Of a stretch of DNA of 64,000 bases, positions 1-64,000 are shown in pieces. How positions within the stretch are numbered: the stretch's first letter is position 1; each line of letters starts with the position of its first letter. A model generated the notes under the pieces. That model was not told where the DNA came from. It did not search any database and saw nothing but the letters and a program-made list of their open reading frames with translations. Made by a program: the position numbers and the translations under genes. Origin of the DNA: Podarcis bocagei (lineage: Eukaryota); the NCBI GenBank assembly GCA_964188305.1, contig OZ076895.1; one strand, 5' to 3'.

Positions 1-158
1 GCCTCTTCAAGCGGCTTTTAAAAAAAGCGCAAGACATTTTCGTCTTGCGAAGCAAGCCCATAGGGAAATTCATCTAGCGAAGCAATGCAAAACCGAAAAA
101 CCCTTTCATCTAGCGAGTTTTTCGTCTTGCGAGGCATTTGTCTTGCGGGGCACCACTG
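1..158. mobile_element. Tc1/mariner-type MITE, right end (cut by window edge)
   Basis: Ends ...GGCACCACTG|TA, like the TIRs of other copies; internal ttcgtcttgcga repeats. Confidence 0.7.
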
Positions 159-612
159 TATTATATCTTGATCTCTTAAAGAGATTTTATTCTGTATGAC
201 ATCAAAGGCATACATGTTGTGAGAAGACAAAGGGGGGTGTTTGTTTTTAAACCACATTATGTGCATCTGTTATATATTGGCAAACTTCATTTAGAGTAGG
301 AGGACATTTAATGATAGACGTCAGTGCTTTTGCCTGGTGTCAGCAATTACGTTGTGTACAGTTTATCTGAACAGAAGAGCTCAGCATTTCTCTCTGGGAA
401 GAGGCAATTAAACTGTAAATACATGTATGAGTAGGAGGACATTGCCAGGGTGAGATATTTCCCAGATGTTAGGGCAGTTGTGGGTCCTATTTAGGTCTGT
501 AGGTGTGGGTGTGTCTTTATTTTGCACACTACCCTTGAGTGTTTTAATGGTTGGCTTGTTTTATTACCCACACTGACTGGAAGGAAGTACCCTTTCTTTC
601 TTTCTTTCTTTC

Positions 613-619
<7 letters not shown>

Positions 620-671
<52 letters not shown>
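620..671. repeat. (TAT)n microsatellite, likely the tail of an antisense LINE/SINE remnant
   Basis: Direct reading. Confidence 0.9.
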
Positions 672-672
<1 letters not shown>

Positions 673-793
673 CCACCCTATACCTGGAGGTCTCAGGGCA
701 GTTCACAGAATAAAATCAAAATATAAAACCACAAAATACATATTCAAAATTAAAACAACAACCCAATACCCCCTTTAAGGCACATGTACTTAC

Positions 794-873
794 AGGGCTC
801 CGACTTATGCAGTCATGTTTCCTTATAGTTGTTCTGACGGTCACTTTTTGGCAAATCTTTTCATCCCGTTTGC
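794..873 (-). CDS. OTOGL: OTOGL exon w45 (start of C-terminal cystine knot): CKRDEKICQKVTVRTTIRKHDCISRSP
   Basis: tag/gtaagt, 80 nt. Confidence 0.92.
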
Positions 874-3800
874 CTAATGGAAAATAAAATAACCTGCCAT
901 TTACTCATATATACTTGCTAAACCAGGAATATAATTTTCAAAATAACATTCATTAGGCCATGATTCAAAGAGGCCTTTAGGTTTGTGTTGGTGCTTTTGG
1001 ACGTGCTCCAGAGCAGTTCATCCTTCCCACCAACCTGCCATCCTTAGGCTTAGATATCAGTCCAGAAGTTCTGGGAGCCTCTCATTAGGTGATTCTAGGA
1101 CTGGTTTCAAAAGTGAGAACTGAGGAGCCATATTGCATTTCTAAAATCTATCTCATGGTTCTATGGGCAATGGCCTTTTAATGAGCATTTGTTAAGGGTT
1201 AACTTAAGAGTAAGTTCTTCAGTATTAGTCTGTGATGCAGGAACATTCCTGATAGAATCCGTTTTGTGTGGAAGAGATGAAGCATGATATATGTCACAAA
1301 TTGTTCCAAATAGGTTTTGAATCCATTGTTAACACCCCCATGTTCACTGCATATGTTGAGAGGATTCAAGGATAAAAATGTGGCTGCCATTTAGTATTTG
1401 ATGCTCAAGCTAATGAAAATTGAAAATTGAATGAGCATTACAAAAATCAAGAAAGAAAAGCCAGACTGCACCAGATGCAGTCAATCTAACTTACTGAAGG
1501 TCTGGTTCACAGAAATCTTCTCAGCTAAATCTACACAGGAGTGCCAATACTATCATGGAGCTTCCATCAGCCATCGGAATTGAAGCATTATTTCAATGTT
1601 AAAAGACAGTTCTATGATATTCCTCCTTTTGTGAACAGAGCTAGGCCAATAGATGCATGTGTCTATATCACAATTGCTCCCGCATCCACCACCTCACAAC
1701 ACAAACTCACAATACAAATAAGAGCAACATCTTTCCCTCAGTCACCACTTAATTGCTTCCTAGCACAGCACTGTGACAGCCATCACTGCAAGGTGGCTCT
1801 TTAGTTAGGAAAGAAAAAGCCTCAGCAATTTTCTCTTTTTAAAAAAATATGGCCCAAATATTCTGATTCTGCAAAGCGATAAGCAATGAACTAAGTAAGG
1901 TGTGTAATGTCATCTAATAAATACTGGAAACACTGAGTCACAGAAGCATATCAACAACATCTCTATAAAGAATATTAACATTTTAACAATTTTTAAAGGA
2001 AAGAAAATACATTATTAAAAATAGTAATACCTGGTTCACAATTAATACTATCAGTAGAGACTACGGGGCTAATGGCAAAGGGTAATACACCCCGTCCAGA
2101 ACCTGGCAGAATTATTGGGAACATAAGTTTTTTTGTAATATAAAAACATATTTTTACAAGAATAACATTGTATTAATTCTTACACTGCCAATTGTAATTT
2201 CTCTTTTTTTTCTTTTTGAAAAATAGGAAAAAAGTCTTCCTATTTTTCTCAATTATTGACAACCTGTGCTTTAAGACTTGCCTGGGTAACAAAACTACAA
2301 TGTTCACACAAGAGATTTAAAAATAATTATTCTAGGGGGCATCTTATGACTCTGGCAAGGTAAGAATTAAATATATGAACTCACTTAGCATGCATTTAAT
2401 CATTCTCCTGTTAAAATGAAGATTATTGGTTCCCGTTAAAACCCAAGGAGCCGCAAGCTATACTTGGAGCTGACTTTTAAACTGCTTTACCAAAGAAAGC
2501 ACATGCTTTTAGTTTTTTTATATATATAAACATTCTCTATTAGCATGTAAAATAGCATTTAATTTTGTTGCATTTTTTTGTTCTTAGAAGCCATTTCAGC
2601 CAATGGTTCTGAAGTATAACAATGCCTTTCCTAAGACTATGGAATTCTGCAAAAGCTACAGAGTTTTCATAATACCCTGAAGATACATTGAGCCATGTAC
2701 ACTGAACTCGTCTGCTTCATATAGTGAATGGAGAAGGAGAAAGATGTGGCTTCATCAAGAGCTTAATCAGTGTTGGTTATCTACATAGCAGAATAATTCT
2801 CCTTAATATTTTTCCTAATGTCTGTCACTCAAAATATTCGCTCACCTGGAACTCCAGGTGGGCGGCCATTGCCACATGGTGCGACTGAGGAAGCCACTAT
2901 CTTCCGACACGGCTAGGGGAGGTGATGGTCACCTGGCACTGCCCACCTCCAACCATGTCGGGCTCCTAGGTAAAGGTGGGCAATGCCCACTTAGCCAATC
3001 ATAGGGGCTGCGATCAGTCCATGCCTAGCTTATTTAAGGGGGTGGCCAGGTGCTGACTGTTTGTGTCTCTCACTCAAAACAGTGATCTCTTTAGCCAAAG
3101 CCATATCTAGGGCTTTAGTCATTATATATGCAGGGCCCATACCAGATGCCCTGAACACGTGTATGCAGATACATGCCTTCAGGCACTATTATGTTTTCAA
3201 ATGAAAAGAGGTGTGAGTGTGGCCTATATGCAAAGGAAATTTTTTTGGGGGGGAGCCTCCAGGCACAAGCAAGAAGTGCTTTCCACATCCTAAAGAAACC
3301 AAAAGGCAGCTGCATGGGACAGAAGTTCCCAAGACATTTGTTAGAGGCTGGTTTTCTAGGAGATCATCCAATGCATCTCCTGTTGGTCTGACTACATTTC
3401 AGTCTGCTTTAGTGAACTGCAGCGTGAAAGATTTCCCAAGGAATATAAAGAACAAACATCTTTCCCTTTGTAAAGATGTTAGGAACCACCAATCTGTGTA
3501 GCTTGCTTTGTATTTCTTTAGTGCTTCGCTTAGAGTTGTTTGTGATCCCCCCAATTCTGTTCTTACTAGAGCCCATGCAGGTGTTGAAAGTTTGTTCTTC
3601 CTTCTCAGTTAAAATGTCTACAATTCCTCATATTGGTACAGTTCATATTCTTCATAGTCACATTAAACATTGTTTGCTTTTGAACTATGGTTTAATGTGG
3701 TATGTGAATGAGGCCTGTGAAAAATCATATTGCACTGCTAAGTTCCCATTGGCTATCAAAGTTTTGAAATGTTTAGGTCACTGCAAAATAAGCCTAGGGG

Positions 3801-4540
3801 GAACTGTCAAAAGAGAACCCACTTGTACAATGTCCTTCACTATCCAGATGTGCTAATTCATGTCACAGAGACCTTTTTGATCCTGAAATTGGAATATGCC
3901 ATACAATATTTTGTGCAAATGTGCATTTGCACATTACAATTTGATACATAACTTTTTACAAGGGAAACTGCCTCTTTTTAAAAAGTCTTTATGCATAATT
4001 TTGCTCACTTAAATATTTTGTTATATATGGACTTGGACTGAAGACGAAAAACATTTATTCCTATAGAACACATAACAGGAGAACCTAAAACCACTATCAC
4101 GCTAAGTTATAAATCAATTCTCTATTTTTTAAAAACTTTTATTTCAAACATGTGTGCATGAATTGTTCTGGAACAATCTAGGCAAATATCTATATCTATC
4201 TATCTATATATGTATATACAGTATAACCTCATTTATTAAAAATATAAAGTAGCTTTCAGTTTCACCCATTGCTATATTTGGTGAGATTTGGTTATACTCC
4301 AGAAGAAAAAAAGTTTAACCAAAAAAACACACAACCAAAATCACCATGTGAGCAGCCATATAAAGCAAGGCTTGTCAATGACATTTGTTAAGACTACACA
4401 TACATTACATGATTTGGGATGGCATGCTTTTTTATTTCCACATGTCCCACTTAAAAGGAGTGAAAAACACACACAGCTATCCAAAACCGAAGCCAAACTA
4501 GCATACAACTAGCACTGAATGCAGCTTTTGTTCCACTTAC

Positions 4541-4586
4541 ACGTCCTGCAGCAGCCATCATTATATGTCTCTATAGTGCCTCCATT
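4541..4586 (-). CDS. OTOGL: OTOGL exon w44: NGGTIETYNDGCCRT
   Basis: cag/gtaagt, 46 nt. Confidence 0.91.
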
Positions 4587-4685
4587 CTGGGAAAATAAAA
4601 AGAATATTTCAAAACAGACTGTGCCCAAAGGAACATCTTGATAAGTCTGAATGACTCTTGTAAACCAGGGATAACTAATCTTTGA

Positions 4686-4887
4686 TAGGGTTGTCATATT
4701 TCAAAAAGTTTTTGAGCTATTTTTTTAATATGAAATTTGCCACAAAATCTATACTTCCGACATGGGTTGCCATACAGCTGGGTTTCCCCGGACATTTTTT
4801 CCAATTTTTGGAAATTCCGCCTGGACGCAATTTTTGGCGGGCAAATCCCAGCTATGTCTGGGAAATTCTGGAAGTATGGCAGCTCTA
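4686..4887. mobile_element. Degenerate non-autonomous DNA transposon (TAGGGTTG.CATA ... TATGGCAGCTCTA)
   Basis: Imperfect terminal inverted repeats; TSD not clean. Confidence 0.5.
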
Positions 4888-5378
4888 CCTTTGGCACTCC
4901 AGTATAAATTTCATGTTAAGAATCCTTAACATGCAATCCTTATCACATTCATCTTGGAGTAAGTCCCAATTAACGCAATTGGGTTTTCTTCTGAGCAGAC
5001 ACAGTGCAAGTCACAAAATCTGAAGACCGTGAGCCTTTGCATTAGCCACGTTTATTCTAATCCACTGATTAGAATCAGTTCTGATGTATTCATTTCAATG
5101 AAAGAAGCAGATCCACAAGCATTCACGCAGAACCGCCCACATTTGCACCAGAAAGTTCATGGACTCCAGATGATGACATTTTCATTTATGTAAATAAGAC
5201 TTTATGTAAGTAAGATATTATTTGCCGTCTGGCATGATTCAGAAAAAAAAGATTAATGAAAACACTGAAATGTAGACATTTTCTCTATATTAAACAATTA
5301 CAAGTGGATTGCATGCTCGAGAAAAATGTTATTTCATATATTTCCTCATTTGTATACAATATGTATAGGATTACAAAC

Positions 5379-5498
5379 CTTTGTGCACTCAGTCTCATTA
5401 AAGGGTGGGCAAACCACACTGGAGCCAAGCACTATTGCACCACCAGCAGTCTTTGTGCATTCATATTTAGTGCAGTTTGAGTCCCATGTGCTTCCTTC
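5379..5498 (-). CDS. OTOGL: OTOGL exon w43: EGSTWDSNCTKYEC...CPPFNETECTK
   Basis: tag/gtttgt, 120 nt. Confidence 0.91.
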
Positions 5499-5814
5499 CT
5501 ATAAAGTAAGAGATCAAAGGTTATTCTTCTGGAGAAAAGAACTGATTAAAAGACTACAGGAACATTTACTTGACATTAGGGTTTAATGGCTACGGAACTG
5601 ACCACAAAGACTCTCCTCCCTGCAAGAGAGGGGTCGGGGCCCTCGATCCACAATCAATGTTTTCTGAGAAAAACCATATTAACCATCTTCACTGCAATAA
5701 CAACACTTTCCTGTTTCTCAAAGGCCACAGTTTCCAAGAGGGGTAGCTCCTGTTAGCACTCACCATTGTTTGTTGCCTTCACACCACTTGGGGATTCCCA
5801 GGCACAGAATAGAG

Positions 5815-5947
5815 CAGGCATAGGCAAACACTGGCCCTCCAGATGTTTGGGACTACAATTCTCATCATCCCTAACCACTGGTCCTGTTAGCTAGGGATGA
5901 TGGGAACTGTAGTCTCAAACAGTGTAGCCAGAGTTTGCCTATGCCTG
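5815..5947. mobile_element. Palindromic hAT MITE (CAGGCATAGGCAAAC TIR)
   Basis: TIRs plus perfect 8-bp TSD GAATAGAG. Confidence 0.9.
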
Positions 5948-6088
5948 GAATAGAGCCATAACTAAGCTTATAAAGCCCTGCCTTGAGAGTGCATATATAA
6001 CAACTTACCAGAACTCTTGCTTCTTACCTTGCTATGAGGCAGGCATAGAGGCTGCTTTAACCGTGATTTGCTCAGTTCCAGTGCAATA

Positions 6089-6339
6089 CAGTGGTACCTT
6101 GGTTCTCGAACAGAATGTGTTCTGGGAGTCCATTCAACTCCCGGAACTATTCGAAAACCAAGGCACAGCTTCCGATTGGCTGCAAGAGCGTCCTGCAGCC
6201 AATTGGAAGCTGCAGAAGCTGTGCCGGATGTTCGGCTTCCAAAAATCGTTCGAAAACCGGAACACTCACTTCTGGGTTTAGATCGTTCCGGAGTTGATTT
6301 GTTTGGGAGCTAAGGCATTTGAGATCCAAGGTATGACCG
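6089..6339. mobile_element. Tc1/mariner MITE
   Basis: TA|CAGTGGTACCTTGG...CCAAGGTATGACCG|TA; same subfamily as 41931-42181. Confidence 0.82.
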
Positions 6340-7208
6340 TACTCATTCACAGTTAAGATGCAACATAGTTTGCACATCCACTTCAAACTAAGACATCATG
6401 CTGTGGTTTGCGTCCAATATTTTTAATTGTTGGCTCAGTTAAGATGTAACAGGGTCGATCCACTCCCTCCTTGCCCTGCCCCTCTGTTTGTATACATGGC
6501 ATGTTAATTTCCTGTGACATCTAAATGGGGAAACTCAGGTTTAAACTGACTTACAAAGCAGAATGTGCAACTGAGAGGAGATAGCTTCTTTCTTTCTCTT
6601 ACAGGTTTGTTTGGGTTTTTTGGTCAGATGTTTTAATTGTTTGTAGCTATGGCCATAACAATGTAACTCACACAAACAACCAAGGCAAATGCAGTAAGTT
6701 AAAAGTCCATTTTTTGTTGAAAATACAGGTTGCCTGAAAGCATCCAGGGTTTATGCTGTTTTTTACCTCGTGTGAAGTAAGAAGGGAGGCGGTGTTGTTG
6801 GATGAAAAACCCCATAAAGATCTGGACCATAATTTTAGAACAACAATTTGGTACCAAGAGGTCTGAAAGAGCTGCTGCTATTGAATTGTTGTGTTCAGGT
6901 CCTACACATTAGATTTTCAATTATTTACAGTATAGTGTTTTGGATCAAATGTGCCTAGACATCACCTGACTTACTCAAGAGTTTGTGCAGGTGGCAGCCC
7001 TAACTATTTTCTGGCTTGTGATGATGCCCACATGGACACAATGCACCAAATATTCAAGGTGGCTTCCAACCAAAGAAAGTTTGAATGAAGAGTAGGAATA
7101 TGTGGAACAACTTCTATAGAATTTAATAATTTTTATAAATTAAAGACAACATAGTCTGAATTCTGATAATATAGTCTATTTTTTTTTCAGCTTTTCCAGA
7201 GGACTTAC

Positions 7209-7313
7209 TTCATAAATGACTGAGGTTCCGTTGCCAGAATAGAAAATACAGGACACATTTATGCAGGAACCACAACAAGCGTGTTGACTAGGAGATGGGA
7301 CATATACTTGGTG
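7209..7313 (-). CDS. OTOGL: OTOGL exon w42: HQVYVPSPSQHACCGSCINVSC...VIYE
   Basis: cag/gtaagt, 105 nt. Confidence 0.92.
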
Positions 7314-7720
7314 CTGTTAAAAAGATATATATTTTGTGTTTAAAAAGGATAATATTAAAAGCATTATTTTCAAATACATACTAATAACTACAACCATGTC
7401 ATGGATTTAATGTGTTATGATAGCAAAATATTGATATTATGGTTTTCTGTGTGTTTCTTTGTTCCCATGTCATTGCTGTGAACAGGTTGCCACCTTGTAA
7501 CTACTGCCACCAGCCCTTAGACCAAATGAGAGGAAAAGCTTTCTCATGAAATTTACACACTAAATCTGATTTTGCTTTCCTACCCACAGTCCAGGAGGCC
7601 TCTGCCTAAGATAAGTAAATAAGGAGAGAGGTGCAGAAAGGATGCCACTGTTCCAAGAAAAAGGATTTCTTCCAGTGGTCTCATCGTGCAGGCCTAAAAC
7701 TATCCTGCTCAATGGCAAGT

Positions 7721-8067
7721 GAAAAAGGACCCCTGGGTGGTTAAGTCCAGTCAAGGGCAACTATGGGGTGCAGCACTCATCTTGCTTTCAGACTGAGAGA
7801 GCAGGCATTTGTCCACAGACAGCTTTCCAGGTCATGTGGCCAGCATGACTAAACCGCTTCTGGCACAACAGAACACCATGGCGGAAATCAGAGCGCACAG
7901 AAATGCTGTTTACCTTCCCACCACAACTTGCACTGATGTGCTTTCAAACTGCTAGATTGGCAGGAGCTGGGAGAGAGCAACGGGAGCTCACACCATTATG
8001 AGGATTCAAACCGCCAACCTTCTGATCGGCAAGCCCAAGAGGCTCAGTGGTTTAGACTACAGCACCT
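7721..8067 (-). mobile_element. Sauria SINE, diverged copy
   Basis: Homologous to 37695-38044 (ggtcatgtggccagcatgactaa, gcaggagc...gggagctcac). Confidence 0.85.
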
Positions 8068-8099
8068 GACAAAAAGGCAAAGTTGACCTGTGCAATATC

Positions 8100-8454
8100 C
8101 AGGGACATAGGAAGAGGGGTACGGGGGTGCGGTCCACCCCCGGTGTCATCCTTGGGGGGGATGACAAAATGGCACACCATGGGGGTCAGCACTTACTGCG
8201 GGGCCTGGCCCGCAGTGCACCCAAGCCATGCGTCTCTCCTGGGAGTGATGCGGTGGCTTGAGGCCCCTTGCTGCCCAAAACGACACCATGGGGCTTGCAT
8301 CCACCAGGTGGACTCCATGGGCAGCTTGCCTTGCTGTGCCGCCCCCCTGGGAGGATTGCCGCAGCGCCCCCATGCGCAGATCATCGCGGTACCCTGTGGG
8401 CAGATCACCCCACTCCCGCTGCTCTGGGTGCCAGAGCAGCTAACTACGCCCCTG
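8100..8454. mobile_element. GC-rich hAT MITE
   Basis: CAGGGACATAG...CTACGCCCCTG TIRs; 8-bp TSD GCAATATC. Confidence 0.87.
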
Positions 8455-8637
8455 GCAATATCTCACCAAAGGAACAAAGGAAGCTGTGCTGAATGCAGTC
8501 AGAGCATTGGTCCATCTAGCAGTGGCTCTCTTCAGACAAGTCTTTCCCAGTCACTGTACTGGACCCAAATATTTCATTTCACTAAGTGGAGGAGTTTCCA
8601 TCAGAGGAATGGAAGCATTGAATCCAACTCATTAGTT

Positions 8638-8773
8638 TAGGCTTCCTCAAACTCGGCCCTCCAGATGTTTTGAGACTACAATTCCCATCATCCCTGACCA
8701 TTGGTCCTGCTAGTTAGCGATCATGGGAGTTGTAGGCCAAAAACATTTGGAGGGCCGAGTTTGAGGAAGCCTG
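8638..8773. mobile_element. Palindromic hAT MITE (AGGCTTCCTCAAACTCGG TIR)
   Basis: Near-perfect foldback; 8-bp TSD CATTAGTT. Confidence 0.9.
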
Positions 8774-8941
8774 CATTAGTTCAAAGTTTTTCAAGCAATA
8801 ACGAATATATTGTTGAAGCAAAACTTAGAACATCTGTACATGATTCTGACTACAATTTTTTGGAGTAAATTTAAAGAACATCTACATCCTTATAGATTAT
8901 ATTCACAAATGACTTCACCCTCACATTTTAGCAATACTTAC

Positions 8942-9120
8942 AGCTTCACATTTTTGGGAACAGTTAACTACGATCAGATCCATGGCATGAAATCCTGTGC
9001 TAGGGTCTTTTTCCTGTGAACATCTTGCTATGTAACAATGATCTTCATCCAAATATTGAATCATGGACTGACCAGGGCTCAATATGGTGACTTCTTGGAA
9101 TACACAGACATTATCCTTTT
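8942..9120 (-). CDS. OTOGL: OTOGL exon w41: EKDNVCVFQEVTILSPGQS...CSQKCEA
   Basis: tag/gtaagt, 179 nt. Confidence 0.92.
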
Positions 9121-9831
9121 CTAATATAAAAAATGAAATAGTTGTGTTAAAAATGTTGAATGTACAAGAAGTGATAAACCTGTAGAAATCTTCTACCTTT
9201 AAGAAGCATTGGAGCCTCTATCTGACACAGAAAATTTATGTATTTCTATATGTGCACACACAACAAAAAAAACCCCCACATAATCCTGGTATTCTATCAA
9301 GTCTATCATTGCTAAATCCCCTGGAATGTTTGTAGTTATGAGGGAAATAAATTCAGATCACGATTTTACTTAAAAATTCAGAATGTCTCTGCTTTCAGTA
9401 AAAGATAGGCCTTCAATGATTATCCAATTATGCTTTTCACACTATAAAGAAGTAGCTTTGTATCTAATTTTAATTAAGTTTATATCAATTAATTAAATTT
9501 ATATTTTATTTTTTGGTTCAAAGTCAGATATAAAAAGAACAGGATTTATCTTGACATATCAACAATGTATGATGTACCGTAATAGCCTTGAGAAACATGG
9601 CTGATATAAAGCTAGAGAGTATGAAATATTTCTATTCCATCAGGTAGCCCCTTTCTCGATTTAACTGCATTTGAATGCAATTCTTTAATTGCATGCCAAG
9701 AATTCAGTAAGAATTTTAAGATTAGAAGATTTATGGGGTTTGCTGCCAAACATATGTATGTATCTATTAAAAACAGATATTGACAATATTGGATCTTGAT
9801 AATATTGTGTATACACACACACACAACATAC

Positions 9832-9895
9832 CACAGGTGTACTGCGAGCAGCCACACGTGCTAGAAACGTTGCCATCTATTCTCTGAACTTCTCC
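9832..9895 (-). CDS. OTOGL: OTOGL exon w40: GEVQRIDGNVSSTCGCSQYTC
   Basis: cag/gtatgt, 64 nt. Confidence 0.9.
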
Positions 9896-10246
9896 CTGTG
9901 ATATGAAAAATGATGTTGCTGTGTCATGTGTGTCCAAATATATGCACATGCATTTTCATCTATGAGACTGAGAAAACTAGCTTCTGATAAACAAACTTGC
10001 ACAGTTACATGCGCAAGTTAACAAAAGCAAGAGGAAACCAAGCAGAAGAGGGCAAAGTACTTGCAGGCTGCTGCTCTTTCCTCTCACTGCTTATATACTC
10101 AGAGAAGGCAGGTGAAAAGTGACTTTTTAAGAATGTTGCAGGTTTCCCTGAGATGGAGCAGGCCTTGGCAAATGCTCAGCAATGCCCTCCCTGCTCCCTC
10201 ATCACAGCCCCATAGACCCTTTTTTAAAAAAACACTACAGAATATA

Positions 10247-10477
10247 CAGTGGTACCTCAGGTTACGAACTGTCCTGCTTCCGAACACTTCAGGTTATGAA
10301 CTCCACAAACCTGGAAGTAGGTGTTCCGGGTTGTGAACTTGGCCCCAGGATATGAACACAATCTGCTTCCGAGGCTGTGGGAGTCCTATGTAGGGAATGT
10401 GCACCTCGGGTTAAGAACGTTTCTGGTTAAGAATGGACTTCCAGGAGGAATTAAGCTGGTAACCTGAGGTACCACTC
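10247..10477. mobile_element. Tc1/mariner MITE
   Basis: TA|CAGTGGTACCTCAGGTTAC...GTAACCTGAGGTACCACTC|TA. Confidence 0.87.
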
Positions 10478-11273
10478 TATATTTTTAATCAGGTCACTTC
10501 TTTGCTTTCCTCATACCGTCATGGTTTTAGAATTAATGGCAATATTAGGCACACAATAAAGCATCTACCACATTGAACTATGCACCACACTCTTTATATT
10601 ATTTAGGAAGGGTATAACAGACAAATCAACGTTTTATCACACTGTGATAGATAGGGATTTTCAATTAGACATTTTCCAGGTCACGGGAAATATTTGTTTA
10701 AGCAAAGCTAGAAAAATGGAAGGAAAGCGGTTTGTTTGAAAGCTCACATATTACAAAAGTCGACATAATTTAAAGTGTATATACGTTTCAGAACAAGTCT
10801 ACATTCTTGCAGATAATAAAGAAGCTCGTACATTTCAGTGTGTGTTGGCAAACTGAAACAGGATAATATTTAAAATCATAGGGCGATATCCAACTAAGTC
10901 ATACACAGACTTAGGCACAATCTTATCCTTCACATATCTTATATAGTTTCTGCATACCTATGACTGATGATGGCAGAATAGATATAGAACATGTGTTAGA
11001 ACAGAATATGATAGTAGAACAGACTAAAAAAAAAATGCCTCAAAGTAAGAATCTTCAAATTTTTAATTTTATTTATTTAATTTTTCCCATCCCATCTATT
11101 TCTCCAAAGAGACTCAAGGTGGCTAACAAACCAGAATAAAAACAGCAAAACAAACATACCCCTTCCCCAAATACCAACTATGTATTCATAATAATACATT
11201 AATATCCATCGACCTTTGCTTATTTATAAAGGCAGTGACTCGGAACAAATAATTAACACTTCATGGCTTAAGT

Positions 11274-11499
11274 CAGGGGTGTCAAACTCAAATTCATCGG
11301 GGGCCGCGCCGCCGCTAGATGGCAGACGTTCTCTGGCTTGCAGGCTGCCGCGCATGCGCTGAAGAGGCGGCTTTCTTGTGTAAAAAAAAAAAAGTGAGAA
11401 TAAAAGGTGAAGGCTGGCGGCTGGCGGTGACTACACGGGCCACATGACGAGGTCTGGCGGGCCGGATTCGGCCCGCGGGCCTTGTGTTTGACACCCGTG
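11274..11499. mobile_element. hAT (Charlie-like) MITE
   Basis: CAGGGGTGTCAAAC...GTTTGACACCCGTG; 8-bp TSD GCTTAAGT; CpG-rich, so probably young. Confidence 0.9.
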
Positions 11500-11700
11500 G
11501 CTTAAGTGTTGCTGTTGTTTTTAAAAAAAATATTAGTCAGATTAATGAGAAATAGCAGTGCTTGAAATATGTGTGACCATGTTTAGCTTTATGGAGGAAG
11601 CTAAAGAGTTGATATCATCCTTGAGATATTGCTGTTCTCCACTAAAAAGCTGAAACGTTATATATGTTACTAAACTGCCTCCAAGACAAACATGTCTTAC

Positions 11701-11741
11701 CACTTTACAAGATGGGATAGTAGCACTTTCACAGTCACATT
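11701..11741 (-). CDS. OTOGL: OTOGL exon w39: ECDCESATIPSCKV
   Basis: cag/gtaaga, 41 nt. Confidence 0.9.
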
Positions 11742-11831
11742 CTGAGGAGAGAAGGACAGAGAGAGAAGGATCAGTCAGTGGTCCTACGTTGCTTATTCAA
11801 ATAATTATTGATAAAAATAAAACGCAGATAC

Positions 11832-11936
11832 CACAATTCCAGTCTGGACAGCACTGTCCAGTTATTCTCTTCTTCACCAGCTTCATTTCAGCAGAACAGT
11901 TCAGAAGAGGTAAGTGACAGTGATTCTCATCACAGA
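11832..11936 (-). CDS. OTOGL: OTOGL exon w38: VCDENHCHLPLLNC...CCPDWNC
   Basis: cag/gtatct, 105 nt. Confidence 0.91.
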
Positions 11937-12120
11937 CTGCAGGAAGAGAAGTGACGTAATTAAAAAGAAAAAGAAAAAAAGATTAGCATTAGTAAAACAT
12001 CAACAAATAAAGAGTTGCCAGGTCCCACACTGATACCACTGCCTGGTAACTGCAGTAGTAATTGAATGGTAATAGAAGCAGTCATATTAACCCAAGATAT
12101 ATTAACAAAGCAGACCTTAC

Positions 12121-12222
12121 CACAGTGGTAACGAGGGCAACAATAATGTGTGGAGCTAAGATCTACAGTGAGAATTTCCCCTTCATTGCATAACGGAATA
12201 GGTTCAATGCAGGATTCACAAA
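12121..12222 (-). CDS. OTOGL: OTOGL exon w37: VCESCIEPIPLCNEG...CCPRYHC
   Basis: cag/gtaagg, 102 nt. Confidence 0.93.
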
Positions 12223-13339
12223 CTGCAGGAGAAAATAAATCAAACATCCAGTTAAAACATATATATAGGTTAAAACTTATACAGCTGTGGTATTGTAGAG
12301 ATCTAATGTTAACTTGATACTGAGGCGAACCATAGCATTGGGTCACTCTTCATTTTGTTAGATTTCACCAAATCTATATTTAATTCCTAGATGCCGTCAA
12401 TGTACAGCTGAGAGAAATCAGATGAATTTTGCAGGTACCTCAAATCTACACTGACATACAAATGTATAAAACAACTTTTATAAATTTATTTTATTTAGAT
12501 TTGTGTTCCTCTTTTTCCTGAAGTTTCTTTTTCAGCTGAAACACTTTGGAATACATAACTATCTCAAAAATGGCATAGCCTTGAAAAGTCTCAGCTGAAG
12601 CCTAGATGCCTTCAGCTAAGTTCTCATCTCCCGCTATCTGAAGTACTATATTAGAGCAAATTCAGTTACTCCATATATAAATAAAATTACTCTGAGAATC
12701 AAATCCAAATAATTCTATGCAGTTATGCAGTTGTACAAAGTTGCTCCAAATTAGCTTCTTTTTAGAGCTAATTCATACAATGCTTTTTTAAAATTTGAGG
12801 ACAATAGTACTGTGAATGGTGTGTGCACATTTAAATAGGCTTCCCTAAATTAAACTTAGGATCCAATCACTCTCTAATAATGCATTTTTTGTGCCTTGAG
12901 GAGAAAATCAGCCATTAAAATTGACTGCACTTACATCTTACTTTTAAAAACAGGCAACTTATATAACTAAATTGAAAAACCAAACTCTATATTTGCAGGA
13001 AAGAACACCTAAAATAATAAAGGAACTGCCAAAACCATTTAAGTAAGTAACAGTTGCTGTGTTTGGGGCTCTTCAGCTTAAGAAAAAGGCGAATAAGGGA
13101 GGACATGATACAGACACACAAATTCTGCATTGTAACACTGTGGAGAAGTTGATAGGGTGACATCTTCCTCCCTTTCTCATAATATCCTGAATCTTCTGAT
13201 GACACAAAATGGTGGGAAGACAATGCTGGATTAGATAAGCCATTGACCTGATCTAGCAGGGCTCTTACGTTTTCAGTTGTAGATATTCTGGAATCCCCTG
13301 CTTACTCATGGATTTACCAGCATGGGAAAGCTTCCTTAC

Positions 13340-13447
13340 CACACAAATAAGAAAAACAGCAAGGATCCTCCTGTTTTGCCTCAACAAGAAATTGGTCTTC
13401 TCTGCATTCTGGACGGGAAGCATTGGGGCATGCTGATGGATCACATT
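13340..13447 (-). CDS. OTOGL: OTOGL exon w36: ECDPSACPNASRPECREDQF...CCFSYLC
   Basis: cag/gtaagg, 108 nt. Confidence 0.92.
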
Positions 13448-13660
13448 CTGAATTAAAAAACAACACAAAACAGTTTCTCTAGTAAAAGCTTGTTATTTTT
13501 AAATCCTCAGAAGAGCTACACATACATACTGTAGATGACCAATCTCTTGAGATAATTTTTCAGTCTGACCACATGTATGCCAACTTGTGTTCCAAGATGA
13601 AAGAAAAGCAGGATATACATACAATAAAATAAAAATAAATGAACATTAATTATCACTTAC

Positions 13661-13765
13661 CACATCGGTACTGAGGACAGCATGACAAAGGATCGTATAC
13701 CACTACCAACTTCTCAACACTTCTGCAAGTTGGAGTAAGAGGATCACATAGAGTCATGTTGCATT
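13661..13765 (-). CDS. OTOGL: OTOGL exon w35: ECNMTLCDPLTPTC...CCPQYRC
   Basis: cag/gtaagt, 105 nt, phase 1-1. Confidence 0.92.
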
Positions 13766-14157
13766 CTGAATATAAAAATAAAAAGACTGGCCCATTCAGT
13801 ATAGTGCTATCAAACGTTAACATGTCTCATGAAGATGACATCTATTCATAACTTCAAGGCTATTTATTAAATCTACTATTTACCAGAAGATGCAAATACT
13901 GAAGCAACTTTTCACTTCCTACAAGGAAGTATGTTCCAAATAAAAAAAAATGATCCTACAATTAGTCATGCTTAATATTATAATACCTTGGTTTATTATT
14001 TACTAGGATATGGGTCAATTGTTTTAAATACAGAAGAGTTTTTTCTCAAAGGCAGGATAGAAAAAAATAATAATGTCTTATTTGCACAAAATCAAAGGTG
14101 AACAAAGTATGTCAATGTCCAAATCTGTTTTTCTTCATTTGTTGAGGAAGACTTAAG

Positions 14158-14732
14158 TGTCAGCAGCCAGAGATGAGTGTAGGTCAGCAATTAAAAAACA
14201 CGGTGTTAGTGAAGTTAACTCTTTCTTCAAAGAAGCTAAAACAGGGCAGGCCTAGTGATCCCAGTAGGTCTTGCCCTGAAGAGGCAGCTGCAAGGACTGA
14301 AGGTTCCACTGTTCTCCAAGACTCCTCCAGTGTGTTTCCGAAGCTGTCGCAGAGTGTGTCTGCACACAACCAATCTCTGCTCTGCTCTTTTCATTTCTCT
14401 CTGTGTTCTGGGAGACCAGGAAGAAGGGGAGCTGGTCACAGCAGCAGGAGGAGACCCCCTGGATTCTTCAGCAGACTCTCTCATCTCTACCTCTTGCCTA
14501 CCATTTTTTCCAGCCTCCACTTCAGCATCGGATTCTGCACTGCTCTCTGCCCCAGCCTCTCCCTGCTCACTAAACCCTGTTGCCTCTTCAGCTTCCAACA
14601 CCTCCCCCTCCCAGTCTTCTCCCTCTAACTGCTCGTCGTTGTCCTGTCACCAGTCCTCTGGCTCTGAGCCCTCTTCCCCTGGGGGTTCCTCAGTTAGTGC
14701 CTCCCACCACCCCTCTGCATGCAGCCATGATA
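14158..14732 (-). mobile_element. Probable degenerate solo LTR
   Basis: Minus strand ends ...CTGACA; purine-rich body resembles 25568-26059; no clean TSD. Confidence 0.55.
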
Positions 14733-15237
14733 GTGCAGCTATATGATCATTCATAATGAAATGGAAACAGAGAAGTCAGAGTTTAAAGTGGAGAATCATG
14801 AAGATGCTAAGAAGAGTGCTATAATTTTTTTGCACTTCTGTACACATCTGAGCAAGCCTTTTGGATAGCCTAATTATGCTCCTTAATTGTGGAGTAGCAT
14901 GTAAACCACAGTCCCATCTCCCACATTCCTATGACGATGTGTAACCAGATAGGTGTTTGATTCTAGAGACCCACCACCACCAGTTCCTCAACTGAATGGT
15001 GATGGGACATTTCCATCACAACTCAGAGGGGAGCCTTTTTATAGCTTATAGCAGGGATCAGAACCATATTTGATATATGTTCGTTTGTTTTTCTCTCCAA
15101 AACTTCAGCACTGGCTTCAGAACTATCCATGAGGAATTATTAATTTTCTCTAACAGTAAGCAATTTGACAAATTTTATTAGCACGCAGATCAATTCCTTT
15201 CAGCATAATAATACAGCACCTCATAAACATTACCTAC

Positions 15238-15450
15238 CACAGACTTTCTTTGGACAGCAAGCCCCTTCCTCGATCACATTAATAATCACTTCACCCTCTC
15301 GCCGGCATATCGGAGGCACCTCTTTATTGCATTCAGGCTCTACGCCAATAATGCTCCCATTCTCCACACACATATACATGCAGCACCCTTTCTTGGAGCC
15401 ATTCCAAACTTCTCCAGCTGAACGGGGATGCCCTGCATTGTCAGTACATG
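15238..15450 (-). CDS. OTOGL: OTOGL exon w34 (VWC-like): ACTDNAGHPRSAGEVWNG...CCPKKVC
   Basis: tag/gtaggt, 213 nt. Confidence 0.93.
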
Positions 15451-16185
15451 CTATAAATGAAAAGAGAGCATAACATCCTTCAGAAAGACAGGAAATATGA
15501 ACCATATCCAATTAGAAATCAGGAAATTAGTACAAATAAAACTTCTAATTAAGGGGCTTACATTTCTTCCTGGAACATATTTGTAGACTATCATTTAAAA
15601 AACTGTGCAACTTAAAAGAATTTTTAGTTACTCAATATCTATGACCAAAATAGAATTATCTGCTTTCCTGACTAGCAACTTATGCACATCAGAGTTCATG
15701 GCTCTGCACAAATTACCCATTTACTTCACCATGGTCCAGTTAAAGGAGCTGATGTGATTTTATGAACCATTGTGAAAATGAAGACTTGCCTTACTGGGTC
15801 AATTTGAGTTCCATCTAACCCACCATACTATTTCCAGCAGCTGACAGCTAAATGACTCTTCAAGCTTACAAAACAGGCCATGAAAATTTTAAAACAAACA
15901 CAGACTGCAATCCTATGGATTGTTACTCAGAAATTCACTTCTGAATCAACATGCATAGGATAAACAGTGGCAGTGATTTTGCAGCCTGTAGATGGAGCAC
16001 AGTTTTTCAAGCTGCACTCATTTGGGAATAGAAAAAGCTGGAGGTATTCTGGGCTGTCTATTAATTTCAAGCTCTTTGAATAAATAAACGACAAAGATAA
16101 AAACCATGTCTCTGCCCCACCAGAAACCAAGCACGCTTGGGCCTAGTGTGGGTAAATGTGCTTACATAGCTATAGGTTTACTCAC

Positions 16186-16371
16186 CACATTTTTCTTCTG
16201 GAATGCAGAGATCAGAGTCTGTTCTGTGAAGAATGGTTCCATTTTTACAAACACAGTCTTCTCTTAAGTAGGAACAGGGTGATTCTTCATAGAACCATTT
16301 ATTTAGGCATGTTTTAGCAGCACACGGTTGCACACAAGGCTGGTACTCTTTCCCATCAGGACAACGGAGAG
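16186..16371 (-). CDS. OTOGL: OTOGL exon w33 (TIL): SLRCPDGKEYQPC...IPEEKC
   Basis: tag/gtgagt, 186 nt. Confidence 0.93.
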
Positions 16372-16476
16372 CTACATGTCAGACACACAGAGGGAAATCA
16401 ACACTGCTGACATTTTCTTCTCCTAATTGAAGCAGCTGAGGTAGCAGGGAGAGAGAAGCAGAAGTACTATACTTAC

Positions 16477-16618
16477 AACAGTAATCTGGTGTTCTCCACT
16501 TAATGCAGATATTATGTTTGTTGCACAGCGCTACATATGCAGAAAGAGCATCACATTCATAATTCCAAAAATATGTATTGTTGATCCACATTTTTTCGCA
16601 AAAGTCTTGGGGTGAAAC
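16477..16618 (-). CDS. OTOGL: OTOGL exon w32 (C8): VSPQDFCEKMWINNTYF...RTPDYC
   Basis: tag/gtaagt, 142 nt. Confidence 0.94.
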
Positions 16619-17162
16619 CTACATTAAAATACATTATATAGTGACTGATCAATTAACACTCATTAATTGATGAATAAATTTCTTTTATCTTCACTAGGAA
16701 CAAAAAACAAGAGAGAGAGAGAGAATGAATAATGTCATTTTAAATAGTAAAGACAAAAAAAGAACTCTCAAATTCACAGTTGTTCAATACCTTCATGGAG
16801 ATGCACCAGAATATCAGAGATGTGTGGCAATTATTTGAGTTCTCAGATTCCTTGATGTTCAACCTGATACCTGCAGCAACTGTGAGACACTTATTCAGCC
16901 TGCAATCTCCATCTTGGAACTGTCCACTCACAATACATTAGATGAGCACTTCTCTTAGTAAGCACTGGTAAGCAATTATCTTACAAAGAAAGTTAATCCT
17001 CTTCCTCCCCTCACGATTTCTAGAACAGTGCCCTCAGGTGATGAAACCATTAAAACCATTTCATAGGTATTCAAATTTAATTTATATGCTTTATATTAGC
17101 GTGCCCTGAATTGCTTGATATGATCGTCTAGAGACAGAGCTCACTCCTTTGTATATACTTAC

Positions 17163-17377
17163 TTTTTTGTGGCATGGGGCAAAAGCCCATCTATGTAAGA
17201 GTTCCATGCAGTATGTACAGTTATCTTCTGTACAGTTTCTTACAGGTCTCCTTGTTGTTAGATCAACGGATTTCTCAATTTCCCAACTCTTAATAAAAGC
17301 CTCAATTTCATCCACATTTGTAATTATGGTTCTATTTTGCATTTTCAGGTCATCCCCTGGATCGCCATTGCAGACAC
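17163..17377 (-). CDS. OTOGL: OTOGL exon w31: GVCNGDPGDDLKMQNR...APCHKK
   Basis: aag/gtaagt, 215 nt. Confidence 0.93.
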
Positions 17378-18019
17378 CTTAACAAATGAGCATAGAACAT
17401 TTAATATGTTAGACAGTAAATTAAAAGGTTTGATTTATTCTGCAATAGGGAAAGAGCAATAGGGAAAGAGCTCAGAGCAGGCAGAAAAGCTAATCTCGAT
17501 GTGTGGAATGATACAATCTAGTATAAATTTCCTTCACCATTAATGTAAATAGGCCCTGTTATGATCCAGTCATCTTCCGGTAGAGAGATACAAATAAGTC
17601 CTTTACTAACTACAGGCGACGACTATGTTGTGCAGGGGTTCTGTTCCCAACCCCAATGGACCCCGCTCCACCCTCATACCACCCCCGTTCTTCCCTCTTC
17701 CAGGTCCAAAAGGAGCCATATGTTGGCGATTGTGCATCATTTGGACCTGCCTAAAATGGTCGCCACCTGTACTCTTCTTCTATGTTAACACAATCATTGG
17801 AAGTTGCTGCTGAACAAGACACAAGCTTTACCAGCAATACCAGTATCTGGGGTGGTGAGGTGAGTGAGAGAGACAGAGAGGCAGACATCAGATCATGGAT
17901 AAGACTTTTGGTTTTGGTTGGCAGGACACTGGATAGCAAGCATACTCAGTTAATTTTTTTTAAGAAATAAAACAGCTGTGGATCAAAATGAAGATATTGA
18001 TCAGAAACCATGTTCTCAC

Positions 18020-18209
18020 CACAAAGGCCTTCAGTCTTGGTAGATGTATTAGAATGAAAGCCATACTGGATATCTATAATGCCTGTGACATGAGCCCACT
18101 TAATGTTGATGCCAGCTGGCGTGTTGACTACATACATAGCACCAGTATCTTGAATACATAAACCATGTTTTGAGAAAGGCAAAGGCTGAATCATAGAATC
18201 CACGACCAC
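18020..18209 (-). CDS. OTOGL: OTOGL exon w30: VVVDSMIQPLPFS...TEGLC
   Basis: tag/gtgaga, 190 nt. Confidence 0.93.
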
Positions 18210-18610
18210 CTAAAAATAAAGAAATTGAAAAAATTGCAGGATAACTGTATCTAGGTGAAACACCTTCATCTGCCTCAGCCTCATTGCTGCTTCTTTGTAA
18301 ATAAATAGACATGGCCAATCAAAGCACATTTTTAATCACTTTCTACCATTTAGTTTGCCCCCTTGAGGCCGGGCTAGGAAAATAAATTATTTGTCAAGGA
18401 GATCTGGTCTCAAATCTCCCACATGATATCTAATTTGACCCTCCAAAGGCCAACCAATGGGGCAGTCTTAGGAGATATGACTTGCTTGTCATAATCCCAA
18501 ATATCTAAATGCATGTTTGCAATTCTGGAAAAGGTTTTCCTATTTCTTTTACTTATCCACAATAGATTTCTAATAGTATTAGTCTTCACTGACTATTCCT
18601 CTTAACTCAC

Positions 18611-18703
18611 CTTTCTTTCTAAACGATTGATAAGTACAATATGTGAAGATGTTGTTACGTTAAGTTTCTTAAAACAAAGACCCGAAGCACTTCCAGGTGG
18701 AAC
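18611..18703 (-). CDS. OTOGL: OTOGL exon w29: VPPGSASGLCFKKLNVTT...RLERK
   Basis: aag/gtgagt, 93 nt. Confidence 0.91.
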
Positions 18704-18803
18704 CTTGAAAGAAAACAAACACAGAGAACGATATGGCACCATCAGCACTAATTGTAGTGTTCGCTTACAGATATATTAAAATCATATTTAGAAAAATACT
18801 CAC

Positions 18804-18827
18804 TAGTCTTCTTATTGAATTGGCACT
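18804..18827 (-). CDS. OTOGL: OTOGL microexon w28: SANSIRRL
   Basis: tttttttcag/gtgagt, 24 nt, phase 0-0. Confidence 0.85.
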
Positions 18828-19142
18828 CTGAAAAAAAGGTATAAACATGGGTTAGAATCACAGTTACATAAAGCAGTACAATTACAGCATTACGTAAGAT
18901 CCATATTTCTAATACTACAGTTCTGCTAATTGGTCAATGAATAATCCATCCAGAATCCCTCACACAAGGATTGCACATTATCAGATTATAATACGTAATA
19001 GAAAGAATGATCTCATTCATTTCTTACTAGAGATAATATTGATTTGCAAATTTCCTTTTAAAAGCACTATAAACAATTTTTTGTTGGTGGTGGAGGGGGA
19101 GTAACCCTTTTAATACTGCATAGTAGTACACAAGGTTCCTAC

Positions 19143-19285
19143 CTGATTTGTAGGGCACCTTTCAATATGAGCAACAATAATTTCTGTGGGTAGCTTGACT
19201 AAGATATAGGATGCTACTTTATACAATGCCACGTTATTTCCATCAAATGTAATAATGCTCAGTTCAGACAGGATAGAACATTGAC
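19143..19285 (-). CDS. OTOGL: OTOGL exon w27 (VWD4 start): CQCSILSELSIITFDGNN...CPTNQ
   Basis: tag/gtagga, 143 nt. Confidence 0.92.
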
Positions 19286-19327
19286 CTAGGAAAAAAGTGA
19301 CATCTAATAACCAGCAATTCAGAGATT

Positions 19328-19328
19328 T

Positions 19329-19392
<64 letters not shown>

Positions 19393-19393
19393 C
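19328..19393. repeat. Compound (AAT)n(AAC)n microsatellite
   Basis: Direct reading. Confidence 0.95.
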
Positions 19394-19692
19394 GAAGGAC
19401 TTATTTTGCTAGGTTACTTCACATACTGAAATGCACAGAAAGTTCACTGAATAGAAAAATACTATTAAAAAAATGACAACTGTTCAGCAGTACAATCCTT
19501 ATTACTCTGAAGTTAAACTGTGATGGTTACATTCAAGGAAGCTTGGATAGGATTTCCTGACATCCTTACATCATTTCCTAGGACTGCTTCATATATTATT
19601 AAGTCAATAGGCACATTCCTATGCAGCAGTAGAGTATATTCTAAGAAGCATGTTACTTTTTCTTCACTGTATGTCAGGGATTTAGAACTTAC

Positions 19693-19870
19693 AAGGACAT
19701 TCCCATTCTGGACAGCAGCTGTCACTGTTTACTTGGACTGGCATCCCATGAAAACCACAGTCAGGCTTCTCCACAGTCTTATGGCAGTTCTTTGAGAGGT
19801 TGTACAGCATCCATCCCATATTAATGCACACGTACTGACTACATCTGTCTACTGGATCAAGATACCTTGG
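19693..19870 (-). CDS. OTOGL: OTOGL exon w26: PRYLDPVDRCSQYVC...CCPEWECP
   Basis: cag/gtaagt, 178 nt. Confidence 0.93.
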
Positions 19871-20129
19871 CTGTTTTATAATGGGGGGAGAATTGGGAGA
19901 CATTAGCACCAGTCTTGATTTTATTCCATGAACCAAGATGCCCCTTCACCATACAAAAAAGGAAAGATAAACTCTAGAGAGTATGTCTGCATATTATGAC
20001 GATAAAGATATTGTCTCTGAAGCAGCTTTGAAGAACAAAAAGAAATAATGTACAAATCAAAATAATAAATGGTCTAATAAAATTTTAGAATGTTAAGTAA
20101 ATTAAATAAGTAGGTAAAAATGTCCTCAC

Positions 20130-22705
20130 CGTGCATTCTGCGGATGTCGCAGATATTAATGTATGTATCATTGTGCCAAAGGAAGCATATTCTGCACCAT
20201 CTGTAGTCACCATCTCCATTTCAGCCTTTGAAGTGTGGGCCCCTAATTGCTCTGCAGTTAAGTGAGTTGAATCTGCTATTGTGACATTCTGCAAGCTGGT
20301 TGTTCTCATTTCCTCGGGTTCAGCCACACTATAGTAAGGCCTAATTGATTTTGGTGGTGGAGCTCTAGACCAATCGGATAATGTTACATCTATCAGATCG
20401 TCTGAGAGAGAGACTGGTTTCACCGAAGCCCTTCTGTTTTCACTGATAGCCAGAGTCATCTGAGTGGGAAGCAGCGAAGATTCCTCAGTGCTTGTGTACT
20501 TAGTGACTTTTTCTTGTATTTCTGAGGTCTGGTTACTTTCTGAGGCATAAGCGGTCACATTTCGAAGTTCTGTAGCATGTGTCACTCCCAGCTCTATCCA
20601 ACCTGAGGTAGTCCCTTCATCCATTTTAATGGGTATAGTTCTGAAGGCTTCTGTGGAAGGTTTGGGTGTAAACAAAGTAAAGTTTGGAGTATGTGTAAGT
20701 GTTTGGGAGGTAGTAGGAATTGGGAATGACGTAGTAGCAGTGTGGTGTTCAAAACCAATAGGATAGAGTTCAGTGACTAGAGCAGTTTTGCTAGGAACTA
20801 TCGTGCCTGTAGAGGAAGGTAGTAAACTTACTGGTGGGCTAAGGGTATACTTTTCAGTGACATTTGTTGGGGTTGAGGTCATATTCCCAAGAGCACCCAT
20901 GGTAAATGCTGGCTCTGAAGACTGAGTACTGATTGCACTGGGTAATGAAGATAACGTTCTACCATCCACTGAAGAGGAACTCCTTGTTCCTAAAAATAGC
21001 ATGGGCATATCAGAGGCCTCCAGAGGAGGCAAAGATGAAGCATTTATTGTGGAAATAGTTGGACTTAAAGTTGACAAAGCTGAAGGAGAAGCTGCAGGGT
21101 AAGAACCCGGGCTTGTTGAGGTAGGATGTTCACCAACTGGCATTTGTATGAGAGTGCGAGCTGGCATCACAGCAGAAGTTATGCCAGTTGTGGGAATCAC
21201 CGATGAGCTTTCAGAATAAGAGGCTGAGACAGAAGAAGTTTTTGGTAACACTGTAAGTAATGTGGACGAACTTGTGAAAGCAGATAGATGTCCTGGAATC
21301 ACTGCAGAAGTGGTGAAACTACTCACACTTCTAAGAGTAGAATCAGTTTTTAATCCTGTGTGTGGTCCAACTGAATGCATACTTGTTTTCGGAGTCATTT
21401 GTGTTGTGTCATATAAAATACTCGTAGGTAACAAAGGGGTTCTACTTGGCAAAGCTCTGGTGCCAGCAAACTCTAATGAACTTACAGAAACAGTTGGCAC
21501 TGGAGATGAACCAATGTGCAATGCATGCTTGCTTTCTGTTGAAACTGTTTTTGTTTCAAGGGACTGGGAGGTCTGAGGAACGTCTGGAAGCGAAGCAGTG
21601 GAATGTCCTATATGAAAGCTCTTTGAGATAATTGTAACTTCCCCAGTTGCTTTGGACATTTGAGACGTAACTGGAGGAGACATCAGCGTAGACATTGCCT
21701 GTGTCACTTGGGGACTCAATGAAGACCGCATGGTTGTAGGGCTTGGTGAAGCAGCTGAGGATGGTGTTGTAGTAGAAAAATGCTTTGTGGTTAAGGGAAC
21801 AGTGTGTTCAGAAGGTGTTATAAGTGCTTCTGGTGATGATGGAGATGTAGGCAGCAGCACTTCTGAGTCAGGTCGAGTTGTCATTGAGCCTGAAACTGGT
21901 ATGCTATAAGGAGGACTTGAAGAAAAGGCAGCTAATCTAGATGCCGATAAGGGAATTTGAGTTGTTGTAAGCACAGGCAAATGAGTCAAACGAATAGTTG
22001 GCTCGGACATAGTAGACCTAGTTCTTGAAGTCACAGTAAGCATTTCTGTTAATGGTGAACCTGAAAACAGACTTGAACGAGATGTTCTTTCAGTTGATAA
22101 AGATGGCTGTGGTGTTCCTGCTACCAAAACCTCAGACTTGATTGTGGAAGGACCTCCACTCACTAAGATGCTTGTAGGTGTTTTAGCAGAGGCAAATTCT
22201 TGTCCAGCAGGTAATGCAGCAGATCTCAATGGTATAGGTGATGTGGATATTAAAGGAAATGCAGACAGTGATGGTTCAGCTGTTGTTGCAGTGAGCGATG
22301 ATATAAAAGATATAGGATTTGTGGTGTAGGGTGTCACCTTTGCTGTAACTGCTGTGGCTTCTTTAGTGGTTGGGAGAGCTGTTGGGGATATAGGTGCAAG
22401 TAGCACAGAGGGTGTTGTAGTGATGTAGCTACCTTCAGAAGAGTGCTCTGGAACTGATAACAGTGTTGCAGAATGAAGATCTGTAACTATTTTCTCTGTA
22501 GTTTGTCCTCCAAATGTCCCCACTCTCTCAGTTGCCATTTGGGTAGTTAGATTAATATATGTTATCTTAACCGCTTCAGTGACAAGCACAGGGGGCATAT
22601 GAGGAAATGTTTGTGCCGTGTCCACTGTATGGGGGCTTAAAACGGTGGGCCTTGTTCTCAGTGGCTTTGCTGTTGTTGAAGCTTCTGTGGCTTTCACAGG
22701 TATGC
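20130..22705 (-). CDS. OTOGL: OTOGL giant exon w25: ~858-aa mucin-like Pro/Thr/Ser-rich domain (CIPVKATEAST...ATSAECT)
   Basis: Lies inside ORF 20085-22769. ttttacag acceptor, gtgagg donor; phase 1-0 joins both neighbouring exons exactly. Confidence 0.88.
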
Positions 22706-22979
22706 CTGTAAAAAGAGTATGCTTCAGTATTATTCCATAGTAATGAAAGGGAAGGGAAGCAGGAAGCAATCTAGATTCAGGCTCTCCAGCTTCTTAGTAA
22801 GGTGGAAGATAGAAAGTCAGACTCTTCCTAGGCCTGAACGAGCAGCAATAGTAGATTTTACTGCTTTGCTTAATAAAATTATTGTACAAGAAGCAATGAG
22901 GTCTATTTAAAGAGTTGCATCCCACAGTTTTGTTCGAGAACAAAGCATTTCATAATTTTTTTTAGAAAATATGCAGCCA

Positions 22980-22981
<2 letters not shown>

Positions 22982-23018
<37 letters not shown>
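22982..23018. repeat. (AC)n microsatellite
   Basis: Direct reading. Confidence 0.95.
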
Positions 23019-23021
<3 letters not shown>

Positions 23022-23722
23022 AGCTTTTCTTTTACTTATTCACATATAAGAGGTGATCTTTCACTTCTACAATTAATAGTCCAAAGAAATCCCAGTCAGT
23101 TTAGTGGGTCCTGCTCCTGAGGCAACGCTGCATAGGATTGCTTCTCCAGAAATATATTAATAAAAACAAGTGGGGCCTGCAATAAAATGTAACCAGGATG
23201 GTGCCGTGCTCATGTTCATTATTCCAGCCAAACATCCATGCCTATTCCATCCCCCACCTTCCAAAAGACAGTCAGCAGTCCATGTCTACTCAGCACACTT
23301 AGTCTGCATTGAGCTGTTTGAGGATTTTTGCCTCCATAGGGTTCCCCCATCACCACAAAGATGTTCGTGGGGCTTATGCAAAATTTTCCCAAGTTTCCCC
23401 TAGTGGACTGAACCCTCCCTCCTGTTCATGGACAAGCCATTTTGGCTACATGAGAAGCAACACTCAGAAAACTGAGTATGCTATTGGTATATTTGCTTAT
23501 TTTAAACTTTCAGATATATATCAGTAAAAATGTATTTTTCATAGGCTGCACTAAGTGACTTATACCTTTAAATTTACTGTAGTATAATATAACACCTTTA
23601 AAGTTATTGATGCAAAGACTAACTTTATATCAAAATAGCTTGTATGTTGGATTATATTGGTGATAAATATTACATACTACAGTATTCTAACAATCTACTC
23701 AAAAGATATAGGAGACACTTAC

Positions 23723-23802
23723 AGTCTTCTGGATAAACACATTTAAGTGTGACTTCATCAAGAATCATATCTTTGGGACAGTATGGTAAGCATCCTTCAA
23801 CC
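23723..23802 (-). CDS. OTOGL: OTOGL exon w24: [26 protein letters not shown]
   Basis: tag/gtaagt, 80 nt. Confidence 0.93.
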
Positions 23803-24266
23803 CTAAAAGGTTCAAGGAAAACAACAACAACACAATAATTCTTTTGTAGTCATTTCAAAAAGGCAAGAAGCTTAAAGTTTGAACGGGTGCTCCATATAAT
23901 ACATATTGCATGAATCAAAATGAAAATGGTTGAAAACTAGTCTCTGTTTCAATACTTGAATTCTATACTTCAGCTCTGAACAAGGCATCCTTTGCTGATG
24001 ACAATGGAAGATATTGTCTGAAAATTTCTAGGAACTTCAAAAAACACACTGGTGGAAAACATAAGCAAGTTTCTAATGTAAGCAGAACTCAAGTCCTCTT
24101 CAAATGTTACTTAATTCCCAAGGATGCTACTCAGAAAGATATATTTTTCTGAATACGGAACTTAATGAGCCGTAATTGGTCAAACAGGCAAATGTGGCAA
24201 CACGGTAGAAAATAATATCCCAAGATTAGTATGTTAATTATTACATGAAATATTAATTATACTCAC

Positions 24267-24384
24267 GGTGGAAGAAATTTACATGCTACTCCTTCAGGGT
24301 CACTGCATGTTTTAACACAAGGACTTGTACAAGGTTCATATCTCCATTCACACATCCTCCTATAAGGTACTGCTGTATGGAGTT
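24267..24384 (-). CDS. OTOGL: OTOGL exon w23: ELHTAVPYRRMCEWRYEPC...CKFLP
   Basis: cag/gtgagt, 118 nt. Confidence 0.93.
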
Positions 24385-25567
24385 CTGAGAAACAACAAAA
24401 GCATCAGATTGGGCACATGGGTGTAAACATTAACTATATCTGAACACCCACAAGGAAACTGAAGGTGGAGTCCACTCTATGGAGGACAAGGGAGTACATA
24501 TTCCCAGTGACACCACCCTCTTTGTACGTGTTGGTTTTCTTCTTCTTCTGGAGACAGATTGTGTCTACACTGAGTGATACAACAGAAACAGATGACTGTT
24601 ATAATATTAATATCTGCCTGTTTCTATTGCATATCATTTGAGACAGTTTTTTCTTCTCCTTCACCATTTGAACACTGAAGAAACATGTGTCACAGGAAAG
24701 TTGGGTCAAGGGAGTAAGACAGAGGAAGGGAGGCAAAGGCTGGGCATTCAACAACAAATTGCCCTGTGAGACGGATCCCAATGAATTGTTAAATTTTTAA
24801 TACAGTGATGCTAGTTATGTATTTTTGTTACTTGTAAGTCACCTTGGAAGGATTTGTGACTTGAAAGGTGGGATACAAATAAGAGGAAAAATTAGGATCA
24901 CTGCTGAGTATTTCCATACAATAGGTGCAGTAGAATATCTATCTAATCTATAAATTGTCTTTCCAGCTTAATAACCCTTAAGATAATATATGTGAAAATC
25001 ATGACAACACTAATTAAAAGTAGAACATAAAACAACAGCACGAAAGCAGAGGTAGTAGCACAAAAGAGGCAGCATAAAATCAATGCAGACACAAAGACCA
25101 GCAAATGCCTGGGGGAAAATCTGAAATCTTGACACCAGTTGTGTATAAATGAAGGCTGTCTGGAGATCTCTTTGCATGGAACAAGTTCATCCTAATTCTT
25201 AAGCTGGTAACAGCAAAATGAGGATACTTTAGGGTTTCTTTCAGGGTGACCTGATTCATGGACCCCTGTGTAGAGTTATGGTTCAGTTTTCACACATGTC
25301 TGAATTTTGCAATACAATTGCAATTCTCAGCTCAATACAATTCTCAGCTCAGCAAAATCTACCAAAAGGTGTTTAAAAAATAAAGTGGTTGTCGTGCTTT
25401 CTTAACAAGCTAAAATCACAGATATGGAAGCACAATGGAATGGGCTTGCAAATGAAAACATAAAAACTGAGGCTGGCCGCAGATTGACTGATTTGTCCAT
25501 TCTGAAGTTACAATGTAACTGCTGCTATTATAAATCTTGAAAATGATATATCCGCAGCATTCCACAC

Positions 25568-26059
25568 TGTCAGGGACTGGACAGAGGAAGAATGGTGGAG
25601 ACTGCCTCCCCAGTCTGAACTTTCCAGAGAACAGGAAGACAGTATAGATTTACAACAGTAGTTTGATGAGGTCACAGCTCAGAGGTAGATGAGGGGCAAA
25701 GTTGGGAAATAATGGGAGAAGAGGAGGGGGAGGCAGAGCCCGAGCAGCTGGCTGACACGCTATCACTAGAAAGCATTCCAGATCCCCATTCTCCCAGAAC
25801 CCGGCAAGCATTGAAAGTAGGAGAGCAAAGGGCTCAGAGACAAATGGCCCTAAGCAGCCACCATAAGGAGGGTGGTGCTGTTGACGATTGAGGAGAGAAG
25901 AGAGGTGGAGATTACTCAGAGCAACATCATTACTCCAAAAGGCAGCATTCCTAAGCCTCTCTCTGTGAATATTCAATAAAATACATTGGTAAGAGCCTTC
26001 CTTGTCTATCTATTCCTGGCAGCCTACCATGGGGGGATCGGATTCCCTGACGCCTGACA
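25568..26059 (+). mobile_element. Solo LTR of an LTR retrotransposon (492 bp)
   Basis: TGTCAGG...CCTGACA termini, 5-bp TSD CACAC, AATAAA near 25975. Confidence 0.85.
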
Positions 26060-26094
26060 CACACACATTGCTCCCAGGAACATGTACCACTCAC

Positions 26095-26373
26095 CCTCTA
26101 TGTTGAAACTGCTTGAACGTTTGAATTCTTCAGAATCATCAAACTTTGATACTTTCACAGAAGATGCTCTGAGTATGATAAAGAAACCTTTCTTGCTATG
26201 TAGTTCGAATGCACTGTAGCCTGGGATCCAAAGGCCTTGATGATGGAAAAAAGTTGCTCTTCTACGAAACAAGGAACTTGCCTCCCACTGTTCTAAGGAT
26301 ATGCTTTCATCATCATGGACATATAGAAAGTAGTTTGGCCTTTCAGCAGACTCAAGAGAAACCAGAGATGGAG
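26095..26373 (-). CDS. OTOGL: OTOGL exon w22 (AbfB-like beta-trefoil): SPSLVSLESAERPNYFL...SSFNIE
   Basis: cag/gtgagt, 279 nt; VSLES..PNYFL and ATF...GL motifs. Confidence 0.93.
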
Positions 26374-26858
26374 CTGCCACAAATTAAATCCACAGCAATA
26401 TATTAATAAGATTTCACCACCAAAATCAAATGGTTCATATGGTGATACTTCCGTTAAAAATCTGTTCAGTGGCAAACTAGTCCTGGCAAGGTTACATTAA
26501 AATTCTGCTAACAGTATTTTAAAATGGCTTCTTTTCATAGTGATTATTCCTGTTCTTGGCCTACATTAACTATGGCTGAACATCAAGTGAAATCTTATAC
26601 ATGTCTACTTAAAAGATAGGCTTATTGAACTCCATGGTATTCACTGGTGCCTATTCCCAGGAAAATGTGCATAGGTTTGTAGCCTGATACTTTGAATCTG
26701 ATTAATATAAAAAAAGAGTCCGTTGTTAACTCTGGGTGTTTATCCTACAGAAGTAATATTTTCTGAAATGTATGGCTGCATCTGAATGTTTCAGGGCAAC
26801 TCAGTCTAGAAATTCAAGGATGAAAGTAAAATGATAATTGTAGGCATTTATTTTAGAC

Positions 26859-27206
26859 GCAGGTGGCACTCTGGGTTAAACTACAGAGCTTAGGACTTGC
26901 CGATCAGAAGGTTGGCGGTTCGAATCCCTGCAACAGGGTGAGCTCCCGTTGCTCGGTCCCTACTCCTGCCAACCTAGCAGTTTGAAAGCACGTCAAAGTG
27001 CAAGTAGATAAATAGGTACCGCTCCAGTGGGAAGGTAAACAGTGTTTCCGTGCGCTACTCTGGTTCGCCAGAAGCAGCTTAGTCATGCTGGGCACATGAC
27101 CCAGAAGCTGTACGCCGGCTCCCTCGGCCAATAAAGCGAGATGAGCGCCACAACCCCAGAGTCGGTCACGACTAGACCTAATGGTCAGGGGTCCCTTTAC
27201 CATTAC
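26859..27206 (+). mobile_element. Sauria SINE, near full-length
   Basis: tRNA-like head with GGTTCGAATCC B-box, CCTTTACC tail, TSD TATTTTAGAC. Confidence 0.93.
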
Positions 27207-27523
27207 TATTTTAGACTACTTTTTTTAAAAAAAGAACTAAGCTGAGATATTTCCGGTTAACTTTAAGATGCTATCAAGCATTTCTCCTAAATCAAGGGAG
27301 AAAGGACTTGTACACTGGTAAAGTAAAAATAAATAAAACAAAAATATTAATGATTAAAAATACTAAAGCCTTTGTTTCTCTTACAACTCTTGTCTTCATG
27401 TCTATCACAAATAGATTTTGTAAAAGATAATGAAAAAGTATTCTCTGATACATAAAGATTAACATTTTTTCAACTCTGAAAACTTGAGATTTAATTACAT
27501 GAAATACTGAAGATAGGACTCAC

Positions 27524-27691
27524 ATAGTATTTTATTTTTGAAAAGTCCTGGAGTTAGCATAAAATTAAAATACACATTCCCACTGACACTGCTTCTTGGC
27601 AAAGGAAAGATATTTTTGCTGGTGACATTGACTCCTATAACAGTGTCATTCTGACCATAGCTGGCTAAAATAAATGGTCCTTCCCCAAGTC
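27524..27691 (-). CDS. OTOGL: OTOGL exon w21: GLGEGPFILASYGQ...MLTPGLFKNKIL
   Basis: cag/gtgagt, 168 nt. Confidence 0.92.
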
Positions 27692-27930
27692 CTGGAGGAA
27701 GAAAAATGACAGTCAGATGTTAAATGATAGCAAGAGAAACAAGCAACTCAAAACACTGATGGATTTCTTTTTATTGATGGTTGTGTAAACCTTCTTGTGA
27801 CCATGTATGGTGAAAACTAGTCTATAAATACTTGGAACTACCATCACTACTACAGCAGTGTTTTGGGAGAATCTATATATCCCATATATTACTATTATTT
27901 ATTTTTAAAGCTCACAGAAATGCTACGTAC

Positions 27931-27957
27931 CTTGGTTGTAATAATCACAGTCATAAG
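27931..27957 (-). CDS. OTOGL: OTOGL microexon w20: PYDCDYYNQ
   Basis: tttcag/gtacgt, 27 nt, phase 1-1; matches the conserved DCEYYN motif. Confidence 0.88.
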
Positions 27958-28831
27958 CTGAAAGAAGGAACAGGCATACCATTTAATGACAAGCACAACA
28001 ACTCAGAGAATAATTAGAGAATTTGTGATTGTCAGTAACAACAAGACAAGGTCACATAGCCAAGCATTAAATTCTGATTCACAAAACTCACTCTTCTGTT
28101 CTTTTACTTATAACCTGCATTTTCCTTGGATTCTATTATTAGTAAAGAAATTAGTGTCACTCTTTTGAAGACCTAACCTTAACTGCAGTTTCTGAGATAT
28201 ATTTTTTCTGCACTGCAGAACAACAAGAAAACCCTTAAAAATGTGTTTCTACATTCACTGATTATTGGTTTTTTTGCAGCAGCAGTCAACATTGCTAATA
28301 AATTGCTAGCTTAAGAAGAGTAGAATACAAAAGTAACATAATGTATACACAGGCAGATAATATATACAAATAGTTACTCAGGTAGGATTTCATCTGGTAT
28401 TATAATTGAAATCAATGGTCTACTCCAAGTATGCCCAACACTGAATATTGCTTATAGTTGTAAAAAGGTACAACTTTTAACATAAGGTCCATCTGTAAAA
28501 ATTCAGACCAGAATTACTACTTCTTTTTAAGAATGGCAAACTGCCACATGGTACATCTTACTTGGACGTGCTTGGAGTCTTGGAAGCTTAACTACTCTAC
28601 ATTCTCCTACTAATGGACCTTAGGCTTGTTTGGTGTAGAACAGCACAGGGGAGCATAGCTATTGTTTACCCTTGAATTACTTCTGTGCAACCATATCTGG
28701 TATCAACCCACTAGTTACCAGCATTTGCACAGGAAACATTGCTGTACTAGAAATCAGTTAAAGAAAGTATGGAATAATCTGCTTTCCAGAGATTATGCTT
28801 GATGGCATAATGAATAGCAAAACATACGTAC

Positions 28832-28988
28832 GACAGAGAGATGGAGATCGCCAGTGAATTACTGCACCCTGCTGGCAGCATTTGTGAGCATAAGCTGCAA
28901 TACTTGTGCACAGACATTCACAGTCTCCGCCAAGATTACAATTGCAAGTATCTGTATGGCAGTTTTTGACGAATGATGTCACATCAAT
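28832..28988 (-). CDS. OTOGL: OTOGL exon w19 (C8): [27 protein letters not shown]...SPSLC
   Basis: cag/gtacgt, 157 nt; this donor is the one compatible with the next exon's phase. Confidence 0.92.
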
Positions 28989-31186
28989 CTGAAAAATATG
29001 GAGAAAGTCAGATTCAGAGTAGCAGAGGAGGGAAATGAGGGGATCTGTTGAAATGAAATTGTTGTGAGAGGTTACTGAAAACAATTATGGAAAGAGGCCC
29101 AGGTAAATTGTACACCACAGAGTGGTGGTCATTCTAAAAGGAGTCAACTTTCACAAACCTAAGGATAAAACAAGTAAAGAAGTCATTTAATGGGCATATT
29201 GATGAAAGTGTAGAAACAAGCAGCAAACATTGATTTAAGGACAGCAGGAGCACAAAACCAGCCAGAGAGAGTAAGATGTTAGATGACAAAGATGCAAAGG
29301 ACTCCTCGATGAGAACAAGAAAACTGATTGACCCTTTGCTTCAGCCTTCACAGCACAATATGTTAAACAAATAGTCACAGGTGAACTATTATTTTCAAGG
29401 AGGAGATCTGTCTCACAAAGAAGCGACAAAGAGTACAGCTTTAAACTGACAAATTCAGAATAATCATTTATCCAGGGTTGGAAAGCAGGAGTTCTTTTAA
29501 AAACTCAAATACAAAATTCCTGCTTGTTTAATGAAAACGTGCACCTTATTATTAAAATTGGCGTCCTTACTAGAAGATGGGTAGTCAGGAAACTTAACTC
29601 CAGTTTTTGTTTTTGTTTTAAGGACCTGGGAAATTATAGACCTGTCAACCTAACATTTGTCCTCAAAAATGGGTAGAAAACATGAAAATTAGAAGTCTGA
29701 AAAACTATGAGAAAACTAGCTTAGCTGACGATGCACTTTTGAGAAACAAAGCATGCATGTGGAAGTTTGACATTTGCTTTGAGATTAAATGGAAACCAGA
29801 AGTGGATAAAATAAATCTGACTACCAAAAGTGGTTCAAACACTGTTGTAGCAGCAGCAGCAGCAGCAGCAGTGCAATTAAGAACAGCAATAATAATGGCA
29901 TAAACTCATACTGAATTAAAGTAACTTTTGGGGGCTAGATTGTCTGTAAAGAGAAATGTTATAACCAAGCAAAGAATGACCATGCTCTTCAGTTATAAAG
30001 CAAATGCTGCCATCTACTGCATTGATTGGCTATGCAGCTGAAACTAACATGCCTGTCAAATCCAGCCAGCAGCTCATCCCATCTGCTTATTGTCATCTTA
30101 GCATGATATCACCATCACCTTTAAGTTGTGCTTTTCCAATTTCCTGGGTCATCTTTTCAGTTAGTCCAGAACACTATTTATTTATTTTGTACATTTGTAT
30201 ATCCCCCCTCCTTTAAAGGCAGCCTACAATAATGCTCCAGAAACATAATGGTAATCCTGATGTGAACTTGGGAAGTAAACAGTGGGAAAATGGAACTGAT
30301 GGTTAGATGGTTTCTGGTAACTTCCCCAGGTATGCTTCCTGGATAATACAGGCCTCCTTGTTCCATGTCCCATGGTGCAGTTTGGTATCTCCCTGTGTCA
30401 GTTTCTTCATTCAATCCTAGACACAGAAACCAGAACCTACCAACAGATTACAAGAGCCAATAGCAGCCTGCTAATAATACATTGTATGTACAATTCAGTA
30501 GTGATAAGACAAGGAGTGTGAGATGGCAGCTTGCTGGCCAGAAAGGAAAAGGACAGGAACATTTCAAACCCAAACAACAAATATCTTGGAACTGTACATC
30601 TTTTCAATAAAATGTTTTGGAGCTACCCTGCTTTTGATATGCTGCTCTTGAAAGGAGAAGGCCACAAGTTTCAAATCTTCAGGTGGGGACTACTAAGCCC
30701 AAACTGGAAGGATATGGAGGAACAGCCTATGGCTTGTTCCCCTGTAGCATCTGCTAAGTAGATTCCTAGAACAGAGCCCGGGGACATTATGTGGTGTGGT
30801 GGCTCCCTTGCCCTTCAAATGAGCAGCTGCTCATCTTGTGGACCAGGACTGAGCCAACAAACTTTGCTGCCTGAGACAGTCTCCCCATACAGAAGCAAAT
30901 CAGATTGGAAGTAGAATCTTACTTCAACCTCTGGCAGTGTCTTCTGCTTAACCTGAGGGCAGCAACTGCAGGATGCATGGTACACACAGCTCTGTAGCAC
31001 GATTGCTTGACACTGATCATCACCCTCCGCACCTCGCCATCTGGTGCCTGAAGCAGGTGCCTAACAGCAGGGATGACTAAGCCTGTTATGAGCCAGGTGT
31101 TAGTGCCACAGCAACTCTTACATTTGGCAAGCAGAGATCCAGAGCAAAGATGTGCTTTCTAGATAGCTTAGGAAATATATACTTAC

Positions 31187-31303
31187 CACATTGCGACAGG
31201 GGGCAAAAATATCACTGTACAAAACTGAACATTCCTTTTTGGCATAAGGGAACTTGCTCTGATGTACTTCACATGGTTTTATGGTCTCATTTGGGCTAGC
31301 ACA
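31187..31303 (-). CDS. OTOGL: OTOGL exon w18: CASPNETIKPCEVHQSKFPYAKKEC...CRNV
   Basis: cag/gtaagt, 117 nt. Confidence 0.93.
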
Positions 31304-33097
31304 CTGAAATCACAAGCACTTGTTAATAACTTTGGGTACATTACACATTTGTTGCACTGCAAACCCCTTTAGAAACGCCCACCAATCTGCCCCCAGTCTC
31401 TGAAATAAGACCCTGGCATTCCATGTTTTTGTTCTCTTTTCTCCTAAACCTCACACTTTCCTTACAGCTGAAAATATTAAGCTAGAATGGATCCTTCTTT
31501 ATTGTTTGGTTTTTTTAAAAAACCTCATGTTCCCCCCCCATCCTTTTTGGCAAACAACATGTTTTCTTTATCGCACATAATCACTGTTTCCACAGCAGCC
31601 ATCTGTAAATCATAAACAGAGCATTGTTTATCCAATGTACCATTTAGTTTAAACTTTAGTGCTCTGGAAATAAGGACAAAGAGTCCATAACTTTAAATGA
31701 ATAAGTTTGAATTCTGCAGGTGACAAAAGGATTTAATTGCAACTGCCAGCTTAAAATTTTGGAATATGATTTTTTTGGGTTAATATGGATGGTTTTAACA
31801 ACAACTGTAATTAATTTAAAAAGTTTATATGAAGAAGCAACAGTAGAAATAAATTAATTCAGGGACAGTAGAGGGACACAGACCACAAAAACCATCAACA
31901 TTAGTGGAAAACAACAACTCTCCTAAGCTTTTTAAAGAAAGGCGGGGAGCAGAGTGGGAGAGATGTTATCTGTAACATATACAAAGAGCCACACGCAAAA
32001 CAATTTTGTACACAAATATTGGGTGCCATTCACTCAGAGTAGGCCCACTGAAATTAACAGAACTACTTTAGACATGTTGATCAATTTCAATGGGTCTAAT
32101 CTGAGTAAAACTACCACCTATTATGTATATACCATATAAACACCATGATGTATTGCAGATGTCTGTGCTTTATTTCCCTGGGTATACAGAAGGCAACTCC
32201 TTCCCTGGAGATTGCTGCTTCTAGTCATGTATTAAAACAGACGTGTGCATATTTGTCAGATGTTGCCGAAGTACATGCATTATACACAGGGTGTTTTTTT
32301 TTATCTATTAGTGGCATTCATGTAGGGAATAATCTTATATGAAGCAGCCCTCAGATGGAGCAGTAAAGATGGTGAGAAAAAGCAGAGGATGGAAAATTAG
32401 TCAGAGCATTTGTAATCTGATGTGGCAGCAAGGTCATTGCACTTTTGAATTGCAACAGCAAAGGCGGGAAGTCATGGGGAAGAAATGCCTGCATGCTCTC
32501 AAGCAGCTGTGCTTCAGCAAAATAGGAGATGTTACATTGAGCTACGTGACTACAGTCTGGTGGGGGGGGGGGAACAAAGCAGGAAATAAATTTTAAACAT
32601 TGTCATACAAGCTGTTTGGCCTATAGCACAGTAAATGTAAGCACTTTTGTGTATCATATACACAAACAGAAACTCTTAACGGGTTTCGCTGTGATGCTCT
32701 TGTCATCCTCTTTGTCTTGTGCCAATGAAACAAAAGCCTTTCTAGGTACTAGAGTAGGGGTGGTTGGCCTGGGGCCCTCCTGATGTGGCTGGAATATACA
32801 AATTCCTTCCTCGGTGGAAGCTGCAGTCCCATCAGCTTCCATGGGGCCAAGATGCATTGCATCTCCTTTCGTATTTGCTCGCTCCACATGGCAACCATGT
32901 GGAACAGTGGAAATACGGTGAATGTGCAGAAGTATGAGAAGTGGTTGGCGATAGGACAGGGAACTACCACACCCAGAACCTGTCAAATTGATGGCCTACT
33001 AGTTGCTGGTTTAATGGTAATGCTGCTCCTACATTTCTTACACCCTCACCATCAGTTGCCTGTTTATTTTCAAAATGAATGGATATATCATGCTTAC

Positions 33098-33217
33098 CTG
33101 TCCTATTTCCCAGCTCTCTCCAAAGACTTGAGCATTTCTTACTTCCATGTTGCTGGATGTAGTCAGGTCATTTGAAGTGAATTTATCAAAATTGCCACAT
33201 AAACCAGCCAGTTTACC
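33098..33217 (-). CDS. OTOGL: OTOGL exon w17: GKLAGLCGNFDKFTSND...SWEIGQ
   Basis: tag/gtaagc, 120 nt. Confidence 0.93.
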
Positions 33218-33604
33218 CTAGAATTAAAACAGGATGATATATTTATTGATTATTTTCAATCAAAATAGTCAAATCAATCAAAATACAGTATCATGATGAA
33301 CACACACACACGCACACACACGCACACACACACTTGTGTTTCTCCATACAGCTTGACTGAACACCATCTCAGGACATAATATATGTCTTCATTTTAAAGA
33401 CTTCTATGCACCGATTATAGAAACACACTTCAATAAAAATGCTATGCTCGGTAGAAAATATTTGAAGTTGCTTTTGCTGAGGTACCGGTAAATAAGACAA
33501 GCTTCCATCCAGTTACTGACCCAGCTTTTCACCTCACAGCAGGATGGTATGCTCATCTTTGGCAGTGGATGGGGGGAGATTTTGAGCAGCCCCAGTCAGA
33601 ATGG

Positions 33605-33752
33605 NNNNNNNNNNNNNNNNNNNNNNNNNNNNNNNNNNNNNNNNNNNNNNNNNNNNNNNNNNNNNNNNNNNNNNNNNNNNNNNNNNNNNNNNNNNNNNNN
33701 NNNNNNNNNNNNNNNNNNNNNNNNNNNNNNNNNNNNNNNNNNNNNNNNNNNN
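33605..33752. other. Assembly gap (148 N), intronic
   Basis: Run of N; exon frame is continuous across this intron. Confidence 0.99.
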
Positions 33753-34431
33753 CCCAATTTGCAATGAGACAGCATAGCCCATATCCTTCCACAACCTTTT
33801 CTGACAAATAGAACCACATTTGAGTCTATAGAAACCAGAGCACTTGACCTCTAGAGGATCCCCTTCTTATGGAACCCTTGTTAATGTAGAACACACTGAA
33901 AATGTTGACAAAAGTCAGTAGCAATCACTATATTGTGAGGAAATATAGCTGGCAACTTGAAATAGACCTACCACAGGGCAGGGAATCTCAGGCTTTGTGG
34001 CCAGACAAGTCCCTCCAACCTCTCTATGTGACCCATGAGATTCTCCACAGGCCACACCCTCACATTAGCCACCTCCCTCTCCCCAGACCATACCCCTCAC
34101 CAGTCCTGCTTCACCCCACTTTTGTCTGGATGGAATGTGTCCCTGAACTCAGACAGTGCCTGGTGAGGGGATAGAGAGGGGTATGTAAGTGTGCTCCTAG
34201 TCTGTTGTGCAAAGATAAATGTTATACTTGCTGCTCTGCTCCCTATTGGCATGTGGTACCTGAAAGGTTTGCCCCAGTGTGAATACACCCGTGGTCTGAA
34301 AAGGATGCCCTATCTCTGACTTACTGTGCAATTTATATCAATCAAGAATCTATTTGTTGAATTAACAAATTGTTTCCTATAAAAACTCTGATTCTGCAAA
34401 ATATAAGCCACCCAATCTCATATCCATTCAC

Positions 34432-34578
34432 CTTCCATCGAACCCCCACTTTGATGTGCATTGTTGTCTTCCTATCCCATAGTATTGTGATCTCCTGGTC
34501 TGGAAAGTGCACTGCTGTATAATATCCAGCCTTCCAAAGCTGATACTTGGTTGTGACTTCATGTCTCCTCCGCATCCT
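34432..34578 (-). CDS. OTOGL: OTOGL exon w16: RMRRRHEVTTKYQLWKAGYY...VGVRWK
   Basis: cag/gtgaat, 147 nt. Confidence 0.92.
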
Positions 34579-35825
34579 CTGTGAAAAATATTATATTTGT
34601 AAAAAGGCTAATAAGATCAGCTTTCCACAGATATCCAAGCCAGAGTACTAAAATGAATTCATTAAAATGTCTGAATATCATTATTCAGAACCCATGAGTC
34701 ATTGTTCTTTGAAGCCAAATTGAGGCATATTTTCTGGAAATAGTTTTGATAGCTTCTATCTCCAAACAGAAATCTCCAAACTATTTCCAGAAATATCTTC
34801 GATTCTTCATTAGGCCAAACCCTTGCAAAGGTACTTTACCATATAATTTTCATGAGGTGCATGGTTAACTTTCAATGCAGCCTAACATAATAAAACTTTG
34901 TACTAACCACAACCATGATCTAGATAACAAGTTGATCAGTTTCGCTTCCCTAGAGGGCTTTGGTCTTGTGTTGCTTTAAAAGCAATTGCCACATTCCAGT
35001 TCTCTATTACACAACAAGGAACTAAAAAGTTTCAAAAGCTTTCTATAATACCGCACACAGGTATCCTCTTAAATTCAGGATATGTGCACAAGCCTTTGGC
35101 TCTACCTGAAGCAGCCATCTGGATTGTGGCCAACATAAGGGAGATCCACTGTAAACTAAAGTTGTGCTAGATGTGGTGAACGAATGAAGTTCCAGTGCAT
35201 AGGGGCACAATCAAGTACAGCACATGGAGGTGATGAGTAAATTACTTTGCCATATGAAAAGTTGATGTGAAAACTGGGCCATTAGACTGTCAGTTTTTTT
35301 AGCCTAAATAGGTTGCTTTAAACAGAGGCTTTTCAAGAATAATTATAGTAGGTTTGGCTCTCTCATATCCCTGGAGAAGGAGAAGCCACATTTGCTAGAC
35401 ATTTTCCTACCACAGATATATTCCTTTGGTCATCTGTTGACATCTCTTTGGGCATGACTACACTGACATTTCTCCTAGGCTTATGACCAGTGTGGTTTTA
35501 TTTTTAAGCTTTCTTCTTTCAATTGAAAGTTATATTGTGTTGTATGATGGAGGTCTTCCCTCAGAAACCCCATGGGATGGGAACTAAAAAGCTGAACAAT
35601 ACCATGGTTTCAAAAAAGTTCAGTGATGTCCAGCAGGATGCTAATTGAACAGAGGTCCATGTGGGGGTGGGGGGACAAGGGAAATGATGTTTTAGTTGCT
35701 GTTATGTGGGTTGGGCTTTTTTCCCCTTACATTATATTTGTTTAGACAAGTTGCATTTTAGTTAGCAAGTTGTACTGTGCTTCAGTGAGTAAAGGGCGTG
35801 TCAGAAAAGGGAAAACAGAACTTAC

Positions 35826-35960
35826 CCGTATGGCTAGGGGGTCATTGAAAAAAATCTCAGCGTCTCCAACAGAGATAAAGACACTTTTTGAACACACAAT
35901 GTCGTTATCAAAGCACTTTTTGTTCTGAATGATTATAGATAAGTTTGAACTATCTACACC
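35826..35960 (-). CDS. OTOGL: OTOGL exon w15: GVDSSNLSIIIQNKKCFDNDIVCSK...PLAIR
   Basis: cag/gtaagt, 135 nt, follows a 12.5-kb intron. Confidence 0.93.
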
Positions 35961-36716
35961 CTGTAAAAGAGAAAGGATTATTGTGAACAAACACGGTTAA
36001 ACATCACTGCAGCAGGCGCATGACAAAACTAAAGGCTATGTGTCAGATACTGCATGTGATTCCCTTAACTGGACTCCAGCTGCCTTGGGCTGTTTCTGGT
36101 TCAGCCTGAGTTAACACTGTTTTAAATCAAGTTATGTCAGGTCGACCTAGATATAAACTGAGATAAACCAGAATGCAGCCCAAGGAACAGATGTTACCCA
36201 TTCGGCTGCATAATGTATAAGTGGTCCATGTCACAGTACAACTCGAGTTGGCTGGAATGAAGTGACTTGGGATGACTGAAAACACCATTCCCATCTTGAA
36301 GACTGAATTTGTCAGCCAACACTCTATGTCTATGGAATCTTCCCAGAAGAAGACTTGCAAACTCATCCACAGATTGAAAAGGAATGTGGTTCCTCCTTTC
36401 AGCTTACTTGTATAACCTATTCAATTTTAGCATCATAACCAAATAGCTTCTTCTCAACCTCCATCATCCCCATTTAAAACTGAGGGTTAACAACTCATTC
36501 CAAGGCACTTCCTAAGGTGGGAAACCCTTGTTTCTACAAATCAAAACTACCTTAGAAATATTGAATGTATAAAACCAGCAGAAGTGCACTTGTGCAATTG
36601 TATGACTTAATCTGTAGTTGCAGAATGTTGACACATTCCTGCTTGCAACTTGAAATAGCATAGCCTAGAAAAAAGCTCAAATTAGCTTGTTTCAATAGGC
36701 CTTCAATTATAAAATA

Positions 36717-36957
36717 CAGTGGTACCTCGGTTTATGAACTTAATCTGTTCCAAAAGTCCGTTCTTAAACTGAAACCGTTTTTAATCTGATGCGCGCTTGC
36801 CCTAATGAGGCCTCCGCGCGCTGGTGCCCTTCCACCGTTCAGTTTCCGTTCTTAGACTGAGGTAAAGTTCCCAATCCGGTACACTACTTCCAGTTTTGTG
36901 GAGTTCGTAAACCAAATAATTCTTAAACAGGGCTGTTCTTAAACCGAGGTGCCACTG
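36717..36957. mobile_element. Tc1/mariner MITE
   Basis: TA|CAGTGGTACCTCGGTTTA...TAAACCGAGGTGCCACTG|TA. Confidence 0.88.
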
Positions 36958-37694
36958 TACTGCATTTCATTATATGACAGTACCCCAGAAGCAGGCTGGG
37001 CTGTGGGCAGGAGGGAGAGGGGAGAGAGATGACCTTACTGTCAAGTATTTCACCAGTCAATTGTAAAACTAAGTTGTGTAAAAAAAAAAGGAAAGTTGGG
37101 GAGGTGTAAAACAGCAGGTCTGAAGTGGCACACACATAACTTTTTACCTGTGGCACACTTGAATGACCACGGGTGATGACACTGACCACATAATTTTAAT
37201 TACTAATTAACTAATTTTATTACTAATTTAATTAAGTAATTTTATTACTAATTAATTAAATGTGTGTGTTGCCTATGCTGAAGCCTCTAGGCAACCTGCA
37301 ACACAGAAAATGGGAAATACAATTACATAAGAATGTCAGTATTTAATCCCAACATGTGTGCCGAGATGACAGATCAACCAAAATATAACTCTTGTCAATC
37401 ATATGAGTAGACAGATTGCCTTATGCTGCCATTTGCTCCATCTAGCTTAATTTCTGTCTATCCCAGCTGGCACCAGCTTTCCAAATTCACAAGCAGTAGC
37501 CTTTCCTGGCCCTGCTACTTGAGACACTTGAGTTGTTGGAGAGAGAAGGTGGGCCTTTCTGTGTGCAAAGCATGTGCCTCTCCACCTTTTTGTATGCTGG
37601 CTCAATGATGCTATGGCAAAGAGTGAAAAGGCACATTACTATAATGGGTAATTACATCTGGCCCCAGCCTCACTGCATACAGTGCTACATAGAG

Positions 37695-38044
37695 GTAAAG
37701 GTAAAGGGACCCCTGACCATTAGGTCCAGTCGTAGCCGACTCTGGGGCTGCGGTGCTCATCTCGCTTTATTGGCCGCGGGAGCCAGCGTACAGCTTCTGG
37801 GTCATGTGGCCAGCATGACTAAGCCACTTCTGGTGAACCAGAGCAGCTCACGAAAACGTCGTTTAACTTCCTGCCGGAGCGGTACCTATTTATCTACTTG
37901 CACTTCATGCTTTCGAACTGCTAGGTTGGCAGGAGCAGGGACCGAGCAACAGAAGCTCACCCAATCGTGGGGATTCGAACCGTCGACCTTCTCATTGGCA
38001 AGTCCTAGGCTCTGTGGTTTAACCCACAGCGCCACCCGCGTCCC
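37695..38044 (-). mobile_element. Sauria SINE, full-length
   Basis: Reverse complement of GGGACGCGGGTGGCG...CCTTTACCTTTAC; 11-bp TSD GCTACATAGAG. Confidence 0.95.
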
Positions 38045-38316
38045 GCTACATAGAGAGGAATAATCATATTCCCATCATGCTGCAGAAGAGGGAAATCAGA
38101 GCTATTCCATCAGCTCTTTGGAGAGAACTGCCTTTATCTCTTTTCCTTCTGTCATCTAGCATTGGTTATTCCATCATCCCATTTCCATCCTGGCTATTTA
38201 TTATAAGAAGTGTAATTTTCAGAACTGGTGGCTGAGTTTACTTTGTTCCTCCTCCCTCCCCATCCCTTTTTACTTTCTATCCTATCCTTTAGACTCAAAG
38301 CCAATAGGCAGAGCCT

Positions 38317-38321
<5 letters not shown>

Positions 38322-38396
<75 letters not shown>
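38322..38396. repeat. (CT)n(GT)n microsatellite
   Basis: Direct reading. Confidence 0.95.
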
Positions 38397-38400
<4 letters not shown>

Positions 38401-39055
38401 GCTGAAGAGCACAGTAAAAATGCTTTAAGTAAATGAAATTCAATTTTAAAAACCCATCTTTGCATAACCACTTTCAGGAGCAGAGCTACGTTTACCTTTT
38501 AAGGTAATACACAAAGACGGGAAGTACATTGGTCTGCCATGTGAAGTCAACTTACACTGATAGAAAACAAAAACAAAATGCTCCCCCACCCCCTAAGCCT
38601 TGCTTCTGTCTTCCCATTAAATTACCAAAAGAAGCCTGTTCTTACTTGGTATCAACTTCTTTGGGATAGTGGGGTGTTGCTAAGCAATGGAGAAACAGGG
38701 ACAGAAATCTGGGCAAGCAACCAAAAACTCAGCAAAGGGCCTGCATTTGCAGAAAACAGTATATCATACGTTGACTAAATAGTGAACTTTATAGCCTTCG
38801 GATGGGAAAAAAAGTAGACTGTCAGAAGAACTAAGTGTCACTATTTTGAATTTGAAGGTAAACTAAAATGTGTTTTCTGTTACATCAGCCAATAAACTAT
38901 TACAAGTATACCCCAAATCTTAGCTTAATAATGAGTGATATCCAGCTAAGGCATGCTCAGAGTAGACCCATTGAAATCAATGGGGCTACTTTGAATATGA
39001 CTAACGCTGGAAATCACCCAAGGGCTTTCACAATCTAATGAGTCATATTTTAATC

Positions 39056-39094
<39 letters not shown>

Positions 39095-39489
39095 ATATAT
39101 GTATATATATATCTCACACACACCCCAACACCCAAGCTGGCTATAACATTCAGAATTAGAATATGAAACAAACAGTGGTAAGCTAGACCTGCAATTGCAG
39201 CCATTGAAAAAAACTGAGGAAAAAACTGACAATAGTACAAAAGGGATCCATCCAATATCTCATTTCTTTTACAACCAAAAATGAATTATTTTCATTTCGT
39301 GCATACTAATTCTGACTAAGCACTATGTCCCCTTTTGTCTCTTGAATGATGTAAGAGAGCGTAGAGAGAAAGAAATTCCATCCACCCCCATCTCCTTCAT
39401 CATACTGAACCCTTTGGAATGTCTGGCAGTAGAGTCAGAACAGACACCTACTCTCCAACACATTGAAGGCAAAAACTAGGATGCTATCT

Positions 39490-39732
39490 TTCTGTTTTTT
39501 CTCACAAGAGGACAACAGCCATTTTGGGGACTGTGATCTTGTGTGTTTCCATGCCATGATTTCACCCTGAAAAAGTGCTTTTGTGGGGCACAGTGCCCCT
39601 AGGTGTGTGGTTTGGGGCGCCACACAAGATTGTGCCCCTCCAAAACATGTTTTTGGGTGGAAATTGTGGTGCAAAATCATGCAAGTTTATGGCTCCCCAA
39701 ATGGCCGCTGCCCTCTCACGAGAAAAAAATGA
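39490..39732. mobile_element. Decayed foldback element (~100-bp inverted arms)
   Basis: Left arm ttttttctc..gagg..gccattttgggga..ggggcaca is the imperfect reverse complement of the right arm tgtgcccc..tccccaaatggc..cctc..gagaaaaaa. Confidence 0.7.
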
Positions 39733-41930
39733 GATGTCTCAGTTTTTCTGGGACAGTTGCAGAGGGTATGCAGGATGAAGTACTTCATATAAAATAATTA
39801 TGTGACCTGGGAGCTGGAAGGATGTTGGGGAAGAGAGTACTGGGCCAATATCACTTTGGTGCCACTACTGATACAATTTAGGGCAGCGGAAGATACTGTG
39901 GTGCCAGATAAGGCAAAGAGATATTAAATAAGTTACCAGATCTGCTTACACATGCATCTTACAGAAATATAGTTCACAGAAAGATATTTACTGGAGACAA
40001 TTGCATGCCACAAAGGTTACTGGTTAACCAACCAATATGAGAAAAGGCAATGCATAAAAAAATGACAAGCTGCACACCAAAAATTACTTCAGGTCTATGA
40101 TAAAATTCAGGTATTTTGCCACCTGCTTCATAATAAACTTATTGGTTCCCTTGATGAAGAGAGTCAGAAGGATCTCTGGATACTGTCCAGAGAAACAGCT
40201 CATAGCTGTGTTGTACTATGCTTCTGTTGCAATTTCACACATTTTATTGTGATGCTTTTAATTATTATTTTAAAGTCTGCTGCAATTTATCAATTTATTA
40301 CTCGTCACCTGCTGGGTATGATTACAGCAAATAACAAGATTTTGACTATGTGGTTGTTTATTTGGCCACTTTCCTCAAAATGAAAGAAAGGCAAGTAAAA
40401 AAACAACCCATAATTATTTAGTTATTTTCCTTGCCATTGCAGATGACAAGCTGTGCAAAGAGCTCCTAAAACAATTATGGTATACAAAGAGGACTTTTTA
40501 TAAACAACCATGGTATGAGCAGAGTTCTTAGCAGTGTATTCAAGCTGTTTTGTCTTTCTTCTTCTCTACAAAAGATTTCTGCAGCATTCTCATTCAATAA
40601 ATAGGATAAAATGGACATTCAATGACTCCTATAAAAGTGTTTTTAAAAAGGATGTGTGTGTTGAATGAGGCAACTAATAAGAGACCTAAAGCTGCTCTTT
40701 GATTTCAATAAAAACTCTTACTAATGATGTAATGTGGAAAGTCAATTAATGTAGTTTTTGAAGAATACAACTACTGCTATGAACAGTTCTCTTTTGTGTC
40801 ATTTATTCGGTTTTGCGCCACTGAGTATCAGATTTGGCATTTTATTGGGTTACATTGCAGCAATCCTTTCCTAATTAAAAACATGATAGTCCCAAGATTA
40901 AGGTTTGAGAAGGCTCGAGTATCCATTACCAAGTGATATAATCCCTAGCAATGTCCTACTGTTGGTATCCATGTAGCACAACAGGTGAAGATCTTGGCAT
41001 TTTTCATGCCTTTGCAAAGTCACCTATACGAGATCATCTTACATTAAGAAGCATACCCTGTGCTCTATTTCTGTTTCATGTCTATACACACATTCATGAA
41101 GCGTTGCTTTTTTCTGTTTTCATGATTTTTTTTCCCCTTTTGGTCTCATGTAGAATGGAATGAGGAAAAGAAATGGAGCAGGGAAAAGAAAAGAGGAATT
41201 ATTACTGTACTTGCAAATGACCTGAAATCTGTTATATACTTTTTTTTAATTAGGATGGTACAGATCTATTTCTTTTTATCTCTGTACAAACAAGTTCCAT
41301 TCTCGTAAAGTCAGACAAGAGCCTATCAATCTAAATGCATTTGCTTGGGGAAAAGTTCCACTGAAATCCGTGCGGATTCCTGAGTTAGCTAACAGACAAT
41401 TAAATCCAAGACTCAAATGTGGAACTTAAAAGCCACAGTGAATATGACAAAAGAAAGCCCCATACGTAGGTATACATCCCCATTTGGGCTGCATGCTCTG
41501 GATTCATTTTTAGTGCTCTGAAAATATCTCTTCTTCCGCATCTGACTAGCAGAACAGGCAACACCAGCACATGCTTTTCTTGTATTACATTTTTCTCAAG
41601 CTGAAGACAAAACAGAATTCCTTTAATTATAACTATGTGCTGCGAATAGGGCAAGGTCAAAGTCTTCATAAACTGGACAGGGTTTAAGCTGCTGCCGAAG
41701 AGAAACCAAAGCCAAATTAAATGTGGCGAAAGCTTAAAATGCCAAGAAGCTCCAAGTGAAATACTCATTGAACATTAACACAGAGATACACTGGGTGCGA
41801 GATGCACAGAGTGTAACCATAGCTAAACATCCAAGCAGTAAAGTAGCACAGATGTTTCTCGTCCTTCCATAAAAGAATATAGCAATTTACTGGACAATTG
41901 GATGGCCCGTAGTGCAAAGCAAAACATGTA

Positions 41931-42181
41931 CCGTTTTACCTTGGAAGCCAAACGGAATCCGTTTCAGATGTCAATTTGACTTCCAAAATGTTCAGAAACC
42001 AAGGTGCAGCTTCTGATTGACTGCAGGAAGCTGCTGCAGCCAATCGGAAGCCATGGAAGCTGCAGCGGATGTTCAGGTTCCAAAAGAACGTTCTCAAACC
42101 AGAACACTCACTTCTGTGTTTGTGGCATTCAGGAGCCAAAACGTTCAAGTGCCAAGGCATTTGGCTTCCAAGGTACGACTG
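41931..42181. mobile_element. Tc1/mariner MITE
   Basis: TA-flanked; TACCTTGGAAGCCAAA / TTTGGCTTCCAAGGTA TIR cores; homologous to 6089-6339. Confidence 0.82.
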
Positions 42182-42829
42182 TATATGATTACACATTAAG
42201 GTTGTTGCAGCAGCAAAACACTGTTACTTGTAGCATGGTTCCCGTGCAAGATGCTTCCTAGGCTCCACTGCAAAACTTTGCAACAATCAGAAGAGTGGAT
42301 ACTGATTATGATAAGGGGTGGAACAGAGTGGCTATACATGCACTATTGACCAGCTAACCAACTGGTGAAATTTAGTAGATGATTAGGAATTATTTCTCAA
42401 TATCTATTCATAATAAAAGTGTCAAAAAGCTTGGGCAAAAGCCAGTCCAGCTTCTCTAGGGAGGGAGTTCCAGAGTCTGGGAGCAGCCACCAAGAAAGCC
42501 ATCTTCCAGGTCCCTACAAAGCATCCCTGGGTAGAAATAGTCTATCCTGAGACAAGAGTGACTGATGCAACAAAAAAATCCAAATGGTAAATTGGTCCAT
42601 TGGAGAGGGATTGCCTTTTACTTAGTTCGGGGCCTGGTGAGAAAGGGGCCTGCTCTGAAAGAGTTTATGGGTTAGTTAGGCAGAGCAACCTGATTTGATT
42701 TCCTGAGGCGAAAGTAAAAATCCGAGAAGGGACTGGGAGATTGTTGCTGTTGTAGTACTACTAAAAGACATTCTAGGGCGAAATAGTATATACTGGGGCT
42801 AGGTTTAAATAAGACTACTGTATTGAATA

Positions 42830-43180
42830 GGGACGTGGGTGGTGCTGTGGGTTAAACCACAGAGCCTAGGACTTGCCAATCAGAAGGTCGGCGGTTTGAA
42901 TCCCCACGACAGGGTGAGCTCCCGTTGCTCAGTCCCTGCTCCTGCCAACCTAGCAGTTCGAAAGCATGTCAAAGTGCAAGTAGATAAATAGGTACCACTC
43001 CAGCGGGAAGATAAATGGCGTTTCCGTGCGCTGCTCTGGTTCGCCAGAAGCGGCTTAGTCATGCTAGCCACATGACCCAGAAGCTGTACGCCGGCTCCCT
43101 CGGCCAATAAAGCGAGATGAGTGCCGCAACCCCAGAGTCGGTCACGACTGGACCTAATGGTCAGGGGTCCCTTTACCTTT
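42830..43180 (+). mobile_element. Sauria SINE, full-length
   Basis: 16-bp TSD ACTACTGTATTGAATA; CCTTTACCTTT tail. Confidence 0.95.
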
Positions 43181-43979
43181 ACTACTGTATTGAATAAGGT
43201 TTTCAGGTTCTCTGTAAAGTGTGTTTGCCTGAGTAATCATAAAGCTTAAAAACTCTCAAGGAGTGTAATTAAAAAAGTCTGGATTTGTTCCAGAAGTGCC
43301 TCTTTGTAGGGGAATAAGTGGACATAGGGCATCCTTCAGACAAATATAACACCTGGTTACTGTATAATAAAGAAACGATACCACAAACAGTTAACACCTC
43401 TCTAGTGTTGTTAAAAGAAAGAGCTGAAACTTTTAAACACCCAGAAAATTGGTCACATTACTCAGCTCTCCTCCTTAGTGAAGGAGTCTGTTACAAACAA
43501 GCTTCTTTCTCCAGGCTCTGTTGTCACTGCTGAATGACTGGACCCCTTTCAAAAGAAGCTACAATGATTGTATTGCATCATCATAGATCTCCCTTCTTCT
43601 CCTGCCATTTCTGAGGATAGCTCTTCCTGCTAATCTGCACAATTTAAAAGAAGCACTGAAGAACAAAACTTGAGAGCATTTACTGGTCTGAAGGAGCCAG
43701 GTATATAAAAGGTAAATGAAGCTGAAATTGCTTATCTGGACTAGATTCAGTCAGTCAGAAGAACGTAAATTCAGTGCCAATTGTAATTGGATCTTCTGCC
43801 TACTGAAGAAAAGTTGAAGAAGTGGAAAAACTGGAAAGAGCAGACCAATGGGAAGAAGAGAGCACACCTACGATAAATGCAATCACCAAATGAATGGGCC
43901 GTCAAGTCAACCCGGCCATTTTAGGAGGACTGCATGCAAAATATATTATGCACTTGTTACAAGTTCTTATATATTTTGA

Positions 43980-44072
43980 GGATAGCTGTGTTAGTCTGTT
44001 GCAGCAAAAAAAAGTCTTTTCTATTTTAAGGACCTTATGACCTTAGCTTTCATGGACACATCATCAGGTGCT
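43980..44072 (-). mobile_element. Penelope-like element terminal fragment
   Basis: gatagctgtgttagtctg...gctttc...tcatcag resembles reptile PLE ends as recalled; CTGATGA...GAAAGCT on the minus strand. Confidence 0.5.
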
Positions 44073-45884
44073 TGCTATCTTCAACTGGTAAGTCTTCCTT
44101 TGTCACCAGCTTCCAGTGTTCTCTTCACTCCTGCTATATACCACACTAAACTAGCCAGAAATTGATCTATGTCCCAATTAGAGGTAAGCCCTTAGCACTG
44201 AAACAGAGCTAGCAATCCAGGACACTGTGGCCGCCTGCCTTTAAGGAGCTGCACCAGCTACCAATATGTTTCTGGACCCAGGGAGAAAGAGAGGGAGAAG
44301 GGAGGAGAGTCCTCCACCATCAGGCAGGTCGTGGCAGCACCTCACATTCCTGTTGTGCTCTTTTTCGAGGAGGCTCATGCAGGCTCTGAGGTAGAAATCT
44401 GCAAGGGCCAACTTCCAAGTATCAGCTCAGTCTACGTGCCTCATTTGCCCTCCTGGCAGCTCAGGCTGTCATCACAGTGTGATAAGAGACCAGCACGCAC
44501 ACACACACATATATATATGTATGTATGTATATGTGTATGTATGTATATATATATGTGTGTGTGTGTAGTGTTCACCTATTGGGCTATTTTTCCTGTGCCT
44601 AGAGAGCATTTGGTGCAAAGGAAATGCACAGCATGAGAGGAACTTAAATTCTCTTATTTGGCTACAAAAAGTTGGTTGGCATGAAGGCACATCAATCTGA
44701 AGATCTGCCAAAGGGACAATTGTACTGAAAAAGCGAATATCCTGTGAAAACAGCCTTTCTTCTCTGAAAAGATTACTTAATAAAGGCAAAATTTTAAAAT
44801 AGCCGGATAAAGAGAGATAGAGGCGGAACCAATATGTGTTTCAGAATCTTTTGTCACAATAACCTTTACTCTGAAGTAATAATGATTGAAGCCATAAGGT
44901 CTTTGACGACGGGAAACTATACAGAGCTTGTCAGAGACACCATCTAACCCTGCATGCTAAATTATGTTGCAGATCTCAAACCTAACTTCTGCCATGCCCA
45001 GCCCTGACCCAGAGCCAGATACTGACTGATAGAATAAGTTGGAGGGGGCATGACAGTTTTCACAGTTTGCAGAATGTGCAAACACACATTCACTTTGCTG
45101 TCAACCTCCCAATCTTCTTAATGCACACTGGTGGGACTTATTGAACTTTAATACAAATGCAAAGCCTCTTTTGTACAGCTGGATGTCCTGGTCCATAAAA
45201 AGGGAACAGATTAAAGCAAGTGCATCAGATACCAAAAGGCTCGTGGCCAAGTCAAGCTACAACTGCCAGGTAAATGGACTGGCCCCAGCTACAAAGCGGA
45301 GAAATGAAGACAGAAATGCAGGTCCAAATTGCCATTAAGGAAATCATCCTTCTACTGTTAAGCAATGAGTGAAGCAATAATACTCAGTGGAAAGTCTCAA
45401 ATATTGCATTTTGATACTTAAACCCTCTCCAGTTCATACCAGAAACCTAAGTTATTTATTCCCACAGCAGAAACAGTTTGGCAGGGGAGAAAGTACTGCA
45501 ACTAAAACAATGCCTGCATTCTCAAGAACAAGCAGGCCCTTGCAATTTCCACCCAAAGTGTAAATCTTTATTCTCTTGCAATCAGTGCCCCACAAGGCTG
45601 TATAGTTTTCATCTACTGTTGATTAATTGTTACACTTTATTTTACCCATTTCCCTAGTTTTGCATACAGAACCCCAATCTGTCCTCCCAGAAACTCTTTC
45701 ACTTAGGTTTATCTACATGACAAATCATAATCAGGTAAAATTGATGGGAATCTACCCAGGGATCTCTAGGAATCAGTGGGCAAAGTACCTTCATTAGGGA
45801 ATTTTTAGTATTCCTTAAGCAGTAGAAATGTGGAAGCTGCAATTCCTTGGAAGCCATGCTGCTTCATATTTGCAGTCTGAAGAA

Positions 45885-46696
45885 GGTTGTCTCCGAAAAA
45901 TTGTACACATCACTTGGGAAGACAGGCGAACTAATGCCAGTGTACTGGAAGAAGCAAAGATCACCAGTGTTGAAGCAACGATTCTTCAACATCAACTTTG
46001 TTGGACTGGTCATGTTGTGTAGATGCCTGATTATCATCTTCCAAAGCAACTACATGGAACCTCGTGTTGCGAACGTGATCCGTGAGGGAGGCACATCCGC
46101 AACCCACAGCACCGCATCTGTGAACACGTGGGTCACGATTTGGTGCTTCTTCACATGCGCAAAACACAATTTAGCACTTCTGCGCAGGCATGAGCGCCAA
46201 ATCCCGGAAGTAACCAGTTCTGGTACTTCCGGGTTCGGCGCGGTGTGCAACCCGAAAATGCATAACCTAAAGCATCTGTAACCTGAGGTACCACTGTACT
46301 CTATTCCAAACTTAAAAATGGAAAGCGTAATGCTGGTGGTCAACAAACGGTGTTTAAAGACTTTCTCAAGGCAAATATTTTAAAATGTAGTATAAACACC
46401 GACAACTGGGAAACACTGGCCTGCAAGTGTTCCAATTGGAGAACAGCCTTTACCAAAGGTGTTATGGGCTTTGAAGACATTCAAACTCAGAACACAAGGG
46501 AGAAATGTGCTAAGAGGAAGGCACACTCGGCAAACCCTCACCATGATCAACTCCCACCCAGAAACCTATGTCCCCACTGTGGAAGGACATGTGGATCCAG
46601 AACTGGCCTCCACAGTCACTTATGGACCCACTGTTAAAACTGTGTTTATGGAAGACAATCTTAACTCAGCTATGAGTGATTGCCAAAGAAGAAGAA
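45885..46696 (+). mobile_element. 5'-truncated RTE-clade LINE, 3' end, interrupted by a MITE
   Basis: CLRKI..ITWEDRRTN..VL..W.GHVV..PKQLLYS..GGQ..FKD..WE..WR..CPHCGRTC.S..GLHSH; (GAA)n tail. Confidence 0.88.
46053..46296. mobile_element. Tc1/mariner MITE nested in RTE LINE
   Basis: TA duplication; ends GAGGTACCACTG|TA. Confidence 0.85.
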
Positions 46697-48448
46697 CACT
46701 TAGATATAGTGAGTGCCTCAGGTTCACCCAAAAAGTCTCATGGCTCAATAGAGATTTCAGTCCAGGTCTTCTTGGTTCGAGACACCATCCACTGGAGCCT
46801 ACAATTTCTGGCAGGTCTCATTGGCAATGCAAAAAACTGTCAAGTTCCTGCTGCTTTTCCTGAGGAACGGCACACCTTTGTTAAGCAGCATCCAATATTC
46901 CACTGGGCACTGCTTCCCAAAGGAGAACAGAATGACGGAGTTTGTGCTATTGGGGGACATTCAGGTAACAGTATCCAATGCTTTTCTCCACTTAACTTTC
47001 CTGATCTAAGCAGGGAAGACCAGCAAGTGGGTAGGGTAGCCCCTGTGTGGCTGAGGCTCTTGCCACATAGATGCTAAACAACTCTGAAGCCTCAAACCCA
47101 GATATGGAATTGGTGAGATGCTTGAGATCATCATGCAACTGCTAGGACCACTGGGCCCACTTTCCAGATTCAAAGTTAGGAGGAAGACTAGCTCTCCAGA
47201 AGGCAGTGTCACACTCACTGTGGTGAGCATGTTTGTTGAAGGTTGACTATCTATCTGGTCTTCCACACTGGCTCTCCATGACTAATCATATAGTAGGCCA
47301 ATGGAATAATCACTAGTTTATGTAGAGGTTTTGCTTAATTTCTGGCCTTATATGATGGGTATATGATACATGGTCCTGCCACCTCCATTTGTGCGGAGAA
47401 TTTGCCTCCCCATATCATCAAGGAACTCCTAGATCAACTAGAAAGGTCCCTTACGACATAGTCTGAGAATACCTAGTCTAAACTACAGTTAGCAAACTTC
47501 CAGTAAGGCCAGAGAAATCCTTCAACAGTCTCGTGCAGTCCAAATCCTAAGAACAAATTAGCTATTATGAAACAGCAGATCGTCCTTTTTTTAAAAAAAA
47601 GTCAAAGTCTGAAAAGGAGTCTAGGTAGGGCTAGCATTGCACCTGTCTAAAAAATAACAAGGCTACTTCTAATATCACGAATCTACACAGGCAGCGTTTT
47701 CATCACCCGTGTCATCTTGCTTGTTGGATGAAAAGGCTGCAGGCAATGTGCCACGAATCTTGTTTTTGTGAATGCCAACTTCTCTCCTGAACTTTAGAAC
47801 TCCTAATGTCCCAGGTAGAATAAGTGGCTTAATATGAAACACTTGTGGCACAGGACAAGGGAATTGCCAAAATTCAGTGAACCCATATGCCTAGTAAAGG
47901 ATGGAAAAACATTTTTAAAAATGTTTTCTCAGCATTCATGTTGACATCTCAGAAAAAGAGACACACATAAGGGCCATGTCTCTACAAATCTGTGTCTGCT
48001 AAATTGCTAGGGCATCTAGCCATGGATCTTTAGGAATTATGAGTGTGTGAGGGTGTTAAGGATCTCTGTTGGAGAATTCTAATGTAGTAATCTGGAGCTG
48101 GAATTCCCAGAAGTGCTAACAAACCAATTCTAAACTAGTTTATAATTGATGTATAGGCTTAGCCGAAGGCATAAGATATTTCTAGGCTATATAAATATAT
48201 TGCTGCACATACAATATCTCTAACTTTTGTAATTGAACAGACCCTGTATTCTATTACTACTATTATGATTATTAATTACTTATCATTCAGCCTAAGGTCC
48301 CAGGGTGGGTTACAACAATTAAAACACAATGTTAAAAAAACTTACTATCACAGAAATAAGGTGGGTCTTCGAAATATACCGTACATCTCAGATGTTAAAA
48401 GCCAGGGCAAAGGGGTGTATCTTCAGCATTTACCAAATGCCTCCTTAC

Positions 48449-48587
48449 CTTTACCAAATAAGCTTGGCAGTCACTGACATAATCATACTCTAGTCCATCA
48501 AAGGTGTAATAATGCCGGTCCCCATAGACTGTGCAAACAGCAGGACAAGGATAATATGTGCAATTAAATATCCCACGTCGACAAATA
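48449..48587 (-). CDS. OTOGL: OTOGL exon w14 (VWD3 start): [10 protein letters not shown]...[11 protein letters not shown]...YLVK
   Basis: cag/gtaagg, 139 nt. Confidence 0.94.
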
Positions 48588-49228
48588 CTGTGGAGGAGGA
48601 AAAATGAAGACATTCTGATTGGAGAGCTTTTACGGGTGGAAGATGAAAGTGTGGCACTCTTGTCATGAAACAAAAAACATTAGAGAGAATTTATAGCAGA
48701 GAATGTATAGCTTCTTGTATCATTTACATGGGGCCACAAAAGGACAAGTCTCTGCTCCAAAGAAAATGAAATTTGTTCTGCAGGCTTCTTCTGCAAATCA
48801 GCACATGAAAACATGGCACATTTTCATAGCTCAGTAACAAGTCTGTGTCAGGAGCATAAATGGAAATGTGTGCCCTTAATGGCACTGTAGAATATGCAGT
48901 TGCTGTGTTTGCTATATTATAGTATGAAGAGAACAAGCACTCCCCATCTCCTCTAGCATGATCACATGGAGGAATTTAGAAGCATTTGACAATTTTAATG
49001 TATATCTTATATTTACTTATAGTTGGGTAGTATATAAATGGCATTAAATAAATAATCTATTTATTGAAATACTATATGATCTTTCAACTGCATTTCTTTT
49101 TTAAAAAAATTAAAAGTTCTTTTTAAACATACATGAATTAGGGAGCATATCTATGGTCAGATAATCTTATCTGTAACACTAAAAATAATTATAACATTAA
49201 AAACCGCAGTGAAATAAAAACTGCTTAC

Positions 49229-49336
49229 CATCTGTAACAAGGGGTAGCTATCACTTCACCTGACAAATATTCCCAGTCTTTCCAGGTACATGGGCAACTG
49301 TCAGGCACGTAGCATTTTCCTTTATGCTCTGCCATC
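49229..49336 (-). CDS. OTOGL: OTOGL exon w13: GMAEHKGKCYVPDSCPCTWKDWEYLSGEVIATPCYR
   Basis: aag/gtaagc, 108 nt. Confidence 0.93.
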
Positions 49337-50199
49337 CTTCAAAGAAACAAAACCACGAATTCAAAAGAGAAATCTACCTATATGCAGTCACAATGATGCT
49401 TTCGCATGAGTCAGAAGAGGTCAGTTCCATACCAGATAGTGGTTGTTTGAATGGCATGTCATTCAATAGTATGGTAAACTTTGTCTGCCAGTCATTTCAG
49501 CATTTGCAATAATTTACCAGGTGTGATATTTAATAACTGGTCTATACAATTTACCAAGCAAGACTACATGGACATTCATGAATTTTGCACACTTACTTAA
49601 ATGGGGCTTCCTTCTCAGCAAACATGCACAGGGCATTGTGCTGCCATATATATTTCAGCTCACTTCCATCACAGTTTTCACACATATTATAATAACTACA
49701 GATTCATACTGCTGCTGGCAGCTGAGAGTTTGTACCTGCATGCTGTTTTCTTCACTGTCCACTTTTTCTGGGAGTATGAGGGCTGTGCTGGTGTTAGAGA
49801 TGGGAGTCATTCTATTTCCAAAATAATCTAATTTATGTCTACTACTGCATTATTACAAAAGACAGAAGCATTCTCTGATGCTCCTAAGGGTGTATATGCT
49901 CAACACCCACCTTATTGCCATAGATACAGATGAGGGTCAAACTAAATGAGACACCAGAAAAAATGTAACTGGGTCTCTCATCTTTTTAAATTCCTTTTTA
50001 TGCTGTAAATCAACCTGTGATCTTCAGGTAAAGGGTGTTATATAAATTTAATCAATCAAGAAATAATTCATTTGTATCAATCATCACCGCTGATTATTAT
50101 TATCATTACCCAATAAGCACCCTTTATCCTTGCACAATCACATACCACACAGCATTTAATTCTGTCACTAAAGGCTTGGAAGTTGGAATGAAAGCTGTA

Positions 50200-50425
50200 C
50201 AGTGGTACCTCAGGTTAAGTACTTAATTCATTCTGGAGGTCTGTTCTTAACCTGAAACTGTTCTTAACCTGAAGCACCACTTTAGCTAATGGGGCCTTCC
50301 GCTGCCATCGCACCACCGGAGCACGATTTCTGTTCTCATCCTGAAGCAAAGTTCTTAACCTGAGGTACTATTTCTGGGTTAGCAGAGTCTGTAACCTGAA
50401 GCGTATGTAAACCGAGGTACCACTG
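50200..50425. mobile_element. Tc1/mariner MITE
   Basis: TA|CAGTGGTACCTC...GAGGTACCACTG|TA; same subfamily as 57966-58207. Confidence 0.9.
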
Positions 50426-50784
50426 TATTTCAAAATACTGATGGGAGTGAATTCTTTCTGCAGCTAAAGAGGAAAAAAATGTTTCCCAGTGGCAAAGCGC
50501 TCTCTCTCAAACAGGAGCACAACAGCACTGGAAAATTAAATGAGCCCGAGGTGTCAACGTTATGCAAATGCCCAGATGTGTGTCTCCTTTTCACCTGCTC
50601 CTGGGAAGGCAGCAGATGTTCTGAATCAGTGCCTAAGTGCAGTAATGAACTGGATGAGGGCCAATACACTGAAATGCAATCCAGATAGATGGAAGAGCTG
50701 TTAGTAGGTGCTTCGTCTGCCCAGTTGAGTGGTTTTCTACTTACACTCACCATAACGGAGCAGTCTTTCAGTTTGGGATGCCCT

Positions 50785-51322
50785 AGATTCGTCATTGTCG
50801 CTGGAGGCACAAGCGGCCTCAATGGTGCAGAGTGCCTTTTATCAGCGTAAGCTGATATACCAACTGTGCCCTGATCTGGACAGAGATAGCGTTGCTGCCA
50901 TTAGCCATGCTTTTGTTATCACCTGCTTGGATTACTGTAATGTGCTATATGTGGGAATGCTTTTGAGAATTGCCTGGAAACTTCAGCTGTTCCAAATTAA
51001 AGCAAGATGGGGCTGCTCATTCTGACCAGATCAGATCAATATTTTACCAGTATTTACCAGGTCCGATACAAAATGCTTGCTTTAACCATTAATGCACTGG
51101 GTGGCTTCAGGCCAGGTTACGACCTTCTCCAACAATTACCTACTTGGACCCAAAGATCCTCAGATGCAGACTGCTAAGCAGAGAAGGGGCATTTTTGGCA
51201 GTGGCACTATGATTTGTACTGTATGGTTGGTTTTGATCTGTCACTCCTTGATTGTCTTTTATATGGTTTTTAACTACCCAGAAGACATTGTTAATTGGGT
51301 AGTGTGTAAATAAATAAATAAA
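50785..51322 (+). mobile_element. L2-clade LINE 3' fragment
   Basis: ORF 50795-51025 ...HAFVITCLDYCNVLYVG..KLQL matches the L2 ORF2 C-terminus; (TAAA)n tail. Confidence 0.82.
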
Positions 51323-51493
51323 GTTCCAGTACTCTCTGATCTAAAGGAAACAAAAACCTATATGCTCTAGTCCTTGAAACTTCTTACCGTTTGAGAAGTT
51401 AAGAAACGTGCAACAGTATTAGCCAAAGAAGGAAAAATCAAATCCATAGGTACAATTTCCTTCTCCAGTACTCTGGATCTCAGAAGCACTTAC

Positions 51494-51656
51494 CCAGGGG
51501 GACAAATGCAACCACTCACACATGGTGGAGATGGTGCACAGGTGAAGTTCATGGCAAGGTTTGCACAGGAAAGCTCACAGTTTACTCCAGCAGATGGCAA
51601 GCCAGGCACATGAGACCGGCAGTCATAGTAGATCTTTTCTTCAGGGCACATGGGAG
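51494..51656 (-). CDS. OTOGL: OTOGL exon w12 (TIL'): APMCPEEKIYYDC...GCICPP
   Basis: aag/gtaagt, 163 nt. Confidence 0.92.
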
Positions 51657-52724
51657 CTTCAAATTGAAAATGCAAACTACATGAGATCGGCATATGCTTA
51701 ACTCTCCCTTGAAATCAAATACACTTTAAAGTAGTTAATTTTGGCCGGTTCGTGCCCTAATCTTTCAACACAATTCATCAACAGCATATTCTGCTAACCA
51801 CAAATGTAACACTTTCTTTACCCTTCAAGTGGTTAAAATTCTTTGGTCGTTTTGGCACACATTTTCTGAATGGATACAATCTGAAAGCATTCGGGATTGC
51901 CAGAATTTTGCAAATCAGTCATGAATACAGACACTTGATATCTTAAGCTTTAAAGCAGCACTCATTTCAAGTGCTGATCAAAAACTCTCTTATGTGTCAA
52001 ACTATGTTTTTCATGTGAATGTTGCAGTATCAGTTTCTTAAAAACATGTTGTTGATGGATCTCTCTCAGCCAAGTTGGGTTATGTGAAACCATACAATAT
52101 TGTTATAGTAGGTTTAAACGTTGGAGTAATATGAATTATACTTTGCTTTTTATTTGATGAAGTTAGTAAAATGTTTTTTATATTTCCTTGACAACCACTT
52201 GCAATTAATTCTTACAAGTGTTAAGAGTTTTCAGAAATGTTACATCCATACAGAGAGTACCAAAGTAATTAACATATGCTGTACTTGTTCTCACTGAACA
52301 TAACTGTGCAAATCTACCCTCACTGGATTAAGCTTAACTTTGCAGCAAAACCCAACTGGCCAAAACTTCAAAAGTGCTGGTCAAAAGCTAATATTTCAAG
52401 TGATTCTATTCAGATATCCAACAACTTGCTCCTTTGAAAACACAGGGTAGAATTCAACAACATGTTAATGTGATTGTTCTGCCAGTGCAAGCATTTCCTC
52501 TTGCCAGATGGAACAATCTTCCCTCTTCTCCTCCACACCCTGTGCTGGGGGTTCCCCCAACCCTCCAGAGTAGATTTGGGGGAGCTTCAGGGAATGCAAG
52601 TGGGGAGAAAATGGGGGAAGCAAGTCTTTGTGTTGGCTTCCTCTAGCACACCAGGTTAGTTGATTCCGGCCCCCTTTTTTCTGGTCCAAAACTCTGAATT
52701 TTATTGATATTCTTTGATATAGGA

Positions 52725-52860
52725 CAGGCTTCCTCAACCTCAGCCCTCCAGATGTTTTTGGCCTACAACTCCCATGATCCCTAGCTAGCAGAACCAGTGG
52801 TCAGGGATGCTGGGAATTGTAGTCTCAAAACATCTGGAGGGCCGAGGTTGAGGAAGCCTA
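52725..52860. mobile_element. Palindromic hAT MITE
   Basis: AGGCTTCCTCAACCTC TIRs; TSD ATATAGGA/ATCTAGGA (7 of 8 match). Confidence 0.88.
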
Positions 52861-53041
52861 ATCTAGGACAAAATGGGGATGAAAAAGAATGGCTATGCAG
52901 AACACTTTCAGGTGAGCAGGGATTCAAACCAGACTCATATTAAACTCCCTTCCTTAGAACATGCAGTCCATGCATCTACAGTGGGAAAAGTGACCAAAAA
53001 GCATTTGAGAACTCTTCTGCTCAAGAAACTAAGGGAATTAC

Positions 53042-53094
53042 CTGCAGGAACTTCAGCAGCTTCTGTGCATCTCATTGTTCCATTTAGACACTGG
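53042..53094 (-). CDS. OTOGL: OTOGL exon w11: CQCLNGTMRCTEAAEVPA
   Basis: tag/gtaatt, 53 nt. Confidence 0.9.
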
Positions 53095-53438
53095 CTAGTC
53101 AGTGCACATAAAAAACACATCATAATAATTTAATACAAAAATACAGTTTTATATAGCAGAATAACATTGTTAGTCATATAATGCAACTAAATGCAGTATA
53201 ACTTACAGATGCAATAAGCATGACATTCTAAACATCAAAAATGTCTGACAGCTGAGGATAAGATAGATGGGTTAGATGGACGATCAACTTGTACTTATTG
53301 CTTCTTATGCTTATGCAAGGCTGCATTCACACAGCAGTTTATATCATTTTCATGACTTTCCCCCCTAACTGTTAAGTTCTGCATTATAGTTGAGCTTTCA
53401 CATGACATAAAAGCTGCTTCTGGAATTATAGTGGAATA

Positions 53439-53936
53439 AGAGCTGGACCATAAAGAAGGCTGATTGCCGAAGAATTGATGCTTTTGAATTATGGTGCTGG
53501 AGGAGACTCTTGAGAGTCCCATGGACTGCAAGAAGATCAGACCTATCCATTCTTAAGGAAATCAGCCCTGAGTGCTCACTGGAAGGACAGATCCTGAAGC
53601 TGAGGCTCTAATACTTTGGCCACCTCATGAGAAGAGAAGACTCCCTGGAAAATACCCTGATGTTGGGAAAGATGGAGGGCACAAGGAGAAGGGGGCGACA
53701 GAGGACGAGATGGTTGGACTGTGTTCTTGAAGCTACTAACATGAGTTTGACCAAACTGTGGAAGGCAGTGGAAGACAGGAGTGCCTGGCGTGCTCTGGTC
53801 CATGGGGTCACGAAGAGTCTGAAGAAGTGCGCATGCACACAAAAGCTCATTCCAAAAACAAACTTAGTTGGTATCTAAGGTGCTACTGGAAGGATTTTTT
53901 TTTATTTTGTTACAACAGCAATAGCAACAACAACAA
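53439..53936 (+). mobile_element. BovB LINE 3' fragment with a Penelope-like segment (53819-53910) before its (CAA)n tail
   Basis: RRIDAFELWCWRRLLRVPW...GHLMRREDSLE.TLMLGK.EG.RRRGRQR.RWLD...gtccatggggtcacgaagagtc. Confidence 0.92.
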
Positions 53937-54633
53937 TACTGCAAGCTGAGTGCTCTTTTCCATGCTTTTTGCATCCAGAAAAATCCATTTGCAAAGTATT
54001 AAAAAATGAGTGCTAAACCTGCACTGTATTCCATTATAGTTGAAAAATGGAATAAACTTCAATGTGAATGCAGCCTAAGTCTGATCAGCCTATCCTCTCC
54101 CTTAAGACAATGATCTCCAAGATCTGGGAGAATTTCTCCAAAACCCCACTATTAATTGTGTTCACACTGCAGTCTCACAAGGCCAAATTGGCATGTACGC
54201 AAACTGGGTAGAGCGTGAAGTCTACACTTCCACAAGAAACGTAAGCTAAATTCCTACTTCTGCACTTCATACAATCACCTCCATATAGTGACAGCCATCA
54301 TACATAAAAGAGGTAATGTGAATTGGTCCTCAATGCATCAAACAAATAAAGCAGTTCAGAGTTTATAGAATAGTATGTATTGTTCCTTAATATATCACAG
54401 GTTTACTACACAGAAAGTTTTGAAAACTCGGCAAGGAGCATGCAAGACTAATTTGGGAAAAGGCTATTAAAATTTAAATATAAGTAAAGCAGCTCCAGAA
54501 ACAACTGGTCATGCACTGAGAACTGCACATCCAAAACAATATGTACAAGTGTCAGCTTGCAAATCTAGCCCCTCTGTAAATTTGAATGATATTTTTTAAT
54601 AAAAAATAAAAACCTCTTAGAGTTGGTTCTTAC

Positions 54634-54708
54634 CATGAACCTGATGGTGTGGGTAGAATTTCCCCAGGCTGAAAATTTCTGCCTTTATAGTGGCATCGGC
54701 AACTAACC
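54634..54708 (-). CDS. OTOGL: OTOGL exon w10: VSCRCHYKGRNFQPGEILPTPSGS
   Basis: tag/gtaaga, 75 nt; an alternative in-frame AG lies 6 nt downstream. Confidence 0.9.
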
Positions 54709-54934
54709 CTAATAAAAGAAAGCTTATGAATTCAGTTATAATATAGTATTACAGAACAAAAGGTGATATATAATTCATACATCATATCCTAATTGTTACA
54801 ATAAGAAGATGAGGAGGTCCGTCCATTTCAAGTCTACAATTTGCACAATAATGAGGGAAAATATTCTGAAAGCTAGAACTAGGATGTGTTTGCTTTTTTA
54901 AACAATACAATTAAATAAATTTTAAATGGCTTAC

Positions 54935-55100
54935 ATTGGCACACAAAAGTTGATAGATTCTTCAAAGTATTTTCCATCAGGGCAATTACATCCTTCAGCA
55001 CAATCATGATTGCAGGCATCCAAAAATGAGAGGGAGGAACAGGAATGCTCACAGAAGGAGGAGCACTGGTGGTACAGCATACCACTTCTGCACATTAATG
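54935..55100 (-). CDS. OTOGL: OTOGL exon w9 (TIL): ALMCRSGMLYHQCSSFC...NFCVP
   Basis: cag/gtaagc, 166 nt. Confidence 0.93.
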
Positions 55101-55552
55101 CTGCAGATAAACAATGTATTGTTCAAATGTCAGAATGTCAGGCCCAGACATCAAGATGCACTGCTACACTTTAACAAAACCCACTTTCTCCTTAGCATTA
55201 TTTATTAGATTTTTATCTGACCTTTCCTTCCAAAAAACAGAAACGAAACAATAAAAGCAATACAATTTAAACCTTAAACACACAAACACCAAATGAATAT
55301 CCACAAAACTAATAATGTCAAAGCTGCTGATAATGTACTGTATTTCTGTTCTCAAATGCCTAGGTGAACAGGACTGTTTTTTAATTCCTCTAAACATTAA
55401 TATGGAGTGGCTGTCTCAGTTGGCACTGCTCTGTGGTGGTTCCAGTCCTACTTGGATGCTTGTATTCAGAAGGTGGTGCCTGGCGAGTGGAACCTTCAGT
55501 TGGGGGTTCTGCAAGGTTTGATTTTATTCCTCATATTGTTTAACATCTACAC

Positions 55553-55688
55553 AAGGCATAGGCAAACTCAGCCCTCCAGATGTTTTGGAACTACAACTCC
55601 CACCATCCCTGACCACTGGTCCTGTTAGCTAGAGATTATGGGAGTTGTGGTCCCAAAACATCTGGAGGGCCAAGTTTGCCTATGCCTG
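55553..55688. mobile_element. Palindromic hAT MITE nested in L2
   Basis: GGCATAGGCAAACT TIRs; TSD ATCTACAC/ATCTACAT. Confidence 0.88.
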
Positions 55689-56085
55689 ATCTACATGAAA
55701 CCACTGAATGTGCTTATCCAGAATTTTGGAGTATGTTTGTCAGCAATGTGCTGATGACATACTGCTCCGATACTCCTTTAAAACCTGCAGGTGTGGCAGT
55801 GGACTGATGCTAGATTGATGTATTGTCTTAGTACTGCACTGGATGAGAGCCAATAACCTGAAGCTTAATTCAGACAAGCGGTGCAATTAGTGGGTTGTTC
55901 TCTAGACTGGATGGATGGGATGTGGCCTGTTCTGGATGAGGTCACATTCCCTCTGAAGGAGCAGGTACATAGTTTGGAGTACTTCCGGGGCCATCACTGT
56001 CATTTGAGTCTCAGGAGGCCTCAGTGGTGTAGACTGCCTTCATCTGGTGGCTACACCAGAGTAGCCTTACATCTATTGTCTATGC

Positions 56086-56140
<55 letters not shown>
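56086..56140. repeat. (AAT)n microsatellite
   Basis: Direct reading. Confidence 0.95.
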
Positions 56141-56892
56141 TATCCCACCTTCCCCAGCTGAAGCCGGGCTCAGAGCGACAAACAATTTTAGTGCAGAATT
56201 TAGCAACCAGGTTGCTCACCAGGACAAGATGGTCTGAGCACACAACACCAATCCTTGCCTGACAGCCCTGCCTACCAATTAGTTTCTGGCCTCAATATGT
56301 CAAAATGCTGGGTTTGACATATAAAGACTTATGTGGCTCAGGACCCTAATACATCAGTGACTACCTCCCCCTACCTTAACTGGCCCAAACACTGCAGTTG
56401 TCATCTGTTGCCAATGCTGTATATTTATTTCCAGCTATATATTATGGTCAGGGTTAATTGCCCAATAGTAAGAGTCTAAATTTCAGGTGAAGATTATAGA
56501 AGAGCATTTCAAACTTGCATGTAGTTCCCCCCCCCCCAACCTTCTAAGCATATAGATGCATCTGGCTAGTTTTGTGATGCGTTAAATCACTTGCTTCTTA
56601 GCAAACCGAGAAAGGCTGGTAAATTCTCAATGACACCCCCCCCCCCCGGACCAGGCTAGTACCTGTTCCATCTTACCAGCTTAATCAAGGAGCAGAGGAA
56701 TTCAGACATTAAAGAACAGGCCAGATCTGCTTAATGTTCAGTATGGGGTTACTAATCCAGGTAGATTTGGAAACAAGCAGTCTGAGGGTTTGGGGTTGCT
56801 GTTTTTTTGTTTTTGTTTTTTTTGAAGTCTGTAAGTATCCTAGTAATGCTTCAATTTTAAAAATAATAATAATTCACAGTTCAGTGACTCAC

Positions 56893-57102
56893 CACAATAT
56901 GAGACATGAGATCTGAAGTCAACAGTAACTCCATGCTTGCTGCATAGGTAAGTATAGTGTGCAAGAGCACTGCACAAACAGCTGCTCCCACATTTGCAAG
57001 CATCAAAGCGGCACCGCTGGTAGTATAATCCTGGGCTGATGTAGACATGACATGGAGCAAAGAGTTCTTGATTGAGGAGATCACACTGGGATGCATACCC
57101 AA
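56893..57102 (-). CDS. OTOGL: OTOGL exon w8 (C8): VGYASQCDLLNQELFAPCH...HVSYC
   Basis: tag/gtgagt, 210 nt. Confidence 0.93.
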
Positions 57103-57501
57103 CTAAGGGAAAGCAACATTTGGCTTATAGCAGTACTCATACTATTTAAAGCACTTGGTGAAAAGTAAGTAGCCAAGACTGATAACACTACACCAAAACT
57201 ACAGGCTAGCCAAAACATAATGCATGCAAATATACATACACAGTCCTCATCCTACTGACCTTAATGAGCACCATCCCAGGAAGCTAGGTGTATATGCTAG
57301 CCATTGAAATCAATGGGGTTTAAACAAACAGGAGAGAGATTTGCCTTTACCAGAAAGATTGCTCTGAATCTAAATGGCAGATTAAAGAAACAGCCCAAAA
57401 TCATCTGTAGGAGACAATAAAGTTCAGACACAGGAAAAGAACTGGGATCTAAGAACGCTATTATGATAAATCTACATCAAAACCCCCAAGTAAAAGTGCA
57501 C

Positions 57502-57626
57502 CATTTTGTTGGTTAATGTTACAAGGATCAACCACGGGGATGTTGACGGGCACATGGCACGCTGATGAAACCTTCCATGCGTTGGCATGGAGCTGCGGGG
57601 TGCCTTCAATCATTCCTGCTGGAGAT
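57502..57626 (-). CDS. OTOGL: OTOGL exon w7: SPAGMIEGTPQLHANAWK...NINQQN
   Basis: cag/gtgcac (weak donor), 125 nt, phase 2-1. Confidence 0.9.
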
Positions 57627-57965
57627 CTGAGGAGGAAAATGAGAGTGATTAGACAGAAGAACCAGACAGGACAAGAGAAAATGCCTGTCACTGGAAATAA
57701 ACTATTTGCCCTGACATCACCTAGGGTAGGCAAATGGACTCCCTCCAGATGTGGAACTCCAATTCCCATCAGCTCTAGCCAGCATGTCTGCAGGGCAGGA
57801 ATGATGGGAGGCATGCACAAGTGGAAGACTGTGAGCATAGAAGATGCTCACATGTCTGAAAACTTAATTTGGGGCTCTTTTTTCCTCACTAAAGTAACAT
57901 TTGACCATTGGCTACCTGTAGTCTTCTGAGAACAGTTCAAGCTGCTAGGTTTGCCTTTTAAACTA

Positions 57966-58207
57966 CAGTGGTTCCTCTGGTTACGTACTTAATTCGTTCC
58001 GGGGGTCCGTTCTTAACCTGAAACTGTTCTTAACCTGAAGCACCACTTTAGCTAATGGGGCCTCCCGCTGCCGCTGCGCCACCGCCGCGTGATTTCTGTT
58101 CTCATCCTGGAGCAAAGTTCTTAACCCGAGGTACTATTTCTGGGTTAGCGGAATCTGTAACCTGAAGCGTATGTAACCTGAAGTGTATGTAACCCAAGGT
58201 ACCACTG
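57966..58207. mobile_element. Tc1/mariner MITE
   Basis: TA|CAGTGGTTCCTC...AAGGTACCACTG|TA. Confidence 0.9.
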
Positions 58208-58610
58208 TATTTGAGAGCTACTTAAATAGGCTTATACATCTTGCCTTTTGCTCTGCTGTACTTTCAGGATCACCTGAGAGCATTTCCTTGATGCTTGCTG
58301 GTCACCACGTGGCAAGAACTTACAACAAGGGTATACAGAATCATGTTGGGTTGCTTTTATACAGTTACATAATTCAGTAGATTAGCCAAGCATAAACAAT
58401 ATCCAGAAAAGCTCTAGTAACTGATCATTTGGCTTGACTGAGTAACTAAGCTTTATCTAATAAAGTGTAGTGCTACATATTCTATATGTTGGTTAATATT
58501 TTGTATATCTGGATTTAATACACATCATTACTCAGGTTTTACATATGGGTTGAGTTTTGCTTATGAGCTAACTAAATGAATAATGAAGTAACAGTAGAAA
58601 TCAAACTTAC

Positions 58611-58788
58611 AGAAAATCATCTCTCAAGTTTCCATTATATGTTCCACATAGACCCAAAGTTCTCCTTTTCCAAGCAGCACTGAGTTGAATATACACTCTC
58701 TCGCCATCTTTAGCAAACTGAATTCTTAAACCAAATTTAGTTTTCAGCTGCACAAACAATGAAGACAGATTCCGTACTTCAGCATACC
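58611..58788 (-). CDS. OTOGL: OTOGL exon w6: GYAEVRNLSS...TLGLCGTYNGNLRDDF
   Basis: tag/gtaagt, 178 nt, VWD GLCG motif. Confidence 0.93.
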
Positions 58789-59278
58789 CTACACGTAACA
58801 GAAGGTGGGGTAATTCCCCAAACAACGTTAAATAATTGTCCAGAGGTACGAGACTGCATTCTTTTGTTAACACAAGCTAACATAGTATCAAAACAGAGAG
58901 ATGTTATTTTTAACCTATATGGAAGAAACTGTAATTCCATCTTCATAATGTCAACTCTTTAAAAAATGATTTTTTTTTAAAAAAGAGCATTTTTTAATAT
59001 AGAGAACTCTGCCACTATTATTCCGTTTAACTAAAAGCAAACAAGCAAACAAAAAGAACTGATGACGACCTTCTCCAAACCCCTTTGGAGCCTTCTCAAG
59101 GTGGGAAATTGAGAGGGATTGGGTGACAAGTTATCCAGGAGGGCTTTGTGGTTTATTCAGCCTCAAGTGGCAGACACTTCAGATAGAATAGTCCCTTGCA
59201 GCTATTTTGTATATACCATATACAAGAGTGAAAGAAGTTTAAAATACTTCCAGAGAGGAGCCTCCTGACAAGGTGCCC

Positions 59279-59604
59279 AAAGCATGAGATATCAATTAAC
59301 CGTGACAAGAGAAGCCTATAAAACGTGCTTCGTTTCGTATGTATTCTGTTTCACATACAGAACCTGAGGGATGTGGGCCAACTACCTAATACGGTTCACA
59401 TGATGAGTGAAATATGTATGCTAATCATTCAAGGCCGAAAGCATAATATATCAATTAACTGTAACAAGATCAGGCTCAGGGCTATAAAACTTGCTTCGTT
59501 TCATGCGTTTTTGCTTTCACATATAGAATTCCAGAGATGTGGGCCAACTAGCTAATGCAAGTCACATGATGAATGAAGTTCTGTATACTAATCTATCAAT
59601 GCCT
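59279..59604. repeat. Diverged tandem duplication, two ~160-bp units
   Basis: aaagcat..atatcaattaac..ctataaaac.tgcttcgtttc..gatgtgggccaacta..cacatgatga occurs at 59279 and again at 59438. Confidence 0.88.
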
Positions 59605-59869
59605 TCAGTTATTTAATTTGGATGATTCCTCAGTTCCCAAACTGAAAAAGAGTTTTCTGGAGTTGGAAACCCTGATTCATATCAACTGATAACAGTTCAT
59701 TTTTTTAAAAAAAGCCACACAATTATTTAACTCATCTTCTGTGCCAGGCATGAGAAAACACACACAGAGAGACATTAATGTAAAAAATTGTATATTTTCA
59801 TTGAAACAGACTGGCTAGAAAAGGAACAATAAGAACCTTAATAGAAGGGTATTGTAATAAATGTCTTAC

Positions 59870-59996
59870 CATTTAGGTTCAAACCCTGACTGGAAGAGCT
59901 ATACTGAACTTCACCACCTCGGTTCAAAGTCACTTGCTTGTTCAAGTCATCTTCAAGAACTAGTGTTATAGACTGAATGCAGACATGATCAAGATT
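59870..59996 (-). CDS. OTOGL: OTOGL exon w5: NLDHVCIQSITLVLEDDLNKQ...LNLN
   Basis: cag/gtaaga, 127 nt. Confidence 0.92.
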
Positions 59997-60111
59997 CTGA
60001 ATGGGCCCAGGAAGGCAGGGCAATGGGGAACACAAGGAAAGGAAAAATATAGACAAGTATTTCCTAAACTGCATTCCATTCATTCCATTCCATTTTGAGT
60101 AATATTCCATT

Positions 60112-60303
60112 TTTATTAGGCCGTCCTCCAAGGAAGAGGGCAATGTTCTTTTTCCTACCCCTGCCCATTTAATCCTCCCAACAACCCTGAAAGTAACTTA
60201 AACTGAGAGGTAGTGACCGACCCAAGGTCACCTAGTGAGCTACATGGCTGAGTGGGAATTTGACCCTGGTCTCCCCAATCTAGCATTCTATCCACTACAC
60301 CAG
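60112..60303 (-). mobile_element. MIR/CORE-like SINE remnant
   Basis: aatcctc.caacaaccctg...cccaaggtcacc.agtgagc..atggctgag.gggaatttga.cctggtctcc. Confidence 0.7.
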
Positions 60304-61067
60304 GCCTAGAGGAAAGAGCTGCAATATACCATTAAAAAATAACTTTAGAGATAATAAATGAATTAATTATACTCATGGAATGCAGCAGCACCCTCTAGAG
60401 TTTCGTTGTACTACAACTTCCATCAATGACCATTGGCCATACTAGCTGGGGCTGATGGGAGTTATTAGCCTGCAACATCTGGACGATGTCATGTTGGCTA
60501 ACCTTGAGCTACACATATTAAACTCAAAGAATGGTTTCATACATAAGAGGAAGAGATTGATGCTGCAGCATTCTGGATTTAACTAGCCAGCAGTTGAAAT
60601 GCCCTATCGTTAATATTTTAATATTCTGTGAGCTCTCAGATTTATTGTTTCCCCCCCCAAAAAAAAAACAACAACGAGAGAGCTTATAAAATATCAAATA
60701 AATATCTCAGTCAGTTTCAAAATGCCTCTTATCTGGCTGGCAGTATATCAAACCTGTTCAGCCCTGTCACCAAGAGCATTTATCTGCCTAAGACACCTGC
60801 TCAGACTGTAACCAAATATGTAGATGCTTGTGTAATCATGCGTGAATGAAAAGCTCTGTAGACTTAATCTCAGTAAAAGGCGCAATTGGCTTTACAAAAA
60901 GGCAATACTTACGACTGAAATGGAATCCAGGTTATGATCAGGTAGACACTCAATATTAAGAAAAAAAGAATGATTTATTGTTGCTAATCCTCTTAATTAA
61001 TTAATTGGCTCCAATGGTGTAGGTATTTATATATCAGCATAGAATTTTATTTTAAGCATAACCTTAC

Positions 61068-61213
61068 CTGACCGCATGGAGTTTTCTGTACAGTAATTGT
61101 GAATTTGTCTTTCCCGGTGCCCTTCACCAGAATGTACTGACAGATCCCAAGGAAGGTATAATGGCGACCATCAAAAGTTGTGAAATGGGAATCACCAACG
61201 ATTGAACATTCAG
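61068..61213 (-). CDS. OTOGL: OTOGL exon w4 (VWD start): [19 protein letters not shown]...TPCGQ
   Basis: aag/gtaagg, 146 nt, VWD GDxH-TFDG motif. Confidence 0.93.
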
Positions 61214-61454
61214 CTTAAGGCAAGAACAGTTAAATATTTAGTTGGATATTGCCCACTGAATTCAATGGAATTGAGTTCTGAGTAGATGTATAAGATTTCA
61301 CTGCTAGTGGTTCAGAGGTTTACAATATCTTTTGTATTAGATTTCAACTGATGTGTCACTTTTAGTATTTTTACTTATTAACGTACCAACTTTTAAATAT
61401 ATTAATACAAAGTAAACAAAAAATTATCTTACAAAAACAGAAAAAATAAATTAC

Positions 61455-61501
61455 CTGGGCAATCATGTTCGGTGCAGTTCCAAATTCCACCAATACAAAT
61501 A
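61455..61501 (-). CDS. OTOGL: OTOGL exon w3: CICIGGIWNCTEHDCP
   Basis: cag/gtaat, 47 nt, phase 2-1. Confidence 0.92.
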
Positions 61502-61694
61502 CTGAAACAAAGTAGACAATGTGTTAACAGAACAGAATGCTGGGAGAAAACATCGTAACCCTTTTGACATTTACTATATAAATGCAACTATTAAAACTCC
61601 CACAATAATAGCACAACAAGGCAAATGCTTTAAAGTAAGGTCATTAAAGCTATTCAGACACAAGACAGAGATAATAGAAGTAATGTCTACATAC

Positions 61695-61803
61695 CAGTCA
61701 CTACATTCTTGCTCAATTTTTGAACCAACAGGAAATGCTGTCCCATGATAAACACATGGGCAATCAGAGAGGGAAATACAAGTTCCATTGTCCATTATGA
61801 GAC
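61695..61803 (-). CDS. OTOGL: OTOGL exon w2: GLIMDNGTCISLSDCPCVYHG...EQECSD
   Basis: ag/gtatgt, 109 nt, phase 1-2; overlaps ORF 61574-61795. Confidence 0.93.
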
Positions 61804-61841
61804 CTAAGGTTATAAAAAAATACCATTTATGTTAGCACAAT

Positions 61842-61844
<3 letters not shown>

Positions 61845-61880
<36 letters not shown>
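61845..61880. repeat. (CA)n(TA)n microsatellite
   Basis: Direct reading. Confidence 0.95.
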
Positions 61881-61881
<1 letters not shown>

Positions 61882-62903
61882 CCTGTCATTCATTATGTAG
61901 CAAAGATGTTCATCAGCTGAAGTTTAGGGAGGGATGTTGATAAGGCCTTCTCTGGACTTAACGGTTTAAAACCATGTTTTCTCAACCATGGTTAGGATGC
62001 AAGAGAGTTTGATACTAAATGAAGCATTAATACCCAACTGTGGTTAAGGATTATATCAGGACTGCCATTTAATCCCTAACCACTGTTGAGGCTGATGACA
62101 GCATGAATACTCCGAGTATGGTTTAGGGGATTTTGTTGCTGTTGTTGATATTAATTTTTTGTATCCCTATTTTTAGATTTTACGATTTATGTGGAAATAG
62201 TTCAATTTGGTTATATGCTTTTTGGTTTTATTGTTTATGACTACTTTGGTTATGCTTGTGATTATGTAACTACGGAAAGGCGGCATACAAATGAAATGAT
62301 GATGGTGATGATAAGTAGCAATGGTAGTAAATAGAGAAAGAAGTCCACAACCTGTCAGTTTATTCGCTATCAATTAACCAGGATTAAGAGACTGCCATGA
62401 TACATCTGCACCAATTCACAGCGTGTATGTACATGCCTAGACTAGCCTATGGTCTAAAATTGGGAAATTCTGTACAGACAACAAAACCATCCTATTAAGA
62501 GACAACAAATACTGCTGTGACCAATACTGACAACTCTCAAATAGCATTATTTACTTGTACTGTACATCTATATCTGCCATTCACATGTTTGGTGAGCTTT
62601 CATACTGACCCAGAGTTGTAAAGAATTCAGTACCTTTTTAAAGCAATACACAAAACAGTATATAGCAAGAGTTGGGAAGAAAAAAAGATGTATAAAAATG
62701 AAATAGAAACACACATATGCTTTCCTGAGGTTCTGACTATCTTTACACAGAATCTACAGGTTCTTCTGTACATACAACCTAGAAATCAACAGGAACTTCA
62801 GAAGATGCAGGTCAAAAGGAGTGTCCCCATTAAAACACACTTCTGTTGTGAGCAGAGTGGTTCTAACATTCAGATAAGGTAATTGAAAAAGCAGCTTACT
62901 TAC

Positions 62904-63029
62904 CATCGGGACAGTAGCATCCATCTAAGCAATGAAGATTACTGCCAAGACAATCTTTCTCAAAAGTGCAGGTTGGGGGACAACAGCTAATACAATCCCG
63001 ATGGATAAAACTATCTTCACACTTATCAT
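62904..63029 (-). CDS. OTOGL: OTOGL exon w1 (TIL): DKCEDSFIHRDCISCCPPTCTFEKDCLGSNLHCLDGCYCPD
   Basis: ag/gtaagt boundaries, 126 nt, phase 1-1. Confidence 0.93.
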
Positions 63030-63350
63030 CTAAAATACAAGAAGTTCAAAACATTGCTATGATCCTGGACATTGCATTTAGATAAGAAGACATATTGCAC
63101 AAACCCAATAAATTAATGGTCCTAAGTTAGTTGTGTTCATCAACTTCAATGGGTCTACCTTGAGACTAGCATTGAATACCACCCACAAAGTATTGTTCTA
63201 CAGTGTCTTAATAGTACTGTAACTAATTACTAGTATCCTAAATTTAGCATATGTTTCACGTCCAAACATCTTCAGGTAGGACCTTTATAGGCACATTCAT
63301 AGTAAGAGGAATCTGGAGTGTAGACATGTACATTTATAGGAACCAGGAGA

Positions 63351-63409
<59 letters not shown>

Positions 63410-63436
63410 AGGGAGAGGGAGAGGGAGAGGGAGAGA
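63351..63436. repeat. (GT)n(GA)n(GAGGGA)n compound microsatellite
   Basis: Direct reading. Confidence 0.95.
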
Positions 63437-63764
63437 ATGTAAATAATCCTGAAATCTAGTATGAAAAATTGTGGTACATAAATATTTTACATAAATATTT
63501 ATATGAATGTAATGTAGAATACACATCAGCTTTGACAGGATATTAAAACATCTCTATTACCCTGGCCAAGTAGTCAAAATCCTACAATTTGAAAGCAATT
63601 ACTTAGAATTGTTCTTGTTTCCACTCTGAATGGCTGTAACGTGCCAACTATACCATTGGGTTGCTGCAGTGGAAATTTCTCAGTGGTATTAGGTTGGTCC
63701 AACAAACACCTTTAACACTGATTGATACACTGAAGCTATTGTTTGGCTGACCTAATATTAAAGA

Positions 63765-64000
63765 TAAATGTAAAGGGACCGCTGACCGTTAAGTCCAGTC
63801 ATGGATGACTCAGGGGTTGCGGTGCTCATCTCACTTTACTGGCCGAGGGAGCCGGCGTTTGTCTGCAGACAGCTTCCAGGTCATGTGGCCAGCATGACTA
63901 AGCCACTTCTGGTGAAACCAGAGCAGTGCAGGGAAACCTTCCCACCGGAGCGGTACCTATTTATCTACTTGCACTTTGTGCTTTCGAACTACTAGGTTGG
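63765..64000 (-). mobile_element. Sauria SINE (cut by window end)
   Basis: Homologous to 37695-38044. Confidence 0.9.

Follow-up and report, generated by a model that had tools for sequence, protein, structure and literature searches.

Does the OTOGL gene of lizards encode a mucin-like Ser/Thr/Pro-rich (PTS) domain in a single giant exon between the D3 and D4 assemblies, and is such a domain a peculiarity of lizards? The question is raised by a 64,000-nucleotide stretch of DNA from Podarcis bocagei (contig OZ076895.1, hereafter the window), for which an earlier note, made from the letters alone, had proposed both. OTOGL is a secreted glycoprotein akin to von Willebrand factor and the gel-forming mucins, and is found in the acellular gels of the inner ear and in hair-bundle links, including the tectorial membrane and the attachment links of outer hair cells. 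It is a human deafness gene (DFNB84) with 59 exons. Functional work on OTOGL has been done in mouse and human, and the protein (about 2350 residues) has been described as having no mucin domain.

Identity of the gene

A single gene on the minus strand fills the window and extends past its high-coordinate end. Its coding exons were located with tblastn as 39 matches between 770 and 63030 (minus strand), colinear with residues 405–3117 of the 3175-residue OTOGL of Podarcis raffonei, to which they are 92% identical. The same exons are 67.8% identical to dog OTOGL and 65.4% identical to opossum OTOGL, over about 1800 residues. Each comparison used either single exons or proteins taken from databases. 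Individual exons match the Pfam families VWD, C8 and TIL, each of which is represented by four stretches in the Podarcis orthologue. The D3 TIL exon (24266–24385, minus strand) is 100% identical to residues 1379–1418 of P. raffonei OTOGL, and the exon at 26096–26380 (minus strand) encodes an AbfB domain (PF05270, E 1.6e-10, 41.7 bits against a cutoff of 22.8), corresponding to residues 1272–1377 of the orthologue; AbfB (alpha-L-arabinofuranosidase B) is the characteristic domain of otogelins (PMC4948705). [quoted passage not shown] The window contains one run of Ns, at 33605–33752.

Homologues of the giant exon itself were sought with a profile built from this exon and two orthologous open reading frames (ORFs), searched against 1.84 billion representative proteins. 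The matches included a Phrynosoma protein, a caecilian ‘otogelin-like protein’ of 3217 residues (at residues 1947–2340), an 844-residue cuckoo ORF and a galliform ORF of 273 residues, the cluster of which includes a quail ‘otogelin-like protein’. The N-terminus of the caecilian protein, used as a query, returned 265 proteins named OTOGL.

The paralogue otogelin (OTOG) might be suspected here, the gene having then been misnamed at first reading, as OTOG has a well-known long Thr/Ser/Pro-rich (TSP) region at the same architectural position (residues 1451–2036 of the mouse protein, 585 residues; PMC4659790) and the automatic UniProt name of the Phrynosoma homologue is ‘Otogelin’. However, OTOG and OTOGL are about 33% identical (PMC12274630), against the 92% identity of the window exons to lacertid OTOGL and their 65–68% identity to the opossum and dog proteins, and every named RefSeq homologue is ‘otogelin-like’. 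OTOG was rejected on this comparison with the published value, and the probability that the gene is OTOG is very small. By its exon identities, therefore, the gene is OTOGL, the name first given to it, and the colinear exons, the AbfB exon and the names of the homologues bear this out.

The giant exon and its junctions

The giant PTS exon, recognizable from its splice sites, open frame and composition, lies at 20130–22705 on the minus strand. Its acceptor reads ...tttttacAG|GCATACCTGTG (the exon beginning GCATACC) at 22705, and its donor reads ...GAATGCACG|GTgagg at 20130. Read naively from 22705, the exon contains many stops; its reading frame begins at 22703 and runs through 858 codons with no stop, a property shared by none of 2000 base shuffles of the exon. 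The two nucleotides that precede the frame (GC) follow on the T at the end of the upstream exon, and the three make up a Cys codon. This upstream exon (23723–23802, minus strand), which encodes the final portion of D3 TIL sequence and ends in ..LKCVYPED plus the T, is bounded by AG at 23804–23803 and GT at 23722–23721 (donor GTaagt), and matches OTOGL orthologues directly before their linker. The first exon after the giant exon (19692–19870, minus strand; AG|CCAAGG ... CCTT|GTaagt) encodes the start of the D4 assembly, PRYLDPVDRCSQYVC...CPEWECP; it opens at 19870 with PRYLDP, and through the giant exon the frame runs on from the D3 TIL region into D4. The length of the giant exon, 2576 nucleotides, equals 3 × 858 + 2, so skipping it would shift the frame. 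The original observation of a single exon with canonical splice sites, joined in frame on both sides and not a multiple of three in length, is confirmed.

Orthologous models and coding status

The same exon of the same gene is present in the RefSeq otogelin-like proteins of other lacertids, which are computational gene models with D3–D4 linkers of 852–859 residues, 90–95% identical to that of the window. These are the models of Podarcis muralis (XP_028603020.2, 3181 residues; 94.8% identical over the exon), P. raffonei (XP_053262546.1, 3175 residues; about 93–93.6%, the exon corresponding to residues 1446–2302) and Zootoca vivipara (XP_060135411.1, 3164 residues; 90%), and their lengths agree with the protein of more than 3,000 residues that had been predicted. 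An older model for P. muralis, XP_028603020.1, has 2420 residues only, and the Ensembl models for this species (2216–2266 residues) omit the PTS exon. More generally, Ensembl and B10K models of sauropsid OTOGL have linkers of 6–60 residues; given that RefSeq models of the same species contain the exon, these are evidently homology-projected models that drop it.

A word search with the exon alone, narrowed by a length filter, found two Logan ORFs, and their genomic contigs, from two other lizard species, provided a comparison at greater divergence. Both have the same AG/GT boundaries as the window (acceptor TTTACAG|G, donor CACG|GTAGGG), and the homologous exon has open frames of 855 and 849 codons, respectively. 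The encoded proteins are 52–54% identical to that of the window, and all indels are in frame; frameshifts and stops in relatives, which the earlier note had named as evidence that would count against its reading, were found in neither contig. The dN/dS ratio of the PTS exon among the three sequences is 0.55–0.56, at dS values of 0.21–0.62, whereas the adjacent D4 exon, compared with the contig with 855 codons, gives a ratio of 0.046 at a similar dS, with 93% amino-acid identity. The protein sequence of the PTS exon is therefore, by these ratios, evolving about 10 times faster than that of its Cys-rich D4 neighbour, yet the exon is clearly held open. A control for decay is available in a chicken-like contig, in which the middle of the homologous exon is spliced out and contains 25–35 stops in each frame. 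On the pattern of substitutions and indels, we regard the lizard exon as coding. Among sequencing runs on record as RNA, none was listed as containing the exon. Three bulk RNA-seq runs from a related organism had 0 reads over positions 19500–24500, and one run of small size yielded two short contigs lying within the PTS exon, at about 96% identity; these runs are no test of expression or of the junctions.

Composition and probable nature of the linker

The 858 residues encoded by the exon include 289 Ser or Thr and 85 Pro (T 17.0%, S 16.7%, P 9.9%), giving 33.7% for S+T and 43.6% for S+T+P, the latter ranging from 28 to 60% across 50-residue stretches. The predominance of Ser, Thr and Pro reported at first sight thus stands, at a value lower than that of classical mucin domains. 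The other compositional features listed at that time also proved accurate. Cys is found at the ends only, as the codon at the upstream junction and as residue 857, the sole Cys of the 858; no tandem repeat was detected by Tandem Repeats Finder at a score of at least 30; and there are eight N-X-S/T sequons, at residues 51, 554, 607, 614, 674, 715, 724 and 806, four of which (N51, N607, N715 and N806) are retained in all eight of the other lizard sequences. The exon matches no Pfam family, and with this and its single Cys it contains no CysD or other Cys-rich subdomain. As S+T is 34% and both repeats and CysD are absent, the segment is an atypical mucin domain of low density. In an AlphaFold2 prediction made from an alignment of 22 sequences, each of the 858 residues has a pLDDT below 50 and secondary structure is absent, which fits an intrinsically disordered, extended segment. 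The domain can nevertheless be aligned throughout the tetrapods, with invariant residues G843, T844, H847 and C857 and conserved islands (KATGEVTI.SKSFHIG, DVTLSDWSR.PPPKSIRPYY and ASFGTM.HTL).

Two further known systems resemble the domain. In the gel-forming mucins (MUC2, MUC5AC/B), a disordered Ser/Thr/Pro-rich centre, largely encoded by one giant exon, extends from D3 to D4/CK (PMC5789918, PMC4948705), but the OTOGL domain differs in its lack of tandem repeats and of CysD or Cys-rich subdomains, in its lower S+T density (34%) and in being alignable across tetrapods, which mucin PTS domains usually are not. Otogelin likewise has its long Thr/Ser/Pro-rich region between D3 and D4 (PMC4659790), but it comes from another gene and shares about 33% identity with OTOGL, and its TSP region, likened here by description, is kept in mammals. 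The gel-forming mucin MucXS of Xenopus, once named ‘Otogl’, is encoded by a separate gene, in which several exons make up the mucin domain.

By analogy with these proteins, the PTS segment is most likely heavily O-glycosylated, because it combines 289 Ser/Thr and 85 Pro with an absence of internal Cys and predicted disorder, in a secreted protein and at the position of a mucin PTS domain. The linker sits between the N-terminal D1-D2-D’D3 assemblies and the C-terminal part, composed of D4 and a putative cystine knot. It would carry dense O-glycans, most likely, and a few conserved N-glycans, as suggested by the mucin PTS domains and the otogelin TSP region. Such glycosylation would stiffen and hydrate the linker, making it a spacer by which the monomer becomes longer and more gel-forming in character, and the spacer would separate the multimerizing N-terminal D assemblies from the dimerizing C-terminal part. 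A disordered spacer might instead act through short motifs and N-glycans, as a flexible tether, or as a region to which partners such as stereocilin or the tectorins dock, with no mucin-type O-glycosylation. The alignability of the domain across tetrapods, its four invariant residues and its islands are unusual for a mucin PTS domain and would suit such a role, as would the modest S+T content of 34%, the absence of repeats, the four sequons kept in all lizards and the published description in which otogelins have no extensive PTS domain that is predominantly O-glycosylated (PMC5789918). However, 289 Ser/Thr and 85 Pro in a predicted disordered segment of a secreted protein make a classic substrate for GalNAc-transferases, and between D3 and D4 the segment occupies the very place of the mucin PTS domain and the otogelin TSP region. 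A motif-based spacer of this kind is rated as rather unlikely, and O-glycosylation remains the preferred reading.

Length of the linker among vertebrates

For comparison between species, the linker was defined as the sequence between the peptides of the two flanking exons, which were located in every protein fetched. Its length is 837–884 residues in 12 lizard species (RefSeq or GenBank), 876–931 in caecilians, 893–906 in salamanders, 711–758 in frogs (717 in Xenopus tropicalis, XP_017948131), 808–1010 in turtles, 786 in the gharial and 838–963 in the long isoforms of birds, the short bird isoforms, which are very common, having linkers of 315–445 residues. In dog, porcupine, guinea pig and opossum, the linker has 38–48 residues, and in teleosts it is very Thr-rich, with 13–277 residues; the lengths for mammals and fish were obtained with an upper limit of 2450 residues on the proteins searched, so that longer models would be missed. 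This limit is offset for eutherians by the lengths of a cluster of 669 eutherian entries at 90% identity, represented by dog OTOGL (2230–2361 residues among the 15 members listed), and by the published length of human OTOGL (2353 residues; PMC12274630). Two groups were set aside. Snake linkers of 28–40 residues come from an Ensembl model and from a RefSeq model of a fragmented assembly, and a loss in snakes was not inferred; the platypus length is unusable, as the Ensembl models read into an intron (CKCLLFF..., the same read-through as in the window).

Judging from these models, a long PTS domain (711–1010 residues) is the common state of non-mammalian tetrapods. The framing as a novelty peculiar to lizards is thereby left unsupported, as the long form is the annotated RefSeq norm in amphibians, turtles, a crocodilian, birds and at least 12 lizard species. 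The short linker that the earlier note gave for human OTOGL has its counterpart in the 38–48 residues of the therians sampled. Its own caveat, that a long-PTS OTOGL might already be the norm with mammals included, holds for the RefSeq models of non-mammalian tetrapods but not for these therians. The domain is already known as a sequence feature, since the RefSeq entries of close relatives, and of most groups of non-mammalian tetrapods, have the exon and the architecture of more than 3,100 residues, and the practical result for the window is accordingly modest: a genuine exon, already included in the RefSeq models of close relatives.

In the literature, Lang et al. (2006) reported two chicken proteins with PTS and VWD or SEA domains ‘related to otogelin’ (PMC1552070), and Dubaissi et al. 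(2018) stated that an extensive PTS domain is missing from otogelins (PMC5789918), a statement that does not fit the OTOGL models surveyed here. No paper on the OTOGL PTS domain of non-mammals, on its reduction in therians or on its splicing in birds was found among open-access papers and preprints. The survey indicates that the short OTOGL of mouse and human is a derived state, the proteins of amphibians, turtles, a crocodilian, birds and lizards having about 3000–3300 residues. It also bears on annotation, as Ensembl and homology-projected sauropsid models omit the PTS exon, on the choice of model organisms, as the chicken uses an internally spliced OTOGL, and on hypotheses concerning differences in ear gels between mammals and other tetrapods.

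Internal splicing in birds

RefSeq isoform pairs from harpy eagle, swan goose, great tit and little owl differ by the exact in-frame removal of part of the linker, extending from about residue 90 to about residues 650–657. In a cuckoo contig, the frame of the homologous exon is open and the same donor and acceptor motifs are present as in the chicken-like contig. In the latter, an alignment of the emu PTS domain passes through three different frames, and the chicken protein joins CCAA|GTATAG to TCTCTAG|GA, across 1.69 kb full of stops. An open cuckoo exon that contains the splice motifs and a decayed middle in the chicken-like contig indicate, therefore, that the bird PTS exon has gained an internal intron, which is obligatory in Galliformes. 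This spliced middle is the ‘intronized middle’ that the earlier note had proposed for mammals.

A similar exitron could be envisaged in lizards, with a large in-frame part of the exon being spliced out mostly or often and the full form of 858 residues being a minor isoform. The bird isoform pairs and the decayed obligate intron of the chicken-like contig lend this idea some plausibility, and at residue 573, the homologous position, the window contains an acceptor-like motif, TTTTTAG|G, which is kept in the two other lizard contigs. None of the three lizard sequences, however, has the bird donor CCAA|GTA at the corresponding place, and a bird-type exitron was rejected on this lack of a conserved donor. 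Moreover, all 12 lizard RefSeq models carry the full linker of 837–884 residues, and the whole length is open across deep lizard divergences, with in-frame indels and a dN/dS of 0.55; from this open length and ratio, it follows that the full exon is probably translated often enough for selection to act on it. A predominantly spliced lizard form is thus unlikely, and the full-length exon is retained as the principal coding form, although a shorter lizard isoform may exist, given that bird RefSeq isoforms splice out much of the homologous exon.

The mammalian linker and its origin

Taken as a whole, the account given here is very probably correct: the central linker of lacertid OTOGL is encoded by a coding exon and is likely to be an O-glycosylated spacer, a long linker being the norm in non-mammalian tetrapods, cut down in therians and spliced in birds. 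Mammalian OTOGL is an orthologue, 65–68% identical outside the linker and with the same architecture of VWD, C8, TIL, AbfB and, probably, cystine-knot domains, but its linker has 38–48 residues rather than 858, and about 800 disordered, Ser/Thr/Pro-rich residues are absent. Both ends of the lizard exon had been said to resemble the ends of the human linker. The resemblance holds at the start, where the mammalian CIPxxPTE matches the beginning of the lizard exon; at the C-terminus it amounts to the ending ..EC-x, as in the lizard exon, and is statistically undetectable. A profile of 22 tetrapod PTS domains aligns only with the first 11–26 residues of mammalian linkers, and the C-terminal resemblance was rejected on these grounds.

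A more ambitious reading is that the OTOGL of the tetrapod ancestor had a glycosylated spacer of about 800 residues that was lost on the mammalian stem, contributing to the mammalian type of cochlear mechanics. This proposal is very doubtful. Were it true, the shortening would have changed how large or stiff the links that join hair bundles to the tectorial membrane are, or would have changed the gel itself in these respects, and one possible route would have led from an in-frame exitron to an obligate, decaying intron, as in Galliformes. The opossum OTOGL locus spans 252 kb.

Representation of the PTS exon in OTOGL models

The Ser/Thr/Pro-rich exon that links the D3 and D4 domains of OTOGL (window:20130-22705, minus strand, 858 codons) is left out of the Ensembl, UniProt and B10K models of this protein, which are about 2150-2370 aa long, or is replaced by read-through into an intron. 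Such models were found for lizards, snakes, turtles, birds and the platypus (P0188, P0220, P0209 and P0216, together with many bird entries). In the platypus models, the linker begins with CKCLLFF, the same intron read-through as that obtained in the window past position 23723, the last base of the exon preceding the PTS exon. The PTS exon is present in the RefSeq models for the same or sister species.

Conserved islands and lineage differences

The PTS exon is disordered and evolves quickly outside three conserved islands: KATGEVTI.SKSFHIG (residues 351-366 of the window:20130-22705 exon), SVKPVS...DVTLSDWSR.PPPKSIRPYY (residues 762-792) and ASFGTM.HTL..S..EC (residues 840-858). The last of these is conserved from caecilians to birds, with G843, T844, H847 and C857 invariant in 22 sequences. 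These islands may be short linear motifs.

In birds, the PTS exon contains an in-frame internal intron (donor CCAA|GTA, acceptor TCTCTAG|GA), found in a chicken-like Logan contig (L004:1428-4281) and in the cuckoo (L003:5941-8601, GCA_032191515.2). The 1.69-kb middle of the chicken-like region has 25-35 stops per frame, and its alignment to the emu PTS domain is still detectable. Judging from this contig, the bird intron looks like a former exitron (an intron inside a coding exon) that has become an obligate intron. Both long and short OTOGL isoforms are present in RefSeq for eagle, goose, tit and owl.

Among teleost proteins of at most 2450 aa, the size range searched, the OTOGL linker has 157-277 residues, with an S+T+P content of 49-67% (RefSeq models P0239, P0260, P0225 and P0245). 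Its character differs from that of the tetrapod PTS domain: the teleost linker is shorter, far more Thr-rich and repeat-like, whereas the tetrapod domain is non-repetitive.

Non-coding features

Simple-sequence tracts occur in the introns on either side of the PTS exon (window:19113-19400 and 22906-23035, minus strand). A trinucleotide tract directly upstream of the D4 VWD exon would read as poly-Cys and then poly-Tyr, and a (TG)n-type tract about 200-330 nt upstream of the PTS-exon acceptor would read as VCVCVC. A run of 148 Ns, either an assembly gap or masked sequence, lies within an OTOGL intron (window:33605-33752).
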